DNA from: Candidatus Nomurabacteria bacterium GW2011_GWD2_36_14
Lineage (GTDB): Bacteria > Patescibacteriota > Minisyncoccia > Phycocordibacterales > UBA9973
Direction of reading: 5' to 3'
Assembly: GCA_000991405.1 (NCBI GenBank)
Contig: LBRL01000001.1
Location: forward strand, 625,841 to 689,840
Length of the DNA: 64,000 bases
The notes beneath the pieces were generated by a model that had not been told where the DNA came from, did no database searches, and worked only from the letters and a program-made list of their open reading frames with translations. Shown piece after piece: positions 1 through 64,000 of this stretch. Made by a program: the position numbers and the translations under genes. Within the stretch, counting starts at the first letter, position 1. Every line of letters begins with the position of its first letter.

Positions 1-2
1 TG

Positions 3-161
3 ATTTTACGAGTACCAACAGAATTAAATGAGGAACAAATCAAAGAATTTCAACAGCTATATTTTGAGCGATTTGGAGAAGAAATTTCTAGAGATGAAGC
101 AATCGAAGAAGGATTGAGCTTAATTCGATTAGTAGCTATTGTTATTGATAAAAGTATATGA
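3..161 (+). CDS. Small helical protein upstream of the recombinase (5' end at window edge); candidate accessory/directionality factor
   Basis: Frame 3 reads ILRVPTELNEEQIKEFQQLYFERFGEEISRDEAIEEGLSLIRLVAIVIDKSI*; not in the ORF track because it is truncated. Confidence 0.65.
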   Translation: MLRVPTELNEEQIKEFQQLYFERFGEEISRDEAIEEGLSLIRLVAIVIDKSI

Positions 162-165
162 AGTA

Positions 166-174
166 TGATAAAAT
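166..174 (+). promoter_or_regulatory. Extended -10 promoter (TGaTAAAAT) for the recombinase leader
   Basis: TGnTAAAAT ends 6 nt before the structured leader starting at 181. Confidence 0.45.
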
Positions 175-279
175 AACAACGGCACACAAGATTTATAATT
201 TAAGCCCAGAAAGGGGTAACAGAAAATTTTGTGTGCCAAAACGCTTAAATTATTCTGTTATCCCTTTCTGGTTTCTGCC

Positions 280-1878
280 ATGAGAAATATTGATTTCAAA
301 TATTTTCTCTATGCAAGAAAATCTAGTGAGTCGGAGGATCGCCAAATGGCCTCCATCGAGGATCAGATTGCAGAAGCTAAGAAATTAGCTGAAAAATATA
401 ACATCAATGTAGTTGATGTTATAGAAGAATCAAAATCTGCAAAAGAGCCAGGTCGAGTTGGATTTAATTCGATGCTTAAACGAATTCATAAAGGAGAAGC
501 CCAAGGAATACTTACTTGGAAGCTCAATCGTTTAGCCAGAAATCCAATAGATGGAGGACAAATAAGTTGGATGCTCCAACAGAATATCATCAAACATATT
601 CAGACCTTTGAAAGAGATTATAATCCTACAGACAATGTCTTGCTCATGCAAGTTGAATTTGGTATGGCTAATCAATACGTCAAAGATTTAAGCCTTGATG
701 TTAAAAGAGGAATGCGTCAAAAAGCTGAAAGAGGTTGGTATCCGATACCTCAATTGCCAATTGGATACATGCATAATCCTCTATTCACTCCCGGGGTTGA
801 AAAAGAAATAATTCCAGATGAAGAAAGATTTTTCATTCTTAAAAAGCTATGGAAATTACTTTTAACTGGTAATTATACTGTTGCTGATTTGAGAAGAAAA
901 GGAAATGCTTTGGGGTTGAAAACTAAAGGGAATAAACAATGTCCTCAATCAACTTATTACTACATATTCACTAATGAATTTTATTCCGGTTATTTTTACT
1001 GGCCAAATAAAGATGGTGGGTTAATTTGCCACAGAGGAAAGCATTTGACTATGATTAGCCCTATAGAGTTTCAAAAGGCTCAAATTATACTTAAAGGAGC
1101 AATTCACTCAATAGGGAAAGAGAGAAAATATGATTTTCCATATAGAGGAATTATTAAATGTGGTGAATGTGGATGTATGGTCACACCAGATCATAAATTG
1201 CAGGCTATTTGTACAAATTGCAAGTTCAAATATTCAGTAAAAAATATGGGGAATTGCCCAAGATGTGATACCCCATTCTCGGAAATGAAAAATCCAAGTA
1301 TAATCGACATCCTTTATTATCACTGTTCTAAAAGCAAGGGAAAATGCTCTCAGGGGTCAATTACAAGAGATGAGATTGACTCTGTAATTGAAAAATCAAT
1401 AGGAGAGATATCAATCTCTAAGGATTACTATCAGTGGTCAATGAATAGATTGAAGGATGGTAATAATAAGGTTGATATACAGGAGGATGAAAAGATAATA
1501 AAGGGACTACTGAAAAAGAAAACTGAACTTGGTAATCGTCTTTTTGAATTAGTAAATCTTCTGGCTGATTGTAAAATCAATTCCGAACAATTCAATTTAT
1601 CTACCTCAAAAACTCAAAAGGAAATATTCTCTATTGAATATGAGATTGAGGAAATTAGTAATAGAAATATCAGGTGGTTCGAGGAAACTAAAAAGGATTA
1701 TAATCTTATGTTGAACGTTCTTGAAAAATTCAAAAATGGTGGAGATCTGGTTAAAACTGAGATAGCTAGGGAGCTATCTTCGAACCTAATTTTAATGGAC
1801 AAAAAGCTTTATTTCACAATGAAAAAATCGTTTTTTGATATTAAGAAGAACCTTACTCTTTGCACCGCAAAAAATTAA
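280..1878 (+). CDS. Large serine recombinase (resolvase + recombinase + Zn-ribbon domains)
   Basis: YARKSSE catalytic motif, SAKEPGR, RLARN, CGECG and YYHC zinc motifs, coiled coil; ATG 280 preferred over TTG 229. Confidence 0.93.
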   Translation: MRNIDFKYFLYARKSSESEDRQMASIEDQIAEAKKLAEKYNINVVDVIEESKSAKEPGRVGFNSMLKRIHKGEAQGILTWKLNRLARNPIDGGQISWMLQQNIIKHIQTFERDYNPTDNVLLMQVEFGMANQYVKDLSLDVKRGMRQKAERGWYPIPQLPIGYMHNPLFTPGVEKEIIPDEERFFILKKLWKLLLTGNYTVADLRRKGNALGLKTKGNKQCPQSTYYYIFTNEFYSGYFYWPNKDGGLICHRGKHLTMISPIEFQKAQIILKGAIHSIGKERKYDFPYRGIIKCGECGCMVTPDHKLQAICTNCKFKYSVKNMGNCPRCDTPFSEMKNPSIIDILYYHCSKSKGKCSQGSITRDEIDSVIEKSIGEISISKDYYQWSMNRLKDGNNKVDIQEDEKIIKGLLKKKTELGNRLFELVNLLADCKINSEQFNLSTSKTQKEIFSIEYEIEEISNRNIRWFEETKKDYNLMLNVLEKFKNGGDLVKTEIARELSSNLILMDKKLYFTMKKSFFDIKKNLTLCTAKN

Positions 1879-1948
1879 CCTTCGAACCTACTTTTACCAT
1901 TAAAAAATAAGGGTAAAATGTAGTTTCTGGGCGAATATTCTAATCGTG

Positions 1949-2021
1949 TCCTCTCGGTAGGAATCGAACCTACGACCATCTCCTTAAAAGGGAGCTGCTC
2001 TACCAACTGAGCTACGAGAGG
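1949..2021 (-). tRNA. tRNA-Lys(TTT)
   Basis: Acceptor CCTCTCG/CGAGAGG, anticodon loop CTTTTAA, GGTTCGATTCC T-arm. Confidence 0.95.
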
Positions 2022-2116
2022 GGGGGGTTAAAAGGATACTTAACAAAAAGTACCATATTTAAGGGATAAAATCAATAGAATTCTAATGAGGACTATGACT
2101 ATGATATAATCAAAAT

Positions 2117-2989
2117 ATGAGTAACATACCAACAAAAAAATTAAATAATGGTTTTGAAATGCCAGTTTTAGGTTTTGGAACTTGGGAGATGGGAGGTAGA
2201 TTTGAAAGAGAGGATAATTACGATGAAAGTAATGACATACAAGCCATTAAGAAAACCATTGAACTAGGTGGTTCTCGTTTTGATACGGCTGAAATGTATG
2301 CCAAAGGTTACAGTGAAGAAATATTAGGCAAGGCACTTAATGAATATGATAGATCTAAGCTATTTATAACATCAAAAGTTACTGCTACTAATTTGGGATA
2401 TGATAGTGTTATATCATCTTGTAAGGCAAGTTTAGCTCGTCTCCAGATGGATTATTTAGATTTATATCTTATCCATGCACCAAATCCAGATATACCAATT
2501 GAAGAAACAATGCGAGCTTTTGATTATCTCAAAGATCAAGGACTGATTAAAAACATAGGTGTTTGCAACTTTAATGTTGAACGACTAATGGAAGCTCAAA
2601 ATCAAACTAAAAATAAAATTGTTTTGAACCAAGTTCATTATAATTTAATATTTAGAGAACCTATTAAAAAGGGAGTTGTTGAATATTGTCAAAATAATGA
2701 TATTTTTATTGAAGCATGGAGACCAGTTCAACAAGGAAGTTTGGCTAAAAAGGGGATTGATATTGTCGATAAATTGTGTGAGAAATATAATAAAACACCA
2801 GCCCAGATTGCCATTAACTGGCTTGTATCACAGAAGAATGTTATTACTCTGGTTAAAGCTAGTAATATAAAACACTTAGAAGAAGATATTGGTGCTGTTG
2901 GTTGGAGTATGTCCGACGAAGATGTTCTATTATTAACAAATAATTATCCTATACAGCTTGATAGGAGTAACGCTGTTCAACTTAAATAA
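2117..2989 (+). CDS. Aldo/keto reductase
   Basis: LGFGTW, DTAEMY, LDLYLIHAP, IGVCNF motifs. Confidence 0.92.
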   Translation: MSNIPTKKLNNGFEMPVLGFGTWEMGGRFEREDNYDESNDIQAIKKTIELGGSRFDTAEMYAKGYSEEILGKALNEYDRSKLFITSKVTATNLGYDSVISSCKASLARLQMDYLDLYLIHAPNPDIPIEETMRAFDYLKDQGLIKNIGVCNFNVERLMEAQNQTKNKIVLNQVHYNLIFREPIKKGVVEYCQNNDIFIEAWRPVQQGSLAKKGIDIVDKLCEKYNKTPAQIAINWLVSQKNVITLVKASNIKHLEEDIGAVGWSMSDEDVLLLTNNYPIQLDRSNAVQLK

Positions 2990-2990
2990 C

Positions 2991-3686
2991 ATGAACCCAA
3001 CTGAAATTAAAAGATTTTTTACTTCAGCTATTTTTGAATATAGTATTGCTTTTCTATTTCTCATTTATTTACTAACCTATAATTTACTAGGACTACCTCC
3101 GGTAGAAGATTTATTTAAATTAATGGAAGTAGCATTTCAACAATATGGTTTGGCTTTGTTATTTTTTGGTTTAATTATTGAGGGTTTATTTATGGTTGGT
3201 TTTTATTTTCCAGGGTCAGTTGTAGCTTTCGGTGCTGTTATTTTTCTCGGGAAAACATATATTGATATTCTTCTTATTATTTTAATAGGGAGTATAGCCT
3301 TAATTTTAGTGAACATTTTAAATTATATGCTTGGAAAGCATGGATATTATAAATTATTAGAGAAGTTTGGGGCTAAGGGTACTATTGAACGAATGAAAAT
3401 AAGATTTGATAAAAATAAGAATGGAACAATATTATTGTTTTCTTCTTCACCTAATTTTCTTGCTATCATAAGTATCTATGCAGGTATTGTTAAAACAAAT
3501 TTGAAAGAATATCTAAGATTTATTTCTCTTTGTATTTTATTTTGGGTATCATTAGTAAGTGCAATTATATTTATTTTCTTCCATAATATTAATTTTAAAG
3601 ATTCAAAATTTGGCTGGATTTCTTTCTTTATTATATTAGCTTGGGCTATATGGGAAAGTATTTTTTCTTTTATAAAAGAAAAATAG
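2991..3686 (+). CDS. DedA/VTT family membrane protein
   Basis: EGLFMVGFYFPGS motif, several TM helices; ATG at 2991. Confidence 0.75.
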   Translation: MNPTEIKRFFTSAIFEYSIAFLFLIYLLTYNLLGLPPVEDLFKLMEVAFQQYGLALLFFGLIIEGLFMVGFYFPGSVVAFGAVIFLGKTYIDILLIILIGSIALILVNILNYMLGKHGYYKLLEKFGAKGTIERMKIRFDKNKNGTILLFSSSPNFLAIISIYAGIVKTNLKEYLRFISLCILFWVSLVSAIIFIFFHNINFKDSKFGWISFFIILAWAIWESIFSFIKEK

Positions 3687-3741
3687 ACTAAAATTGATAT
3701 TTTGTTTCAGGGGGCTGGTTTATCCATGTTATAATTCCAAT

Positions 3742-4488
3742 ATGAAACTAATTCACGAAATTCGGGCGGTAAAAAGTAAAAAGGAGTTAGAAAATATAAC
3801 AAAAGCTCAGAGGATAAGCGAGAGGGTTTTAGGGGATGTTCTTGGAGTCTTGAAAGAAGGAATTACTGAAATAAAAGTTCGAGACTTTATTGTAAAATCT
3901 TTTATCAAGTATAAAGCACCTATACTTTCTTTTGAACCCATTGTGGCTTTTGGTAAAAATACGGCAAATATTCATCATCAAAATCCTACACGAAATAAAT
4001 TAAAAAAAGGAGACATGATAATGTTTGATTTTGGATGCACTGTGAACCACTATTGCTCAGATATGTCGCGCACGTATTTTTTTGATAAGCCAAACCAGAA
4101 ACAAGAGAAAATATATAAAGCTGTTTTGGAAGTTCAAGAATTGGTGATAAGTAGAATTGCAAAAGGGGAGCGAAGGGCAAAAGTCTTAGATAAACTGGCT
4201 CGTAACTTTCTAAATAAGAGATTTAAAATTAAAGAAAAAGACAAATTAACCGATGGGTTTGTCCATGGGCTGGGGCATGGAGTAGGTACTGTAATTCACG
4301 AATGGCCAAACTTAAAACCAAAAAGCGAAGATTTCCTCCCTGTCGGTTGTGTGGTAACGGTGGAACCGGGACTTTATTTTAAGGGTTTTGGGGGAGTGAG
4401 AATCGAAGATATGGTCTTAATAACCCAAAAAGGTTGCAAGAATTTAACAAAAGCTCCTAAAGATATTGAAAGTATGATTTTAAGATAA
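3742..4488 (+). CDS. Xaa-Pro peptidase, M24 family (catalytic domain only)
   Basis: DFG...YCSDMSRT, HGLGHGVG, EPGLY, GVRIED motifs. Confidence 0.9.
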   Translation: MKLIHEIRAVKSKKELENITKAQRISERVLGDVLGVLKEGITEIKVRDFIVKSFIKYKAPILSFEPIVAFGKNTANIHHQNPTRNKLKKGDMIMFDFGCTVNHYCSDMSRTYFFDKPNQKQEKIYKAVLEVQELVISRIAKGERRAKVLDKLARNFLNKRFKIKEKDKLTDGFVHGLGHGVGTVIHEWPNLKPKSEDFLPVGCVVTVEPGLYFKGFGGVRIEDMVLITQKGCKNLTKAPKDIESMILR

Positions 4489-4515
4489 ATCAGAAATTTT
4501 TGGTATAATCATTAT

Positions 4516-5511
4516 ATGAAACATATAATACCACCAAAATTAAAAAAGGGAGACGAAGTAAGAGTTATCGCTCCTTCACGAAGTTTAGCTTTGGTGACAG
4601 AAGAAAACATAAAATTGGCAAAAGAAAATCTTGAAAAACAAGGATATAAAGTAACCTTTTCTAAAAACTGCAGAGAAAGTGATATGTTTATGTCTTCCCC
4701 TATAAAATCTAGGGTAGAAGATTTACATCAAGCTTTTAAGGATAAAAAAGTTAAAGCCATTTTAACTGTAATTGGAGGTTTTAATTCAAATGAATTATTA
4801 CCATATTTAGATTACAAGTTAATTAAAGATAATCCAAAGATTTTGTGTGGCTATTCTGATATAACCGCTTTGGCAAATGCAATTACAGCTAAAACTGGAT
4901 TGGTTACTTACTCAGGATTGCACTTCTCGACTTGGGCTATGAAGAAAGGATTTGAATATAATCTAGAATATTTTAACAAGTGTTTAGTTGAAGATAAAAA
5001 GTACCTAGTTGAAGCTTCTAAACTATGGTCAGACGATCCTTGGTATAGAGATCAAGAGAATAGAAAATTTGAAAAAAATGAAGGATATGTAGTTATAAAT
5101 AAAGGAGAAGCAGAGGGTACCATATTAGGTGGTAATTTATGTACTCTAAACTTATTACAAGGAACAGAATTTATGCCAGAAATATCAAATGCAATTCTTT
5201 TTCTTGAAGATGACGATATGACAGGAAGTTTCTTTGGAGTAGAGTTTAATAGAAATTTACAATCATTAATTCATCAACCTAATTTCAAGAAAGTTAAAGG
5301 TATTGTTGTTGGAAGATTTCAAAAGAAAGCAGAAATGACCATAGAGAAGTTAAAATTTATAATTCAGACTAAAAAAGAATTAAAATCTATACCAATTATT
5401 GCAAATGCTGATTTTGGCCACTCAAACCCCTTTATTACATTTCCTATAGGAGGAATAATAAAAATATCAGCATTAAAAGGGAAGGCTAAAATTGAAATAT
5501 TAAAACACTAA
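4516..5511 (+). CDS. S66 family LD-carboxypeptidase / MccF-like
   Basis: IAPS, GYSDIT, GGNL, FLEDD, DFGH motifs. Confidence 0.92.
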   Translation: MKHIIPPKLKKGDEVRVIAPSRSLALVTEENIKLAKENLEKQGYKVTFSKNCRESDMFMSSPIKSRVEDLHQAFKDKKVKAILTVIGGFNSNELLPYLDYKLIKDNPKILCGYSDITALANAITAKTGLVTYSGLHFSTWAMKKGFEYNLEYFNKCLVEDKKYLVEASKLWSDDPWYRDQENRKFEKNEGYVVINKGEAEGTILGGNLCTLNLLQGTEFMPEISNAILFLEDDDMTGSFFGVEFNRNLQSLIHQPNFKKVKGIVVGRFQKKAEMTIEKLKFIIQTKKELKSIPIIANADFGHSNPFITFPIGGIIKISALKGKAKIEILKH

Positions 5512-5517
5512 AATAGA

Positions 5518-6084
5518 ATGAAGAAACAAGATAAAAAGTTAATAATGTTTATTGGGAAAACTCATTCTGGTAAAACTACTTTTGCTAAAGAGTTAGAGGG
5601 AATAAAAAAAGATATATTGGTTTTAGAAGCTGATCCAGTAGCCTTATTTATGAGGGAAAATTTTCCTAAATTAAGAGAATTGGACGATAAGGAGCATTCT
5701 GGTATATTTAAAAATGTATCATTAAAATATAGATTATTTCTATTACTCATAGAGTTTTCTATGTCTTTTGGTAGAACAATTATTTTATCTAACTCAAATA
5801 TGTATGAGAGAGGTAGGAAATTGGTCTTTAGGTTGGTTAAAAAATATGACTATAAAATAATTGGAGTTTATTTTAATTTTCCTGAAGAATTTCTTATTAA
5901 TAGAATTAAAAAATCTAAAAGAACAACGAAAATTTTAAGAGTTTCAAAAGATTTTAATGAATTAATTATTAATCAAAGGACAAGAATGCAAGCTCCAAAT
6001 TCTAAGAATTTTGATGAATTCTACATAATAAAATCTGAAGATGATTTGATTAAGGTTAAAAATAATTTAATTAAAATATTATGA
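5518..6084 (+). CDS. P-loop kinase (AAA_33-like)
   Basis: N-terminal Walker A GKTHSGKTT. Confidence 0.75.
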   Translation: MKKQDKKLIMFIGKTHSGKTTFAKELEGIKKDILVLEADPVALFMRENFPKLRELDDKEHSGIFKNVSLKYRLFLLLIEFSMSFGRTIILSNSNMYERGRKLVFRLVKKYDYKIIGVYFNFPEEFLINRIKKSKRTTKILRVSKDFNELIINQRTRMQAPNSKNFDEFYIIKSEDDLIKVKNNLIKIL

Positions 6085-7826
6085 ACCCAGAAACAAGGAA
6101 TTGTCAGAATTGTAAGCTTAATTTCACCATAGAGCCCGATGATTTCTCTTTCTATGAGAAAATGAAAGTTCCATCACCCACCTTTTGTCCAGAGTGTAGG
6201 TTAATTCGCCGTATGGCGACCTTCAATGTTCGTAATATTTATAATCGAAAGTGTGATAATTGTGGGGGAAACACTGTTTCCATCTTTAATCCAAAAGCCC
6301 CATACAAAAATTGGTGTTTTGGGTGTTACTTCTCTGATGAATTTGATCCATCTTTGTATGGGACAGATTATGACTTTTCCACTAACTTTTTTACTCAATA
6401 TGAGAAGTTAAGAAGGAATGTTCCTCTACTCTGCTTGGAACAATCAGGCAATAATAGTGGCGGATGTGAATACGCTAACTATACTTATAGTAGTAAGAAT
6501 ATTTATCTGTCTCATAATGTCGCTAGCTCAGAAGATGTCTACTATTCAGTATTTGTAAACAAGAAGAATAGAATGTGCTTCGACTCACTTTCTTTTAGAG
6601 AAGATGAGCTTTGTTATGAAGTTGTGGATTCAAATCATTCTTATGATTGTTCATATCTAACACGATCAGATTCATGCATAAGTTCTTCCTTCCTTTTTAA
6701 TTGTTCAAATTGCCAGAATTGCTTTATGTCGTCGAATCAGCAGAAGCAGAATTACATTTTTAGAAATAAGAAGCTTTCAAAGAGTGAATACGAAGAAGCT
6801 ATTTCAAAAGAAAACCTGCACTCTTATGATTCATGGAAAAAGCTAGTTGAGGAATATAATAAATTAATGAAGGATTCAATAGTTTGCTTCTCTAAACAGA
6901 CAAATGCAGTTGATTGCACTGGGGATATTATTGAAAATTCTAAAAATTGCCGATCTTCTTTTTATATTTGGAAATCAGAGAATATTAAATTTGTTACTTA
7001 TTCAGTTAATTCTGTAATGGATTCATACGATATTCTTGATTCAGGAAGAGGGGAAAGAATGTATGAATCAATATGTAGTGGGAGAGGGAATTATGAGATT
7101 GCCTTCTCTTCTCGTGTTTTTGGTTCGACGTATACATATTATAGTGAAGGGTGCATTGATTGTAAAAATATATTTGGATGTGTTGGATTAAGAAAAAAAG
7201 AATATTGTATTTTAAATAAACAATACACAAAGGAGGAATACGAGGAAATATTGCCTAAAATAATTAAACATATGGACGATATGCCTTATGTTGATAAAAA
7301 TAATTGCACATATAGTTTTGGAGAATTTTTTCCAATAGAGATTTCTCCTTTCGCTTACAACGAAACAATGGCTTATGAACAGTTCCCGCTATCAAAAGAG
7401 CAAGCCATAGAGAAAAATTATAAATGGTTTGATGATGTAGGAAGAAACCATGAAGCTACATTAGAGTATACAAATATTCCAGATGATATTTTAGAGGTAA
7501 ATGATTCTATATTAAAAGAAACTATCAGCTGTGAACACGGAGGAGAATGTAGTCACCAATGTACAAAAGCATTTCGGATTCTTCCAGAAGAATTACAATT
7601 CTATAAGCGCATGAATTTACCTCTTCCAAGAATTTGCCCAAACTGTCGTTATTTTATAAGATTAGAAAGGGCTCTGCCTTGGAAATTGTGGTCTAGGGTT
7701 TGTATGTGCAGTAAAGACAATCATGACCACACAGGATTATGTGAGGTTCAATTTGAAACTCCATATTCTCCTGATAGACCGGAAGTTATTTATTGTAAAA
7801 AGTGCTTTCAAAAAGAGGTTTATTAA
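6081..7826 (+). CDS. Cys-rich ~570 aa paralog 1 (terminal Zn-ribbons, CxxC-rich core)
   Basis: CQNC...PTFCPECR N-terminus; FGCVGLRKKEYCILNKQY; GEFFP; C-terminal ETPYSPDRPEVIYCKKCFQKEVY; four paralogs in window. Confidence 0.85.
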   Translation: MNPETRNCQNCKLNFTIEPDDFSFYEKMKVPSPTFCPECRLIRRMATFNVRNIYNRKCDNCGGNTVSIFNPKAPYKNWCFGCYFSDEFDPSLYGTDYDFSTNFFTQYEKLRRNVPLLCLEQSGNNSGGCEYANYTYSSKNIYLSHNVASSEDVYYSVFVNKKNRMCFDSLSFREDELCYEVVDSNHSYDCSYLTRSDSCISSSFLFNCSNCQNCFMSSNQQKQNYIFRNKKLSKSEYEEAISKENLHSYDSWKKLVEEYNKLMKDSIVCFSKQTNAVDCTGDIIENSKNCRSSFYIWKSENIKFVTYSVNSVMDSYDILDSGRGERMYESICSGRGNYEIAFSSRVFGSTYTYYSEGCIDCKNIFGCVGLRKKEYCILNKQYTKEEYEEILPKIIKHMDDMPYVDKNNCTYSFGEFFPIEISPFAYNETMAYEQFPLSKEQAIEKNYKWFDDVGRNHEATLEYTNIPDDILEVNDSILKETISCEHGGECSHQCTKAFRILPEELQFYKRMNLPLPRICPNCRYFIRLERALPWKLWSRVCMCSKDNHDHTGLCEVQFETPYSPDRPEVIYCKKCFQKEVY

Positions 7827-7842
7827 ATTATTATAAAATAAT

Positions 7843-8415
7843 ATGAAACTAGAAACAAAAAGATTAATATTGAGAAAGCATAAAATGAGTGACTGGGAAG
7901 ATCTCGTTGAGGGGATAGGGAATTATGATGTAGCTAAGATGATAACGAAAGTACCATATCCATATACAAAGAAGGATGCTGAATATTATATTAAAAAAAG
8001 ATTAAAAATATGGAAGAAAAAGGTAATAGATGATTATGTTTTTGTAATGGAATTAAAATCAGAGAAAAAGGTTATAGGGGCTATAGGTTTGCACAAGGTA
8101 AATTTCTTTCATGGAGTTGGTACTACTTCCTCATGGGTAAATAAAAAATATTGGAGAAAAGGATATGCGACAGAAGCAAAGATTGCTATTAATGATTTTG
8201 CCTTTAATGAATTAAAACTACGTAGAATTGAATCGGGTTCCTTTTCCAACAATATAGCTTCGAACGCTCTTCAATTGAAGATGGGTTTCAAATTTGAGGG
8301 AACCAAAAGAAAAAATGTTAGATGCATGACCACAGGTAAAATACATGATGAAAATATATATGGCTTAATGAAGGAGGAATGGAAGAAAGCACGATCTAAG
8401 CTTATTAAGAAATAA
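7843..8415 (+). CDS. GNAT N-acetyltransferase (RimJ/RimL type)
   Basis: LETKRLILR, YWRKGYATEA, NIASNALQLKMGFKFEG. Confidence 0.9.
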   Translation: MKLETKRLILRKHKMSDWEDLVEGIGNYDVAKMITKVPYPYTKKDAEYYIKKRLKIWKKKVIDDYVFVMELKSEKKVIGAIGLHKVNFFHGVGTTSSWVNKKYWRKGYATEAKIAINDFAFNELKLRRIESGSFSNNIASNALQLKMGFKFEGTKRKNVRCMTTGKIHDENIYGLMKEEWKKARSKLIKK

Positions 8416-8421
8416 AGTGAT

Positions 8422-9453
8422 ATGAAATACTATACACAACATGAAGGAAAAGTTATTGAGATGGATGACAGGTTTAAGCATGTCATGGCGATAACTCTTA
8501 ATCCTAGAAAGGATTACAAAGAAGGCATAGTAAGATGTATAACAAGTCGTGAGGGTGATGTGCACATAAAAGGGTATACAGATAGAAGCGAATTATTTAA
8601 AATAAGTGGTGATTCTCTTGAACAATTTAAAATTGGTGAGCGTTTAAATATAAAAAATGAAAAGGAAATTATAAGCCAGCTTGTAGAACCTGATTGGGAA
8701 TTTATTGGATTAGAAGACCCTGATATTTATATAGATGAAAAAACTGATTTGATGCATGTATACTTTACAATTCCTATTAAATACAAAGATAAAAGTAAAA
8801 AAATTAAAATTCATTTGGGACATGCCGTAGGGAAAGATTTAGATTCATTAGAAATGACTATGCCTGTTTTACTTGATATTGGAAATATGAGTGCAAAAGA
8901 AGTTTCTATTGCACCAATAAATAAAAATGGATTTCGTTACAATCTCATTGAATCAAGAGATAAACAAAAAGAGGCAACTTATTCTGTTGTTCAGGTTGCT
9001 ATTGCAAAAGATATGGAGAAAGATTGGCAGTATGGAGATATTGTCTTTCATCCAAGAGAACACAACATACTTTGGGTTGGTGGGCATGCTTCACCTGGGC
9101 CACTTTTGCCAAAAAGCTTTATAGATATAGGAGAAGGGAAGAGGCTTGGTATTATGAATGGTCGTGAAGAGAATATAAATATGCCAGATGGGGTAGTAAA
9201 GTATGGGATGTTCTCTGTGGGGCTCTTTGTGTATGATTATGAAAATGGTGTGATAGAATGGGTATCACCTTTACCATTTATTCAAGATAGTGAAGCTACT
9301 ACTATTACCTTTGCTAGCCAATTTGTAGAAACAAGTAAAGGTGAAGGTGTGTTGTATGCCCATGTAGATGATTCATTTGTGAGGGCGTATGATTTAAAAG
9401 TAGATGAAGTTAAACAATTTTTGAAATATAACAATTATGAAATTAAAAATTAG
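8422..9453 (+). CDS. Five-bladed beta-propeller glycoside hydrolase-like protein (GH130-related)
   Basis: GLEDPDI motif, ITFASQFV, LYAHVDDS. Confidence 0.55.
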   Translation: MKYYTQHEGKVIEMDDRFKHVMAITLNPRKDYKEGIVRCITSREGDVHIKGYTDRSELFKISGDSLEQFKIGERLNIKNEKEIISQLVEPDWEFIGLEDPDIYIDEKTDLMHVYFTIPIKYKDKSKKIKIHLGHAVGKDLDSLEMTMPVLLDIGNMSAKEVSIAPINKNGFRYNLIESRDKQKEATYSVVQVAIAKDMEKDWQYGDIVFHPREHNILWVGGHASPGPLLPKSFIDIGEGKRLGIMNGREENINMPDGVVKYGMFSVGLFVYDYENGVIEWVSPLPFIQDSEATTITFASQFVETSKGEGVLYAHVDDSFVRAYDLKVDEVKQFLKYNNYEIKN

Positions 9454-9922
9454 TGAACCTAAAAATATTCTTATCTTGCCTGATATTCGTTCGGCGATAA
9501 ATGTGGGGGCGATATTTAGGACAGCGGATGCGGTGGGGATAGACATGATATATCTAGTAGGGTGTACCCCAAGACCTAACGACCAGTACGGTCGTATACA
9601 GAAGGATATAGCTAAGTCGGCGCTTGGAGCAGAGACGTGGATAAAGTGGGAGTATAAGGAAAAGCTAGTGCCTTTAATAAAAAAGCTAAAGAAAGAAGGA
9701 TATGAAATAGTGGCACTAGAGCAAAGTGAAAAGTCTATTGATTATAGGAAATATAAAAAGCCACTAAAGATGGCCTTCATACTCGGTCCCGAAGTGATAG
9801 GCTTGGATAAAAAAGTATTGAAAATTTGCGACAAAGTAGTAGAAATACCGATGCATGGGAAGAAGGAGTCTCTCAATGTATCTGTAGCTACTGGAGTGGC
9901 ACTATTTAGGATATTGAGGTAG
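9437..9922 (+). CDS. TrmH/SpoU RNA methyltransferase
   Basis: NVGAIFRTADA, GPEVIG, IPMHGKKESLNVSVA. Confidence 0.92.
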   Translation: MKLKISEPKNILILPDIRSAINVGAIFRTADAVGIDMIYLVGCTPRPNDQYGRIQKDIAKSALGAETWIKWEYKEKLVPLIKKLKKEGYEIVALEQSEKSIDYRKYKKPLKMAFILGPEVIGLDKKVLKICDKVVEIPMHGKKESLNVSVATGVALFRILR

Positions 9923-9963
9923 AAAAAAGTAATTTAGAAAAAATAAAACACTTCATAAAAATA

Positions 9964-10050
9964 TTCTCGGACTCACCACGCATATTTCCCTGCTAGGAAA
10001 TTGCTCTTCTCGCCCCGTCGGTCTGCGAAAGGGTTCGCTCGAGAACATTT
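9964..10050. repeat. Structured intergenic repeat family A, copy 1
   Basis: Shares TTCTCGGACTCACCAC and GGGTTCGCTCGAGAACATTT with 38015-38104. Confidence 0.85.
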
Positions 10051-10077
10051 ATTATTACATGTTTTATTTTCTCTAAT

Positions 10078-10275
10078 TTATTGAGTTATTGTTGTACTCT
10101 GTCCTTTTATGAAAGGCTTGTCGGTGTTCTCTGATCTAGGCTTACCAACTAATATCCAAATTACAAAGATAGCTACTAGGAACAATATTAGCTCCATTCC
10201 GAAACTCATTTCACCACCGCTATGATGTGCGGGCTTCTTCTTGATGTCTTTTTTATCTTTTGGTTTTTCTGCCAT
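10078..10275 (-). CDS. Small single-TM hypothetical protein
   Basis: Lys-rich N-terminus, one hydrophobic helix. Confidence 0.65.
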   Translation of the reverse strand: MAEKPKDKKDIKKKPAHHSGGEMSFGMELILFLVAIFVIWILVGKPRSENTDKPFIKGQSTTITQ

Positions 10276-10286
10276 TTGTTTGTTAA

Positions 10287-10346
10287 ATTTTTCTACCCAA
10301 GGAATTGCCTTGGGCTCTCTAAAGGCAAAACCTTCGTCCGAAAAAT
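10287..10346. repeat. Palindromic repeat family B, copy 1
   Basis: Ungapped 60 bp match to 18567-18626 (TTGCCTTGGG...CTAAAGGCAA...CCGAAAAAT). Confidence 0.85.
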
Positions 10347-10350
10347 TTTA

Positions 10351-11280
10351 TTAATTAAATAATTTTTGATGCTTGTTGCAAAAGTGAGCACTTCGCCCAT
10401 CTAACACTTTTCTCATTATAACACCATTGCACCCTTTTCTGCCACACCCTTCTTTGTTCTTCCGGTACACATTGTGATGATTCTGAAAGTTACCCCTTTT
10501 GCCATCTATGTCTCGATAGTCTGACATGGAGTCTCCACCGAAGTCTATGCCCTTGTTCAATACTTGTTGCATGGATATGAAGAGCAACTTTAAACTTTTG
10601 TTTGGAATACTTTTGGGCTTGGACTCTGGGTGGATGCTTGAGAGCCAAAGCATTTCATCTGAATAAATGTTGCCAATACCTGCTACAAGAGACTGATCCA
10701 TGAGAACGGTCTTGATATTCTTGCTGGGTTTCAGTAATAACCTTTCTTTAAACTTTTCAAAAGTGAAACTTTTGTCCAGAGGTTCATGACCAATGTCTTT
10801 CAGATGAATGGAATCATGAATAGTATTAGTATCTAGCATTGTTATCTTCCCGAATTTGCGAGAGTCACAAAAGACCATAGACTTACCGTTGGAAAGAGAG
10901 AAGACAGCATGAATGAATCTGTTGTAAGGGTCGTGGAGCGCCTTACGCTCATTCTCATCTGGGAACCACTTACCACTTTTCTTCTCATAATTATAAAGAC
11001 CTACTATTATGTGGCCGGTCATTTTCAAATGAATTAGAATGGTTTGTCCGTTTGATAAATTGATTAGAATATTCTTGGCACGTCTTTCAACGCTTATAAC
11101 TTTCTGATTCTTTATTTGCTTTCTAAATTGAATGAAGAAGGTTTTGTCTTTGATAGTATTCTTGAACTGCTTGATGGGATTGTCCTTACTTAAGTCTGTC
11201 CAGACATCTAAAAATGAAAGATCCTTCAAGGCCTTCTTCAAACCATTTACTGTAGTTGTAACCTCGGGTAATTCGGGCAT
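10351..11280 (-). CDS. mutM: Formamidopyrimidine-DNA glycosylase
   Basis: MPELPEV N-terminus, HLKMTG, GIGNIY, C-terminal zinc finger. Confidence 0.96.
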   Translation of the reverse strand: MPELPEVTTTVNGLKKALKDLSFLDVWTDLSKDNPIKQFKNTIKDKTFFIQFRKQIKNQKVISVERRAKNILINLSNGQTILIHLKMTGHIIVGLYNYEKKSGKWFPDENERKALHDPYNRFIHAVFSLSNGKSMVFCDSRKFGKITMLDTNTIHDSIHLKDIGHEPLDKSFTFEKFKERLLLKPSKNIKTVLMDQSLVAGIGNIYSDEMLWLSSIHPESKPKSIPNKSLKLLFISMQQVLNKGIDFGGDSMSDYRDIDGKRGNFQNHHNVYRKNKEGCGRKGCNGVIMRKVLDGRSAHFCNKHQKLFN

Positions 11281-11387
11281 CCCATTAGAAGTAATTTATA
11301 ATTATTTTTTGAAATAAATATAGTTACTATGTTAATTTATAAAATTTATTATTTTTTGCGTACCTCTACTTCTAACGGGACAAGTTT

Positions 11388-11966
11388 TTATCTGATACTT
11401 AGGATGCGGAGGGCTTCCTTGATACGAGAGTTGGTACTGTCAAAAGTAGGGGAGACTTGCTTCAGAGCATCACGAGCTTCGTTCTGAGAGTAGCCGAGAG
11501 ACTTGAGAGCTTCGAGGATATCGCCTTCTTCTCGAAGAGCGCTGGGAGTGTCGGCACTTTCTTTGTAATTCACTAGCTTGTCGCGAAGCTCTAGGATAAT
11601 CTTCTCGGCAGTCTTCTTGCCAATACCAGAGACTTTGTTCAAGTAGCTGACATCTCCTGTAGCTATTGCCCGCTTGATGGTTTCAATAGGAGCGAGGGCG
11701 ATAATACCAAGAGCTGAACGTGGTCCAATACCTGAGACGTCTAAAAGAAGTTCAAAGAAAGATAATTCATCCACACTTTTGAATCCAAATAGATCAATAG
11801 AATTCTCTCGGACGGCTGTATATATGAATAACGAGGTATCCACTCCCTCTTTGCATGTCAGAATAGTGTCTGGAGTAAGAGATACTTTATAACCAACATT
11901 ACCAGTATTGAGAATGATGAATTTGTCGGTGGAATATATAACTTTGCCTTCTAAATAAGCGATCAT
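11388..11966 (-). CDS. ruvA: Holliday junction branch migration protein RuvA
   Basis: MIAYLEGK start, VSGIGPRSA, GIGKKTAEKIILEL, ALKSLGY. Confidence 0.95.
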   Translation of the reverse strand: MIAYLEGKVIYSTDKFIILNTGNVGYKVSLTPDTILTCKEGVDTSLFIYTAVRENSIDLFGFKSVDELSFFELLLDVSGIGPRSALGIIALAPIETIKRAIATGDVSYLNKVSGIGKKTAEKIILELRDKLVNYKESADTPSALREEGDILEALKSLGYSQNEARDALKQVSPTFDSTNSRIKEALRILSIR

Positions 11967-12127
11967 ATACAAATAATAGCAAATATTGCTCTTTTCGGCT
12001 ATTTCTGGTATTGTTACTATATTCAATTTATCCCCCGGATGGGGATTCCTCTATGGAGGCTGGTGTCTCAGCTTAATTTGAATCAAAATTCTTAATTCGT
12101 AATTATTAATTCTTAATTATTTTATAT

Positions 12128-12382
12128 ATGCCAATTACAAAATCAGCAAAGAAAGCATTAAGAGGTTCTCTAGTTAAAAAAGCTGCCAATGATCGCAGTA
12201 AGAAAGCTATCAAGGAAGCCGTAAAGAGTATAGAGAAGCTTTTGAAGGAAAAGAAAAAAGATGAAGCAAAGAAACTTCTACCAAGTGCTTACTCTGTTAT
12301 AGACAAAGCCTCAAAGAAAGGAGTTCTAAAGAAGAATACTGCATCTCGCAAAAAAGCTCAGCTTTCAAGGATCACAAAATAA
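12128..12382 (+). CDS. rpsT: 30S ribosomal protein S20
   Basis: MPITKSAKKALR, IDKASKKGVLKKNTASRKK. Confidence 0.96.
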   Translation: MPITKSAKKALRGSLVKKAANDRSKKAIKEAVKSIEKLLKEKKKDEAKKLLPSAYSVIDKASKKGVLKKNTASRKKAQLSRITK

Positions 12383-12386
12383 ATAC

Positions 12387-12421
12387 AAAATCAGCCACAA
12401 GTCGGACTTGTGGCTGATTTT
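12387..12421. terminator. Bidirectional terminator containing a REP-like core CCACAAGTCGGACTTGTGG
   Basis: 16 bp stem, 3 nt loop, A/T tails, between convergent genes. Confidence 0.75.
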
Positions 12422-12439
12422 AATTTGTATTATCTGAAT

Positions 12440-12775
12440 TTATTGTTGTGCAGGTGTTGCTGGAGTCTTGGTAACATCTACTGTGACTGTACCTGTTGCA
12501 TTCTGAGCAGGAGCGACTTGGTCGTAGTATCTATTGTCCCATCCCCAGTTCATCATACCACCTCTATAGAAACGACCACCATCTCGATAGTCTCCGTTGA
12601 ATTCTCCCCATCGTGCACCTAAACAAAAAGCGATAATGATAACAGCGATGATAACTATCCACTTTACTGCATGGCATCTCTTCCAGTTACTGCAACAATG
12701 AGACATACCATGATGACAACAAACCATACCTTCTTTACCTTCACAACAACCTACTTTCTTTTCTTCATTTTCCAT
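12440..12775 (-). CDS. Hypothetical membrane protein with Cys/His-rich N-terminus
   Basis: CC..CCHH..HCC cluster followed by one TM helix. Confidence 0.7.
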   Translation of the reverse strand: MENEEKKVGCCEGKEGMVCCHHGMSHCCSNWKRCHAVKWIVIIAVIIIAFCLGARWGEFNGDYRDGGRFYRGGMMNWGWDNRYYDQVAPAQNATGTVTVDVTKTPATPAQQ

Positions 12776-12896
12776 AATTTAAAAAAATAATTTATTTATA
12801 ATATAACCGACTCTGAGGGTATTATACTCCGTAGTTAAATTTATACAAAACTAAGCTTGTATTTATAGTGATAATGGTGTAAATTGGTAACGTATT

Positions 12897-12968
12897 GGTC
12901 CCGTCGTTCAATGGATAGGACGTAACTTTGCGGAAGTTATGATGCAGGTTCGATTCCTGCCGGGACCA
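12897..12968 (+). tRNA. tRNA-Arg(GCG)
   Basis: GGTCCCG/CGGGACC acceptor; stem TAACT/AGTTA; loop TTGCGGA. Confidence 0.92.
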
Positions 12969-13008
12969 CAATAATAAAAGCCAGATTTATCTGGCTTTTA
13001 TTATTGTT
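12968..13008. terminator. Bidirectional terminator after tRNA-Arg
   Basis: ACAATAATAAAAGCCAGAT / ATCTGGCTTTTATTATTGT inverted repeat. Confidence 0.8.
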
Positions 13009-13009
13009 T

Positions 13010-13480
13010 CTAAAATCCAATCTTCTCCATGAACTTCATGGATTTATTTTCTTCAAGCTCTATGTTGGGAATTACTTTTAGGAGAGATTCTTTTACGGAT
13101 TGAACTTGATCTAAAGGTAGGGGAATAGTGTAAATAGGGAGTAAGTACTTGTTGAGCTCTATTAGAAGGAGGGCGTAATCATCTTCCTTCTTGATATGGA
13201 AACCTTTCACATTTTTCCATACATATTTTTCTTTGCCTAAAGTGATACCATTTGTATCTATGACGAAGTGGACTTCTTGTGGATGGCGGACAGAGAAGAG
13301 AATAAGTGAGGCACCTCCGACAAGGATAAATACAGCAAACAAATAATTGGCAAGCCAGAGGGCAATACCACATATTACTATAGTGCCAAGTCCGATAGCC
13401 CAAAGAAAGTCTATACTTTTCTCTTTGTGATTATACTCAGGTGCTGACCACTCTATTTTGTCTATAATTATTTCTTCCAT
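13010..13480 (-). CDS. Hypothetical membrane protein (two TM helices + PH-like domain)
   Basis: IEWSAPEY N-terminus, two TM helices, beta-rich C-terminus. Confidence 0.7.
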   Translation of the reverse strand: MEEIIIDKIEWSAPEYNHKEKSIDFLWAIGLGTIVICGIALWLANYLFAVFILVGGASLILFSVRHPQEVHFVIDTNGITLGKEKYVWKNVKGFHIKKEDDYALLLIELNKYLLPIYTIPLPLDQVQSVKESLLKVIPNIELEENKSMKFMEKIGF

Positions 13481-13572
13481 GATTTCATTATACCCTGTAG
13501 TGAAGTTTTTCTCAAACTCTACTACGGGGTTATACTACTTTCCAGCCTTTTCGGCTGCCGCCCTCGAGGCGA

Positions 13573-14727
13573 CTATCTTTTTGATAAAGAAACTACTGCT
13601 TTATACACAGCCTTGCCCGCATTCTTGTCAAACATGCTTGGAATTATGTTTTCCCTCGTTGGTTTCCTGACAGCATTGGCTAAAGCAATAGCAATCTTCA
13701 CAAATATCTTATTTTCAAATTGAGGAATTTTTTTATCTAGCATTGCCTTGAAAGCATTAGGGAATACAAGTGAATTGTTGATCTGATTTGGATAGTCTGA
13801 TCGGCCGGTGGCTACTATGAAAGCACCAGCTTTGTGGGCCTCTTCGGGCATGATCTCCGGGGTAGGGTTGGCAAGAGTGAAGATTATAGGCTTACTTGCC
13901 ATACTCTCTATCATTTCTCTCGTAAGAGTCTTAGGCTCTGAAAGACCTATGAATACATCTACATCTATAAGAGCGTCGGCTAGAGTGCCAGACCTCTCTT
14001 TGATAGTACTTCCTTTTAGTAATTCCTCCTTCTCTTTATTTAAATCTGTTCGTTTCCTATTGATGATACCTTTGCTATCACAGAAGATTGTATTGGTAAT
14101 ACCATAAGTGTGTAGAAGTCTACCAGTTGCAACGCCTGCCGACCCAACTCCAGCAATAACGACTTTCGCATTTTCTTTTTTAATTTTTACTAATTTAAGA
14201 GCATTGATAAGAGCAGAGAGAGTGACAGTAGCGGCACCCCACTGGTCGTCGTGCATGACGGGGATGTTTAATTCTTTCCTCATCCTCTCCTCAATTTCGA
14301 AACATCGTGGAGCGGAAATATCTTCTAGGTTGATTCCTCCAAAGACTGGAGCAATCTGCTTCACAGCTTTGATAATTTCTTCTGTGTCTTGTGTATCTAG
14401 ACAAATAGGGAAGGCATCTACTCCTCCGAAATTTTTAAAAATAGCAGCTTTGCCTTCCATGACAGGAATTGCAGATAGAGGACCTAGATTACCAAGTCCA
14501 AGTATGGCTGAACCGTCGGTAACTATAGCCACGGTATTCTTCTTCAAGGTATAGATTCTTGCAAGCTTTGGATTCTCTGCAATAGCAAGGCTGACACCAG
14601 CAACGCCGGGGGTATAGGCAAGTGAAAGATCCTTTTTATTCTTCAGCGAAACTTTACTTACTATTTCTATCTTTCCACCATGTTTTTTGTGTAATTTTAT
14701 GGATTCTTTGTATGTTTTGTTGATCAT
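13573..14727 (-). CDS. NAD(P)-dependent malic enzyme
   Basis: LAYTPGVA, VTDGSAILGLG, VMEGKA, NLEDI, HDDQWG, ATGRSDYPNQINN. Confidence 0.95.
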   Translation of the reverse strand: MINKTYKESIKLHKKHGGKIEIVSKVSLKNKKDLSLAYTPGVAGVSLAIAENPKLARIYTLKKNTVAIVTDGSAILGLGNLGPLSAIPVMEGKAAIFKNFGGVDAFPICLDTQDTEEIIKAVKQIAPVFGGINLEDISAPRCFEIEERMRKELNIPVMHDDQWGAATVTLSALINALKLVKIKKENAKVVIAGVGSAGVATGRLLHTYGITNTIFCDSKGIINRKRTDLNKEKEELLKGSTIKERSGTLADALIDVDVFIGLSEPKTLTREMIESMASKPIIFTLANPTPEIMPEEAHKAGAFIVATGRSDYPNQINNSLVFPNAFKAMLDKKIPQFENKIFVKIAIALANAVRKPTRENIIPSMFDKNAGKAVYKAVVSLSKR

Positions 14728-14791
14728 AGGTGTATTATAACAAATTTATATACTGTTCGCTTTTTTAAGATTTATGCATTATAATTTATCT

Positions 14792-15193
14792 ATGGACTGC
14801 ATATTTTGTAAAATAGTAAATAAAGAGATACCTTGTTATAAAGTTTGGGAAAATGAAAATTTCCTTGTATTTTTAGACATTATACCTATCAATGCAGGAC
14901 ATATACTGATAATTCCTAAAAAACACAATGAGGAAGTTTTTAAATTAGAAGATGATTTGTATAATGAAATATTCCAAATCGCCAAGAAATTATCTGAACA
15001 TCTTAGAAAAGCGACTGAAGCTAAAAAAATTGGGATGCTGATAATAGGTTTTGATATTAATCATGCCCATCTTCACCTAGTTCCTCTCAATAAAGGTAAA
15101 GAGCTTAATCCAGAAAGAGCAAAGAAAGCATCGACAGATGAATTGAAACAAATGCAAATAAAATTAGTGGAGGCTTTTAAGGATATTTATTGA
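14792..15193 (+). CDS. HIT family protein
   Basis: MDCIFCKI, GHILIIPK, HAHLHLVP. Confidence 0.93.
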   Translation: MDCIFCKIVNKEIPCYKVWENENFLVFLDIIPINAGHILIIPKKHNEEVFKLEDDLYNEIFQIAKKLSEHLRKATEAKKIGMLIIGFDINHAHLHLVPLNKGKELNPERAKKASTDELKQMQIKLVEAFKDIY

Positions 15194-15213
15194 ATTAGAG
15201 AGAATCATTTTTG

Positions 15214-15933
15214 CTAGTGTTTAGTAATTCTGTTGAAAAATTTTCTCATAGCATTACCATTTTTATGATTAACCCTATTTCTCAGCATTGATTTGATTAT
15301 TGATGTTTCTTTGGAATAAGCTGTGACGTAGGTATTGTTTGTAATTTCTAAATTACCTTTTTTATTCATAAATAAAGCTAGCCAATAATCTTCCGCTATT
15401 CTACCCATTGGAAATTTTAATTCCTTAGCAGGATTTATACTTTTTTCAAAAACATCTAATACAAAACTTTTATCTTTATTCCAAAAGGCAAAACTTGCAC
15501 CCCAGAGCCACCTTGTAGCTCTTGGGCCATTAGAAACGCAAAAATATTTGTTAAAAGTATTTGATAAAGTATCAAATATTGTCCCATTTATTTCTATATA
15601 TGAGCCAACTAAAATATTATTATTTTTTTCTAACGTTTTAGTCATAATTTCTATCCAATTATTCTCTGCAACAGAGTCTCCATCGATACACAATATTATG
15701 TCCTTTGTTGTATTTCTGATGCCTTCTATTCTGGCGTAGACTGGGCCACTCTCTCCATTGAGTCTGATTATCTTGATAGGGTAGGGTTGTGCTATTTCGA
15801 AAGTTTTATCTGTAGAATTATGGACTACTAGAATAACCTCGTCTGGTTTTTGTGTCTGATTTAAAACAGATTCGATACATTTTGCGATATATTTTTCTTC
15901 ATTATGAGAAATGATTACAACAGATGTTTGCAT
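15214..15933 (-). CDS. Glycosyltransferase family 2
   Basis: SVVIISHNEEKYI, STDKT, DGD motif. Confidence 0.88.
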   Translation of the reverse strand: MQTSVVIISHNEEKYIAKCIESVLNQTQKPDEVILVVHNSTDKTFEIAQPYPIKIIRLNGESGPVYARIEGIRNTTKDIILCIDGDSVAENNWIEIMTKTLEKNNNILVGSYIEINGTIFDTLSNTFNKYFCVSNGPRATRWLWGASFAFWNKDKSFVLDVFEKSINPAKELKFPMGRIAEDYWLALFMNKKGNLEITNNTYVTAYSKETSIIKSMLRNRVNHKNGNAMRKFFNRITKH

Positions 15934-15994
15934 TGGTATATTTTAACATAAATAAGGTGAGAACATGAGTATATGTTTCGAACCTTACATTAAT

Positions 15995-16169
15995 GCGGTG
16001 AGACCGTGATTACACTTTTCGAATCTTACAGATTCTGTACACCTTTCGCGTAATTTTAAATATTAATTTAAAATTACAAGCTCAAGGTTTTCTCATCTCA
16101 CACATGAGCAAAGCAGTTTGCTCACTCGCCCGCAAAAAGAAAAACCCTATTTGGGTTTTCTTTTTTTTG
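15995..16169 (-). ncRNA. tRNA-trailer structured element (Ser copy); function unknown
   Basis: 16021-16052 is the exact reverse complement of 23714-23745; flanks copy the tRNA-Ser 3' end. Confidence 0.7.
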
Positions 16170-16256
16170 CGGAAGCGGTGAGATTCGAACTCACGAGGAG
16201 CTTTCACCCCTAACAGTTTTCAAGACTGTCTCGTTAGACCACTCCGACACGCTTCC
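16170..16256 (-). tRNA. tRNA-Ser(TGA)
   Basis: GGAAGCG/CGCTTCC acceptor, loop CTTGAAA, long variable arm. Confidence 0.95.
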
Positions 16257-16266
16257 GAGTATTACA

Positions 16267-16764
16267 CTACCTTATTTTCATTTTTTTTTCAAGTATTGTT
16301 TTCATCCAACTTTTTTCTAAAAGATGCTCTTCGTAATGGCAATTTGGACAAATTATTTCCAAGTTTTCAGTGCTATTATCTGACCTCTTTCTGTTTTTAT
16401 GATGAACTTGTAATATTTCATATTTATTGTAACCACAGCGTTCACAATTTTTTCCTCTTTCTTCTAATAATCTTAATTTTAGAATTCTCAATGTTCTCGC
16501 TTTATCTTTAGGTCTTCCGATTTTATATTTTATTCCCGTTCTATATTTATTTGAACAACTTCTGCTACAAGTTTTTTTATTTAAACCAGCCAAAATTAAT
16601 TTACCACAAACAACACAAGGACTTTCTTTTCTACAAGAGAGTCCATAACAATTCATACTACAAAAGACCTTTCCTTTGCTCTTATCTATTTCAAAAGGTC
16701 TTCTATAAATAGGGGATTTGCAGATTGTACATTTGGTATTAGGATTTCTTTTATACTCAGCCAC
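16267..16764 (-). CDS. HNH endonuclease with N-terminal Cys zinc-binding motifs
   Basis: CERCG...QVHH...DNSTENLEIICPNCHYEEH; FCSMNC and TCSRSC motifs; probable GTG start at 16764. Confidence 0.88.
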   Translation of the reverse strand: MAEYKRNPNTKCTICKSPIYRRPFEIDKSKGKVFCSMNCYGLSCRKESPCVVCGKLILAGLNKKTCSRSCSNKYRTGIKYKIGRPKDKARTLRILKLRLLEERGKNCERCGYNKYEILQVHHKNRKRSDNSTENLEIICPNCHYEEHLLEKSWMKTILEKKMKIR

Positions 16765-16784
16765 TAATCCAGTATACCACAATA

Positions 16785-16822
16785 AATTCTAAAAACAGAC
16801 CACTTGGTCTGTTTTTAGAATT
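16785..16822. terminator. Intrinsic terminator hairpin
   Basis: TTCTAAAAACAGACCA / TGGTCTGTTTTTAGAA inverted repeat. Confidence 0.7.
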
Positions 16823-17048
16823 ATATCTTAGTCTTAAATACTCTGAAGAAATCTTTGGGTGTTCTTTTGGCGATGTAGAAGATATAGAATATATCTAGTA
16901 TTGCAAAAGTGTTTAATACCAAGAGAGCTATGAACCAACGTTTGTGTCCATTGTGTGATGCTGTCCACAAAGAATAGCCTTTCCATGGCAATACCCATAA
17001 AACTGCTAATACTATTAACTTGGGATCCATTTGTAAGAATTGTTCCAT
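16821..17048 (-). CDS. Small membrane protein (DUF5652-like)
   Basis: WVLPWKGYSLW...WFIALLVLNTFAIL. Confidence 0.8.
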   Translation of the reverse strand: MEQFLQMDPKLIVLAVLWVLPWKGYSLWTASHNGHKRWFIALLVLNTFAILDIFYIFYIAKRTPKDFFRVFKTKI

Positions 17049-17101
17049 GAGTATATTTTATCAAGAATACCATTTTACTGCAATTGTGGTAATCTATATG
17101 T

Positions 17102-17524
17102 ATGAGACATTTAGGTATTGATTATGGTTCAAAGAGGGTTGGAGTAGCTATCTCTGACGATGAGGGGAATATTGCCTTCCCTTATAAAATTGTCCCAAAC
17201 AATATGGAACTTCTGGATACTATCCACAATATTTGTGGGACCGAGGAAGTTGGGGCTATTGTACTAGGAGAGTCACATGATTTGAGTGGCAAGCCCAACA
17301 AGATAATGGGAAGTATAGAAGAATTTAAGAGAAATATTGAAGCTGAGCTCGAACTACCAGTTTACTTCCAGAAAGAATTCATGACGACAGTAGAGGCAAG
17401 AGGAAGGGGAGGTAAGGAAATAAATAATGCAAAGAAAGTAGGTATGGGTAAACAAGTCGGAGCTGATGCCTCTGCCGCAGCACTAATACTGCAGAGGTAT
17501 TTAGACAAGAAGAACCAGAAATAA
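17102..17524 (+). CDS. yqgF: YqgF/RuvX pre-16S rRNA nuclease
   Basis: LGIDYGSKRVGVAISD, EFMTT, DASAAALILQRYL. Confidence 0.93.
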   Translation: MRHLGIDYGSKRVGVAISDDEGNIAFPYKIVPNNMELLDTIHNICGTEEVGAIVLGESHDLSGKPNKIMGSIEEFKRNIEAELELPVYFQKEFMTTVEARGRGGKEINNAKKVGMGKQVGADASAAALILQRYLDKKNQK

Positions 17525-17614
17525 TTAATAAAATTCACATGCAACACTTAGTAACGGCCGTTTGTATCTGTTACAAATAAAAACAACATCTTTCCTTTTG
17601 AGATTGATGCTGTT

Positions 17615-18118
17615 TCAGAAGATATTCTTCAAAAATCCCCATAATGAGAATCCAGTTAATACGATAATATTCCAATAAATACTTTTTACAATTATATTTA
17701 GTAAAAAATAATAAATTACATTTTTTCCACTAAATCCATTGTACATATGGAATCCATCTCTCATGTAAAGGACACCTAATCCTGGGTTTTTAAAAGAAAG
17801 TAAAAAAATCAATTTCTTCCTATTGTTTTCTGATTTCTTTACTATAAACTTTATAAGCTTATTCCACTCCTCAATCTTATGGTGATTGAATTGAGCTTCT
17901 TTTAGAGATTCCATCATTATGCAGTCAGTTTTATATTTATCATATAATCTTACTGTTATAACGCCTTTGATAATATAAATTGCAGTAATTATTATAATAC
18001 TTTTTATGAATCCCAATTCAAATATTATAATAGGGGTCAAAATATCATCTATAGATTCCTTAATACTTAAATTAATAAGGAAAATAGAGCTAAATCTAAG
18101 GACTTTTCTTTTTTCCAT
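17615..18118 (-). CDS. Hypothetical membrane protein
   Basis: Very AT-rich ORF with hydrophobic segments. Confidence 0.55.
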   Translation of the reverse strand: MEKRKVLRFSSIFLINLSIKESIDDILTPIIIFELGFIKSIIIITAIYIIKGVITVRLYDKYKTDCIMMESLKEAQFNHHKIEEWNKLIKFIVKKSENNRKKLIFLLSFKNPGLGVLYMRDGFHMYNGFSGKNVIYYFLLNIIVKSIYWNIIVLTGFSLWGFLKNIF

Positions 18119-18202
18119 TATTAAGGTTTTAGAGTTTCGGTTTTAGTCTAGCACAAATAGAATATTTTGCATCAACAGGTTTTTGAAGTATAGTGTATAT
18201 AT

Positions 18203-18556
18203 ATGGAATATGTATCATACGAAGAATTTAAGAAAATGGATATAAGATTAGGGACTATACGCGAAGTAGAGCCTGTGCCAGAGACGGACAAGCTTTTGAA
18301 ATGCCTTATTGATTTTAATGAACAAGATGAAGAGGGGAATAAGAAGTTAAGGCAGATTATTTCTGGAATTCATGAATTTTACCCTGAGTATGAAAAATTA
18401 ATTGGTAAGCAAGTACTGTATATAGTGAACTTAGAGCCAAGAAAGATAAAAGGATTTGAGAGTAATGGAATGCTAATGGCTGTGGATGGGCTCGATGGCA
18501 AGCCAGTGTTCCTAGTGCCAGAAGTACCTGTGGGAGTAGGAAGTAAGGTTCGATAA
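18203..18556 (+). CDS. Stand-alone tRNA-binding OB domain (MetRS C-terminal/CsaA-like)
   Basis: DIRLGTI, DKLL, RQIISGI, NLEPRKIKGFESNGMLM. Confidence 0.9.
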   Translation: MEYVSYEEFKKMDIRLGTIREVEPVPETDKLLKCLIDFNEQDEEGNKKLRQIISGIHEFYPEYEKLIGKQVLYIVNLEPRKIKGFESNGMLMAVDGLDGKPVFLVPEVPVGVGSKVR

Positions 18557-18566
18557 TTATTAGAAT

Positions 18567-18626
18567 ATTTTTCTCCTTAAGGCCTTGCCTTGGGAGCACT
18601 AAAGGCAAGGCCTTTCCCCGAAAAAT
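18567..18626. repeat. Palindromic repeat family B, copy 2
   Basis: Matches 10287-10346; AGGCCTTGCCTT/AAGGCAAGGCCT stem. Confidence 0.85.
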
Positions 18627-19223
18627 ATGCTTGATCCAATATTTTTAATAGAGACGGTAGGACTTATAGGAATTGTATTTATAATCTTTGCTGAGACGGG
18701 GCTCTTCTTTGGATTCTTTTTCCCCGGAGATTCCCTGCTGTTTACTGCGGGACTTCTAGCATCTCAAGGAATTTTCGATATTTACTCTCTTATAATCCTT
18801 TGCATACTTGGAGCGATACTAGGGGATAGTGTAGGATACTGGTCAGGAAAAAAGTATGGAAGAAAGCTCTTTGAGCGAGATGCGGGCTTCTTCTTCAAAA
18901 AGAAAAGAATATATGACGCAGAAGAATTCTATAAGAAGCATGGAAAGTATACAATTATCATTGCACGCTTCGTACCTATCATTCGTACTTTTGCTCCTAT
19001 TGTGGCAGGCATTGGGAAAATGCATTACTCTACTTTCATATCTTACAATATTATCGGCGGAATATTCTGGGTACTGTCTATAACCCTCTTGGGATATATT
19101 TTCGGTGGGATGATTACGAATCCGGATACATACATAATACCTATTGCCCTCCTCATAATCTTCATTTCTGTCATACCAATAATAATAAAAATTATTAAAA
19201 ATAAACTTGCAACTAAGAAATAA
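18627..19223 (+). CDS. DedA family protein
   Basis: FAETGLFFGFFFPGDSLLF, ARFVPIIRTFAP. Confidence 0.93.
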   Translation: MLDPIFLIETVGLIGIVFIIFAETGLFFGFFFPGDSLLFTAGLLASQGIFDIYSLIILCILGAILGDSVGYWSGKKYGRKLFERDAGFFFKKKRIYDAEEFYKKHGKYTIIIARFVPIIRTFAPIVAGIGKMHYSTFISYNIIGGIFWVLSITLLGYIFGGMITNPDTYIIPIALLIIFISVIPIIIKIIKNKLATKK

Positions 19224-19278
19224 TTTTTTCTCATAAACTGTTTACTACATGAGAAATCGGGAGTATACTAGTAAAATA

Positions 19279-20901
19279 ATGAAGCAATTATACAATCGTA
19301 ACTTTCCAACTCCTTCATACTTGGCGATGAATTCCTTTGCGATTGATATTTCTGATCAGTCTATAAAATACGGAGAACTACTGGCGACGCCACTGGGTCT
19401 TCGACTTGGGCGTTTCGGTAAAGAGAAGATACCTGCTGGGGTCGTAGTGTCAGGCAAGATTGAAAACGAAGAAAGTCTTGTCGGTATATTAAAAGATTTG
19501 AAAAAGAAAGAGAATCTCAAATTTGTCCGTGTATCGCTTCCTGAAGAGCAGATGTACTTGTTTACACTTTCCTTGCCTAAGGCCAACGACAAAGACTTGC
19601 GAGATATGATTCTACTTCAGATAGAAGAGCACATACCACTGAAGGCGATGGATACTATATTTGAATATGACACTATTTCAACTTCACCTACTAATATCTT
19701 GGTAGAAGTTTCTGCTATTGCCAGCTCGACAGCCGAAGGGTACTTGTCGGCTTTTGATAAGGCAGGGCTATCAGTACTATCCTTTGAACTTGAGGCACAA
19801 GCTATAGCTAGAGCTGTGATACCGACAGATGACAAAGAACCTACAATGATAGTAGACTTCGGAGATACAAGGACAGGAGTTTCTATAGTGCATGATGGCA
19901 AAGTATTCTTCACCACGACGCTTGATATGGGAGGAATTAATCTGACCAACATGATAGCCAAGAACTTCTCTCTATCTTTCGATAAAGCTGAAGAAATGAA
20001 GCGTTCGTATGGACTAGATGGGATTTCAAATATTGAAGACATCTTCCCAGTTATCCTAAATGGAATTTCAGTCTTGAGAGATGAGTTGAACAAGCAGTAC
20101 CAATACTGGAAGAATCACGACAACTACGGCATATCTCATGATGAGATAACCAAGATAATTCTCTGCGGAGGAGACTCGAACCTAACTGGACTATCTGACT
20201 ACTTAGAAGCTAGTATGAAAATAAAAGTAGAGCATGCCAATGCTTGGGTAAATATTTCTGATATGAAGACGTCGGTTCCTAGTATGTCCTTCCAAGAGTC
20301 CTTGGGGTATGCGACAGTCTTGGGGCTTGCTTTGGGAGGGTTCTCTTATGTATCGAATCCTGTTGTCAACGTATTGCCAGAGGATTACAAGATCGCACTA
20401 AAAAAAGAATATTGGAAAAGATTTGTAATTACTGTCCTACTTTTCTGTTCGGCCTTATTTATAATATTTACACTTTTGTTGCTACCATCTTACCTACTAT
20501 CTGCTTCCAAGCAACAAATATCTGAAAGTAAGCTCGTAGAATTCAACGAAATTAACAAAGACATAACCAGCTTTGATATGGATACAACTATCTCTGATAT
20601 TAATACTAAATTAGAAATATTGTCATCGGCAAATGGAGGTCACTCTGTATATGAAGATATCCTCACCGCGATACTTGCTAGTAGACCCAAAGGGGTTACT
20701 TTCAATCAGATAGTATTTAACCAGAAGAAGGACAAAAAATTGTCAGTCGATATCCACGGTAAAGCTCTCGATCGAGCTACACTACGTAACTTCAAAGCAG
20801 TTCTAGATAGTAATCCTAAAATCGCGACGGTGACTCTACCCATATCTGACTTCTTAGAAAAGACGAATTTGAACTTTACCATTTCACTTATCATGAAATA
20901 A
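19279..20901 (+). CDS. pilM: Type IV pilus PilM with fused PilN-like C-terminus
   Basis: AIDISDQSIK, IVDFGDTRT, ILCGGDSNL, VLGLAL actin fold, then VNVLP + TM + periplasmic domain. Confidence 0.85.
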   Translation: MKQLYNRNFPTPSYLAMNSFAIDISDQSIKYGELLATPLGLRLGRFGKEKIPAGVVVSGKIENEESLVGILKDLKKKENLKFVRVSLPEEQMYLFTLSLPKANDKDLRDMILLQIEEHIPLKAMDTIFEYDTISTSPTNILVEVSAIASSTAEGYLSAFDKAGLSVLSFELEAQAIARAVIPTDDKEPTMIVDFGDTRTGVSIVHDGKVFFTTTLDMGGINLTNMIAKNFSLSFDKAEEMKRSYGLDGISNIEDIFPVILNGISVLRDELNKQYQYWKNHDNYGISHDEITKIILCGGDSNLTGLSDYLEASMKIKVEHANAWVNISDMKTSVPSMSFQESLGYATVLGLALGGFSYVSNPVVNVLPEDYKIALKKEYWKRFVITVLLFCSALFIIFTLLLLPSYLLSASKQQISESKLVEFNEINKDITSFDMDTTISDINTKLEILSSANGGHSVYEDILTAILASRPKGVTFNQIVFNQKKDKKLSVDIHGKALDRATLRNFKAVLDSNPKIATVTLPISDFLEKTNLNFTISLIMK

Positions 20902-20910
20902 ATTTAATAT

Positions 20911-21492
20911 ATGAAAAAAAGTAATACAAACTTAATACTTATCATATCCGTCCTGCTCTTTATAATCTCTGTGGGGTTGTTTGTATACATATATAGAGTT
21001 ATCGAAAACAAGAACAGGCATACCTCGGCTGTCATGGCGACTCTCAATAATAAAATAGCAGAGAAAGAAAATATAAATGTTCTAAATAAAAAGATGGCGG
21101 AGCTAGGAGATGTGCAGAAAAGGATAGGAAGCTATCTGGTGGATACTTCGCAGATTGATACATTTGTAGGATATCTAGAGGAGATGGGGGCAGACAACAA
21201 TATAGACTTATCGGTCAAAAGTGTAGAAGTTCCTAAAAATGAAAAGAATAAAATCTCCTTATCTATAGACATAAGAGGAAGCTTTGAAAATATTCTGAAA
21301 GGGATATCCTTGCTAGAAAATGCTCCATACAATATAAGCGTAACATCTTTGTTCTTAAATAAAGATATGACAGAGAATGAATCTGACCAGAACATTTTCT
21401 TAGAGACTACTCCAGCTAAAACGAAAGAAGTCTTTACTCCTGCGAAGTCTGTATGGCAAGCCAACTTATCATTTAATGTGTTAAGTTTATAA
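20911..21492 (+). CDS. PilO-like pilus assembly protein
   Basis: N-terminal TM, coiled coil, RGSFENILKGISLLENAPY; follows pilM. Confidence 0.7.
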   Translation: MKKSNTNLILIISVLLFIISVGLFVYIYRVIENKNRHTSAVMATLNNKIAEKENINVLNKKMAELGDVQKRIGSYLVDTSQIDTFVGYLEEMGADNNIDLSVKSVEVPKNEKNKISLSIDIRGSFENILKGISLLENAPYNISVTSLFLNKDMTENESDQNIFLETTPAKTKEVFTPAKSVWQANLSFNVLSL

Positions 21493-21499
21493 AATCCAT

Positions 21500-21817
21500 A
21501 TGAAAACTTTTTTAACAAAAATTAAAGACATGGGAAAATCTTTCCATAACTTCTGCAAGATTAATCCTTATAAGCAATGGATGACACTTCTGTATACATT
21601 CTTCGTAATAGTATTTATCTGCATTTTGTCCAGTTTTTACCTTCTGTATGAAATAAAAAATGATAAGATCTTTCAAGTGAAAGTGGAGCAGGTAGAGAAA
21701 AAGAGCTTGCTAAAAGAAGATCTTCTAAAAAAGACGATAAACTTGTACGACACGAAGTTCAAGAAAGAAACCGATTTAATAAGCAACCCCCCAGTATTTA
21801 AAGACCCGAGTTTATAG
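21500..21817 (+). CDS. Hypothetical single-TM protein of the pilus cluster
   Basis: TM helix, C-terminal DPS motif, operon position. Confidence 0.65.
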   Translation: MKTFLTKIKDMGKSFHNFCKINPYKQWMTLLYTFFVIVFICILSSFYLLYEIKNDKIFQVKVEQVEKKSLLKEDLLKKTINLYDTKFKKETDLISNPPVFKDPSL

Positions 21818-21887
21818 GAAACTTGAATTTTAATGGAATTATGCTAGTATAAAAGCGTGTAAAGATTTCACGATCGTTGAAGAATAT

Positions 21888-21960
21888 GCGCGCTTAGCTC
21901 AGTTGGTAGAGCAACTCATTTACACTGAGAAGGTCGGGGGTTCAAGTCCCTCAGCGCGCA
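21888..21960 (+). tRNA. tRNA-Val(TAC)
   Basis: GCGCGCT/AGCGCGC acceptor, loop TTTACAC. Confidence 0.95.
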
Positions 21961-21982
21961 CAAAGCTCATAAGGCCCCTTCT

Positions 21983-22054
21983 GCCCCTGTAGTTCAATGG
22001 ATAGAACTGCGGACTTCTAAGCCGTCGATGTAGGTTCGATTCCTGCCAGGGGCA
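21983..22054 (+). tRNA. tRNA-Arg(TCT)
   Basis: GCCCCTG/CAGGGGC acceptor, loop CTTCTAA. Confidence 0.94.
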
Positions 22055-22055
22055 C

Positions 22056-22844
22056 ATGAAATTAAAAATCCTTTTCGAAGACAAGAATATCTTGGTTATA
22101 GACAAACCGGCGGGTATTGCTGTGCATGCAGATGCTCGAACTAAGAAAAATGAAAAAACTATTGCTGATCTAATACTTGATTACGATAAATCTATTGCCA
22201 AAGTAGGGGAGCCTATGACCATAGAGTACAAGGGTGAGGAGATTAAAATAAAACGCCCCGGCATAGTGCATCGTCTAGATAGAGAGACTTCCGGAGTCTT
22301 GCTTGTGGCCAAGAATCAGAAAACATTTCTGTTCCTCAAGGAACAATTCCAGAATCATACTATCGAGAAAGTATATAGAGCATTTGTATATGGGCATGTG
22401 TCAGATCCAAAGGCTTCGCTTGCTACTGGCAAGAAGGGAATTATAGATGTTCCAATAGGACGCTCGCCGATAGATATACGTATGTGGACAGCTGGACGGG
22501 GAGCTCGCCCACCTCTACGAGACGCAGTGACAGGATACAAAGTTCTAGAAAGATTTTCGGATAATGATACAAAGGGTCTTAATCAAGACAATAAATTCTC
22601 GTATATAGAAGCATATCCAAAGACTGGCAGAACTCACCAGATCCGAGTACATATGAGGTACATCAACCACCCTGTCGTTTCAGATCCACTTTATAGAGGT
22701 AATCAAGAACTAGCCCTTGGAATGAAGAGATTGGCTCTGCATTCCTACTCTATAACTTTCCGAATGCCAAATGGTGATAAGAAAACCATAGAGTCTCCAC
22801 TACCAGCCGACTTTACAAAGGTAATAAAAGAGTATTTACAATAA
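22056..22844 (+). CDS. RluA family pseudouridine synthase
   Basis: DKPAG, HRLDRETSG, TGRTHQIRVH. Confidence 0.95.
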   Translation: MKLKILFEDKNILVIDKPAGIAVHADARTKKNEKTIADLILDYDKSIAKVGEPMTIEYKGEEIKIKRPGIVHRLDRETSGVLLVAKNQKTFLFLKEQFQNHTIEKVYRAFVYGHVSDPKASLATGKKGIIDVPIGRSPIDIRMWTAGRGARPPLRDAVTGYKVLERFSDNDTKGLNQDNKFSYIEAYPKTGRTHQIRVHMRYINHPVVSDPLYRGNQELALGMKRLALHSYSITFRMPNGDKKTIESPLPADFTKVIKEYLQ

Positions 22845-23023
22845 TCTTGTCCCCACACCTACTTTTTAATTATTGTGCTTTTGTGACTTTTTCTCTCAAA
22901 ATGGTGTTTCTTATATATAAAAATATACAATATTATCATTAAAGTAATGGCACAATTTAAAAGCCATAAAAAAGTAGGTGTGGGGGCTTGCTCTAAATAG
23001 GTATATATGATAAAGTAGAACCC

Positions 23024-23431
23024 ATGGAAATAACGAAAAAACAATTTACTCCTGTTGAGCAGAACGACCGAAAAAACCTTGATTTTAAGGCTGGTGACAC
23101 TGTCCGCGTCTGGAATAAAATAATGGAAAAAGGAAAAGTTCGTCTTCAGGCTTTTGAAGGACTAGTTCTCTCACGTAAGCATGGTACTGAAAGTGGAGCC
23201 ACATTTACAATACGAAAAGTAGCTAGTGGAGTTGGAGTAGAACGTATCTTTCCTTTATATTCTCCAAATATTGATAAGATTGAAATCCTAAGAAAGTCTA
23301 AAACTCGCCGTAACAAGCTTTACTACATCCGAACAAAGGCGGTTAAGGAAGTGAAGAAGAGATTAAAGAGTATTACAATATCAAGAGAAGACAAGGCAGA
23401 AGATGTTGTAGAAGAAAAATCAGCAGAATAA
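23024..23431 (+). CDS. rplS: 50S ribosomal protein L19
   Basis: FKAGDTVRV, RLQAFEG, GVGVERIFP, KLYYIR. Confidence 0.97.
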   Translation: MEITKKQFTPVEQNDRKNLDFKAGDTVRVWNKIMEKGKVRLQAFEGLVLSRKHGTESGATFTIRKVASGVGVERIFPLYSPNIDKIEILRKSKTRRNKLYYIRTKAVKEVKKRLKSITISREDKAEDVVEEKSAE

Positions 23432-23456
23432 AAACAGCCCTGAGGGCTGTTTTTTT
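23431..23456 (+). terminator. Intrinsic terminator after rplS
   Basis: AACAGCCC-TGA-GGGCTGTT followed by T run. Confidence 0.85.
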
Positions 23457-23508
23457 GATTGAAAAAATCTTAATAATTCGTTATACTCGAGATGTTTGAA
23501 GTATTAAT

Positions 23509-23592
23509 GCACGGGTGGCGAAACTGGTAGACGCACTACCTTGAGGTGGTAGCGCCCGCAAGGGCATGGAAGTTCAAATCTTCTCTCGTGCA
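23509..23592 (+). tRNA. tRNA-Leu(GAG)
   Basis: Stem CTACC/GGTAG, loop TTGAGGT, long variable arm. Confidence 0.95.
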
Positions 23593-23778
23593 CAATAATA
23601 AAAACCTTCTTTCTGAAGGTTTTTATTATTGTGCACGAGAGTGAGACAACTGCTTGTCTCACGTAGAGGAGTTGAAGACCTTGAGCTTGGATTTTGAAAT
23701 GTTAATTTCAAAATACGCGAAAGGTGTACAGAATCTGTAAGATTCAAGAAGCGTACTCGCGGTCATCTCTGTTGCGCA
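23593..23778 (+). ncRNA. tRNA-trailer structured element (Leu copy); function unknown
   Basis: 27 bp inverted repeat overlapping the tRNA 3' end; core homologous to Ser copy; AAGCGTACTCGCGGTC shared with His copy. Confidence 0.7.
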
Positions 23779-23868
23779 AACTAAAAATTATGAGGCAAGA
23801 CTATTTTATAATTTACTTGCTTATCCAAATGCTTCCGTAACTAAAATTAATTGGATAAAATAAAGTTT

Positions 23869-24729
23869 TTATCCAATTTTTAAAAGAACAATACCAACAA
23901 AACTCAAAAATGCGAGTAAGATTTTCTTTTTTGTTAATTTTTCTTTGAAGAAAATTAAACCAAAAATTCCAGCGATAAAAGTATACGCGGGGTGGATTGC
24001 ATAAACTCCCGAAAGTGGACCAAAAGAAAGGGCTTTGAAAATTGCGTAACCGCCCGCGACAGAAAACAAACCTATAAGAACCGAACCTTTCCAGTATTTG
24101 TCTAAATGAGTTATATTTACAAATTTTTCCTTTTCAAAAATGTATGCAATTAAAAGACCAAAAAGTGCGGCACCTAGATATTGCCAGAGCATAAAGTGAG
24201 AAACAGAATCATTAACTGCACCCAACTTCTGAATATATTTTGACGCAGTCGATGAAACTATAATTCCCAGAGAAAGTAAAATAGTTTTTTGATCGAGTGG
24301 GAATGAGCCAGTTTTTCTTGTGAAAAGAAAAACTGAAAGTAAAATAATTGCAATACCAGCTGTCTGTATAATAGAAACATGTTCAGAGAGAACAGTTATG
24401 CCGATTAAAACAGTAACAACACTTCCAATTGATGATGTAACTGGATACGCTGAATTTGTCTCAACATTTTGAAGTAAAATCTTTTGTAAAACCATATTAA
24501 TAGCAAAGAATCCACCCCAAACTATTGCATACCAAGATATGGTTGATAATCCTGATAAATAACTTTGACCAAACAATACAAGAGCTATTAACACAAAAAA
24601 TGCTGAAAAAAGATTTGTCCAAAACGTAGAAAAGAAACTACTATAACCCTTGAATGAGGGCATTTTGTACAAAGACATTGATATACCCAGCAATATTGTT
24701 GAGGCAATTGAATATGAAAGCCAGTTCAT
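23869..24729 (-). CDS. DMT/EamA family transporter
   Basis: About 10 TM helices in two repeats; FFKEKLTKKKIL. Confidence 0.88.
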   Translation of the reverse strand: MNWLSYSIASTILLGISMSLYKMPSFKGYSSFFSTFWTNLFSAFFVLIALVLFGQSYLSGLSTISWYAIVWGGFFAINMVLQKILLQNVETNSAYPVTSSIGSVVTVLIGITVLSEHVSIIQTAGIAIILLSVFLFTRKTGSFPLDQKTILLSLGIIVSSTASKYIQKLGAVNDSVSHFMLWQYLGAALFGLLIAYIFEKEKFVNITHLDKYWKGSVLIGLFSVAGGYAIFKALSFGPLSGVYAIHPAYTFIAGIFGLIFFKEKLTKKKILLAFLSFVGIVLLKIG

Positions 24730-24885
24730 AATATTTACTTTAACATAAATTCGTTTTTCATTCTATTCTTTAGGGAGCAAAATTTATGTGTGAAATGGAG
24801 AGTAGGTTGAGCACAATAATAAGATATGTATCTAGATCTTGCCTCACGATTTTTAAATATCAGCTTTTAATATATAATAGATGAT

Positions 24886-25458
24886 ATGATAACATTTTTA
24901 TTTAGTTTATTTACGTGGATTGCTTTCTTGGTTCTTTTGATAGTATTTTTTTTATTACTTTTATGGATGTGGAGCAGTATAAAAGCAAAAGTTCCATTTA
25001 TAGGAGTTCCTACTAAAACTTTAAAAGATATAGAGAAAGCTCTTAATATAAACGAAGATAGTGTTGTCTACGATTTAGGTTGTGGGGATGGAAGAGTTCT
25101 TTTTTATTTATACAAGAATAATCCTAAGGCTAAATATATAGGAATTGAAAATAGCCAATTCCCCCTCCTTGTTTTCAATGTTAGGAATTGGTTTTTCAAG
25201 AGAAAAAACAAATCGAATATTTCAATCATTGGAAAAGACTTTTTTGATGTAAACTTGTCAGATGCTACTCATATATTTACTTATCTTTACCCAAATGTAA
25301 TGGATGACTTACTTGCAAAGTTTGATAAAGAACTTAAGAGGGGAACTCGCCTTGTATCAGCATCCTTCCACTTTACAACAAAACGTGAAGTAGAAGTCCT
25401 TGATCTAAAAAGAGGTAAATGGGAGCTTGCAAGGGAGATTTATGTGTATGAATTCTAA
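24886..25458 (+). CDS. Membrane-anchored class I SAM methyltransferase
   Basis: VPFI, YDLGCGDGR, GIE, FTYL motifs. Confidence 0.85.
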   Translation: MITFLFSLFTWIAFLVLLIVFFLLLLWMWSSIKAKVPFIGVPTKTLKDIEKALNINEDSVVYDLGCGDGRVLFYLYKNNPKAKYIGIENSQFPLLVFNVRNWFFKRKNKSNISIIGKDFFDVNLSDATHIFTYLYPNVMDDLLAKFDKELKRGTRLVSASFHFTTKREVEVLDLKRGKWELAREIYVYEF

Positions 25459-25523
25459 ATAAGTTAACATTTTCTGAGATTTTATTTTACTAAAACTTCT
25501 CTAAGAGGTATAATAAACCTAGT

Positions 25524-27656
25524 ATGACTACTGGCGAACTAATAGACTACATAAAGTCACAGCTTAATAAAAATATTCCTAAATATTTAATTATTTCTCG
25601 CCTCATAGAAGTTGGGTGGAGGATGGAAGATATAGAGGAAGGCTTTTCAAATATAGAACCCAAAGTAGCTCTGCCAGTTGCAGAACCTATAAAACCAGTA
25701 GAACCACAAGTCTTCGAGCCAGTAATTCAGCCAGTAGAACTTGAAAAACCAACAGTGGAGCCAGTAGTAGAACCTTTAAAGCAAGAAGAGCCCAAAAAGA
25801 TTTGGACTCCTATTGTAGTAGAACCCAAGACCGTAGATGTAAGTAAGCCATCGGCTATAGAACTATACAATCTAGAAATCGAACAAGCAGAAAAGCCAGT
25901 AGTAGAAGTAGCTTCTATGGAAGAAGCACCAAAAACAATTACCCACAAATTTGAAGTATCGAATATAGAGATCCCTAAAGAAGAAGCGCCTGTAGAAGCA
26001 CTTGTAGAAATGCCAGCAGAAGAACTTATACCTACAATCAACAAGGAAGTTAAACCTTCATCGGAATATTTAGACTTACAGAGAGATAGTCAGGCGATAC
26101 TAGATCCATATATTGACAATGCTCCTGTTGTAAAGGCCAACATGTCAGATGTTGTACCTAGGACGGCGATGATATCTTCGTATTCTCAAGATATTTTGTC
26201 TGCAAATACCACAGAAGAAAGCCCAAAGCCTGTAATACAGAAGAAGTCTATTATAAAAATATTGATTGTTATTCTCATCTGTTCGTTCGTTGGAGGAATG
26301 GTCTTTGCTTTTGTAAGTGGTAGCATCAAATTACCTGGATTCAAGAAAAGCTTTTCTATTGTGAAGAAAGATCCTAGAAGTATAATTCTAAATACTCCAA
26401 ACAATATCTCAAAATTAAAATCATATAAAATAGAAAGTGAAGTGACCGTGTCCTCTCCATCGTTTTCAAGTATTACGACAGGACTTGCTAGTGGGGAAGC
26501 CGTTACTTCAAAAGACAAAGAATCCATTGCTATTATCGTTAAAGGAATGGCCAATCATGTAAACAACAAACTAGTCTTTGATAATCTTGTAACACTTAAA
26601 AGTTCTATATTAGAAAATGATATTGTAAGTGATTGGAAGTACGACGGATCTACTTTCTACGTGTCGGTTCCTGACTTAAACTTAGTAATAGGCAAGGATG
26701 CACCTGCCCCTGCCCTAGTACAACTAACTCCAGATCAGCTTGGAACTATGGTGCCACAATTCTCTCCAGAGATTGCAGATATGATAAAGAAAGTAGACAT
26801 ATACAACGTTATGTCGGAAGGAGTGCCCTTATATGTGAGGACGGAAGCCACTTCTATAGTTAAAGAATTTATCAATAGTACAGAGTATACAGGTAAAGGG
26901 AAGGAAGATATCCATGGCGTTAGCACCTACCATTATGAACTGACCGCAGACCGTCCTTCTACTAAAAAGCTTGTGGGCTCCTTGGTAGATCTTCTGACAA
27001 TGAAGTTGCCAGCAGACCAGAGACAGAATCTAGATGAGGCTATCGGGGCCTCTTCTATAACTGCTTTCGAGGTATGGATTGGAGAGAATGATGATAATTT
27101 GTACCAGATCAAATTTACTTTGAACATGCCTCTATCAAGAGTCTTGGGATTAAATGATAGTGGTATAGGAGATAATGAAGTTAAACTAGAATGGAGAACT
27201 ACTTACTTTGACATAGATGTGGAGAACAAGATTGATATGCCGAGTGATGCAATAGATATGAAAACTTTTATAAATAATGTAAAAGATACAAAAATAAAAA
27301 GCATGGCTTCTGCCTTCCTTGCACAAGCGACAGTCTTTAAAAATGCAGTAGGCTCGTATGGATCTAGGTCTAATCCAACAGGAAGTTGTACGAACCCAAA
27401 TCCTAGCTCACTCTTCTCTCCAAAGGGGCATAAAAAGAGTGCCGATACAGCCATTGCTTCTATCTCGGCTTCGATGAACTCACTACTGAGTGATACCAAT
27501 GGACTAGGGTCTTGCTACTCTACTTCTACTGCTTGGGCGATAGCTCTACCTTTGTTCAGCAATCCGGATCCAGCAAATCCAAGTTACTATTGTACTGATA
27601 GCAGTGGCAATACGACTACTCTTACAAACGCTATAACAGGTCCAATCTGTAAATAA
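25524..27656 (+). CDS. Large membrane-anchored protein: Pro/Glu-rich linker, TM, LppX-like domain, pilin-like C-terminus
   Basis: PVEP-rich region, one TM, GKEDIHGVSTYHY, AWAIALPL...YYCTDSSG...C. Confidence 0.65.
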   Translation: MTTGELIDYIKSQLNKNIPKYLIISRLIEVGWRMEDIEEGFSNIEPKVALPVAEPIKPVEPQVFEPVIQPVELEKPTVEPVVEPLKQEEPKKIWTPIVVEPKTVDVSKPSAIELYNLEIEQAEKPVVEVASMEEAPKTITHKFEVSNIEIPKEEAPVEALVEMPAEELIPTINKEVKPSSEYLDLQRDSQAILDPYIDNAPVVKANMSDVVPRTAMISSYSQDILSANTTEESPKPVIQKKSIIKILIVILICSFVGGMVFAFVSGSIKLPGFKKSFSIVKKDPRSIILNTPNNISKLKSYKIESEVTVSSPSFSSITTGLASGEAVTSKDKESIAIIVKGMANHVNNKLVFDNLVTLKSSILENDIVSDWKYDGSTFYVSVPDLNLVIGKDAPAPALVQLTPDQLGTMVPQFSPEIADMIKKVDIYNVMSEGVPLYVRTEATSIVKEFINSTEYTGKGKEDIHGVSTYHYELTADRPSTKKLVGSLVDLLTMKLPADQRQNLDEAIGASSITAFEVWIGENDDNLYQIKFTLNMPLSRVLGLNDSGIGDNEVKLEWRTTYFDIDVENKIDMPSDAIDMKTFINNVKDTKIKSMASAFLAQATVFKNAVGSYGSRSNPTGSCTNPNPSSLFSPKGHKKSADTAIASISASMNSLLSDTNGLGSCYSTSTAWAIALPLFSNPDPANPSYYCTDSSGNTTTLTNAITGPICK

Positions 27657-27772
27657 CATAAATAATCTCCACATTCACCTCCCGCCTAGATTTTTTAGGC
27701 ATTTTCTGGTATAACTGGGTAGTTACCACAGTATTTCATGGTGGTAAATAATAGTGTTTGTGTATATGACAT

Positions 27773-27848
27773 GGTGCCTATAGTGTAATGGTTAGCACTA
27801 GAGTTTGTGGAACTCTCAGTCTGGGTTCAAATCCCAGTAGGCACCCCA
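27773..27848 (+). tRNA. tRNA-His(GTG)
   Basis: G-1, GTGCCTA/TAGGCAC acceptor, loop TTGTGGA, encoded CCA. Confidence 0.95.
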
Positions 27849-28090
27849 AAAATAAAGAAGTAAATATATTAATATTTACGGATTATATTTTGGCGTGCCT
27901 ACTGGGATTTGTAAACCGCAGGCGGTATACAAGCAAGTTACTACTTGGCTTGTCGCCGAGGTGGGGTCGAGAGTACTTAGTCTACGGAAGGTGTAATCAT
28001 CTGAGTAGACTTAGTAACTCGTGACAATTCCCAGTAGTGTTATATTATGTAATAGTCAAAAAGCGTACTCGCGGTCCCAGTAGTACCCCG
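27849..28090 (+). ncRNA. tRNA-trailer structured element (His copy); function unknown
   Basis: 17 nt perfect antisense of the tRNA 3' end at 27895-27911; direct TCCCAGTAG copies at 28029 and 28075; 16-mer shared with Leu copy. Confidence 0.65.
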
Positions 28091-28132
28091 TATTTAGTGT
28101 TCTCGTTTAGACATGTTATACTTTTATAATCT

Positions 28133-29047
28133 ATGAATTTCGAATTAAAAAATACAAATTTAGGATTAAAAAATAATGTAGAAAAACATAAGGATTTTTC
28201 AGTGACACAAGAGCTCTTTTTAAATAAAGAGCTAGAAAAAATGAATAATGATGCTCTTTTAGAAGAAGACTTTCGGGGTAAAATTGACGACGCCATTATA
28301 GATAAATGCTTGTTAGAGGTTGAAAAATATAAAAAAATTTTTATACAAAATAATAAAATACAAGAATTAAAAGATAAAGTAGAAGGTAGAGATGATAGAT
28401 CTCCTGAACACAATAAAGTATCAGGATACTTAGAAGCACTGTTCTATAATAAATTAGGGGGAGAAAAAGGTTGGATTCCCGGAGCCGTAGTCTGGAAATC
28501 AGCCCTGTCTGATGATATTAGGGGTATTGATTTTATTGTTGAAAATAAAAAAAGAGAATTTTCTTTAAATATAGATGTAACTTTTTCGCATAACAAGGGA
28601 CTAATAGATAAATTAAATAATCTTAAATATAAAATTGAAAGAGGAGAAATTACTCAGCCAATTTTCTATGAATCTGAAAACGAAGATGAGAGTGAAAAAA
28701 TTATTCCACAAGTTATTATTGCTGTTGAAAGAGAAAAAATTATTAAAGCTCTTAAGCTATGGGCTGATGGCCAAGGGGATCTCTTAAATGAACACCCAAT
28801 TATGATAAAAACAATGTTGGAGATTGAGGCTCAACTCGAAGCTTTTGCCTTTTTTGCAAAAGCAAATAATAAAAGAATTATAGCGGCATCCTGTAATGAC
28901 ATGTTGGCACAGATTCAAAGATTAATCATTAGTCATAACGATATTAAGGAAAAATATAGGGATATTATTGAGGAAGATGAAGCTTATAAAACAATAATGT
29001 CTTTTTGTTATTCTTTAAAAATAGAAGCCGATAAAATGATTAAATAA
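28133..29047 (+). CDS. Hypothetical protein (possible PD-(D/E)XK-like fold)
   Basis: DDIRGIDFIV...IDVT acidic motif; otherwise unassigned. Confidence 0.55.
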   Translation: MNFELKNTNLGLKNNVEKHKDFSVTQELFLNKELEKMNNDALLEEDFRGKIDDAIIDKCLLEVEKYKKIFIQNNKIQELKDKVEGRDDRSPEHNKVSGYLEALFYNKLGGEKGWIPGAVVWKSALSDDIRGIDFIVENKKREFSLNIDVTFSHNKGLIDKLNNLKYKIERGEITQPIFYESENEDESEKIIPQVIIAVEREKIIKALKLWADGQGDLLNEHPIMIKTMLEIEAQLEAFAFFAKANNKRIIAASCNDMLAQIQRLIISHNDIKEKYRDIIEEDEAYKTIMSFCYSLKIEADKMIK

Positions 29048-29134
29048 AGGTCTTTAAACATTTTTTAAGCATAAAAATCGAAATTTTGCGAGTATATCCA
29101 CCCGCTTTTAATCTATGTGATATAATCACAAGAT

Positions 29135-29374
29135 ATGAAAATAGAAGTAATTGGTTCAGGGTGTAAGAAATGTAAGTCGCTATTTGAACTTACAGAAGTT
29201 GTATCTAGGGAATTAGGCATAAATGATACGGTTTTATATAGTACAGATGTAAACAAAATTGTAGCCATGGGGCTTATGAGTAGCCCGGTCTTAACTGTGA
29301 ACGACAAGCCTGTTCTAGTCGGTATATTGCCCGACAAAGAAAGATTAAAGGAAATTATTTCTAAAAATATTTAA
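29135..29374 (+). CDS. Small redox-active disulfide protein (thioredoxin-like)
   Basis: IEVIGSGCKKC, GLMSSPVLTVN. Confidence 0.88.
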   Translation: MKIEVIGSGCKKCKSLFELTEVVSRELGINDTVLYSTDVNKIVAMGLMSSPVLTVNDKPVLVGILPDKERLKEIISKNI

Positions 29375-29375
29375 T

Positions 29376-30338
29376 ATGTTTTATCCCATACAATTATTAG
29401 CTGATTGGTTAACTTATACAGTCTTTGGAATTATCCCAAATACCTTACTAGCTTCGGCAGTAAACTTTTTCATATTTGATACTATTAAAATCTTTATTCT
29501 CCTTGCTGTTATTGTCTTTGTTGTTTCTATCATTCGTTCATATCTACCACCAGAGAAAATACGAGTAATACTTTCACGAAAGAATAAATATGTAGGAAAT
29601 GTCCTAGCCTCACTACTAGGAATTATTACTCCGTTTTGTTCTTGCTCAGCTATTCCGCTCTTCCTTGGTTTTGTCCAAGCGGGGATACCACTTGGAACTA
29701 CATTTTCCTTCCTAATCGCTTCACCAATGATTAACGAAGTAGCCCTTGTATTACTCTTGGGATTATTTGGGTGGAAGATAGCTCTTATATATATAGTTAG
29801 CGGACTTATAATTGCTATTTTTTCAGGAATAATAATAGAACACTTGAAAGTAGAAAATCTTGTTGAATCATCTGTTTATGAAAATTCTGTAAATGGAGAC
29901 AATTTTGATCTGCCTAGTTTATCTCATAAAGAAAGAATTAATTATGCACTAGATTACACAAAAGATATTCTTAAAAAAGTCTGGCCATATATATTGATAG
30001 GAATAGGTCTTGGAGCTTGGATACATGGTTATTTGCCTGCGGACTTCTTGGCAGAATATGCTGGGTCTGGTAAATGGTATGCAGTACCGCTTGCTGTATT
30101 AATAGGTATTCCTCTATATTCAAACGCCGCTGGAGTCATACCCCTTGTATCTGCATTAACAGAGAAAGGTGTATCTATGGGGACTACGCTCGCATTTATG
30201 ATGTCTGTCACAGCATTGTCTCTTCCAGAATTTATGATTCTTAAAAAAGTTATGAAAATAAAACTTATTTTTATTTTTGCAGGAATTGTAAGTGTAGGGA
30301 TAGTATTTACAGGGTATTTATTTAATATTATTTTGTAA
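29376..30338 (+). CDS. ArsP/DUF318 family permease
   Basis: TPFCSCSAIP, FLIASPMINEV, ALSLPE. Confidence 0.9.
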   Translation: MFYPIQLLADWLTYTVFGIIPNTLLASAVNFFIFDTIKIFILLAVIVFVVSIIRSYLPPEKIRVILSRKNKYVGNVLASLLGIITPFCSCSAIPLFLGFVQAGIPLGTTFSFLIASPMINEVALVLLLGLFGWKIALIYIVSGLIIAIFSGIIIEHLKVENLVESSVYENSVNGDNFDLPSLSHKERINYALDYTKDILKKVWPYILIGIGLGAWIHGYLPADFLAEYAGSGKWYAVPLAVLIGIPLYSNAAGVIPLVSALTEKGVSMGTTLAFMMSVTALSLPEFMILKKVMKIKLIFIFAGIVSVGIVFTGYLFNIIL

Positions 30339-30357
30339 TAATTTTACTTTTCAATAA

Positions 30358-31155
30358 ATGCAAGATTATAAAATCGAAACAATTTATGGATCTGATAATA
30401 GTGAAGCCTCCTTCTGTAGAGAGAGAGGTGGAATGGTAACTTTACTTAAGCTACAAGGGAAAGAAGTTTTGTATTTTGATAAAGCAACATTTTTAAATAA
30501 AAACGAAAGTGTACGAGGAGGAATACCTATCCTTTTCCCTAATGCAGGTGAATTGGATAAAAATGACACTTTCCCTAATTTAAAAAGACATGGCTTCGCC
30601 AGAGAGATGGATTGGAAGAGGGAAGAATCCGAAGTAGGATTTAAAGAAAGCTTAGATTCATCTATAGAGATGAAAGAAGTTTTCCCTTTTGATTTCAAAC
30701 TTACGGTATTGGGCAAATTTGAAAATGATGGTTCCTTCACTTTGAGCCAAGAAGTAGAGAATATGGAAAAAGAAAAAGAGATGCCCATAGCCATGGGACT
30801 ACATCCATACTTTAAAGTTCCCAATACAGAAAAAGGATATATTAAATTTAATTGTGATAAAGGGAGGGAAGTAGAAGACAATATAGAGATATGGTCAAAT
30901 GGAGGGACAGTCTACATGGACAATCCGAATATTAACGATGAATATAATCTAATAAAGGTAGAAATACCTTCACTTGGAACTCTGGTTATAAACTCATCGA
31001 TTGAATACGAAAAAGTTTGGGTTTGGTCTATGGCTGGCAAGGACTTTGTATGTATTGAGCCTATGATGAGGGGAGTGAATGGGCTGATAGACGAGCCCCT
31101 ACTTATAAAGCCGGGGAGTAGATTTAAAGTTAGTGTTAATTTTAAGCTTATTTAG
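30358..31155 (+). CDS. Aldose 1-epimerase family protein
   Basis: RGGIPILFP, HGFAR, GLHPYF, FVCIEP. Confidence 0.9.
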   Translation: MQDYKIETIYGSDNSEASFCRERGGMVTLLKLQGKEVLYFDKATFLNKNESVRGGIPILFPNAGELDKNDTFPNLKRHGFAREMDWKREESEVGFKESLDSSIEMKEVFPFDFKLTVLGKFENDGSFTLSQEVENMEKEKEMPIAMGLHPYFKVPNTEKGYIKFNCDKGREVEDNIEIWSNGGTVYMDNPNINDEYNLIKVEIPSLGTLVINSSIEYEKVWVWSMAGKDFVCIEPMMRGVNGLIDEPLLIKPGSRFKVSVNFKLI

Positions 31156-31177
31156 GTGTATGATATAGTATATAAAT

Positions 31178-31678
31178 ATGACCAAGACAGTTAAAAAAAG
31201 TTTAAAGAAAAATAAAAAAGCAAAAAAGATTGTGATGGTAAGTGGGGGGTTTGATCCTATACACATAGGACATGTTCGTTATATACAGGAAGCGAGAAAG
31301 CTTGGAGACTATCTGATCGTTGTTTTAAATAATGACAACTGGCTTAGATTTAAAAAAGGGAAAGAATTTATGGGAGAATTGGAAAGGAAAGAAATTCTTG
31401 AAGCAATCACCGGTGTTGATAAGGTTGTCATATCTGGTCATACAAAAAATACAAAAGATATAAGTGTGTGTGAAGAAATACGAAAGATTAAGCCACATAT
31501 TTTTGCCAATGGTGGAGATCGAAAGCCCGACTGGTATCCAATACCTGAGGTAGCCCTATGTGAAGAATTTGGAATTAAAATGATTTACAATGTAGGGCGT
31601 GGAGGAAAAGTCAGGAGCTCTTCTGAATTAGTTAAAAAGTACTCCAAGCATTTAGAAAAATATGCTAAAAAAAATTAA
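31178..31678 (+). CDS. Cytidylyl/adenylyltransferase family protein (TagD/RfaE-II like)
   Basis: SGGFDPIHIGH, ANGGDR, KVRSSS. Confidence 0.9.
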   Translation: MTKTVKKSLKKNKKAKKIVMVSGGFDPIHIGHVRYIQEARKLGDYLIVVLNNDNWLRFKKGKEFMGELERKEILEAITGVDKVVISGHTKNTKDISVCEEIRKIKPHIFANGGDRKPDWYPIPEVALCEEFGIKMIYNVGRGGKVRSSSELVKKYSKHLEKYAKKN

Positions 31679-32330
31679 AATTCCAAAGCAGATAGCCATC
31701 TTGCTTGCACTAGCTATCGCTTTAAATATTGTCAGGATTTTCTTGTTCCATACAACTTCGTCATTGTATATGTTTTGGAATATATTACTGGCCTTTGTAC
31801 CGTTCTTTATAAGTTCCGTTCTACTTTTGTATACCAGTAACGGCTCGGAAGGGCAAAAAGGGAAGGACAAAATTACACAGCCATTCTTTATTGTTGGCTT
31901 CATTCTCTGGTTCTTATTCTTGCCGAATGCTCCTTATGTGATGACGGACTTTATTCACTTGGGAAGGATGCACGTTGTGCCTGTTATGTACGACATATTC
32001 TTCTTCTTTAGCTCGGCTTATGTATCGCTACTACTAGGGCTATACTCAATACAGCATATAGAAAAGATACTTCTCTTGAGGTTTACAAAAAGGGTTGTAA
32101 GTATTGCAATACCTGTCATCATACTCTTTGCCAGCTTTGGTATATATTTGGGGCGATTCTTGCGATTCAATAGTTGGGACTTGTTCACAAGTCACGTCCC
32201 TCTACTTAAGGCTATCTGGGATGTATTTACAAAAAGTAATGATTATATCAATGTTTATTCTTATACCATACTCTTTTTCTTCTTTATTTATATATCTTAT
32301 ATTTCTTTCAAAAGTACAAATGCAAAATAA
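31662..32330 (+). CDS. DUF1361 family membrane protein
   Basis: WNILLAFVP, FLPNAPYVMTDFIHL, GIYLGRFLRFNSWD. Confidence 0.88.
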   Translation: MLKKIKIPKQIAILLALAIALNIVRIFLFHTTSSLYMFWNILLAFVPFFISSVLLLYTSNGSEGQKGKDKITQPFFIVGFILWFLFLPNAPYVMTDFIHLGRMHVVPVMYDIFFFFSSAYVSLLLGLYSIQHIEKILLLRFTKRVVSIAIPVIILFASFGIYLGRFLRFNSWDLFTSHVPLLKAIWDVFTKSNDYINVYSYTILFFFFIYISYISFKSTNAK

Positions 32331-32391
32331 TCTAGAAATTAGTTCATAAGTATGTAAACAAAAGAACTATCATGTGGTACAATGTTCCCAT

Positions 32392-32742
32392 ATGATTAAG
32401 TCTAATATCTTTCAAATAGAACGACCATGGGGCAACTTCCGACAATTTACAAAAAACGAGAATACAACAATAAAAATTGTTACCGTTAAACCGAATGAAA
32501 TACTTAGCTTGCAAAGTCATACTCATCGTGCAGAATTCTGGCATGTGATAACTGGTAGTGGAACAGTGGAGATAGGTGAAGTGAAGACAGAAACTACTGT
32601 AGGAGACGAACATGAAATTGCCATAGGACAAAAGCATCGACTCGGCGCAGGGCCCAATGGTATACAAGTCTTAGAGATTGCGATAGGCGACTTTGACGAA
32701 GAAGATATTGTTCATTATGAGGATAAGTATGGAAGGGTTTAA
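32392..32742 (+). CDS. Type II mannose-6-phosphate isomerase cupin domain
   Basis: RPWG, LSLQSHTHRAEFW, HRL, EEDIVHYEDKYGR. Confidence 0.9.
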   Translation: MIKSNIFQIERPWGNFRQFTKNENTTIKIVTVKPNEILSLQSHTHRAEFWHVITGSGTVEIGEVKTETTVGDEHEIAIGQKHRLGAGPNGIQVLEIAIGDFDEEDIVHYEDKYGRV

Positions 32743-32747
32743 TATAT

Positions 32748-34184
32748 ATGGCTCAAGAAAAAGAAAAAAAGAATAACTCATTTGGGTCAATATTTAAAAG
32801 AGCTTTTTCTATAGGGGGCCATAAAGATGGGGGAGATACAGCGAAAGATAAACCCACAAAAAAGATTATCCAAGATGTGAGACAAGATCATATGAAAAAG
32901 GTTTTAGTTCGCAAAACTACCAAGAAGATCAAGCACGTCATTTCGTCAAAGAAACTTACTGCAACGAAAAAGAAAAAGACGACTCCTGTAAAAGCCTCCT
33001 CCGCTAAAGCTACGGCGAGCCGAAGTAAAAAAGTTTTAAAGAAAACTAAGAAGATAGTAAAAAAGTCAAAAGTTTTATTAAAGAAGAAGGGTGTTATAAA
33101 AAAAAGAGATACTGGATTTAAACTGGTCAAATCTCCTAAAAATCCAATCCTAGAGCCACGGGCTTATTCATGGGAATCACAAGCATCCTTCAATCCAGCG
33201 GCTATATCACTTGGAGGGAAGATTCATCTTTTCTATAGAGCTCTTGGTGAAGATGGAGTATCTAGGATAGGATATGCCTCAAGTTATGATGGCGTAAACT
33301 TTAACGAAAGACTTTCTTACCCAGTTTATTCTTTAAAAGATACAGAAGTTACAAAGGATCACCATTCCTTCACTTCCCCTGTAATACCTAGCTATAATAG
33401 AAATCTTTATGCGTCAGGAGGTGGCTGGGGCGGATGTGAAGACCCCAGAGCAGTACTTATAGATGGAATTATATATATAACATTTAACATTTTTAATGTG
33501 TTAAATGGATGGAAGTGGGATTCAATGAGTGTGGCAGTGGTTTCGATTACAGAAGAAAACTTATTAAAGAAAAAATGGATTTGGGATAACTTCTCATATC
33601 TTTCCCATCCGGGGGATAGACAGAAGAACTGGGTTCTATTCCCAGAGAAAATAAACGGCAAATTTGCTATCTTTTGTAATCTAGATAAGGGGGATCCTAA
33701 CAGAGTTTTTATTACCTATGTAAATAAGCTAGATACATCTGAAACTCCAACAGTAAAAGATGCTCCTGATCCTCAAGTATTGCCGGATCATATAGTAGCT
33801 TGGCATAAGCGTACTCGTAGTGCGGCTTGCCCTCCAATAAAGACAAAAGATGGTTGGCTACTTCTTTATCATGCAATGGACAAAGATAATGATAATAAGT
33901 ATAAGCTTGGTGCAATGCTTCTGGATTTGAAAGACCCAAGTAAAGTTCTCTATAGAGCAAAGCATCCAATACTTGAACCAGAGGAATGGTATGAAAATGA
34001 TTGGAAGCCGGGAATTATTTACGCAAATGGTGCAGTTGTCAAAGATGGGAAACTTTTTGTTTATTATGGGGGAGGAGATAAATATATTGGAGTTGCATCT
34101 GTCAAACTTTCGGACTTACTGGATAGTATTAAGGGACACGGTGAAGTAAAATTACAAAAAAACAAGCAAATAAATATTAAATAA
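32748..34184 (+). CDS. GH130 glycoside phosphorylase/hydrolase with Lys-rich N-terminal extension
   Basis: NPILEP, FNPAA, GCEDPR, KNWVLFPEKINGK, YYGGGD. Confidence 0.88.
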   Translation: MAQEKEKKNNSFGSIFKRAFSIGGHKDGGDTAKDKPTKKIIQDVRQDHMKKVLVRKTTKKIKHVISSKKLTATKKKKTTPVKASSAKATASRSKKVLKKTKKIVKKSKVLLKKKGVIKKRDTGFKLVKSPKNPILEPRAYSWESQASFNPAAISLGGKIHLFYRALGEDGVSRIGYASSYDGVNFNERLSYPVYSLKDTEVTKDHHSFTSPVIPSYNRNLYASGGGWGGCEDPRAVLIDGIIYITFNIFNVLNGWKWDSMSVAVVSITEENLLKKKWIWDNFSYLSHPGDRQKNWVLFPEKINGKFAIFCNLDKGDPNRVFITYVNKLDTSETPTVKDAPDPQVLPDHIVAWHKRTRSAACPPIKTKDGWLLLYHAMDKDNDNKYKLGAMLLDLKDPSKVLYRAKHPILEPEEWYENDWKPGIIYANGAVVKDGKLFVYYGGGDKYIGVASVKLSDLLDSIKGHGEVKLQKNKQINIK

Positions 34185-34186
34185 AT

Positions 34187-36118
34187 ATGTACGTAGTCAA
34201 AAGATCAGAAGAGAATCCAATAATAACACCTAACAGAGATCATTATTGGGAAGAGTTTGCTACTTTCAATATGAGTCCAGTTCGACATGGTAAGAATATC
34301 TACGGTCTTTATCGTGCTATTTCTGCCGTGGACAACATAAAGCCTCAGAAGCAGACTTCAATAATAGGAATAGGGAAGAGTAAAGACGGAGTTCACTTTG
34401 AAGATAGAGAGCCATTTATAAAGCCAGAAGAAAAATGGGAGAAATATGGATGTGAGGACCCAAGGGTGACCTTCTTTGAAGGGAAGTATTATATATTCTA
34501 TACGGCACTTTCAAGCTTTCCCTTTACCGCTGAGAGTATAAAGGTGGCAGTTGCCATATCAAAAGATTTGAAGAAGGTAGAAAGTCGCCATCTAGTGACT
34601 CCCTTCAATGCCAAGGCTATGACGCTCTTTCCTGAGAGGATAGATGGCAAGATAGTGGTCATATTCTCCTTTCATACTGATCAGCCTCCAGCAAAAGTTT
34701 GCATGGCCAAGCTCGACAACATAGAGCAACTTTGGGATAAAACTTTTTGGGGAAAATGGATTGAAGAAATTGATACTCATACAGTAGACTTTCGTCGTAA
34801 TAATTATGATCACTTGGAGATAGGAGCGACACCAATCAAAACTAAAAAGGGTTGGCTTCTAATATACTCTCATATTCAGAATTATTTCCCTGACCCAGAG
34901 AGGCTTGATAGAATCTTTGGGATAGAAGCACTACTTCTCGACCTGAAAGATCCGACAAAGATAGTTGGAAGAACAGGAGGTCCTATACTTGTACCAGAAG
35001 AGAATTATGAAATGGCGGGATATATAGACAACGTCATCTTCCCTACGGGGGCACTTGTAGATGAAGATAAACTCTCGATATACTACGGAGCTGCTGACAC
35101 AACTGTATGTATGGCGCATGTGTCGCTTCATGATCTCCTAAAGACAATGGATCCAAATAAAGATAATGACTGGAATTTCAAACGTTATCCATTGAATCCA
35201 ATAATAATTCCTAAAGCGGAGAATAAGTGGGAGGCAAAAGCTACATTTAATCCAGCAGCTATATACCTAGAAGGCAAGACACACATCCTTTATAGAACTC
35301 TATCCGAAGACAATACTTCTTTCATAGGATATGCTTCCAGTAAAGATGGCTTCCATATAGACGAAAGATTAGAAATGCCGGTCTATCTACCTAGAGAAGA
35401 CTTTGAGATGAAGAAGGTTCCAAATGGAAACTCTGGATGTGAAGATCCACGCCTTACCAAAATAGGCAAGAATATATATCTTTGTTATACGGCTTATGAT
35501 AGTGTAAATCCACCCAAGGTTGCAGTCTCTTCTATAAGTGAGAAGGACTTCCTTGCTCATAAGTGGAATTGGAGTAAACCATTCCTAATAACTCCACCAG
35601 GGCTCGATGACAAGGATACTTGTATCTTCCCTGAGAAATTTAAAGAAGGTTACTTTATCTTGCATCGTATGAACAATGAAATGTGTGGAGACTATCTGAC
35701 CCTGCTTGACTTCAATGCGGGACAAGTGAACAAATGTATCCGAGTGATAGGTCCTAGGAGAAACAATTGGGATAGTGCCAAAGTAGGTATCACTGCTCCA
35801 CCGATAAAGACCAAGCATGGATGGCTACTTCTCTATCACGGCGTATCGAAGAGTCACTTTACTTATAGAGTCGGGGCTCTACTCCTTGATCTAAAAGATC
35901 CAGCAATAGTTCTGGCTAGAACTTCAGACCCGATCTTTGCTCCGGAAGAAGATTATGAAAAGTTTGGTGTAGTGAATGGAGTTGTATTCCCTTGTGGAAT
36001 GACACTCCGAGGGAAAGAACTATTCATATACTATGGAGGAGGGGACAAGGTAGTAGGAGTAGCAACTATAAAGCTTTCGAATATTCTAGATACTCTTGTG
36101 AGAGGGGCAAAATTATAG
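34187..36118 (+). CDS. Tandem two-domain GH130 protein
   Basis: Two copies of GCEDPR and YYG(AA/GG)D motifs. Confidence 0.88.
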   Translation: MYVVKRSEENPIITPNRDHYWEEFATFNMSPVRHGKNIYGLYRAISAVDNIKPQKQTSIIGIGKSKDGVHFEDREPFIKPEEKWEKYGCEDPRVTFFEGKYYIFYTALSSFPFTAESIKVAVAISKDLKKVESRHLVTPFNAKAMTLFPERIDGKIVVIFSFHTDQPPAKVCMAKLDNIEQLWDKTFWGKWIEEIDTHTVDFRRNNYDHLEIGATPIKTKKGWLLIYSHIQNYFPDPERLDRIFGIEALLLDLKDPTKIVGRTGGPILVPEENYEMAGYIDNVIFPTGALVDEDKLSIYYGAADTTVCMAHVSLHDLLKTMDPNKDNDWNFKRYPLNPIIIPKAENKWEAKATFNPAAIYLEGKTHILYRTLSEDNTSFIGYASSKDGFHIDERLEMPVYLPREDFEMKKVPNGNSGCEDPRLTKIGKNIYLCYTAYDSVNPPKVAVSSISEKDFLAHKWNWSKPFLITPPGLDDKDTCIFPEKFKEGYFILHRMNNEMCGDYLTLLDFNAGQVNKCIRVIGPRRNNWDSAKVGITAPPIKTKHGWLLLYHGVSKSHFTYRVGALLLDLKDPAIVLARTSDPIFAPEEDYEKFGVVNGVVFPCGMTLRGKELFIYYGGGDKVVGVATIKLSNILDTLVRGAKL

Positions 36119-36198
36119 GAATTTAGGGATTTTGAATTTTAGTGTTTTTATGGCATTATGATAATAAGGGCTGAAAAGCCTTTTGTTTCGTGGTTTAT

Positions 36199-37980
36199 AT
36201 GGATAAAGAAAAAGATTATAATAATTTACACATAGCATTAGTCCTGAAATATTTCTGGAGGGTTGTTCGACGATTTAAAAAATCGTTCTTTTCTGCTGTT
36301 ATTGGAACATTTATTGCTACCGCTCTTGATCTATATATACCTTTTCAGTTTCTTAAACTCTGGAATATTTTAAGCACAAATAATTTTGTTGTTTCAAATC
36401 AAGCGTATCATATAGTAGCTACTATACTTATTTTAGGTATCATTCGTGTATTTATTGCTAGGGGTGTCAACTTCTTATCTGCTTATCTTGAGGCGAATGT
36501 AATAGCAGGACTACGAGAACAGGCCTTCTCTTATCTGATGGGACATTCCCATTCTTTCTTCTCAGATAATTTTGGTGGATCTCTTACTCAAAAAATAAAC
36601 AAACACGCAAAAGCATTTGAGAGATTAATGGATATGATGATTGATAATGGTCTCCCTCTTTTACTAAGAACAGTAGGAACGGTTTTTGCTATTTATACAC
36701 TTGCTCCTAAATATTCATTTATATTACTGACCTTCTCTGTTGTTTTTATTTTGACTGCATTAATTTACGTTCGACTTAAACTTAAATACGACATAATATC
36801 AGCACAAGCAGATACCAAGACTACAGGAGCACTAGCAGACTCAATAGGTAATTATTCGTCAGTTCAACTTTTTGCAGGTCGTGAGTATGAGGACAAAAGA
36901 GTTGGAGAAGTAATACAAAAACAGAAGAGGGCTACAGTAACAAACTGGTATTTGTGGAGTGGTTTATTTTTTATGCAGAGCCTTTATACAACAATCATTG
37001 AGTTCGTTATTTTCTGGATAGCTATAGGTGATTGGAAATTAGGTATTATAGGAGTTCCAGTCATTATTTTAATACAAACTTATCTGTCACGCCTCACTAG
37101 TTATCTCTGGACATTCCACTCTATAGTTCGTACATTTTATGATGGGTTTGCTGATGCACAAGAGATGGCACTGGTCATGGAGAAGCCTTATGATATAAAA
37201 GATGAAGTGACAAATGAATTAAAAAATGTAAAAGGCGAAGTGGTGTTTGACAACGTCACTTATATTTACGACAAGAATAATACAAAAGTGTTTGATAACT
37301 TCTCTCTTACCATACCTGCAGGGCAAAAGCTTGCGATAGTTGGGACTTCGGGGGCAGGGAAGTCGACTTTCGTAAATCTTCTTATGAGGTTGTTCAACTT
37401 AACTTCAGGGAAGATATTGATAGATGGGGTAGATATCAGTACTATCTCTCAGAAGAATCTGCGAGAAGAGATAGGCTTCGTGCCTCAAGATCCAGCCCTA
37501 TTCCACCGAACACTTCTAGAAAATATTCGCTATGGAAGACGTGACGCGACAGATGAAGAAGTCAAAGAAGCAAGTCGTTTGGCTAACTGTGATAAATTTA
37601 TAGACAGATTGCCACTTGGTTATGAAACTTATGTAGGAGAGAGAGGTATAAAGCTCTCAGGTGGGGAGCGTCAACGTGTGGCTATTGCCAGAGCAATACT
37701 TAAGGATGCACCTATACTAGTACTAGATGAAGCGACTTCGGCTCTCGATTCAGAATCCGAGATGCTTATCCAAGAAGCTTTGCAAAACTTGATAAAGAAC
37801 AAGACGACGATAGTTATAGCTCACAGACTCTCGACTGTTCGTGCGATGGATAGAATAATTGTGATAGAAGACGGAAAGATAGTAGAAGACGACAATCACG
37901 ATGAACTCTTGAATAATAAAGATGGTATATATAAAAAGCTCTGGGATATACAGTCTGGGGGGTTTGATACTATTGAATAA
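36199..37980 (+). CDS. ABC exporter, fused permease/ATPase
   Basis: GTSGAGKST, LSGGERQR, LVLDEATSALD; N-terminal TM domain. Confidence 0.95.
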   Translation: MDKEKDYNNLHIALVLKYFWRVVRRFKKSFFSAVIGTFIATALDLYIPFQFLKLWNILSTNNFVVSNQAYHIVATILILGIIRVFIARGVNFLSAYLEANVIAGLREQAFSYLMGHSHSFFSDNFGGSLTQKINKHAKAFERLMDMMIDNGLPLLLRTVGTVFAIYTLAPKYSFILLTFSVVFILTALIYVRLKLKYDIISAQADTKTTGALADSIGNYSSVQLFAGREYEDKRVGEVIQKQKRATVTNWYLWSGLFFMQSLYTTIIEFVIFWIAIGDWKLGIIGVPVIILIQTYLSRLTSYLWTFHSIVRTFYDGFADAQEMALVMEKPYDIKDEVTNELKNVKGEVVFDNVTYIYDKNNTKVFDNFSLTIPAGQKLAIVGTSGAGKSTFVNLLMRLFNLTSGKILIDGVDISTISQKNLREEIGFVPQDPALFHRTLLENIRYGRRDATDEEVKEASRLANCDKFIDRLPLGYETYVGERGIKLSGGERQRVAIARAILKDAPILVLDEATSALDSESEMLIQEALQNLIKNKTTIVIAHRLSTVRAMDRIIVIEDGKIVEDDNHDELLNNKDGIYKKLWDIQSGGFDTIE

Positions 37981-38014
37981 AGTTTATTGGTTTTGAATTA
38001 ACTCCATAAAAAAA

Positions 38015-38104
38015 TTCTCGGACTCACCACACAATAAAATTCTGCTGAATTTTTTGCTCGCACTCGGTCCGTCGACCTGCGTGAGGGTTCGCTCGAGAAC
38101 ATTT
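38015..38104. repeat. Structured intergenic repeat family A, copy 2
   Basis: Homologous to 9964-10050. Confidence 0.85.
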
Positions 38105-38112
38105 TTACTCCG

Positions 38113-39039
38113 TTAATTCAACTTTAATTGTTTGTTTAATTTAACGGATTTGAAAACGAAGTATCCGATTATAGCGAAAGTTAGGAGAGGGGAAACATAT
38201 GAAGGGATATGAACTCCAAATGCGTCTGCCATCATAACTATACCTAGAACGAAGATAGAATACATGGCTCCGTTCTTCAAGAAGGCGTACTTTTTAATTC
38301 GATCTATATTACTGATAGTTAATTTCCTCAATACAAAAGCACCAAGTCCGTTGCCCAGTATGATGAGTGGTACAGAAAGTGTAAAGGCAAAAGCTCCAAG
38401 TACTCCATCTATAGAGAAGGTCATATCTATAATTTCAAGATAAAGTATTTTACTAATATCTGACATCTTGTTGTCGCTTGAGAGAAGTGCTTGCTCTCCT
38501 TTTTCGGCATTCTCTTTGAATCCATGAGTTATGAAAAAGGCTGTTGATCCGACAACTGCTGCAAAAGCTAGCATTGGATTTATCTTAATTGAATGCCATA
38601 CAACTACAGCTAGAATGATAGACACAACAGCAAAGAACCAGACTCCATTCTTCTGGAAAAATCTTTCATGACGTAGTCCGAAGTTCTTTGTTTCAAGGAA
38701 TAGCCAGTGGAAGAAAAGAAAGACAAGGAAAATACCTCCACCTAACAATAGGATAGGGGCAGATTCTTCAATAGCAGTATGAATACTAGGGTCATTGGAA
38801 AAGGTAGCAGTTAATGCCCCGATAGGTCCCAATTCTGGGACAGTTGCCCAAATAATTATCCAAGGAAGAAGTCCTCTTACTACAAATACTGCAAAAAAGA
38901 AACCATAAACAAGAAACCATCTTCTTGCTTTTTTCCCCATAGTACCTAAAACTTCTGCATTAATAACGGCGTTATCGATACTTGAAATAACTTCAAATAA
39001 ACATAATCCTAAAACTGTAAGAATCATTGTGAAAATCAT
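38113..39039 (-). CDS. DUF475 / TerC-like membrane protein
   Basis: EVISSIDNAVINA, LEIIDMTFSIDGVLGAFAF. Confidence 0.9.
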   Translation of the reverse strand: MIFTMILTVLGLCLFEVISSIDNAVINAEVLGTMGKKARRWFLVYGFFFAVFVVRGLLPWIIIWATVPELGPIGALTATFSNDPSIHTAIEESAPILLLGGGIFLVFLFFHWLFLETKNFGLRHERFFQKNGVWFFAVVSIILAVVVWHSIKINPMLAFAAVVGSTAFFITHGFKENAEKGEQALLSSDNKMSDISKILYLEIIDMTFSIDGVLGAFAFTLSVPLIILGNGLGAFVLRKLTISNIDRIKKYAFLKNGAMYSIFVLGIVMMADAFGVHIPSYVSPLLTFAIIGYFVFKSVKLNKQLKLN

Positions 39040-39078
39040 TCTACTATTATATATTAAAAATTGTTATAATAAAAATAT

Positions 39079-39156
39079 ATGAATCCGGAGACGAAAATAT
39101 GTCATCCCGAAGGAAAGAGTACTTTCAATGGGACAGGAAACTGTAAAAATATATGA
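39079..39156 (+). pseudogene. Remnant N-terminus of a Cys-rich paralog with a 33 nt in-frame insertion
   Basis: MNPETKIC[HPEGKSTFNGTG]NCKNI* compared with MNPETRNCQNCK of the 6081 paralog; stop overlaps ATG 39153. Confidence 0.6.
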
Positions 39157-40883
39157 GTGATATGTCTGAAAGTAGAATATGTCAAAATTGTAAGCAAAAT
39201 TTCGTTATCGAGCCTGATGACTTCTCTTTCTATGAGAAGATTAAGGTCCCTCCACCAACCTTTTGTCCAGAGTGTAGAACTATAAGAAGATTATGTTGGC
39301 GTAATGAGATGTCTTTATTTAGAAGGAAATGTGACGTGCCTGGTCATAAAGAAATGCTCATTTCTTTTTATCCACCTGAGGAAAAATTAGTTATTTATGA
39401 TTCTAAATCATGGTGGGGAGATGGTTGGGATGCCCTTTCTTATGGTAGGGAATACGACTTTTCTAAATCATTTTTTGAACAATGGAAGGAATTAAGGGAT
39501 GTTTTCCCGCTTCAACACCTATCAAATTCTAATGCCACCAATAGTGATTACTGTAACATTGCGGAAGATAGTAAGAATAGTTATATGTCATCTGGATCTT
39601 GGAAAATTGAACAAACTCACTATTCTAATAGAATATTTTTTACCAAAGATTCTTCTGATCTATACATAGTTCAAAATTCTGAACTATGTTATGACGATGT
39701 AATGTGTTCGGACTGCTATCATTTAATGTATTCTCTTAATTGTAAGAATTGTGTTGATTCGTATTTCTTGTACGACTGTATAGGGTGCACTGACTGCTTT
39801 GGTTGCAGTAATCTCCGTAATAAATCATACTGTATTTGGAACGAACAATTTTCTAGAGAAGAATATAAGAGTCGTTTGGAAGAGATGAATTTAATGGATT
39901 TTAATGTGATTGAAAAATTTAAATTACATTTCAAAGAAATTTATTTAAAATCAATTCATCGTTTTGCCACTCAGATAAAATGTGTTAATTCGACAGGAGA
40001 GAATCTTAATGGGGTAAAAAATTGTAAATCATGTTTCGATTCTAGTGGTCAAATAGAAGATTCAAAATATGTTCATTGGTCTAAAATGAACTTAAAAGAT
40101 ACTTACGATTCAGGTCCAGGGGTAGGAATGGGGGAGTTGATGTATGAAACATTTGATACAGGAATAGGTAATTTTAGGAATCTTTTCACTAGTGTTGTTT
40201 ATAGTTCGAATGATATTGAGTATTGTTTTAATTGTCATGGAAGTTCTAATCTATTTGGTTGTATTGGTTTAAGAAATAAAAAATATTGTATTTTAAATAA
40301 ACAATATACAAAAGAAGAATATGAAGAATTGGTGATATCGATTAAAAAACAAATGATGGAAGTTCCTTATGTAGATAAAAAGGGGATTGTATACAAATAT
40401 GGTGAGTTCTTTCCAAGTGAACTTTCCCCTTTTTGTTACAATGAAACTCAAGCCCAAGATTATTTTCCAACAACAAGAGAAAAAGCTTTAGAGAATGGGT
40501 ATAGATGGCGAGACAGAAAAAATACTGAATACCAAATAACAATAAAAGCAAAAGATTTGCCTGATAATTTCGATGATAATAAAATTGATATCACTAAAGA
40601 AGTTATAGGTTGTTTGCATGAAGAAAATTGTCAGGATAGATGTAAGGGGGCATATAAAATAATAGAAGATGAACTTAATTTATATAAACGCCTTGGGGTT
40701 CCTCTGCCTAGACTATGCTTCTTTTGTAGGCATGAAAGTAGATTAAGAATGCGAACCCCCATGAAACTTTGGCATAGATCCTGTATGAAAGAAGGCTGTA
40801 CTAATGAATTTGAGACCTCGTATGCTCCAGAGAGGCCAGAGATCGTGTATTGCGAGAAGTGTTATCAACAGGAAGTATATTAA
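39153..40883 (+). CDS. Cys-rich ~570 aa paralog 2
   Basis: Same terminal motifs as 6081..7826. Confidence 0.85.
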   Translation: MSDMSESRICQNCKQNFVIEPDDFSFYEKIKVPPPTFCPECRTIRRLCWRNEMSLFRRKCDVPGHKEMLISFYPPEEKLVIYDSKSWWGDGWDALSYGREYDFSKSFFEQWKELRDVFPLQHLSNSNATNSDYCNIAEDSKNSYMSSGSWKIEQTHYSNRIFFTKDSSDLYIVQNSELCYDDVMCSDCYHLMYSLNCKNCVDSYFLYDCIGCTDCFGCSNLRNKSYCIWNEQFSREEYKSRLEEMNLMDFNVIEKFKLHFKEIYLKSIHRFATQIKCVNSTGENLNGVKNCKSCFDSSGQIEDSKYVHWSKMNLKDTYDSGPGVGMGELMYETFDTGIGNFRNLFTSVVYSSNDIEYCFNCHGSSNLFGCIGLRNKKYCILNKQYTKEEYEELVISIKKQMMEVPYVDKKGIVYKYGEFFPSELSPFCYNETQAQDYFPTTREKALENGYRWRDRKNTEYQITIKAKDLPDNFDDNKIDITKEVIGCLHEENCQDRCKGAYKIIEDELNLYKRLGVPLPRLCFFCRHESRLRMRTPMKLWHRSCMKEGCTNEFETSYAPERPEIVYCEKCYQQEVY

Positions 40884-40886
40884 AAC

Positions 40887-42599
40887 ATGGAATATCAATC
40901 AGAAAATAAAATATGCCAAAACTGCAAGAAAGACTTCACTATCGAGATGGACGACTTTTCTTTCTATGAGAAGATAAAAGTTCCTCCACCAACATTTTGT
41001 CCGGAGTGTAGAATGCAGAGAAGATTTAGTGTTAGAAATGAGAGAAATTTATACAGAAGAGAATGTGGGCTATGTGGAAACAAAATAATTTCTATGTATT
41101 CTCCTGATAAACAATTTCCTGTGTTTTGTACTAGTTGCTGGTGGGGTGATAAATGGGATCCTACAGTAGATGGACAACAGTATGATTTTACAAAGCCGTT
41201 TTTTAAGCAGTTTCGTGAATTATTAAACAAAATACCCCGTCCTTCTCTTATCGTGCCAGATACAAAAAATTGTGACTTTTGTAATCATATGGCTGGTGGA
41301 AAAGACTCATATTTGTGTTTTGGATCTATAAACATAGAAAATTGTTTTTATGGTTCTCCTTATGAATCAAAATATTGTGTTGATACGTATGTATCTAGAG
41401 AATGCGAATATTGTTATGAATCTATAGATTCTGAAAAATTATCACGATGCAAATATTGTCATAATTGTTCTAATTCATTTGATTTAACATATTGTTTTGA
41501 TTGTAAAAATTGCAATGATTGCATAGGTTGTGCTGGTTTAAGAAATAAAAGTTATTTTATTTTTAATAAACAGTACACCAAAGAAGGATATTTAAAAGAA
41601 AAAAGTAAAATATTAGATGGAAGTTATAAAAAGTTAAATGCAATAAAAGAAGAGTTTGAAAATATAAAAATAAAATTACCACGCAAGTTTAGTACCATAT
41701 TATATTCAGATAATGTAAAAGGTGATCATATAGTCCAATCAAAAAATGCTACTTATTGTTTTGATGTTAAGAAAAGCAAGGATATTAAATATTGTAAACA
41801 AGTTATTGAAGCCATAGACGTTCATGATGCAAACTATTGTGAATTTATGGAACTATGTTATGACTACATAGGTTATTGGAAGATTAATAGAGTTCTTTTT
41901 TCTAATATAATTGGAGATTCAAATAATATTAAGTATTCAGATTTTTGTTCTGCTTCTTCAAATTTATTTGGGTGTATAGCACTCCGCTCCAAACAATACT
42001 GCATCCTAAACCGCCAATACACCAAATCCGAATACGAAGAGTTGGTTCCCAAAATCATAAAGCACATGTCCGACATGCCCTACATAGACTCTAAGGGAAG
42101 AGTATACAAATACGGTGAATTCTTCCCATCTGAACTCTCTCCCTTTGCCTACAACGAAACCATAGCTCAAGAATACTATCCATTAACTAAAGAACAAGCC
42201 CTAGAACAAGGATACAAGTGGAAAGACAAGGAAGAACGTAACTATACTATAGATATCCACACAGATGACATCCCTGACTCTATAAATGATACAGAAGACC
42301 AAGATATCCTAAACAAAGTCATTGAATGTTTCCATAAGGGAACCTGTAATCAACAATGCACAGAAGCCTTCAAGATTATCCCCGAAGAACTATCCTTCTA
42401 CCGACGTATGAACCTACCCTTACCTCGTCTCTGTCCTAACTGTCGACACTATGAACGTCTAGCTCAAAGAAACCCTATGAAATTATGGCATCGTTCCTGT
42501 ATGAAAGAGGGATGCACAAATACCTTTGAGACGAGTTATGCTCCTGAGAGACCGGAGATAGTGTATTGTGAGAAGTGTTATCAGGGGGAGGTGTATTAA
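40887..42599 (+). CDS. Cys-rich ~570 aa paralog 3
   Basis: Same terminal motifs; tandem with paralog 2. Confidence 0.85.
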   Translation: MEYQSENKICQNCKKDFTIEMDDFSFYEKIKVPPPTFCPECRMQRRFSVRNERNLYRRECGLCGNKIISMYSPDKQFPVFCTSCWWGDKWDPTVDGQQYDFTKPFFKQFRELLNKIPRPSLIVPDTKNCDFCNHMAGGKDSYLCFGSINIENCFYGSPYESKYCVDTYVSRECEYCYESIDSEKLSRCKYCHNCSNSFDLTYCFDCKNCNDCIGCAGLRNKSYFIFNKQYTKEGYLKEKSKILDGSYKKLNAIKEEFENIKIKLPRKFSTILYSDNVKGDHIVQSKNATYCFDVKKSKDIKYCKQVIEAIDVHDANYCEFMELCYDYIGYWKINRVLFSNIIGDSNNIKYSDFCSASSNLFGCIALRSKQYCILNRQYTKSEYEELVPKIIKHMSDMPYIDSKGRVYKYGEFFPSELSPFAYNETIAQEYYPLTKEQALEQGYKWKDKEERNYTIDIHTDDIPDSINDTEDQDILNKVIECFHKGTCNQQCTEAFKIIPEELSFYRRMNLPLPRLCPNCRHYERLAQRNPMKLWHRSCMKEGCTNTFETSYAPERPEIVYCEKCYQGEVY

Positions 42600-42694
42600 T
42601 TCTCCTCTTGAGGAGTACCCGAAGGGGGAGGTGGAGGATTTAAATTCATCCACCCCGTCTTTTGAGTACAAAATCCACCCCTCAAGAGGGGAAT
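42599..42694. repeat. REP/REPIN-like palindromic element
   Basis: TTCTCCTCTTGAGG...CCTCAAGAGGGGAA outer inverted repeat; inner GGTGGA/TCCACC. Confidence 0.7.
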
Positions 42695-42959
42695 GAATGC
42701 AATAAAATGCAATTTTCGGGGGCTTGTTTAGTTTTAAAAAAGGAAGAATTTTTGTTATGAAAATATCCTTTAATAGTAGTACTCTAAGGGCGACTTTTGG
42801 AGAAAATTTGGAGAACTATTGACTCATTCCCAATATTTTTTTGTAGTGTTTATTTTCTCCCAATACCTCTTGTTATGATACTAAAAGTAAGAGTATAATA
42901 TAAACCCAAAAGCAAAAGTGGGAGACAGGTGAGACATTATTAATTAAAATAAAAAAATT

Positions 42960-45305
42960 ATGGTTGCAAAAAAGAAGGTGCTAAGTCTCAAAAAAAAGAG
43001 TACAAAGGTCGCCCTAAAGAGTGAGGAAGTTTCTGTTGAAAAAAAGTCAGACAAGAATATTTTTATTAAAAGCGTTCTTAAGAGAGATGGAACTACTGTT
43101 CCTTTTGATCTTAATAAGATAACGAATGCTATTAATAAAGCTATGCTTGCAAGCGGGGAAGGTTCTATCAAAGATGCCAATATTGTGGCTGATAAGGTTT
43201 TCAACGAAATAGTCAAAATAGCCAAGAAATATAAGAACTTTATGCCAACTGTGGAGGGCGTTCAGGACACTGTCGAGCAGGAACTTATGCTATCTGACTT
43301 CGTCAAAACTTCTAAGAACTATATTCTTTATCGTGAAGAGCGAGCACGTCTACGATCCCATAGTATAACTGTGCCAGAGCGTGTGAAGAAGCTAAATGAT
43401 GAAAGTAAAAAATATTTTAGAAATCCACTTTCTGAATTCGTTTACTATCGTTCATATGCGAAGTGGATTGAAGAAGAAGGAAGAAGAGAAACATGGATAG
43501 AGACTATCAGCAGATATGTTGAATTCATGAAAGGTAAGCTTGGAGACAAGCTGAAAGAAAGTGAATATGAAGAAGTACGTGAAGCAATCCTCAAGCAAGA
43601 AGCTATGCCTTCCATGAGACTCTTGCAATTTGCTGGTCCTGCTGCCGAGAAGACAAATGTCTGTGCTTACAACTGTTCATTCATAGCCCCATCTAAGTTT
43701 CAAGACTTTGGAGAGATTATTTACATCTCTATGTGTGGAACAGGAGTAGGATTCTCTGTAGAAAGTAAAAATATTCAAGCACTTCCTCAAATAAAAAATC
43801 AATCAGGCAAGAAGCTTCCTACTTTCGTTGTACCAGACACTAAAGAAGGCTGGGCAGATGCATTTGTCCTTGGTATGAAGACTTGGTTTGATGGTAATGA
43901 TATAGAGTTTGACTTCTCACTTTTGCGTCCAGCTGGGGCTCGTCTTAAAATAATGGGAGGTAAGAGTTCTGGCCCTAAACCCTTGATAGATCTACTTGGA
44001 TTTACACGAGACCGCATATTAAGACGCCAAGGTAGACACTTGAGGAATATAGATGCTCACGACATTATCTGTAAGATTGGTGAATGTGTAGTATCTGGTG
44101 GAGTTCGCCGAAGTGCCCTTATATCACTCTCTGACTTAGATGATTCTGAAATGCGTGATGCAAAAAACGGACAATTCTGGCTCAATGAAGGACAACGTAT
44201 GCTTGCGAACAATTCTGCCGTTTACAACGTTAAACCAACAGAAACAGAATTCTTGAAAGAATGGATTGCTCTTATGGAATCAGGAAGTGGAGAGAGAGGC
44301 ATCTTCAACCGCGGATCTCTTTATAAATCTCTTCCAAAGAGAAGAATCGAAAAGTCTGCTGATTTTATAGGGGAGATGGGTACAAATCCTTGTGGAGAGA
44401 TAATTCTAAGATCAAAGCAATTCTGTAACTTATCTGAAGTAGTGGCTAGAGCAGAAGACACTGAAGAATCTCTACTGAGAAAGATTCGCATCGCTACTAT
44501 TATTGGTACATACCAGTCGACGCTTACAAAGTTTGGATACTTATCAAAAGAATGGAAAGATAATTGTGATGCAGAGAAATTACTCGGAGTTTCTGTTACT
44601 GGGCAGTGGGATTCGAAGATTGCTCGCGACCCTGCCATGCTCACTAAACTTCGTCTTGAAGCTATTCGTGTAAACAAGGTATATGCAAAAAGATTTGGTA
44701 TCAATGAGTCTACTTGTATTACCGCTGTGAAGCCTTCTGGGACTGTCTCTCAGACTGTAGACTGTGCTTCAGGAATGCATCCTCGTCATGCGCCTTATTA
44801 TATACGTCGTATTCGTATTTCAGCGACAGACTCACTATTCAAAATGATGAAAGATCAAGGAGTTCCTTACCATCCAGAAGTTGGTCAGACTCTTGATGAG
44901 GCCAATACTTTCGTTCTTGAATTCCCAATGAAAGCTCCAGAGGATGCCATCTGTAAAGACGACATTACTGCTATCGATCAACTAGAACACTGGAAGGTTG
45001 TGAAGGTGAACTATACTGAACACAATCCTTCTGTAACTGTGTCAGTGGGGGAGAATGAATGGATACAAGTGGCACACTGGCTCTACCAGAACTGGGATAT
45101 TGTAGGAGGGCTTTCGTTCCTACCACGAAGCAACCATGTATACCAGCTTGCTCCTTATGAAGCCATAGACGAGAAGACTTACAAGGATCTTGTATCTAAA
45201 ATGCCAGACTTTGACTTCTCAAAGATTGTGACTTATGAGATGAGAGATGAAACCGAAGTAAAGAGAGAGCTGGCTTGCGTTTCTGGTGTTTGTGATATAG
45301 TGTAA
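42960..45305 (+). CDS. nrdJ: Class II (B12-dependent) ribonucleotide reductase with ATP cone
   Basis: ATP cone VLKRDG, AYNCS, GGVRRSALISL, TNPCGEI, VKPSGTVS, C-terminal CVSGVC; no nrdB adjacent. Confidence 0.9.
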   Translation: MVAKKKVLSLKKKSTKVALKSEEVSVEKKSDKNIFIKSVLKRDGTTVPFDLNKITNAINKAMLASGEGSIKDANIVADKVFNEIVKIAKKYKNFMPTVEGVQDTVEQELMLSDFVKTSKNYILYREERARLRSHSITVPERVKKLNDESKKYFRNPLSEFVYYRSYAKWIEEEGRRETWIETISRYVEFMKGKLGDKLKESEYEEVREAILKQEAMPSMRLLQFAGPAAEKTNVCAYNCSFIAPSKFQDFGEIIYISMCGTGVGFSVESKNIQALPQIKNQSGKKLPTFVVPDTKEGWADAFVLGMKTWFDGNDIEFDFSLLRPAGARLKIMGGKSSGPKPLIDLLGFTRDRILRRQGRHLRNIDAHDIICKIGECVVSGGVRRSALISLSDLDDSEMRDAKNGQFWLNEGQRMLANNSAVYNVKPTETEFLKEWIALMESGSGERGIFNRGSLYKSLPKRRIEKSADFIGEMGTNPCGEIILRSKQFCNLSEVVARAEDTEESLLRKIRIATIIGTYQSTLTKFGYLSKEWKDNCDAEKLLGVSVTGQWDSKIARDPAMLTKLRLEAIRVNKVYAKRFGINESTCITAVKPSGTVSQTVDCASGMHPRHAPYYIRRIRISATDSLFKMMKDQGVPYHPEVGQTLDEANTFVLEFPMKAPEDAICKDDITAIDQLEHWKVVKVNYTEHNPSVTVSVGENEWIQVAHWLYQNWDIVGGLSFLPRSNHVYQLAPYEAIDEKTYKDLVSKMPDFDFSKIVTYEMRDETEVKRELACVSGVCDIV

Positions 45306-45321
45306 ATTAAGTTTGAGTTTC

Positions 45322-45395
45322 GCAAGTATATGTAAAATTATTTTCGCTTTACCCTAAAGGGCTCCGACGCGACAAATAATTTTACATATACTTGC
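45322..45395. repeat. Long intergenic palindrome
   Basis: 22 bp perfect arms GCAAGTATATGTAAAATTATTT around a GC-rich centre. Confidence 0.75.
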
Positions 45396-45410
45396 TTCAC
45401 TATCAATAAT

Positions 45411-45941
45411 ATGAAAAAAAGTATTAAATACATAACTGCATTTTTGGCTGTCTTTGCTATCAGGCTCATGCCCTTTCGGGCACCAAACGTAGAGCCACTA
45501 ATGACAGTCATAATGCCATTTGGGAAAGTTTATGGTGGTCTGTATGCATTTGCCTTTGGATTCTTTAGTATTGTATTGTTTGATGCTGTGACTTCAGGGC
45601 TTGGTATTTGGACTCTTGTAACAGCTTTGGCATATGGAGCTTTAGGTCTTGGAGCACAGTACTACTTCAAGAATCGTTCTGGCTGGAAGAATTATGCTAC
45701 ATATGCAGTTATAGCTACGATAGTTTATGACGCTGTTACAGGTCTTACTATTGGACCACTCTTCTTCCGTCAATCATTTATGGTGTCCCTCGTAGGGCAG
45801 ATTCCTTTCACCGCTCTACACTTGCTAGGGAATGTATCTTTTGCTATAGTACTAGCACCTTTGATTGAAAGATGGGTAGTGACCGCCTCTGTTAAAACTA
45901 CGGCGAGTCAAAGAATGAAAGCAAAAGAAGTTTTAGTGTAG
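45411..45941 (+). CDS. ECF transporter S-component, probably cobalamin-specific (CbrT-like)
   Basis: PNVEP motif, about 6 TM helices, context between nrdJ and B12 riboswitch. Confidence 0.75.
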   Translation: MKKSIKYITAFLAVFAIRLMPFRAPNVEPLMTVIMPFGKVYGGLYAFAFGFFSIVLFDAVTSGLGIWTLVTALAYGALGLGAQYYFKNRSGWKNYATYAVIATIVYDAVTGLTIGPLFFRQSFMVSLVGQIPFTALHLLGNVSFAIVLAPLIERWVVTASVKTTASQRMKAKEVLV

Positions 45942-45976
45942 AAAAAATTGTTTTGGTTAGTTAGTTTTTTAAAATT

Positions 45977-46085
45977 TAAACCTATGTATTTGGAAGTGAG
46001 GTGTGATTCCTCTACTGTGCCGCAACGGTAATGCTCGTAAGAGATAAGTCCGATCTTAATACAACGGTGTTTCCCGAGCAGGAGA
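45977..46085 (+). promoter_or_regulatory. Cobalamin riboswitch (short variant)
   Basis: GGAA-GTGAGGTG-TGATTCCTCT-ACTGTGCCGCAACGGTAA...AAGTCCGA core; TGTATT/AATACA closing stem. Confidence 0.85.
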
Positions 46086-46103
46086 AATCTACTATTATTT
46101 TAG

Positions 46104-46136
46104 AGAAAAGCCCCTGCGACAGCAGGGGCTTTTCTT
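46104..46136 (+). terminator. Terminator in the riboswitch expression platform
   Basis: AGAAAAGCCCCTGC-GACA-GCAGGGGCTTTTCT. Confidence 0.85.
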
Positions 46137-46163
46137 GTAATATTTATAAATTTATCAAATCAT

Positions 46164-46664
46164 ATGAAAACAAAAGAACGAAAAATTTTAATAGGAGGCT
46201 TTGTTTTACTTATAATCGTTTTGGTTTTTCTGTTTCTTAATAGGAAGAAAGAAATACCTATCATTGTCCCCTTAGAACAGAATTATACAGAAGAAAAAAT
46301 TGAAACAATAGTTTCAATAAAAAATCAGAAAAACAAAGGTTTAAAAACAGTACAAACTGAAAATAGTATAAAAATTAAGTTTAGTGTTCTAGATAAAAAA
46401 TACGAAGTAGAGACAAGAGAAGGGGCATCGGTATTCGAAATGATGAAAACGCTGGAAGAGAAGAGTACTCCCCCTGATACATTTAGCTTCAAATATAAAG
46501 AAGTTTCAGGGTTGGGAAGTTTTATTACAGAGATAAATGGAGTAAAGGGAGCTCCCGGGGAGTACTGGATGTATTATGTGAACGACAAGCTCGCTTCCAT
46601 CGGAGTCTCACAATATATACTGAAAGAAGGGGATATTATTAGTTGGAAAAATGAAGGGATATAA
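46164..46664 (+). CDS. DUF4430 (transcobalamin C-terminal-like) membrane-anchored protein
   Basis: GSFITEING...YWMYYVN...GVSQYILKEGDIISW. Confidence 0.85.
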   Translation: MKTKERKILIGGFVLLIIVLVFLFLNRKKEIPIIVPLEQNYTEEKIETIVSIKNQKNKGLKTVQTENSIKIKFSVLDKKYEVETREGASVFEMMKTLEEKSTPPDTFSFKYKEVSGLGSFITEINGVKGAPGEYWMYYVNDKLASIGVSQYILKEGDIISWKNEGI

Positions 46665-46667
46665 TTT

Positions 46668-48668
46668 ATGATAAAAAATATTTTAAAAAAGTTTATAGTT
46701 TTGCTCGGATTGAGTTTTGTTTTAATAGGATTTAATTTTACAAAAGTAACCGCCGAAGATGCTCCTGTTCCTGCACCCATAGAATGTGTAGCGCCACAGA
46801 TTCTAAATGAAGCAAAAGATGCTTGTGTAGATGTGGTTGTAGTACCAGAAAAATTAAAAGAGCAAGTTGTCATTAGAAATGGAGATGTTATTTTATATGA
46901 TGGATTTTATGAGTTACCAGAATCTGGAATAATTTCAATTCCAGATAAAGATGGTGTTGCCCACGATATAAATGCACGTAGTGCTCTTGCTATACTTTAC
47001 GGTATTGATAGTACTAGTGATAACTTTTCAATTTCTACATTGGAATATAGTGGTGTTTATGATTCTCTATACATGAAATGCTTAACTCCAAGTGGGGGAG
47101 AGATCCTTTGTGATAACTGGCAGTATGTTGTAAACGATTCTTATCCATACGTTGGGATGGACAAAAATATTTTAAGTGGAAATGAAAAAATTTACATATA
47201 CTTTGGACAACAGAATAGAGTTCTCTTAAATAAAAATTTAATAAAAGATAACGAAGAATTAAATGTTACTGCTGAAAAGTATGACTATGAGCATAATCTT
47301 TGGCTTTCTCGTAGTGGAGTTACTGTAGGAGTTACCAAACCAGACCCAGCAAATCCATGGACTCCAAATGATGAGATCCAAAAAAAGGTTGATGATGTAA
47401 CTGGCATTGCAATATTCTCATCTGTACCAGAGGGTGAGTATAATGTAGGAATTAAAGAGGATTATTACTGGCCGACTGAAAAACTTGTAGTCACTAAATT
47501 TGTTCCAGAGAATAATGGTGGTGGGGGAGGTTCTAATACTCCTTTACCTCCTAAAACTTTTTCTACTTCCAAAGCTTTCGAATTTCTGTCTTTCAACCAG
47601 AAGAGTGATGGCTCATTTGGAGCTCCAATGTATACAGACTGGGTGGCGATAGCCTCTAAGGCAGGGGACAATGCTGACTTGAAATTGAAACTTACGAATT
47701 ATCTGAAGTCGAATCCTATAGATGGTGGAGTGGTTACTGACTATGAAAGGCGAGCGATGGCACTAATGGCTCTAGGTATAAATCCATACAATGGGACAGA
47801 GGTGAATTATATAAAGAAAATTACAGATAGCTTTGATGGAGTGCAGTTTGGTGATGCGAGCTTGGTAAACGATGATATCTTTGCTTTGATAGTTTTGAAA
47901 AATGCCGGATATACTGGAAGTGATGAAATGATAAATAAAGATGTAAACTATATTGTATCCAAGCAATCTGGTGGATCATGGGGAAGTATAGATATGACAG
48001 GGGCCGGCATCCAGGCCTTGAGAGGATTTGGAAATATTTCTGGTGTGTCTTCTTCAATTTCTTCAGCGGAAAATTATTTAGTTTCGAGTCAGGGAACAGA
48101 TGGAGGATTTGAAAATAATTCCTCGACTTCTTGGGCATTGCAAGCTCTCATAGATGCTAACAGTGTTTCAAAAGCGACTGATTACTTGGCTTCTGGCCAA
48201 CAGTCAGATGGTGGGTTAGAAAATACGATAGACGAGACAGACGTCCGCGTGTGGTCTACGGCTTATGCTATACCCGCAGTGCTACACAAAACATGGAGTA
48301 GTATCTTGGATAATTTCTCTAAACAAGAAGTGGCTCCTGCTCCAGCTTCTTCACCTTCTTTAATACAAGAAATTAAATCAGAAATTGTCGCTCCTGCTAT
48401 AGTAGAAGAAGAAAAGAAAGATCTAGAAGTGCTTCCAAAAGTAGAAGATAAAAAAATAATCAAGCCAATAGTCAGACAGACAACAAAACCGATAATAAAA
48501 ACAAGTGCAACAACAAATACGAAAATAGAGAAGCCTATAGGGAGTCCTCTTTCTGCTAGTGCTATAGGAGTGAGTGAGTCAAACAATAACTTCTTGTCTA
48601 TAGTTCACAATGTGATATCTAAAATAAAGGCACCATTTGTATGGCTTTTGGTTAAGCTCGGGTTCTGA
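46668..48668 (+). CDS. Secreted protein with DUF4430-like and prenyltransferase/squalene-oxidase repeat domains (putative B12 binder)
   Basis: Signal peptide; WQYVVN..YPYVG; QKSDGSFG, QGTDGGF, QQSDGGL repeats. Confidence 0.75.
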   Translation: MIKNILKKFIVLLGLSFVLIGFNFTKVTAEDAPVPAPIECVAPQILNEAKDACVDVVVVPEKLKEQVVIRNGDVILYDGFYELPESGIISIPDKDGVAHDINARSALAILYGIDSTSDNFSISTLEYSGVYDSLYMKCLTPSGGEILCDNWQYVVNDSYPYVGMDKNILSGNEKIYIYFGQQNRVLLNKNLIKDNEELNVTAEKYDYEHNLWLSRSGVTVGVTKPDPANPWTPNDEIQKKVDDVTGIAIFSSVPEGEYNVGIKEDYYWPTEKLVVTKFVPENNGGGGGSNTPLPPKTFSTSKAFEFLSFNQKSDGSFGAPMYTDWVAIASKAGDNADLKLKLTNYLKSNPIDGGVVTDYERRAMALMALGINPYNGTEVNYIKKITDSFDGVQFGDASLVNDDIFALIVLKNAGYTGSDEMINKDVNYIVSKQSGGSWGSIDMTGAGIQALRGFGNISGVSSSISSAENYLVSSQGTDGGFENNSSTSWALQALIDANSVSKATDYLASGQQSDGGLENTIDETDVRVWSTAYAIPAVLHKTWSSILDNFSKQEVAPAPASSPSLIQEIKSEIVAPAIVEEEKKDLEVLPKVEDKKIIKPIVRQTTKPIIKTSATTNTKIEKPIGSPLSASAIGVSESNNNFLSIVHNVISKIKAPFVWLLVKLGF

Positions 48669-48680
48669 TATAATAGTGGA

Positions 48681-49067
48681 ATGAATAAAACAAAATTTTT
48701 TATTATATTTACAGTTATTATAGTGTTACTAGTTGGGGGATTTGGGGTTTATATGACTAAAGCAAATATTAAGCAATCAACAAAACTTGATGGTTTTGCT
48801 CAGTGTTTGAAAAGTAGTGGAGTGGAGTTTTATGGAACGTTTTGGTGTTCTCATTGTCAAAATCAAAAGAAACTTTTTGGATCTTCTAAACAATATCTTC
48901 CTTATATAGAATGTTCTACTCCCGATGGAACAGGTCAACTCCAAGTTTGTAAAGATAAAGGAATAGAAGGTTATCCAACTTGGATATTTAAAGACGGGTC
49001 CCGTCTCTCTGGAGAATTATCACTTCAAACATTAGCAGAGAAGACAAATTGTATCTTGCCAGAATAG
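48681..49067 (+). CDS. Membrane-anchored thioredoxin-like protein
   Basis: FYGTFWCSHC, YIECS, IEGYPTW. Confidence 0.85.
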   Translation: MNKTKFFIIFTVIIVLLVGGFGVYMTKANIKQSTKLDGFAQCLKSSGVEFYGTFWCSHCQNQKKLFGSSKQYLPYIECSTPDGTGQLQVCKDKGIEGYPTWIFKDGSRLSGELSLQTLAEKTNCILPE

Positions 49068-49080
49068 AGTATTAAAATAT

Positions 49081-49629
49081 ATGCCAGCATATCTAGACAC
49101 AGTGAATAAGATTTTAGCCTTGGGGACGATCTTTCTCCAAGTAGTTATTCTAAGTGTCCTAATAATTTTAATTTTCTTTAGAAGTAGGAATAATCCTCTA
49201 TTACTCTTCTTCAAGAAATATACTTTCATCCTTGGATTCTTGGGAGCATTGGGGGCATTTAGTTTATCTCTCTTTTATTCTGAAATAATTGGCTTCCCAC
49301 CTTGTGAGCTTTGCTGGATTCAGAGAATATTCTTGTACCCTCAACTAATACTATTTGGAATGGAACTCTACAAGAGAGATAAATCAATCGTGGATTTCAG
49401 CTTGGTCTTTGCTATTATCGGTTCAATAGTCTCTATCTATCATATATTTGTAGAAACTGGATTAACTTCTGGTCCTTCGTGTGCAGATCCATCTCGTGGG
49501 GGAGTCTCTTGCGCAATTCGATATATCTATGAATTCGGCTACGTTACTATGCCAGTCATGGCTCTAACATTATCACTATTTATAATTGTACTTCTGGTCA
49601 ATTATAAATACATGGCAAGAGTGAAATAA
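49081..49629 (+). CDS. Disulfide bond formation protein, DsbB/BdbC family
   Basis: PCELCWIQRIFLYP, second Cys pair, TM helices. Confidence 0.88.
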   Translation: MPAYLDTVNKILALGTIFLQVVILSVLIILIFFRSRNNPLLLFFKKYTFILGFLGALGAFSLSLFYSEIIGFPPCELCWIQRIFLYPQLILFGMELYKRDKSIVDFSLVFAIIGSIVSIYHIFVETGLTSGPSCADPSRGGVSCAIRYIYEFGYVTMPVMALTLSLFIIVLLVNYKYMARVK

Positions 49630-49678
49630 ACGTCATTTGGCATATTTCAGCCATGGCGTAAATATGCCAAATAGAAAT

Positions 49679-51382
49679 ATGGAACAAAAATTAGAAAAAA
49701 GGATATGTCAGAATTGTAGGCTTCAATTTACAATAGAGCCAGATGACTTTTCTTTTTATGAGAAAATAAAGGTTCCAGCGCCGACTTTCTGTCCGGAGTG
49801 TCGGATGCAAAGAAGATTTACTTTTAGAAATGAAAGAGTATTGCATAGAAATAAATGTGCTAAAACTGGTAAAAGTGTAATCAGCTGTTTCTCTAGCGAA
49901 TCCCCATTTATTATTTATGACAGAGATATATGGTGGAGTGATAAATGGGACCCGACAGAATATGGTATGGATTATGACTTTTCAAGACCATTTTTTAAAC
50001 AATTTAGGGAACTATTGGAAAAGGTTCCACAGCCCAATCTTTTTATAGGTAAATGTACTGATACTTTATATGGCAATCACATTGGAGAATTTAAAAATTC
50101 TTACTTAGTCTCGGCTTCTTGGTTGGGGGAAAATATAAATTATGCTTCTCGTTGTAATGAAAGCAAGGATTCTATGGATATGTTTACAACAGTAAATTGT
50201 GAGTTTTGTTATGATGATGTTTCTTGTGTTAAGTGTTACGAAACTTTCTATTCACAGAATGCTGTATCTTGTGTCAGTTCCTATTTTCTTTATGATTGTA
50301 AAAATTGTACGAACTGTTTTGGCTGTACAAATTTAAGAAACAAATCTTATTGTATTTGGAATGAACAGTTGACTAAAGAAGAATACTTTAAAAAATTAAG
50401 TGAATTAAATATAGGAAATTATAATAATTTTAAAAAAATTAAAGAAGAATTTAATAAGTTTAAACTTTCAGCATTGAGAAGATTTTCTAATATAGTAAAT
50501 TCAAGTAATGTTAGCGGTGATGACATAACCAATGCGAGTAATTCTCATGATTGTTTCTATGTAGCCAATAATATAAAAGATTGTAGGTTTCTAATAAATG
50601 CGATTGATCGTTTAAATGATTCATATGATGGATATGGAGTAGGAGCCAATACACAGCTTCTTTATGAAGGAATTGACTCAGGTGTAAATGGTTCTATGCA
50701 ACTTTTTACAGCAACTTCTTGGGAGTGTTTAAATACAGAATATTCTTATAATTGTCATGGTTGTAACAATCTTTTTGCTTGTGTGGGTTTGAGGGAAAAT
50801 AGTTATTGTATTTTTAATAAACAGTATTCAAAAGGAGAATATATTGAACTTAAGAAAAAAATCATAGAACATATGAATAATATTCCTTATACAGATAAGA
50901 AGGGGAATGTATATAAATATGGAGAGTTTTTCCCTGCGGAGATTTCTCCATTTGGGTATAACGAAACTGTTGCAGAGGATTATTTTCCACTTTCTGAAGA
51001 TGATATAAAAAGTAATGGATATAATTTTCTTAATCCTGACAAATCAGGATATACAATTACGCATACAAGTAAAGACATACCAGATGATATCAAAGATATT
51101 AAAGAAACAATCCTTGATTATATTATAGAATGTGAATCTTGTAATAAAGGGTATAAAATAATCCAATCAGAATATGAATTTCTGAAGAGATTTAACTTAC
51201 CTATACCAAGAAAATGTTTTGAATGTAGGCATAAAGATCGTTTTAATCAAGTGAATCCTCCAAAGCTCTGGCATAGATCCTGCATGAAAGAAGGCTGTAC
51301 GAATACCTTTGAGACGAGTTATGTTCCTGAGAGGCCGGAGATTATATACTGTGAGAAGTGCTACCAGAATGAGGTGTATTAG
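49679..51382 (+). CDS. Cys-rich ~570 aa paralog 4
   Basis: Same terminal motifs; ATG 49679 matches paralog N-termini. Confidence 0.85.
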   Translation: MEQKLEKRICQNCRLQFTIEPDDFSFYEKIKVPAPTFCPECRMQRRFTFRNERVLHRNKCAKTGKSVISCFSSESPFIIYDRDIWWSDKWDPTEYGMDYDFSRPFFKQFRELLEKVPQPNLFIGKCTDTLYGNHIGEFKNSYLVSASWLGENINYASRCNESKDSMDMFTTVNCEFCYDDVSCVKCYETFYSQNAVSCVSSYFLYDCKNCTNCFGCTNLRNKSYCIWNEQLTKEEYFKKLSELNIGNYNNFKKIKEEFNKFKLSALRRFSNIVNSSNVSGDDITNASNSHDCFYVANNIKDCRFLINAIDRLNDSYDGYGVGANTQLLYEGIDSGVNGSMQLFTATSWECLNTEYSYNCHGCNNLFACVGLRENSYCIFNKQYSKGEYIELKKKIIEHMNNIPYTDKKGNVYKYGEFFPAEISPFGYNETVAEDYFPLSEDDIKSNGYNFLNPDKSGYTITHTSKDIPDDIKDIKETILDYIIECESCNKGYKIIQSEYEFLKRFNLPIPRKCFECRHKDRFNQVNPPKLWHRSCMKEGCTNTFETSYVPERPEIIYCEKCYQNEVY

Positions 51383-51475
51383 AAAATTAACCCAGTAGGT
51401 GGTTTTACTGAATCAGAATTAAAAAATTCCAGTCTAAACTGGGATTTTTTGTTTTTTATTTGGTATAATGTTTAC

Positions 51476-53239
51476 ATGCATATCGATGAAACTACGATTA
51501 TAAATCTTTTAAATACTTCGGGGCTAGTCAGTAAGACGGACGTGGCGATGGCGGTCAAGAAAGCGAAAGAAACCAATCAGACACTTGGGGCGGTTCTGAT
51601 GAGTGATGGCAAACTTACTGAGAAGGACTGGAATAGTATGCAGGCGGTGTCGCTTGGAATCCCATTTGTTAGCTTGAAAGGGGAGAAGATTGCTCCTGAA
51701 GTTTTGAATCTTATCCCTGAGCCTATTGCTCGCAACAATAATATAATTGCATATAAGAAGTCAGCCTCTGGACTTGAAGTTGCAATGCTAGATGTAGACA
51801 ACTTGCCAGTTATCGACTTTATCAAAAAGAAAGTGGGACTTCGAATCCTACCACGTATGACTTCCTCTGACTCTATCAAGGAAGCACTTTCTCTATACAA
51901 GAAAAGTCTACAAGCAGACTTTGAAGATATTATAAAGAAAGAGACTGGGACTTTGGGATCTATAGTGGATAATGCTTTCGCAGGAGAGAAGACAGACAAC
52001 AGCCAAAAGACAGAAAAGGAACTTGCTGAAGATCTACCTATCGTGAAAATTGTCGATACACTTATCTCCCATGCTATCCTTCAGGGATCTTCTGACATAC
52101 ATATTGAACCTGGGGAAGAGTCGCTCATAGTTCGCTATCGTATTGATGGAATTCTACATGACGCCATGGTACTTCCGAAAGATACTGCTCCCGGAATTGT
52201 GGCACGTATCAAAGTACTTTCTAACTTGAAACTTGACGAGAAGCGATTGCCTCAAGACGGACGTTTTAAAATTATAAATGATTCTGGGAGAGTTTCCTTC
52301 CGTGTTTCTACTTTACCTACATACTTTGGAGAGAAGACAGTCATACGTATTTTGCGAGAAAATGCTAAAGGTTTCTCGCTTGAGGGCTTGGGCTTCCACG
52401 GGGAAGCACTTGAGAGAATTCATAGAGGAATGAAGAAAAGAAATGGAATGTTGCTCGCTGCTGGACCAACTGGATCTGGTAAGACCACGACTCTATATAC
52501 AATGCTTGATATATTGAACACTCCAGATGTAAATATTTCGACGGTTGAAGACCCTATCGAATATCAAATGGCAAGAATAAACCAAACTCAGACCAAATCC
52601 GAAATAGGGCTAACCTTTGCCAATGGACTTCGTACTCTTCTTCGTCAGGACCCTGACATCATCATGGTGGGAGAGATTCGTGATGGAGAGACTGCCTCTC
52701 TAGCGGTGAATGCATCGCTAACAGGGCACTTGGTGCTTTCAACTATACACACCAACTCAGCGGCAGGAGCTATACCACGTATGATAGATATGGGAGTGGA
52801 ACCATTCCTCATCGTATCGACAGTCAAGACAGTAATCGCTCAGCGTTTAGTTCGTAAACTTTCAGAAGAGAAAGAAAAGTACAACTTGAGTAAAGTAGAG
52901 CTCACCGCTTTAAGTAAGGTTGTAAACTTGGATGTAGTTCTCGATACACTGAAGAAGGAAAAGATTGTGAAGGACGATGCTACATGGGAAGAGATACCAT
53001 TCTATAAACCAAAGCCCAACAAAGACTCACCGGATGGCTACAAGGGGCGCGTCGGGATTCATGAAGTACTAGAAGTTAGTAGTACTATCAAGGAAATGAT
53101 TCTAAAGAATTCTTCGGCTGACGACTTAGAAAAAATAGCCAAGAAAGAAGGTATGATGACAATGCTTGAAGATGGAATCTTCCTAGTGGCATCAGGAGTT
53201 ACTTCTACCGAAGAAGTTCTTCGTGTGGTGTCGGAATAA
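51476..53239 (+). CDS. pilB: Type IV pilus assembly ATPase PilB/GspE
   Basis: SDIHIEP, RLPQDGR, GPTGSGKTTT, LRQDPDIIMVGEIRD. Confidence 0.95.
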   Translation: MHIDETTIINLLNTSGLVSKTDVAMAVKKAKETNQTLGAVLMSDGKLTEKDWNSMQAVSLGIPFVSLKGEKIAPEVLNLIPEPIARNNNIIAYKKSASGLEVAMLDVDNLPVIDFIKKKVGLRILPRMTSSDSIKEALSLYKKSLQADFEDIIKKETGTLGSIVDNAFAGEKTDNSQKTEKELAEDLPIVKIVDTLISHAILQGSSDIHIEPGEESLIVRYRIDGILHDAMVLPKDTAPGIVARIKVLSNLKLDEKRLPQDGRFKIINDSGRVSFRVSTLPTYFGEKTVIRILRENAKGFSLEGLGFHGEALERIHRGMKKRNGMLLAAGPTGSGKTTTLYTMLDILNTPDVNISTVEDPIEYQMARINQTQTKSEIGLTFANGLRTLLRQDPDIIMVGEIRDGETASLAVNASLTGHLVLSTIHTNSAAGAIPRMIDMGVEPFLIVSTVKTVIAQRLVRKLSEEKEKYNLSKVELTALSKVVNLDVVLDTLKKEKIVKDDATWEEIPFYKPKPNKDSPDGYKGRVGIHEVLEVSSTIKEMILKNSSADDLEKIAKKEGMMTMLEDGIFLVASGVTSTEEVLRVVSE

Positions 53240-53244
53240 TATGG

Positions 53245-53285
53245 CCACATGTCGGACTTGTGGAATCCACAAGTCCGACATGTGG
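53245..53285. repeat. REP doublet (perfect 20 bp inverted repeat)
   Basis: CCACATGTCGGACTTGTGGA-A-TCCACAAGTCCGACATGTGG. Confidence 0.85.
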
Positions 53286-53295
53286 ACGAATAGAT

Positions 53296-54510
53296 ATGAA
53301 ATTTAAATACAAAGAACAAAATAAAGAAGGATCTATAGTAGAAGGGCTTGCAGAAGCCCCGGATACATTTGCCCTAGCAAGGGAGATTAGAGAGAGGGGG
53401 TCTGTCCCTCTCTCAGTAAAGGAATATAATGAAAAAGAATTTAAATTCTCTTTTAATCTTGAAATTTTCGGAGGTGTTTCTCTGTCTGAGAAGATAATGT
53501 TTACTAATAATCTGAGTGGAATGCTCTCAGCCGGTCTATCTCTCACTCGAGCTCTCTCTGTCCTAGAAAAGCAGACTACCAATAAATTCTTCAACAACAT
53601 CTTAAAGAGCTTGATAGACGATATAAACAAGGGAGGCACACTTTCCTCTGGTATGAAAAAGTTCCCGAAAGTCTTCTCGGGAGTTTTCGTTTCCATGGTT
53701 CACTCTGGAGAAGAGTCAGGCGGTCTACCTAAGACACTCTCCGAGGTAGGTATGACCCTGAAGAAGACTTATGATTTAAATAGGAAAATAAAAGGAGCTC
53801 TTATCTATCCTAGTATCATTGTAGCGGCGATATTCATCATTGGAATTCTAATGATGATATACGTGGTGCCAACTTTGACTAAAACTTTCACCGATACAGG
53901 AGTAGAACTACCAGCACCTACAAAAGTCATAATCTTTATTTCCAATATGCTCTCTCAACACTTCTTACTATTTGCCTTAGTTATAGGATTGGTTATAGGT
54001 TCGGGGTTCTTGTTTGCTAAGTTGAAATTTACCCAAAGGTATTTTGACATATTTATCCTTAAGCTACCAATGTTAGGCACTCTTATAAAAGAGATGAATA
54101 CAGCTAGAACTGCCCGAACTCTTTCCTCGCTATTGGCCTCTGGAGTAGATGTATCAAGGGCATTAGAGATCACAGAAGAAGTCTTACAGAACGTTCACTA
54201 TAAAGAGCTAATTCACAATGCTATAGGTTCTATAGAAAAAGGAGTAGCTCTCTCTGAATCTTTCAAGGCCAACACGCATCTCTATCCTATCATGGTGGGG
54301 GAAATGATTGAGGTAGGAGAAGAAACCGGTAAGCTCTCTCAAATGCTTATAGATATAGCCGTATTCTATGAGACAGAAGTCGACAATAAAACCAAGAATC
54401 TCTCGACTATCATAGAGCCAGTGCTGATGATATTCATAGGAGTAGCCGTTGGCTTCTTTGCTATTGCGATGATTAAGCCTATGTATACAGTAATGGATAA
54501 TATTAATTAA
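53296..54510 (+). CDS. pilC: Type IV pilus platform protein PilC/GspF
   Basis: MKFKY start, GEESGGL, ALIYP, GEETGKL, IIEP. Confidence 0.93.
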   Translation: MKFKYKEQNKEGSIVEGLAEAPDTFALAREIRERGSVPLSVKEYNEKEFKFSFNLEIFGGVSLSEKIMFTNNLSGMLSAGLSLTRALSVLEKQTTNKFFNNILKSLIDDINKGGTLSSGMKKFPKVFSGVFVSMVHSGEESGGLPKTLSEVGMTLKKTYDLNRKIKGALIYPSIIVAAIFIIGILMMIYVVPTLTKTFTDTGVELPAPTKVIIFISNMLSQHFLLFALVIGLVIGSGFLFAKLKFTQRYFDIFILKLPMLGTLIKEMNTARTARTLSSLLASGVDVSRALEITEEVLQNVHYKELIHNAIGSIEKGVALSESFKANTHLYPIMVGEMIEVGEETGKLSQMLIDIAVFYETEVDNKTKNLSTIIEPVLMIFIGVAVGFFAIAMIKPMYTVMDNIN

Positions 54511-54515
54511 TAATT

Positions 54516-55001
54516 ATGAAAAATAAATACAACAAAGGGTTCACCATGTTAGAATTATTGATAGTAATTGTCATTATAGGAATAATTTCTTCTATTGTTT
54601 TAGTAAATCTGTCTTCCTTTCGCAACGAGCAAGCATTACGTAATACAGCGGTTGATATTGTTGCTCTACTAAATAAAGCTCGGCAAAACACTATTTCCTC
54701 TGTGAATTCAAGCAACTATAGCGTCCATTTTGAATCTGGTAGAGCTGTGCTATTTACTGGCAGTACGTATTCTTCGTCAAATAGTACCAATGAACCTATT
54801 GATTTTAGTCCAGTTGTTGCTATTCCTGCCACTGGGGGAATAAATATATCGGGTGGAGGGAGCGATATCACCTTTGAACGTTTAACAGGGGGAGTTATCA
54901 ATGGTACAATTGATAGTACTGTGGTGTTAGAATTAGTTTCTGATTCCACGAAACAAAAAACGATTACAATTAGCAAGATGGGAGTTGTAAGCTTAAATTA
55001 A
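54516..55001 (+). CDS. Type IV minor pilin (FimT/GspH-like)
   Basis: Prepilin motif KGFTMLELLIVI. Confidence 0.88.
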   Translation: MKNKYNKGFTMLELLIVIVIIGIISSIVLVNLSSFRNEQALRNTAVDIVALLNKARQNTISSVNSSNYSVHFESGRAVLFTGSTYSSSNSTNEPIDFSPVVAIPATGGINISGGGSDITFERLTGGVINGTIDSTVVLELVSDSTKQKTITISKMGVVSLN

Positions 55002-55529
55002 ATGATTAACTTAAATAAAAATAAAAAGAAGTTATTATCTGGATTTACAATAATTGAGGTTCTTGTAGCTTGCGCTATTATCTCGATCTCTATGTTTGCT
55101 CTAATGCAGACAGCACAAAAGGGGATACAACTCTCAGGTGTAGCCTTGAAGAAATCTCAAGCCAGCTTTCTCTTGGAAGAGGGGGCGGAAGCCGTGAAGT
55201 CTATTCGTGACAACAACTGGACAACTATATCTAATTTAAGTTTAAGTCCTACACAATATCATTTATTCTTCAATAATAGTTCGTCTGCTTGGGTTCTAGA
55301 CACTAGTAGTACTAGCTTGGTGGGGAGTACGACCGTATATCCACTAAATGGTTTCGATCGCAAGGTTACCATTTACTCTGTAGGTAGAGATGACAGTGAT
55401 GATATCCTAGAGTCAGGTGGAACTATAGACCCACGTACGAAGAAAGTGACAGTCGAAGTGAGCTGGAACTCTTCTGGTGTAGCTAACACCAAGAGTTTGT
55501 CATTTTATATTACTGATATTTTTAATTAA
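55002..55529 (+). CDS. Type IV minor pilin (PilV-like)
   Basis: SGFTIIEVLVA; KKVTVEVSW. Confidence 0.85.
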   Translation: MINLNKNKKKLLSGFTIIEVLVACAIISISMFALMQTAQKGIQLSGVALKKSQASFLLEEGAEAVKSIRDNNWTTISNLSLSPTQYHLFFNNSSSAWVLDTSSTSLVGSTTVYPLNGFDRKVTIYSVGRDDSDDILESGGTIDPRTKKVTVEVSWNSSGVANTKSLSFYITDIFN

Positions 55530-55534
55530 TAACA

Positions 55535-56047
55535 ATGAATATATTTAGAATAAATTTAAATAAAGGGATCGGTATTATAGAGATAATTATCTATCTATCG
55601 ATATTCACTATAGTATCTGTCGTCGTCGTGAATTCATTTATTGTAATACTGGCATCATTCTCAAATACTAGAAGTAATCAAGATTTGTTAAACTCCGGAT
55701 CTGTTTCGATGGATAGAATTTCTCACGAAATACGACAAGCCAAGAATATAGATATGATAAACAGTGTTTTCAATTCTAATTCTGGTGTTTTGCGTCTGAA
55801 TAATGTGGATGGAACAAGCTATATTCAAATTGAAAAGAATGGGAATGCCCTAGAGTTATATAGCAACGGCGTACTTGTGGGGAACCTATTGTCACAAAAT
55901 ATTTATCTAAACAAGTTGATATTTAATCGTATTTCAACTCCAAATAGTGAAGCAGTAAAGATAGAAATGGAATTACAAGACTCTCGTAGTAAAACTGGTA
56001 AAACAGAAACTTTATACAATACGATAATTTTAAGAGGAGGGTATTAA
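55535..56047 (+). CDS. Type IV minor pilin (PilW-like)
   Basis: KGIGIIEIIIY; MDRISHEIRQA. Confidence 0.8.
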   Translation: MNIFRINLNKGIGIIEIIIYLSIFTIVSVVVVNSFIVILASFSNTRSNQDLLNSGSVSMDRISHEIRQAKNIDMINSVFNSNSGVLRLNNVDGTSYIQIEKNGNALELYSNGVLVGNLLSQNIYLNKLIFNRISTPNSEAVKIEMELQDSRSKTGKTETLYNTIILRGGY

Positions 56048-56081
56048 ATAATTAATAATGAAGAATTACTAATTAATAATT

Positions 56082-57812
56082 ATGAAGAATAAAAATACAA
56101 TAAAATACAATAGAGGTGCGGCGATGATAATTCTTGTCTTGTTCTTTGTATTTATAAGTTCAACAATTATAATTGGTATAGTAGTTCCAACTGTGCGTGA
56201 ATATAAAATTGCCACAGATAATTTCCATTCAAAACAAACTTACTTCTTGGCCGAATCAGGTGTTGAAGATGTTCTGTACAGATTAAAGAATAACAAACAG
56301 ACAAATGGTACCGAAACTATTGTATTAGGAAATTCAGAAGCAGTAACTACTGTTACTGATATTTCAAGTAGTCAAAAAGAAATTACTTCATTGGGTAATA
56401 CAGACTTAGTGCAAAGAAAAGTTAAATTGACCGTTGATACTGGAGTAGGGGTTTCTTTTAGTTATGGTGTTCAGGTTGGATCAGGAGGATTTATTATGAA
56501 TAATGGGTCAAGGATAGTTGGTAGTATTTATTCAAATGGTAATATAACAGGTTCTGGTACCATTACTGGTAGTGCAACCTCAGCTAATTCACCAGCATTA
56601 GCTTCAGATCAAACAAATGGTACAGGAGTACCTCCAATCGATATAACATTTGGAAATTCAAATGCCACACAAGATTTTGCACAAAGTTTTCAAGTTAGTG
56701 AAACAGGGGTATTAAATAAAGTATCTTTATATTTAAAAAAAGTTAGTACACCTTCAAACATTACAGCACGTATAGTGTCTGATTCTAACGGAAGTCCAAG
56801 TGGAACTACTTTAGCATCTGCTACGATATCAACATCAACAGTATCAACTAATTATGGCTGGATTGATGTTCCTTTTTCTAGCCACATACAACTTTCTTCT
56901 AGTACAACGTATTGGTTAGTTTTAGATGTTACAACCTCCTCAACAAAGTATTACAAAATAGGAGCAAACAATAATGGATATGCAAATGGGATTAGTAAAA
57001 CAGGTGGGTTTGGTGGTACTTGGAACAACATAACACCAGCAGGATCAGACGGTTTCTTCAATGTTTATTTGGGTGGCTTGACTGGGTTGATAAGTGGAAT
57101 AACAATTGGAACTAATTCGAATGATGGGGCATATGCTCATACAATCAATAATTCAAATGTTACAGGTCCTATTTATTGTCAAACAGGAAGTGGTAACAAT
57201 AAAGCTTGTAATACATCTAGACCAGATCCTGTACAGATAGCTATGCCAATATCAGAACAAAATATTTTAGATTGGAAAGAAGCTGCTGCCCTAGGAGGTA
57301 CTTATAATGGTAATTATGTCGTTTCTTCAAATACCACATTAGGACCTAAGAAAATCACCGGTAATTTAGTAGTGTCAAACGAAGTGACTCTAACATTAAC
57401 TGGGACAGTCTGGGTTCAAGGTTCTTTAACTGTCAGTAACAATGCTATTGTAAAACTCGCCTCTAATTATGGTAGCTCAGAGGGTTTGATTATTGCTGAT
57501 GGCAACATTACCATTAGTAATAATTCGGTTTTTCAAGGATCAGGAGCTTCTGGTAGTTATATAATGGCTCTCAGTACTTCTTCTTCGACATCTGCGATTA
57601 CATTAGCAAATAATGGTGGGGCAGTTGTACTTTATGCAGCAAATGGAACTATAAATATAGCAAATAATGCAACAGCCAAGTCTCTAACAGGTTATTATAT
57701 AAATCTAAGCAATAATGCTGTTATTACTTATGATGATGGACTTATGAATTCTAACTTTTCAAGTGGCCCGTCGGGTACATGGAATGTAGATAGCTGGCAA
57801 GAGGTAGAATAA
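56082..57812 (+). CDS. PilX-like tip pilin with large beta-rich adhesin domains
   Basis: RGAAMII lacking Glu5, AESGVED, C-terminal SWQE. Confidence 0.8.
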   Translation: MKNKNTIKYNRGAAMIILVLFFVFISSTIIIGIVVPTVREYKIATDNFHSKQTYFLAESGVEDVLYRLKNNKQTNGTETIVLGNSEAVTTVTDISSSQKEITSLGNTDLVQRKVKLTVDTGVGVSFSYGVQVGSGGFIMNNGSRIVGSIYSNGNITGSGTITGSATSANSPALASDQTNGTGVPPIDITFGNSNATQDFAQSFQVSETGVLNKVSLYLKKVSTPSNITARIVSDSNGSPSGTTLASATISTSTVSTNYGWIDVPFSSHIQLSSSTTYWLVLDVTTSSTKYYKIGANNNGYANGISKTGGFGGTWNNITPAGSDGFFNVYLGGLTGLISGITIGTNSNDGAYAHTINNSNVTGPIYCQTGSGNNKACNTSRPDPVQIAMPISEQNILDWKEAAALGGTYNGNYVVSSNTTLGPKKITGNLVVSNEVTLTLTGTVWVQGSLTVSNNAIVKLASNYGSSEGLIIADGNITISNNSVFQGSGASGSYIMALSTSSSTSAITLANNGGAVVLYAANGTINIANNATAKSLTGYYINLSNNAVITYDDGLMNSNFSSGPSGTWNVDSWQEVE

Positions 57813-57845
57813 CGGTTTTTGGCAGTTTTGTGGTAAAATAGAGGA

Positions 57846-58607
57846 ATGAAGGTAATAAACAAACTTGTCATTGCTAATTGGAAGATGAATCCGCAATCTA
57901 AAAAGGAGGCGGAAATTATTTTTAAAAACATTTTCAATAATTTAAAAAATATAAAAAAGACAGAGGTAATAATCTGTCCACCTTTTCCGTTCCTTTTTGT
58001 GAAGGGAAAAGTGAAGACTAAGAATATAAAACTAGGAAGCCAAGACGTCTTTTATGAGAAAGAGGGTTCATATACTGGAGAAGTGTCAGCTTCGATGCTC
58101 AGAGACTTCAGTGTGGAATACGTCTTGGTAGGACATTCTGAGAGAAGAGCCATAGGCGATACAAATGAGATTGTAAATAAAAAGATTCTAGCCATTTTAA
58201 AATCGAAAATGAATCCCATCTTTTGTGTTGGAGAAAGTGTTCGAGATACCAATGGCTTCTATTTGTCATTTATTAAACAACAAATAATAGAAGGATTAGT
58301 GAATGTAAACAAACCTCAGGTGAAAAATATGGTGATTGCTTATGAGCCCATATGGGCGATAGGGAGTAGCGCTGATAGAGAGGCGACACCTGCTGAATTT
58401 ACCGAGATAAGAATATTTATTAAAAAGATAATTACTGACTTGTACGATGTGAAAACTGCAAATGAAGTAAGAATCATATATGGAGGGTCAGTTAATCCTC
58501 TAAATGCGGAATCATTTATAAAAGAAGGTAGAGCTGATGGATTACTCGTAGGACGTGACAGCTTGAATCCTAAGAAATTCAGTGCGATTATTAATTTGGT
58601 TAAATAA
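57846..58607 (+). CDS. tpiA: Triosephosphate isomerase
   Basis: ANWKMN, GHSERR, AYEPIWAIG, YGGSV. Confidence 0.97.
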   Translation: MKVINKLVIANWKMNPQSKKEAEIIFKNIFNNLKNIKKTEVIICPPFPFLFVKGKVKTKNIKLGSQDVFYEKEGSYTGEVSASMLRDFSVEYVLVGHSERRAIGDTNEIVNKKILAILKSKMNPIFCVGESVRDTNGFYLSFIKQQIIEGLVNVNKPQVKNMVIAYEPIWAIGSSADREATPAEFTEIRIFIKKIITDLYDVKTANEVRIIYGGSVNPLNAESFIKEGRADGLLVGRDSLNPKKFSAIINLVK

Positions 58608-58618
58608 TGTAAATAAAT

Positions 58619-59743
58619 ATGAAATCAATAAAAGACATAGAAAATTTGAAAGGGAAGCGTGTCATAGTCCGTGTAGACTTCAATGTACCACAAGATCCGT
58701 CTGGGAAAATTGTGGATGATTTCCGTATTAAGTCTGCACTTCCTACCATACAGTATTTACATAAAAAAGGGGCAATAGTGATCCTTGTAGCCCATATAGG
58801 GGATGACGGCACGAAGAGTTTAAAGCCTGTAGCTATAAGGCTTAAAAAGTATTTGCCAGATGTTAAATTTATAGAATCTTCAATCTTTTCAGATGAAACC
58901 AAGAAGATCACAGGAACACTCAAGAATGGCGACGTAGCTTTGTTTGAGAATCTACGCAAAGAGCCAGGAGAGAAGACGAACTCTCCATCTTTTGCTAGAG
59001 GGCTTTCTCGTTTTGGTGATATATATGTGAATGATGCTTTCTCTGTCTCACATCGGGTACACGCTTCTATTGTTGGTATTACAAAATACTTACCAAGTTA
59101 TGCAGGGCTTCAACTCATAGATGAGATAAATAATCTATCGAAAGCTTTTAGCCCTAAAAAACCTTTTTTGTTTATTTTAGGTGGAGCGAAATTTGAAACC
59201 AAGATTCCTTTAATAAAAAAGTTCTTACGAGATGCCGACCATGTATTTATCGGAGGAGCTATTGCCAACGACTTCTTCAAAGGCAAGGGGTATGAAGTAG
59301 GTACCTCTCTGGTAAGTGAGGGTATGGTGCAAGTGAAATCATTTTTCAAGAATAAGAATTTAGTTATACCGACAGATGTCATAGCAACTCGTGGAAGTAC
59401 TAGTCGTGACATAAGGCCAAATGAAGTGACGCACGATGAGTGCATAGTAGATATAGGCAAGGACTCAGTAAACGTATTGAAAGACCTGATCGACAAAGCA
59501 CAATTCGTACTTTGGAATGGACCTCTTGGTAAATATGAAAGTGGATTTGGAAGTGCTACAGAAAATGTTCTTAAAATTCTTTCTAAGAGTAAGGCTGTCA
59601 GTATCGTCGGAGGAGGGGATACTGTGGCTCTTATAACCAAATTAAAATTGGGCGACAAGCTTGGCTTCGTTTCCACCGGCGGTGGTGCCACTCTCGACTT
59701 CCTAGCCAAAGGCACTCTACCGGGGATAAAAGCATTGAAATAA
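58619..59743 (+). CDS. pgk: Phosphoglycerate kinase
   Basis: RVDFNVP, ENLR, VNDAF, WNGPLG, STGGGA. Confidence 0.97.
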   Translation: MKSIKDIENLKGKRVIVRVDFNVPQDPSGKIVDDFRIKSALPTIQYLHKKGAIVILVAHIGDDGTKSLKPVAIRLKKYLPDVKFIESSIFSDETKKITGTLKNGDVALFENLRKEPGEKTNSPSFARGLSRFGDIYVNDAFSVSHRVHASIVGITKYLPSYAGLQLIDEINNLSKAFSPKKPFLFILGGAKFETKIPLIKKFLRDADHVFIGGAIANDFFKGKGYEVGTSLVSEGMVQVKSFFKNKNLVIPTDVIATRGSTSRDIRPNEVTHDECIVDIGKDSVNVLKDLIDKAQFVLWNGPLGKYESGFGSATENVLKILSKSKAVSIVGGGDTVALITKLKLGDKLGFVSTGGGATLDFLAKGTLPGIKALK

Positions 59744-59745
59744 GT

Positions 59746-59768
59746 TTACCGAAGCAAGGCTTCGGTAA
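59746..59768. repeat. Short palindrome between pgk and paralog 5
   Basis: TTACCGAAGC-AAG-GCTTCGGTAA. Confidence 0.6.
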
Positions 59769-59786
59769 GTTGTATTTTAAAAATAT

Positions 59787-61490
59787 ATGAGTAATGTGTC
59801 TGAAAATAAGATATGCCAGAATTGTAAAAAAGACTTCACTATCGAGTCAGATGATTTTCTGTTTTATGAGAAAATGAAAGTTCCAGCACCTACCTTTTGT
59901 CCACATTGTCGGTTTGTCCGTCGTATGATATGGAGAAATGAAAGATCTTTGTATAAAAGGAAGTGCGATATGTGTCAGAAGAATATAATTGCTATGTATG
60001 ATGACAAAGTACCTTTTCCTGTATATTGCCCAGAATGCTGGAGAAGTGATAAATGGGAAGCAGGTGAATATACAAAAGATTATGATTTTAGTAAACCATT
60101 CTTTGAACAATGGGAAGAATTATTTAATAAAGTTCCTAGGCAAGGGATAAGACATTTGGGTGAATGTATTGATTCAGAGTATGCTAACTTTGCCGATAAT
60201 TCAAAAAATGTATATTTATCATATTCTGTTTTATGGAATAGTGAAGGGATTTATTATTCTAATAATATAGAAAAATCAAAAGAAATTATTGATTCATTTA
60301 ACGCTACTGATAGTGAATTAATATATCAAAGTATAAATGTTTTAAAAAATTATAGTTGCCAGTACTCATATTGGTCATTGAATTGCATAAATTGTAATTT
60401 TATCTTAGATTGCAATAATTGCCAAGATTGTTTTGGTTGTGTAAATTTGCAGAACAAAAGATATTGTATTTATAATGAACAGTATTCAAAAGAAGAATAT
60501 GAAGAGAAAATAAAATCATTTAATACAGGTAGTCGTTCTTTTATTATTGAATTTTCAAAAGAATTTTGGAGTTTTTCTTTGAATTTTCCAAGAAGATATG
60601 TAAGATCTGTAAATTGCAATAACTCAACAGGTGATGTTATTAGAGATTCAAGTAATTCAAAAAGTATTTTCAATAGTTATGGTTGTGAAAATATTAAATA
60701 TGGATATAGAGTTGTTAAATCTAAAGATGGAATGGATGTATGTTATATGGGAGCTGAATTAGCATATGAACATGGTTATGGTGGTTCAGAGAACAGTCAA
60801 AATATTAAATTTACTATAGAAGGTCAACCAGCTTGTAGTTTGTTAGAATATTCAGATGCTTGCAAATCCTCCTCAAATCTCTTCGGTTGCATAGGCCTTA
60901 AAAACAAACAATATTGTATCTTAAACAAACAATATGAGAAAGAAGAATATTTTAAAATGGTAGAGAAGATAAAGAAACACATGGATGATATGCCATATAT
61001 AGATAGCAAGAGTAGGGTATACAAATATGGAGAATTCTTCCCTTATGAACTATGTCCATTTGGGTATAATGAAGCTGTTATCAATGATCACTTCCCACTC
61101 ACCAAAGAAGAAATATTAGAAAGAGGATATCCATATAAAGAAAAACAAGACAATAAATATACTATTACATTAAAAGCCAAGGATATACCAGACGATATTA
61201 AAGATGTAGATGATAGTATCTTAAATGAAGTTATAGAATGTGAAGTTTCTGGCAAAGCATTCAAGATTACTCCATTTGAATTTCAATTCTATAGAAGAAT
61301 GAATATACCTATACCAAGACTTCATCCAAATGAAAGATACAAGAAGCGCTTAGCGTTAAGAAATCCTATGATTCTATATACTCGTGCCTGTATGCACGAA
61401 GGTTGTACTAATACATTTGAAACTACATATGCCCCAAATAGGCCTGAGATAATTTATTGTAAAGAATGCTATCAAAGAGAGGTGTATTAA
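59787..61490 (+). CDS. Cys-rich ~570 aa paralog 5
   Basis: Same terminal motifs as the other four. Confidence 0.85.
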   Translation: MSNVSENKICQNCKKDFTIESDDFLFYEKMKVPAPTFCPHCRFVRRMIWRNERSLYKRKCDMCQKNIIAMYDDKVPFPVYCPECWRSDKWEAGEYTKDYDFSKPFFEQWEELFNKVPRQGIRHLGECIDSEYANFADNSKNVYLSYSVLWNSEGIYYSNNIEKSKEIIDSFNATDSELIYQSINVLKNYSCQYSYWSLNCINCNFILDCNNCQDCFGCVNLQNKRYCIYNEQYSKEEYEEKIKSFNTGSRSFIIEFSKEFWSFSLNFPRRYVRSVNCNNSTGDVIRDSSNSKSIFNSYGCENIKYGYRVVKSKDGMDVCYMGAELAYEHGYGGSENSQNIKFTIEGQPACSLLEYSDACKSSSNLFGCIGLKNKQYCILNKQYEKEEYFKMVEKIKKHMDDMPYIDSKSRVYKYGEFFPYELCPFGYNEAVINDHFPLTKEEILERGYPYKEKQDNKYTITLKAKDIPDDIKDVDDSILNEVIECEVSGKAFKITPFEFQFYRRMNIPIPRLHPNERYKKRLALRNPMILYTRACMHEGCTNTFETTYAPNRPEIIYCKECYQREVY

Positions 61491-61528
61491 TTTACAATTA
61501 AGAAACGGCCGTTTCTTAATTGTAAATT
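61489..61528. repeat. Perfect 40 bp palindrome with no spacer
   Basis: AATTTACAATTAAGAAACGG|CCGTTTCTTAATTGTAAATT. Confidence 0.8.
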
Positions 61529-61581
61529 GTACTTGGAACAACTTTTCTTAATATTAAAAATTTTATGTTACAATCTTTATT

Positions 61582-63252
61582 ATGCCCAATGAAATTGAAC
61601 TTTTAGATTTACTGCTGAAAAATAGAGGAATAAAGGAAGAAGATAAAGAGAAATTCTTGAACCCTTCATATGAAGAGGGAATTTATGATCCATACCTAAT
61701 GAAAGATATGGAAAAGACGGTAGTAAGGATATTTGAGGCCGTAGAAGCGAAAGAGAAGATAGTCATATATAGTGACTATGACTGCGATGGGATTCCAGCC
61801 TCTGTCATGATGCATGACTTCTTCACAAAGATTGGATATACAAATTTTACTATTTATATTCCCGATAGACATGATGAAGGGTATGGTCTTCATATGGATG
61901 CGATTAAGAATTTTATAAATGAAAAAGTGAATCTCCTTATAACTTTTGACTTAGGAATCACCGCTGTGGATGAAGTGGTAGAAGCAACAGCAGGGGGGAT
62001 AGATGTGATAATTACCGACCATCACTTGCCTCACGCACAAATTCCTCGTGCTTATGCAATACTTAATCCCAAGCAAGATGGATGTGCTTATCCAGACAAG
62101 ATGCTGTGCGGAGCGGGGATAGCCTTCAAACTTATTCAAGCACTCATAATAAAATACGGAGAATATTGGAATATAAATAAAGGCTGGGAGAAATGGTTAC
62201 TAGATATGGCAGGCATAGCAACACTTGCTGATCAAGTGCCTCTTCTAGATGAGAATAGGGTACTGGCATACTATGGACTTAAAGTATTGCAGAAAGGGAA
62301 ACGTTTGGGGCTTGTTGAAATTTTCAAAAAAGCTGGTGTAGATATTACCAAACTTTCTGAAGAGGATGTGACCTTTACCTTGGCTCCTCGCATAAATGCA
62401 GCCTCCAGAATGGCTGACCCAATGATGGCCTTTGAAATGCTTTCTGCAACTGATGCAGTAGTAGCCAAAGCCTCTGCTGATAACTTGGCAAAAATAAATG
62501 ATGAGAGGAAGATTATTGTCGCTCACATGATGAAGGATGTTAAGAAAACTTTAAGCAAAAGAGAAGACAAGAAGGTGATAGTGATAGGGAATCCTACTTG
62601 GAGAGTGGGAGTCTTGGGAATTATTGCTTCTAAAATTGCCGAAGAATATAAAAGGCCAGTTTTCGTGTGGGGAACGGATGGAAGTGATGAGCTCAAGGGA
62701 TCTTGTCGTTCGTGGGGGAGTGTTAACTTAGTAGAAATAATGACTGCACTTCCAGAAAATAGCTTACTTGGTTTTGGGGGACATGCGGGGGCTGGTGGGT
62801 TCTCGGTAGCACAAACAGAAATACATTTTCTAGAAGAAAGAATTTTGAAAGTTTATGGAGAGGACAAAGAGGTAGAAGGCGGGAGTGAAGGAGAGGAGAT
62901 AAAAGATAGGATAGAAGCAATTATAAGCATTGATGATATCACACCAGCTAATTATAATGTGATAGATAAACTTGCTCCATACGGAGAGGGGAATCCTAAG
63001 CCTAAATTCCTTTTCAAAGAATTGCCTATATCTGCAATCAAAGAATTTGGTAAAGAGAAAAATCACTTAGAATTAAGTTTCCTAAATAGTAAAGGGAAGG
63101 TGGTTAAAGCGATAGCATTTTTCAAGACCAGAGAGAGTTATAATAATATGCTTAATGTAGGGGAGAGGATAAATATGGTAGCTACTTTTGAGAAGAGTAC
63201 ATTTGGAGGAAGAACAGAATTAAGGCTCCGAATTGTAGATATATTATGTTAG
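61582..63252 (+). CDS. recJ: Single-stranded DNA exonuclease RecJ
   Basis: YSDYDCDG, ITDHH, APRINAASR, GGHAGAGG, PYGEGNP. Confidence 0.95.
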   Translation: MPNEIELLDLLLKNRGIKEEDKEKFLNPSYEEGIYDPYLMKDMEKTVVRIFEAVEAKEKIVIYSDYDCDGIPASVMMHDFFTKIGYTNFTIYIPDRHDEGYGLHMDAIKNFINEKVNLLITFDLGITAVDEVVEATAGGIDVIITDHHLPHAQIPRAYAILNPKQDGCAYPDKMLCGAGIAFKLIQALIIKYGEYWNINKGWEKWLLDMAGIATLADQVPLLDENRVLAYYGLKVLQKGKRLGLVEIFKKAGVDITKLSEEDVTFTLAPRINAASRMADPMMAFEMLSATDAVVAKASADNLAKINDERKIIVAHMMKDVKKTLSKREDKKVIVIGNPTWRVGVLGIIASKIAEEYKRPVFVWGTDGSDELKGSCRSWGSVNLVEIMTALPENSLLGFGGHAGAGGFSVAQTEIHFLEERILKVYGEDKEVEGGSEGEEIKDRIEAIISIDDITPANYNVIDKLAPYGEGNPKPKFLFKELPISAIKEFGKEKNHLELSFLNSKGKVVKAIAFFKTRESYNNMLNVGERINMVATFEKSTFGGRTELRLRIVDILC

Positions 63253-63261
63253 AATATTTTT

Positions 63262-63774
63262 ATGAATAAAACTTTGGAAATATATACAGATGGTTCATCG
63301 TTGGGGAATCCAGGACCGGGAGGTTGGGGGGTTGTTATAATTAATAATGAAGAATTAATAATTAATAATGAAAAACCAAACACCAAAAACCAAACACCAA
63401 AAACCAACATAGTAGAGCTTGGTGGAGGTGATAAAAATACGACAAATAACAGGATGGAACTTCAAGCTGTTATAGAAGCACTCAAATATATAAATAAAAA
63501 TTACAAAGAAAATGAGGTAACTATAAATGCAGATTCGGCATATGTATTGGGGGGAGTGACGACTTGGATACATGGTTGGGAGAAGAATGGATGGAAGACT
63601 GCCAACAAAAAACCGGTTTTAAATCAGGAACTTTGGAAAGAATTGATATCACTCGTGAGAGAATTCAAGGGTAAAATAAATTGGCAGAAAGTGAAGGGGC
63701 ATTCAGGACACATATATAACGATAAAGCGGATGAGATAGCAACAAAATATGCATCTAACCAAAAAGGAAATTAG
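63262..63774 (+). CDS. rnhA: Ribonuclease HI with low-complexity insertion
   Basis: YTDGSSLGNPGPGGWG, TTNNRMEL, DSAYV, VKGHSG, NDKAD. Confidence 0.95.
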   Translation: MNKTLEIYTDGSSLGNPGPGGWGVVIINNEELIINNEKPNTKNQTPKTNIVELGGGDKNTTNNRMELQAVIEALKYINKNYKENEVTINADSAYVLGGVTTWIHGWEKNGWKTANKKPVLNQELWKELISLVREFKGKINWQKVKGHSGHIYNDKADEIATKYASNQKGN

Positions 63775-64000
63775 TTTAATAATCGCACTAATATTAATTG
63801 CATTGGTGCGGTTTTTCTTTTTTATACCGAAGGCACCTCTATACAATAGTGTAGTGGGGAAGACTGTGACTCTAAGTGGGGTGGTGAGTGAAGACCCAGA
63901 TATTAGGCTGAAAAATAAGCATTTAAATGTGAGGCTAGAAGAGCAAGATGTGAATATATTAGTCTTTGTGGGGAGAGAAGTGGAAGTAAATTATGGAGAT
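63749..64000 (+). CDS. comEC: ComEC/Rec2 competence protein N-terminus (partial, runs off window)
   Basis: MHLTKKEISLIIALILIALVRFFFF...LSGVVSEDPDIR...VNYGD: TM followed by DUF4131-like OB segment. Confidence 0.6.
   Translation, partial: MHLTKKEISLIIALILIALVRFFFFIPKAPLYNSVVGKTVTLSGVVSEDPDIRLKNKHLNVRLEEQDVNILVFVGREVEVNYGD

Follow-up and report, generated by a model that had tools for sequence, protein, structure and literature searches.

Genes and features at the locus

The window, by which we mean the whole 64,000-nt stretch of the Candidatus Nomurabacteria contig that was analyzed, opens with the end of a small open reading frame (ORF), followed by a promoter-like site, a leader, the gene of a large serine recombinase (LSR), and a conserved element end that abuts a tRNA gene. 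The features are listed below in order.

1..161, plus strand: 3' part of a small ORF of 53 aa, whose start codon lies one base upstream of position 1; common in these elements, without a Pfam or NCBIfam family
145..174, plus strand: sigma70-type promoter-like site, with -35 box TTGATA (145-150), TG (166-167), and -10 box TAAAAT (169-174); predicted start near 181
181..194, plus strand: segment A, 5' strand of early helix A, beginning at the predicted +1
195..205, plus strand: segment B, 5' strand of early helix B, pairing with 243-253
204..217, plus strand: predicted local hairpin E (204-207 with 214-217), covering the G-tract of C once made
206..224, plus strand: segment C, 5' strand of the terminator-like helix, with conserved A-tract, GG, and wobble position
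224..237, plus strand: segment A', whose 5' part (225-229) pairs alternatively with 247-251 (helix F, late fold)
243..253, plus strand: segment B', pairing with B
253..276, plus strand: segment C' (253-271) including the U-run and ending 8 nt short of the ATG, then TTTCT; termination predicted in this zone
280..1878, plus strand: large serine recombinase, 532 aa, with Resolvase, Recombinase, and weak Zn ribbon domains
1881..1948, plus strand: conserved element end with a TTCGAAC motif and an inverted repeat (1892-1918), as seen in the alignment of ends; putative junction near 1948
1948..2021, minus strand: tRNA-Lys(UUU), inferred integration target

Read on the plus strand, the leader contains three pairings: helix A joins 181-194 to 224-237 (14 bp, 13 Watson-Crick and one G-U), helix B joins 195-205 to 243-253 (11 bp, all Watson-Crick), and helix C joins 206-224 to 253-271 (19 bp, 18 Watson-Crick and one G-U). 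With segments in the order A-B-C-A'-B'-C' over 91 bases, the three helices cross and are not nested, and positions 224 and 253 are each used by two of them. These pairings, including the perfect helix B, had been described in the initial annotation and are exact, as is the 8-nt gap between the end of C' at 271 and the recombinase ATG at 280. The crossing triple amounts to 42 Watson-Crick pairs, a number reached by none of 1,500 dinucleotide shuffles (maximum, 22), and a triple of this kind occurs only once among 2,407 windows covering 144 kb of the same contig. Each crossing helix reaches the length of at least one turn that a knotted RNA calls for, with medians of 13 bp for A and 17 bp for C. 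An Rfam 15 search of window positions 1 to 2200 returned only a tRNA at the gathering threshold, the leader matches lying far below threshold (E 0.14 or worse), and the same search at six homologous loci gave tRNAs only and no family for the leader.

A conserved family of leaders

Comparative analysis identifies the leader as a member of a conserved RNA family with no Rfam match. We observe a related leader at 3 of 29 LSR loci (60 relatives) and, in a GTDB scan, upstream of 32 among the best 80 LSR loci, the remaining 48 having none directly upstream. The nearest homologues of the window recombinase (64 to 72% protein identity) belong to Bacteroidota elements and one Patescibacteria element, and these nearest elements share their upstream genes with the window element, namely, a RuvC-like gene, a helix-turn-helix (HTH) gene, a phage-O-like replication protein gene, and the small ORF. 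A separate set of recombinases (L016, L020-L024, L026, L027, and L029) has a different conserved upstream motif (GCATAG..TTAGCA or GGACGC..GCGTCAT).

The family has two layouts. Type I, that of the window, has the order A-B-C-A'-B'-C' (22 members studied); type II consists of a long hairpin, A-B-D, whose loop, about 22 nt long, contains C. In type II, C' follows A' immediately, and the hosts, where named, are mostly Patescibacteria. In both types, A stands at a fixed distance from the -10 box, and C carries the A-tract, the GG, and the wobble position. Helix C is paired in 97.9% of cells across 18 type I sequences, with double changes in 7 of its 16 pairs; its wobble is G-U in 15 of the 18, and A-C takes the place of the G-U at five metagenome loci and at L148. 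Since MAFFT misregisters A and B (62 to 66% paired), these helices were assessed per sequence and by mutual information. All 20 type I members tested have helix A, with 20 distinct arms, and 19 of the 20 have helix B; cognate duplexes are more stable than non-cognate ones for both A (-18.5 versus -5.4 kcal/mol) and B (-6.1 versus -1.4 kcal/mol). Relatedness among the sequences makes every shuffle p-value in this analysis an overstatement. Furthermore, mutual information across 98 type II sequences, with an alignment model fitted to C alone, recovers A (z 13 to 16), D, and C. The initial annotation had staked its reading on the crossing pairings being conserved in homologous leaders; they are, and covariation of all three helices is seen by alignment, cognate duplexes, and mutual information.

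The site TTGATA-18-TAAAAT with TG at 166-167 is among the top-scoring promoter-like sites, in a scan that returned 14 sites in 2.2 kb against 8.8 expected, hence the window match is weak taken alone. Across the family, the distance from the -10 box to helix A is 6 nt for 74 of 92 type II members, the TG extension is found in 49, and type I members show the same spacing. The extended -10 at 166-174 proposed in the initial annotation gains a family-wide fixed spacing, and the start near 181 is kept as a prediction. Reads from three RNA runs of the same sample did not map to the leader, a result that speaks neither for nor against its transcription. With respect to strand, the two non-Watson-Crick pairs of the window leader are G-U on the plus strand and would read A-C on the minus strand. 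When all internal mismatches of 34 leaders are counted alike, we find 63 G-U, 8 A-C, and 17 others, which bears out the earlier argument that G-U compatibility points to RNA. Together with the fixed -10 spacing, this ratio indicates that the leader is used as a sense-strand RNA; it also rules out a double-stranded DNA site.

Two mutually exclusive folds

Comparative and folding tests indicate that the leader can adopt two folds, exclusive of each other and both under selection. The early fold comprises A-A', B-B', and the local hairpin E, whereas the late fold comprises C-C' extended by helix F and leaves the 5' half (A-B) unpaired. Among 64 non-redundant leaders of type II, pairing between the UUGGG of A' and the five nucleotides 3' of C is found, position by position, in 63/64, 64/64, 59/64, 61/64, and 45/58; AU-GC and CG-UA swaps occur, and the signal is absent one base off register. 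The same UUGGG bases pair with A in the type II early fold. In type I, C is extended inward at the expense of A and B, by 4.7 bp in cognate against 3.7 bp in non-cognate combinations (n = 19, P = 0.0007, with L014 left out for a misplaced anchor; n = 13, P = 0.0002 without six close kin). In addition, a conserved CC before C pairs locally with C's own G-tract, and among 94 type II members, 79 have an early fold in which at least three G of C are locally paired.

When the window leader is folded step by step, A plus E is obtained up to nucleotide 260 (-23.8 kcal/mol) and C plus F at 271 (-36.4 kcal/mol). The late fold is the more stable one in all 22 type I leaders, by 3 to 14 kcal/mol. Of the 94 type II leaders, only 21 favor it among the nested folds, and in the remaining 73 it is the less stable; these energies are nested and ignore crossing helices and pseudoknots, so the early fold is understated throughout. 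Full simultaneous pairing of all helices is sterically doubtful, chiefly in type II, where a 16-bp helix would have to form within a loop of about 22 nt.

Genes behind the leader

A protein-free motif scan of metagenomes returned at least 119 loci (about 230 are estimated for one narrow motif). An LSR begins less than 100 nt downstream in 87 of these and 100 to 900 nt downstream in 14, mostly with a small ORF in between; 7 end at a contig edge and 11 have no LSR, which places an LSR behind the leader at 101 of the 112 loci with downstream sequence. Among the 11 loci without an LSR, the crossing helix is found in L264 only, where a complete leader (L264:417-680) precedes a superinfection immunity gene (PF14373) and not a recombinase. 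A type II model gave 6 sites in 5 genomes from a first draw of 151, all preceding LSRs, and 7 sites in 7 genomes from a second draw of 151, where 5 preceded an LSR (one of them identical to a training sequence), one a small ORF plus LSR, and one a cas12a gene within a complete type V-A locus.

We find the leader at 2 of 12 cas12a 5' regions scored (11 of 12 genomes plus L177). It stands before a complete cas12a-cas4-cas1-cas2-array locus (L162/L177; G279:C27), before an intact-looking cas12a (L303), and before a broken cas12a (L321/L325), upstream of cas4 in L321. All three cas12a leaders keep helix A, two of the three carry a long internal anti-C segment, and their C' ends lie 42, 43, and 121 nt from the cas12a start codon. 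Leaders that are 89 to 90% identical also precede LSRs that are only 23 to 24% identical (first 75 aa). To judge from this distribution, the leader is a portable module common to several recombinase subfamilies and a cas12a group.

Of 97 leader-bearing recombinase loci, 45 have the small upstream ORF nearby, as do 19 of 67 leaderless ones; it is absent near the other 52 leaders, and an obligatory regulator encoded there was rejected. In the Atlas, it matched only hypothetical clusters, under 0.9. A second recombinase of the same genome, at tRNA-Asn (G000:C1:260466-261881), has no such leader. Scans of viral sequences with the recombinase protein gave no match, a viral motif scan gave 38 loci with two real leaders (L144 and L148), and searches of plasmid and phage collections turned up nothing beyond distant recombinases or a chance match of 26 nt. 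Four viral contigs (L118, L262, L267, and L270) carry a conserved C-like hairpin with the same G-U core and no crossing helix, before an unrelated ORF.

Transcription attenuation and its alternatives

We consider it likely, with about even confidence, that the leader is a portable cis-acting transcription attenuator that would keep the recombinase scarce. A' and B' emerge ahead of C', so the early fold should form first and trap C at both ends. Pairing of C with C' over 16 to 19 bp would then require displacement of A and B, with F as the invading stretch, since C' can wind around a strand held at both ends only by strand displacement, and the C-C' hairpin would be delayed. Should C-C' form while the polymerase is still on the U-tract, an RNA of 90 to 125 nt would be released; should it form too late, transcription would read through into the recombinase gene. 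Expression would thus be set by a race between folds and not by a guide function and, by extension, Cas12a levels would also be kept low where the leader precedes cas12a.

Attenuation is favored by the terminator-like character of C-C' with its U-run, by the cas12a leaders that end 42 to 121 nt upstream of the gene, and by the two of these with an anti-C segment. The weak Bacteroidota matches of the type I model are plain hairpins with A-tract, GC-stem, and U-tract at gene ends (three inspected). At least five U follow within 8 nt of the last CC in 76 of 94 type II members (three U being imposed by the search pattern), and the other 18 have an imperfect U-tract of at most four U. A terminator-like hairpin with a U-tract lies between the promoter and the first gene, with an unusually long loop and some imperfect U-tracts, and an alternative structure that excludes this hairpin is seen in both comparative and folding tests. 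A simple terminator scan made no call at the window C-C' site, owing to the long loop. In type II, where the late fold is the more stable in so few leaders, C would be freed only by a trigger or through a partial pseudoknot. The initial annotation had proposed a mutually exclusive RNA switch controlling integrase expression; conservation, covariation, G-U bias, promoter spacing, and the two exclusive folds all speak for the switch, and from them we infer the regulation.

The attenuator has a counterpart at the level of translation, where the early fold would briefly leave the start region open until C-C' blocks ribosome loading. The position of C' in the window, and the gap of no more than 12 nt from C' to the ATG that 52 of 91 type II members show, fit such translational control equally well, and the greater stability of the late fold in every type I leader suits it; the leader of the MS2 maturation gene, as outlined in PMC4615214, offers a precedent. 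We nevertheless hold this kinetic switch to be unlikely, given that the gap between C' and ATG exceeds 20 nt in 8 of the 91 members, that the cas12a leaders end too far from the start codon to cover the ribosome site, and that the late fold is the less stable one in most type II members.

Somewhat less likely again is a compound reading in which the topological timer also acts in trans: terminated RNAs would flip nascent copies of the same sequence group to the terminating fold, an RNA-only, self-reinforcing immunity would cap both recombinase and Cas12a, and the intermediate, whose two crossing helices exceed one turn, could represent a threaded or knotted RNA of natural origin. A putative trans-acting immunity RNA, in which the released late-fold RNA would bind nascent A'-B' through its free A-B, block the early fold, and force termination, strikes us as slightly more doubtful still. 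We give the same low credence to its consequence, that elements belonging to one sequence group, whether resident or incoming, would be silenced as by the CI RNA of phage P4. Sequence varies freely in A, B, and D, which are orthogonal from one element to another, as the cognate and non-cognate duplex energies of A illustrate, whereas C stays constant; the late fold leaves the 5' half without a partner; such an RNA could be the missing trigger of type II; L264 places a leader before a superinfection immunity gene; and P4, in the account of PMC4825925, sets a precedent. However, variation with covariation is also expected from drift under cis constraint, and intramolecular A-A' pairing should far outpace pairing in trans.

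Element ends and a possible guide function

A compact, possibly knotted RNA that binds the recombinase and sets its target or direction would explain the tight linkage seen in the metagenomes (101 of 112), and the conserved wobble (G-U, or A-C at the six loci mentioned above), the U6 run, and a bulge could form a protein site. The longest exact match between leader and attachment region, however, is no better in cognate than in non-cognate pairs (7.66 versus 7.45, n = 29, P = 0.16; in a second test 8.05 versus 7.95, n = 37, P = 0.28), both tests covering the LSR-side end only and 9 of the 29 windows of the first beginning at the tRNA T-loop. Leaders track neither the target tRNA, with similar leaders found in elements at many different tRNAs, nor the protein subfamily, with RNA identity at a median of 0.66 at every protein identity below 0.6 (Spearman's r = 0.21). 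We find neither the loop matches to target and donor, at the recombinase-side end, nor the co-evolution with the protein that mark bridge and seek RNAs. With 48 of 80 related recombinases lacking a leader directly upstream, near-identical leaders preceding divergent LSRs, and a leader before cas12a, the RNA or single-stranded DNA cofactor suggested in the initial annotation is disfavored, and we regard a cofactor or guide as improbable.

Some individual matches were discarded. The cognate versus non-cognate tests bore out neither the 9-nt match linking 1924-1933 to the B-C junction nor the apparent matches of B with anticodon loops of tRNAs. The L008 loop agrees at 13/14 positions with what had been taken for an attP arm; this match was set aside, the arm being the end of an insertion in tRNA-Asn, with what we take to be a group I intron-like motif at that end. 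Nine loci (L005, L011, L014, L070, L074, L076, L080, L093, and L111) have tRNA-Asn-like genes beside recombinases, with an anticodon-loop insertion ending near GATATAGTCC that presumably resembles a group I intron.

At the recombinase end of the element, the tRNA T-loop-like TCGAAC occurs three times (1779-1786, 1881-1887, and 1964-1970); it is also conserved among relatives. Next comes, in the Bacteroidota ones, a non-tRNA arm, present at times as tandem copies (L033 and L035); by eye, TCGAAC is placed 5 nt farther out from the junction in this arm than it is in the tRNA arm. A motif offset between attP and attB is an ordinary feature of protein recognition, and the 5-nt offset fits such recognition. 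No duplicated piece of tRNA-Lys that would mark the far element end was found in the genome. The window recombinase ends 14 codons before the stop of its relative in L034, and the conserved inverted repeat at 1892-1918 lies in that tail (1876-1923). Upstream of the window, the RuvC-like, HTH, and phage-O-like genes common to Bacteroidota elements are found at L032:12229-13736, and L032:10191-12092 encodes a second, unrelated recombinase of 633 aa. The upstream genes shared with Bacteroidota elements suggest that this element has been transferred between phyla.

A leader that responds to a metabolite, or that RNase III shifts or processes at its long C helix, is highly improbable, since despite a conserved unpaired-looking U6 run, the fixed wobble, and a C helix of median 17 bp, the alternative pairings explain most conserved bases, no Rfam riboswitch matched, and the downstream genes are non-metabolic.

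Relation to known systems and significance

Like trp-type attenuators as presented in PMC4615214, the leader gives the terminator-hairpin strand alternative partners that are made earlier and has a U-tract before the first gene; it differs in having no leader peptide, a terminator loop of 28 to 60 nt, and no known signal, and in that C is trapped by helices crossing it and not merely by a competing hairpin. The MS2 leader, in the treatment of PMC4615214, likewise has a transient early fold that delays a stable late fold near the start codon, but the present leader lacks pairing to a Shine-Dalgarno sequence, lies 1 to 121 nt from the ATG, belongs to a DNA mobile element, and is anchored to a promoter. 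With the seqA/CI RNA/seqC region of P4, as described in PMC4825925, it has in common an untranslated mobile-element leader, several mutually complementary segments, and premature termination (predicted here). It differs from P4 in having no sequence or Rfam match and in preceding a recombinase or cas12a, where P4 controls replication genes. The IS110 bridge RNA and the IS1111 seekRNA are non-coding RNAs made from a promoter directly before the recombinase gene. Unlike these, the leader accompanies a serine and not a DEDD recombinase, its variable parts are paired internally, and it has no target or donor match at the recombinase-side end. Finally, synthetic X-Y-X'-Y' knots, as reported in PMC13725558, also have duplexes that cross and span one turn or more (12 bp in the knots; 14, 11, and 19 bp in the leader), whereas the leader is natural and has a covarying, exclusive alternative fold; natural RNA knots are termed extremely rare in the same account.

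In a search of openly available literature, over titles and abstract openings, we found no prior description of such a leader, and in the literature searched we found none of the control of LSRs in Patescibacteria or Bacteroidota elements. The leader is real, conserved, and undescribed in the sources searched. It constitutes a common, portable RNA module whose two exclusive folds have comparative support and for which no ligand is known, and it offers a natural test of whether RNA topology, in the form of crossing helices of more than one turn, can time termination. The family also supplies candidates for the question of natural RNA knots, and the leader may matter when these recombinases and nucleases are expressed from their native loci.

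Follow-up and report, generated by a model that had tools for sequence, protein, structure and literature searches.

Gene-less modules carrying two copies of the host tRNA tail lie behind tRNA genes in Candidatus Nomurabacteria and likely move between tRNA 3' ends

The window, a stretch of 64,000 nucleotides from Candidatus Nomurabacteria bacterium GW2011_GWD2_36_14 (GCA_000991405.1 LBRL01000001.1:625841-689840; genome G000), contains genes for tRNA-Ser, tRNA-Leu and tRNA-His, each followed by a structured element (Table 1). All three elements described in the original prediction are present, and those at tRNA-Ser and tRNA-Leu are canonical copies of one module; their longest common stretch is an exact identity of 32 nt (23714-23745, the reverse complement of 16021-16052). 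The constant 14-nt hairpin with its following TC begins at 23749 in the Leu copy and at 28061 in the His copy, and a variant of it is found at 16004-16017 in the Ser copy. The single layout proposed for all three stands for Ser and Leu but not in detail for His, a rearranged copy with a model score of 26 bits, compared with 97 and 92 for Ser and Leu, which departs in an unsplit antisense arm, a core of another type and an additional tail copy inside the element. What was formerly assigned to the core as a hairpin with the AACTGCTT loop in fact interrupts the antisense arm at tRNA positions 66/65. The direct copy starts at T-loop position 55-56 rather than 60 and is split by the 14-nt hairpin. 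An accessory gene had been placed after each element, and this needs amending at Leu, where the DMT gene sits on the opposite strand.

Table 1. Features of the tRNA loci and their elements in the window
Locus	Feature	Position	Strand
Ser	tRNA-Ser(TGA), host of copy 1	16169..16256	-
Ser	Terminator-like hairpin (A-tract/hairpin/T-tract)	16134..16168	-
Ser	Antisense arm to acceptor 3' strand, shortened	16127..16133	-
Ser	25-nt A...GT hairpin, splits antisense arm at tRNA position 66/65	16102..16126	-
Ser	Antisense arm to T-stem 3' strand and T-loop (65 to 54)	16090..16101	-
Ser	Core stem, tip variable and AT-rich	16041..16089	-
Ser	GTAC and GTA-triloop hairpin; 3' end doubles as copy of T-loop 54-56	16021..16040	-
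Ser	Copy of 57-59, then constant 14-nt hairpin	16004..16020	-
Ser	Direct tRNA-tail copy, 60-68 unbroken, rest lost	15990..16003	-
Leu	tRNA-Leu(GAG), host of copy 2	23509..23593	+
Leu	Terminator-like hairpin	23594..23630	+
Leu	Antisense arm to acceptor 3' strand (74 to 66), exact	23631..23639	+
Leu	25-nt hairpin at 66/65	23640..23664	+
Leu	Antisense arm 65 to 54; fits host's unusual A57, mismatched at 62 and 59	23665..23676	+
Leu	Core stem and GTA-triloop hairpin; 23714-23745 same as in Ser copy	23677..23745	+
Leu	Copy of 57-59 and 14-nt hairpin	23746..23762	+
Leu	Direct tRNA-tail copy, worn	23763..23778	+
His	tRNA-His(GTG), host of copy 3	27774..27848	+
His	Terminator-like hairpin, then unsplit antisense copy (73 to ~55)	27848..27914	+
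His	Second core type, closing in internal tail copy (28026-28037)	27915..28037	+
His	Second right end: GTA-triloop hairpin, 57-59, 14-nt hairpin, tail copy	28044..28090	+
Lys	tRNA-Lys(TTT), own element displaced	1948..2021	-

Folded together with the tRNA itself, the Ser, Leu and His elements form far better structures than shuffled sequences (z = -6.75, -9.72 and -8.56). Among the pieces listed, contigs from four other studies' runs, of which none is flagged as a possible source, show zero differences over the 3' part of the Ser copy, the whole Leu copy and the His copy; therefore, the copies are not an assembly artefact. The terminator-like hairpin of the Ser locus was also found at empty sites (G035 empty, G366 filled) and thus probably belongs to the tRNA gene itself. 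At tRNA-Lys(TTT), an island with two serine recombinases has pushed the element away to G000:C1:599807-599903, about 28 kb from the tRNA; the arrival of such islands between a tRNA and its module is a distinct event. Across this genome, the family model matches 13 tRNA/tmRNA loci, and one core lies in frame within mnmA, away from any tRNA.

The module is gene-less, 150-230 bases long, and carries an inverted and a direct copy of host tRNA positions 54-73. Among 198 distinct tRNA-adjacent copies at 29 kinds of tRNA, both tail copies are broken at fixed points, the antisense arm by a hairpin of about 25 nt at 66/65 (25 nt in 118 of 173 parsed copies) and the direct copy by the 14-nt hairpin at 59/60. 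Tandem units occur in 6/97. The proposed constant scaffold with host-matched arms is borne out: the anti-acceptor arm matches its host at 7 or more of 8 positions in 70/97 (non-cognate tails, 4.7%), the anti-T arm at 6 or more of 7 in 91/97 (non-cognate tails, 20%), and the base preceding the 14-nt hairpin equals host position 59 in 192/198, with agreement at position 57 in 196/198. The tail repeat covers 60-73, with 13-14 of 14 matches in 74/198 and wear or truncation in 108; host tRNA genes are mostly without CCA. At wobble or mismatch positions of the host, the arm complements the 3' strand exactly instead of reproducing the 5' strand (81 vs 2; 33 vs 2), the wobble counts being biased in that arm parsing took the best match to the expected complement. 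An origin from a tRNA pseudogene or duplicate was rejected on these counts. Where arm and host disagree, the direct copy agrees with the host (54 vs 4; 27 vs 9), so that continual recopying of the direct copy from the present arm is not supported.

In the fold, 95.7% of cells are paired, and 16 of 23 pairs show two-sided changes. The triloop register is paired at 6/6 in 72 of 87 copies, whereas the RNA GNRA register never exceeds 3/6; the closing pair is T-A in 78/87, which leaves little variation. Wobble cells number 30 among about 1500 paired (~2%). GNA triloops have been reported as a DNA mini-hairpin motif in sections of PMC13037366. The GTA triloops and the ~2% wobble point to single-stranded DNA over RNA; of the folded DNA or RNA first proposed, the single-stranded DNA form is supported by the register counts and the scarce wobble pairs.

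The end motif is present in 67/93 genus genomes and in 6/301 class-wide genomes. Model R1 found 2/151 phylum genomes, G000 and one weak match, which shows only the narrow range of this sequence family. From the 120 genome matches, 15 non-CPR rows were put aside by eye as chance; 14 of them fall in one conserved protein gene, which we take to be Lon. Neither of two end motifs was matched in viral contigs. The orthologous Leu site is filled in 8/28, a presence/absence count in which gain and loss are not separated, and filled and empty sites have one terminator in common. Cores are 76/77 identical at His and Lys within the same genome, the nearest core sits at the tRNA of another amino acid in 56/78, and in L274 a copy at the tRNA is 146/147 identical to a displaced copy but stands behind a different terminator. 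The mix of filled and empty orthologous sites, together with near-identical cores at different tRNAs, makes it likely that the module is mobile; core sharing could instead reflect gene conversion among copies of long standing. Contigs of seven runs, which drop rare forms, yielded neither an excised circle nor an empty allele or excision joint, and a 16048/23718 joint in one run was the 32-nt repeat.

With moderate confidence, we read the module as a gene-less element with a predicted single-stranded DNA fold that likely transfers from one tRNA 3' end to another, with arms copied from each new target; among the options first put forward, a non-autonomous element that copies its target is the best fit. 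The inverted and direct copies would pair in the tRNA-sense strand, recreating the T-arm and acceptor strand in double-stranded form while the hairpins at 66/65 and 59/60 are flipped out. A putative nick in trans near 59/60 would be followed by fold-back synthesis from the terminator hairpin and by putative template switches at the near-constant T-loop, and host-matched arms would, as a result, be written round a core that stems from a different copy.

The module may be driven by a small nuclease, for which the leading, still tentative candidate is a stand-alone GIY-YIG protein of about 85 residues; a nuclease by itself cannot join strands. Small GIY-YIG genes lie inside 3/304 units with a module-type right end (L476/L505, L485 and L088). 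The right end follows the gene in 3/84 GIY-YIG ORFs, the left side being different, and 14/58 small GIY-YIG genes are found no more than 400 nt behind a tRNA, as against 13/706 ORFs in G000. These units are without antisense arms and have their own palindromic leader, comprise at least two protein clades, and are mostly bound to tRNA-Gln, whereas modules use 29 tRNA kinds; the genes may be passengers. None of the three small GIY-YIG genes of G000 lies within a unit, and presence in 89/93 genus genomes is so nearly universal that co-occurrence with the motif is uninformative. Viral contigs gave two matches to a GIY-YIG query, short and weak, and four GIY-YIG proteins had no NCBIfam family above cut-off. 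Ssn GIY-YIG proteins cut hairpin single-stranded DNA, and Ssn/SRM systems resemble the units in single-domain GIY-YIG genes beside hairpin repeats, gene-less and gene-bearing forms and a single-stranded substrate (sections of PMC11893778). However, module repeats are long, multi-hairpin and target-matched, unlike Ssn NTS/SRM. Ssn proteins belong to clade cd10448; the tested CPR protein has UPF0213 proteins as its closest structures. The main text of PMC11893778 mentions neither tRNA nor CPR.

The closest described counterpart is the tRNA-linked repeat (TLR) of E. coli. In passages of PMC8144298, TLRs were described in 1978, their function and origin without explanation; 22 at 10 loci, without known function, include RtT (Rfam RF00391). 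Like TLRs, modules lie directly behind their host gene in one to several copies per locus; TLRs in turn lie behind tRNA/5S genes, form tandem arrays, and their end copies the host tail from ~59. At its 3' end a TLR duplicates the final 18-19 bp of the gene before it, and the module repeat spans 60-73. All 14 tRNA TLRs examined have an antisense match of 6-7/7 to positions 65-59, in several followed by the same GAGAA variant; 4 of the 7 bases are constant among those tRNAs, so that the match tracks the host weakly. The TLRs examined end in GNA-triloop hairpins with CGA before the last small hairpin and, unlike modules, have no clear split anti-acceptor arm. No sequence match was found between model R1 and E. 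coli TLRs (E up to 5), nor RF00391 in G000. By analogy, the module may work like a tRNA-linked repeat, with a shared layout and without detectable sequence kinship. Those passages of PMC8144298 name neither an antisense arm nor mobility of TLRs; the arm could already be in print.

The modules in the window have no Rfam match at gathering score, and eight other G000 loci (E up to 1) yielded just tRNA, tmRNA, rRNA, an intron and sub-threshold matches. The literature, mainly freely readable texts, gave no description of the module family. Thus, the absence of a named family holds for Rfam, but a described counterpart with the same layout exists in the TLRs. Taken jointly, it is doubtful that the module is a self-reprogramming mobile element of single-stranded DNA with a 20-nt DNA guide taken from the tRNA it reaches, cut by the stand-alone ~85-residue GIY-YIG protein encoded in sister units, and a CPR branch of the process that makes E. 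coli TLRs.

Other mobile systems share single traits with the module. REP/REPIN with RAYT and IS200/IS605 are likewise non-autonomous single-stranded DNA hairpins, with base-pairing guides in IS200/IS605 (partly in PMC3184786). REP/RAYT repeats flank a Y1 gene, whereas the four Y1 genes of G000 are flanked by their own, unrelated palindromes. To our knowledge, 20-nt arms and a target duplicate are not among the features of REP/REPIN or IS200/IS605. Integrative islands at tRNA 3' ends (attL/attR) have a direct repeat of the tRNA tail, as modules do, but the modules have no integrase or cargo, contain an inverted copy, and have their direct copy split in the T-loop. Reverse transcriptase was absent from G000 (99% complete).

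It is rather unlikely that the folded strand is a site like CTX attP(+), in which a single-stranded circle would rebuild the target site and exchange of one strand near 59-61, by a recombinase or HUH transposase in trans, would leave the tRNA functional and followed by an inverted copy and a direct copy with an interruption. Sections of PMC3089051 report that CTX integration yields one working site and two dead inverse-oriented copies ~90 bp apart, one longer-centred; this is the same geometry as in modules. In CTX phage/IMEX attP(+), inverted and direct copies ~90 nt apart fold into one double-stranded site with extra bases in one centre. The CTX/IMEX target is dif with XerCD, whereas modules target tRNA and tmRNA tails, carry no phage genes, differ in their arms per target and have only a candidate recombinase. 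A Xer-type gene in 87/93 genus genomes is consistent with such an exchange, but its near-universality makes co-occurrence uninformative; Y1 transposase genes are somewhat commoner with the motif (58/67 vs 17/26, p 0.037, kinship and completeness ignored), yet nine motif-bearing genomes are without a Y1 match. G000 has one tyrosine recombinase, of Xer type, and no IS110 (DEDD recombinase), its Y1 palindromes are unrelated, and the contigs hold no circle. By itself, this exchange leaves the change of target unexplained, as a foreign tail would break the tRNA, and arm 61-73 varies across 29 tRNA kinds. Less probable again is that modules are old residents of their loci, often lost, homogenised by gene conversion, with arms kept matched by palindrome-perfecting template switches and no dedicated enzyme. 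Terminator hairpins do look locus-specific across genomes by eye, the arm follows the host 28 times and the copy 4 times where the two differ at 62-65, chimeras occur (such as a Gly element with a Pro-type tail in L295), and mean core similarity is 0.72 at the same tRNA and 0.69 between different amino acids. Such residents would, however, need about 29 separate origins, all with the same two insertion points, and the unpaired motifs GTAC, GTA and TA[C/A/T]T are almost invariant, which suggests recognition by a protein; the fresh L274 copy behind a new terminator and the drop of the motif between genus and class also speak against this reading.

Control of tRNA maturation by a read-through RNA, whose antisense arm would sequester the tRNA 3' half until the direct copy frees it, appears very unlikely. 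The tRNA and element are predicted to be stable as an RNA fold, E. coli rRNA-operon TLRs are transcribed (passages of PMC8144298), and the 66/65 split is where the D and anticodon arms join a tRNA; against this, a terminator-like hairpin stands between tRNA gene and module, wobble pairs are scarce and the loops of DNA type, the best-scoring copy in G000 sits 28 kb from its tRNA, and presence is patchy. We give least credence, and very little, to an attC-like site capturing accessory genes at tRNA 3' ends, another of the original options. Loci L274 and L121 read tRNA-element-gene-element, but in both a partial tail junction like that at the serine-recombinase island comes before the second element; downstream genes differ among relatives, but at empty sites as well, and one and the same methyltransferase-type ORF lies, as judged by eye, downstream of tRNA-Leu whether the site is filled (5) or empty (9). 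In the window, no second site follows the downstream genes, and integron attC sites form gene-site arrays with an integron integrase, whereas G000 is without a second tyrosine recombinase.

With hundreds of copies on 29 targets, the anatomy of the module is defined at single-base resolution and comprises two copies of 54-73, a pair of flipped-out hairpins and a candidate cut at 59/60. The antisense arm is also readable in the E. coli repeats, and oligonucleotides together with three small candidate enzymes now open the old TLR question to experiment. Should the arms be written from the target, the module would represent retargeting of a mobile element without RNA and without a protein change, which is relevant to DNA-guided tools. 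The family also indicates an active layer of micro-elements at tRNA ends in the streamlined genomes of CPR bacteria.

In the window, the tRNA-Ser, tRNA-Leu and tRNA-His genes and the stretches behind each are as first described, and both the 32-nt identity between the Ser and Leu copies and the shared end motif are exact. The single layout claimed for the three copies holds for Ser and Leu, which are canonical, while the His copy departs from it: its arm is not split, its core is of a different type, and it has two copies of the tRNA 3' end (the tail). Contigs from four other studies showed zero differences to the listed pieces of the window copies. From the tRNA, and in tRNA numbering, the canonical unit runs through an A-tract, a hairpin and a T-tract, antisense 73-66 (anti-acceptor arm), a 25-nt A...GT hairpin and antisense 65-54 (anti-T arm). 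It continues with a core stem whose tip varies, GTAC, a GTA-loop hairpin of six pairs, a copy of 55-59, the constant hairpin of 14 nt and a copy of 60-73.

All fetched loci together yielded 198 distinct copies next to a tRNA, covering 29 tRNA kinds including tmRNA and containing non-independent relatives. In 192 of them the base preceding the 14-nt hairpin is that of host position 59, and in 196 position 57 of the direct copy equals that of the host; the insert at 66/65 is 25 nt long in 118 of 173 parsed copies. Of 97 copies in an earlier set, 70 match the host at 7 or more of 8 positions in the anti-acceptor arm and 91 at 6 or more of 7 in the anti-T arm; among 6072 non-cognate pairings these levels are reached by 4.7% and 20%. 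At positions where the tRNA's own 5' strand deviates from exact complementarity, the arm shows the exact complement in 81 cases versus 2 (3 neither) and 33 versus 2 (2 neither), so the arm was templated on the tRNA 3' strand and does not duplicate the tRNA; the parser somewhat favors this outcome. The direct copy keeps 13-14 of 14 positions in 74 of the 198 copies, is worn or cut in 108, lies nearer another tail in 14 and is contig-cut in 2, and breaks in identity concentrate at 65-68 (73 of 480 at risk versus 68 of 966 elsewhere), adjoining the 66/65 hairpin. At arm/host differences, the direct copy agrees with the host and not the arm; thus, any arm-to-tail copying would be a one-off at formation.

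In 68 aligned modules, 95.7% of cells are paired, two-sided changes occur in 16 of 23 pairs, exceeding every shuffle and slid control, and wobbles occupy 30 of ~1500 cells, all with respect to a structure drawn from the same sequences. If its loop is taken as three bases, the penultimate hairpin forms 6/6 pairs in 72 of 87 copies; read as a GNRA tetraloop, it never forms more than 3/6 in these 87. GNA triloops are described in PMC13037366 as a DNA mini-hairpin motif with much weaker RNA forms. The triloop pairing, the few wobbles and this DNA motif suggest that the folded strand is the tRNA-sense DNA strand.

The source genome, that of a CPR bacterium, spans 803 kb on 4 contigs and has 42 genes for tRNAs and one for tmRNA. 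Its search with R1, a model of the module, gave 16 matches at E up to 0.1: 13 tRNA/tmRNA loci account for 15, and the remaining one is in frame within mnmA; the best carries arms of tRNA-Lys(TTT), yet lies 28 kb from that gene, past a serine-recombinase island. The end motif is carried by 67/93 genomes of the genus and 6/301 drawn from the class, with zero occurrences of its reversed control in the genomes searched. Seventy-four of 120 genome matches follow a called tRNA at no more than 700 nt. By eye, the remainder are 15 chance matches outside the CPR and 31 copies that are cut, linked to tmRNA, missed or displaced. The 114 distinct metagenome matches divide into 74 linked ones and 40 of these other kinds.

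Coordinates of features in the window, the source genome (G000; contigs C1, C2) and fetched loci (L numbers)
Feature	Location	Remarks
Y1 (RAYT-like) genes	G000:C1:45805-46476; C1:247903-248619; C1:482091-482738; C2:50006-50665	each within own short palindrome
Core and GTA-hairpin piece in mnmA	G000:C1:215696-215760	in frame, antisense, variable mnmA loop; clear arms absent
Remnants at tRNA-Thr, tRNA-Val, tRNA-Gln	G000:C1: 42026; 235364; 297955	second-type cores or lone anti-acceptor arm; right end absent
Second-type core behind 5S rRNA gene	G000:C2:34600-34900 (L013)	opposite orientation; ~19-bp repeat of 5S 3' flank
Group I intron match	L013:3556-3797 (-)	within 23S rRNA gene
28-kb island at tRNA-Lys(TTT)	window 229-2021; L010, L011	two large serine recombinases; parts tRNA from module; one end in window; by eye SIR2/HerA-like, ThiF/JAB-like, coupling-protein-like genes
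HNH endonuclease gene	window 16267-16782 (-)	ends 10 bases ahead of tRNA-Ser(TGA)
Cobalamin riboswitch	window 45965-46096 (+)	over Rfam gathering score
tRNA-Gly element	L295:3330-3480	chimera: Gly arms, Pro-type direct copy; near tRNA-Pro element

Sites with and without the module were compared. At the rplS-tRNA-Leu site, 8/28 tRNA-bearing loci are filled; by eye, 9 empty loci have a methyltransferase-type ORF directly behind, and the same ORF stands at 5 filled sites. At the tRNA-His site, the end was found in 13/29, in a sample biased towards filled sites. Empty and filled sites can have one terminator in common (genome pairs G360/G375 and G035/G366), so the module begins at the terminator's end. 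The His and Lys cores of one genome (G033) are identical at 76/77 positions, the nearest core sits at a different amino acid's tRNA for 56/78, and at one locus (L274) the tRNA-adjacent copy, which stands behind a different terminator, is 146/147 identical to a displaced copy. Tandem repetition occurs in 6/97 units. The module is thus likely mobile; against this, no excision-marking joints were found in the contigs of seven runs, and gene conversion could account for the shared cores.

The layout, the match of the arms to the host, the patchy presence and the shared cores are direct observations. Tentatively, folding would restore tRNA positions 54-73 in double-stranded form. As a hypothetical mechanism, a nick near 59/60, fold-back synthesis from the terminator hairpin and template switches at the T-loop would write new arms around a core borrowed from another copy. 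Recombination through a single strand at a folded attachment site, as described for CTX phage (PMC3089051), is an unlikely alternative. That the modules are old tRNA-locus residents with conversion is rather doubtful, an antisense RNA is improbable, and gene capture is the least credible reading.

As for enzymes, the source genome has one Xer-type gene, four Y1 genes with palindromes of their own, three genes for serine recombinases and three for small GIY-YIG proteins; no reverse transcriptase or IS110 was found in it. Y1 is missing from 9/67 end-motif genomes and 9/26 others. In 304 distinct right ends, small GIY-YIG genes were the intact genes recognised inside short units: they abut the right end in L476/L505 and L485 and lie further in at L088. 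L067 contains a fragment of a serine recombinase, and L083 an insert of greater length. Of 58 small GIY-YIG genes, 14 are found no more than 400 nt behind a tRNA, versus 13/706 ORFs in the source genome. Ssn proteins of the GIY-YIG superfamily cut hairpin ssDNA, and the authors of that work liken the layout to an insertion sequence (PMC11893778). Since the GIY-YIG units of the CPR are without antisense arms and mostly tRNA-Gln-bound, and the CPR protein examined is UPF0213-like, the GIY-YIG genes in units may be passengers. Across the order, one UPF0213-like GIY-YIG clade is found behind tRNA-Gln and frequently has a palindromic leader (L514-L543); in L493, L494 and L495, the stretch right behind tRNA-His is a terminal inverted repeat with a GIY-YIG gene inside it, and a short copy of the tail comes next; and in L505, L506, L510 and L121, small GIY-YIG or HNH genes sit between a duplicated tRNA 5' part and the intact tRNA gene.

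The tRNA-linked repeats (TLRs) of E. coli carry a second copy of the final 18-19 bp of the gene upstream, and they have no known function (PMC8144298). All 14 tRNA TLRs examined have a 6-7/7 antisense match to 65-59, four of the seven bases being constant there; resembling the CPR module, the TLRs examined also carry GNA-triloop hairpins and CGA ahead of the last hairpin, and some TLRs lie behind 5S, as does the second-type core in the source genome. No model links the two in sequence; hence the module is TLR-like in its working, a resemblance rather than a demonstrated membership. No description of the module family was found in the literature searched, which included TIGR-Tas (PMC12045711), SegB (PMC2330249) and PMC3184786. 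The module family is real, base-precise and widespread in one CPR genus, and is a counterpart of a known but unsolved kind.
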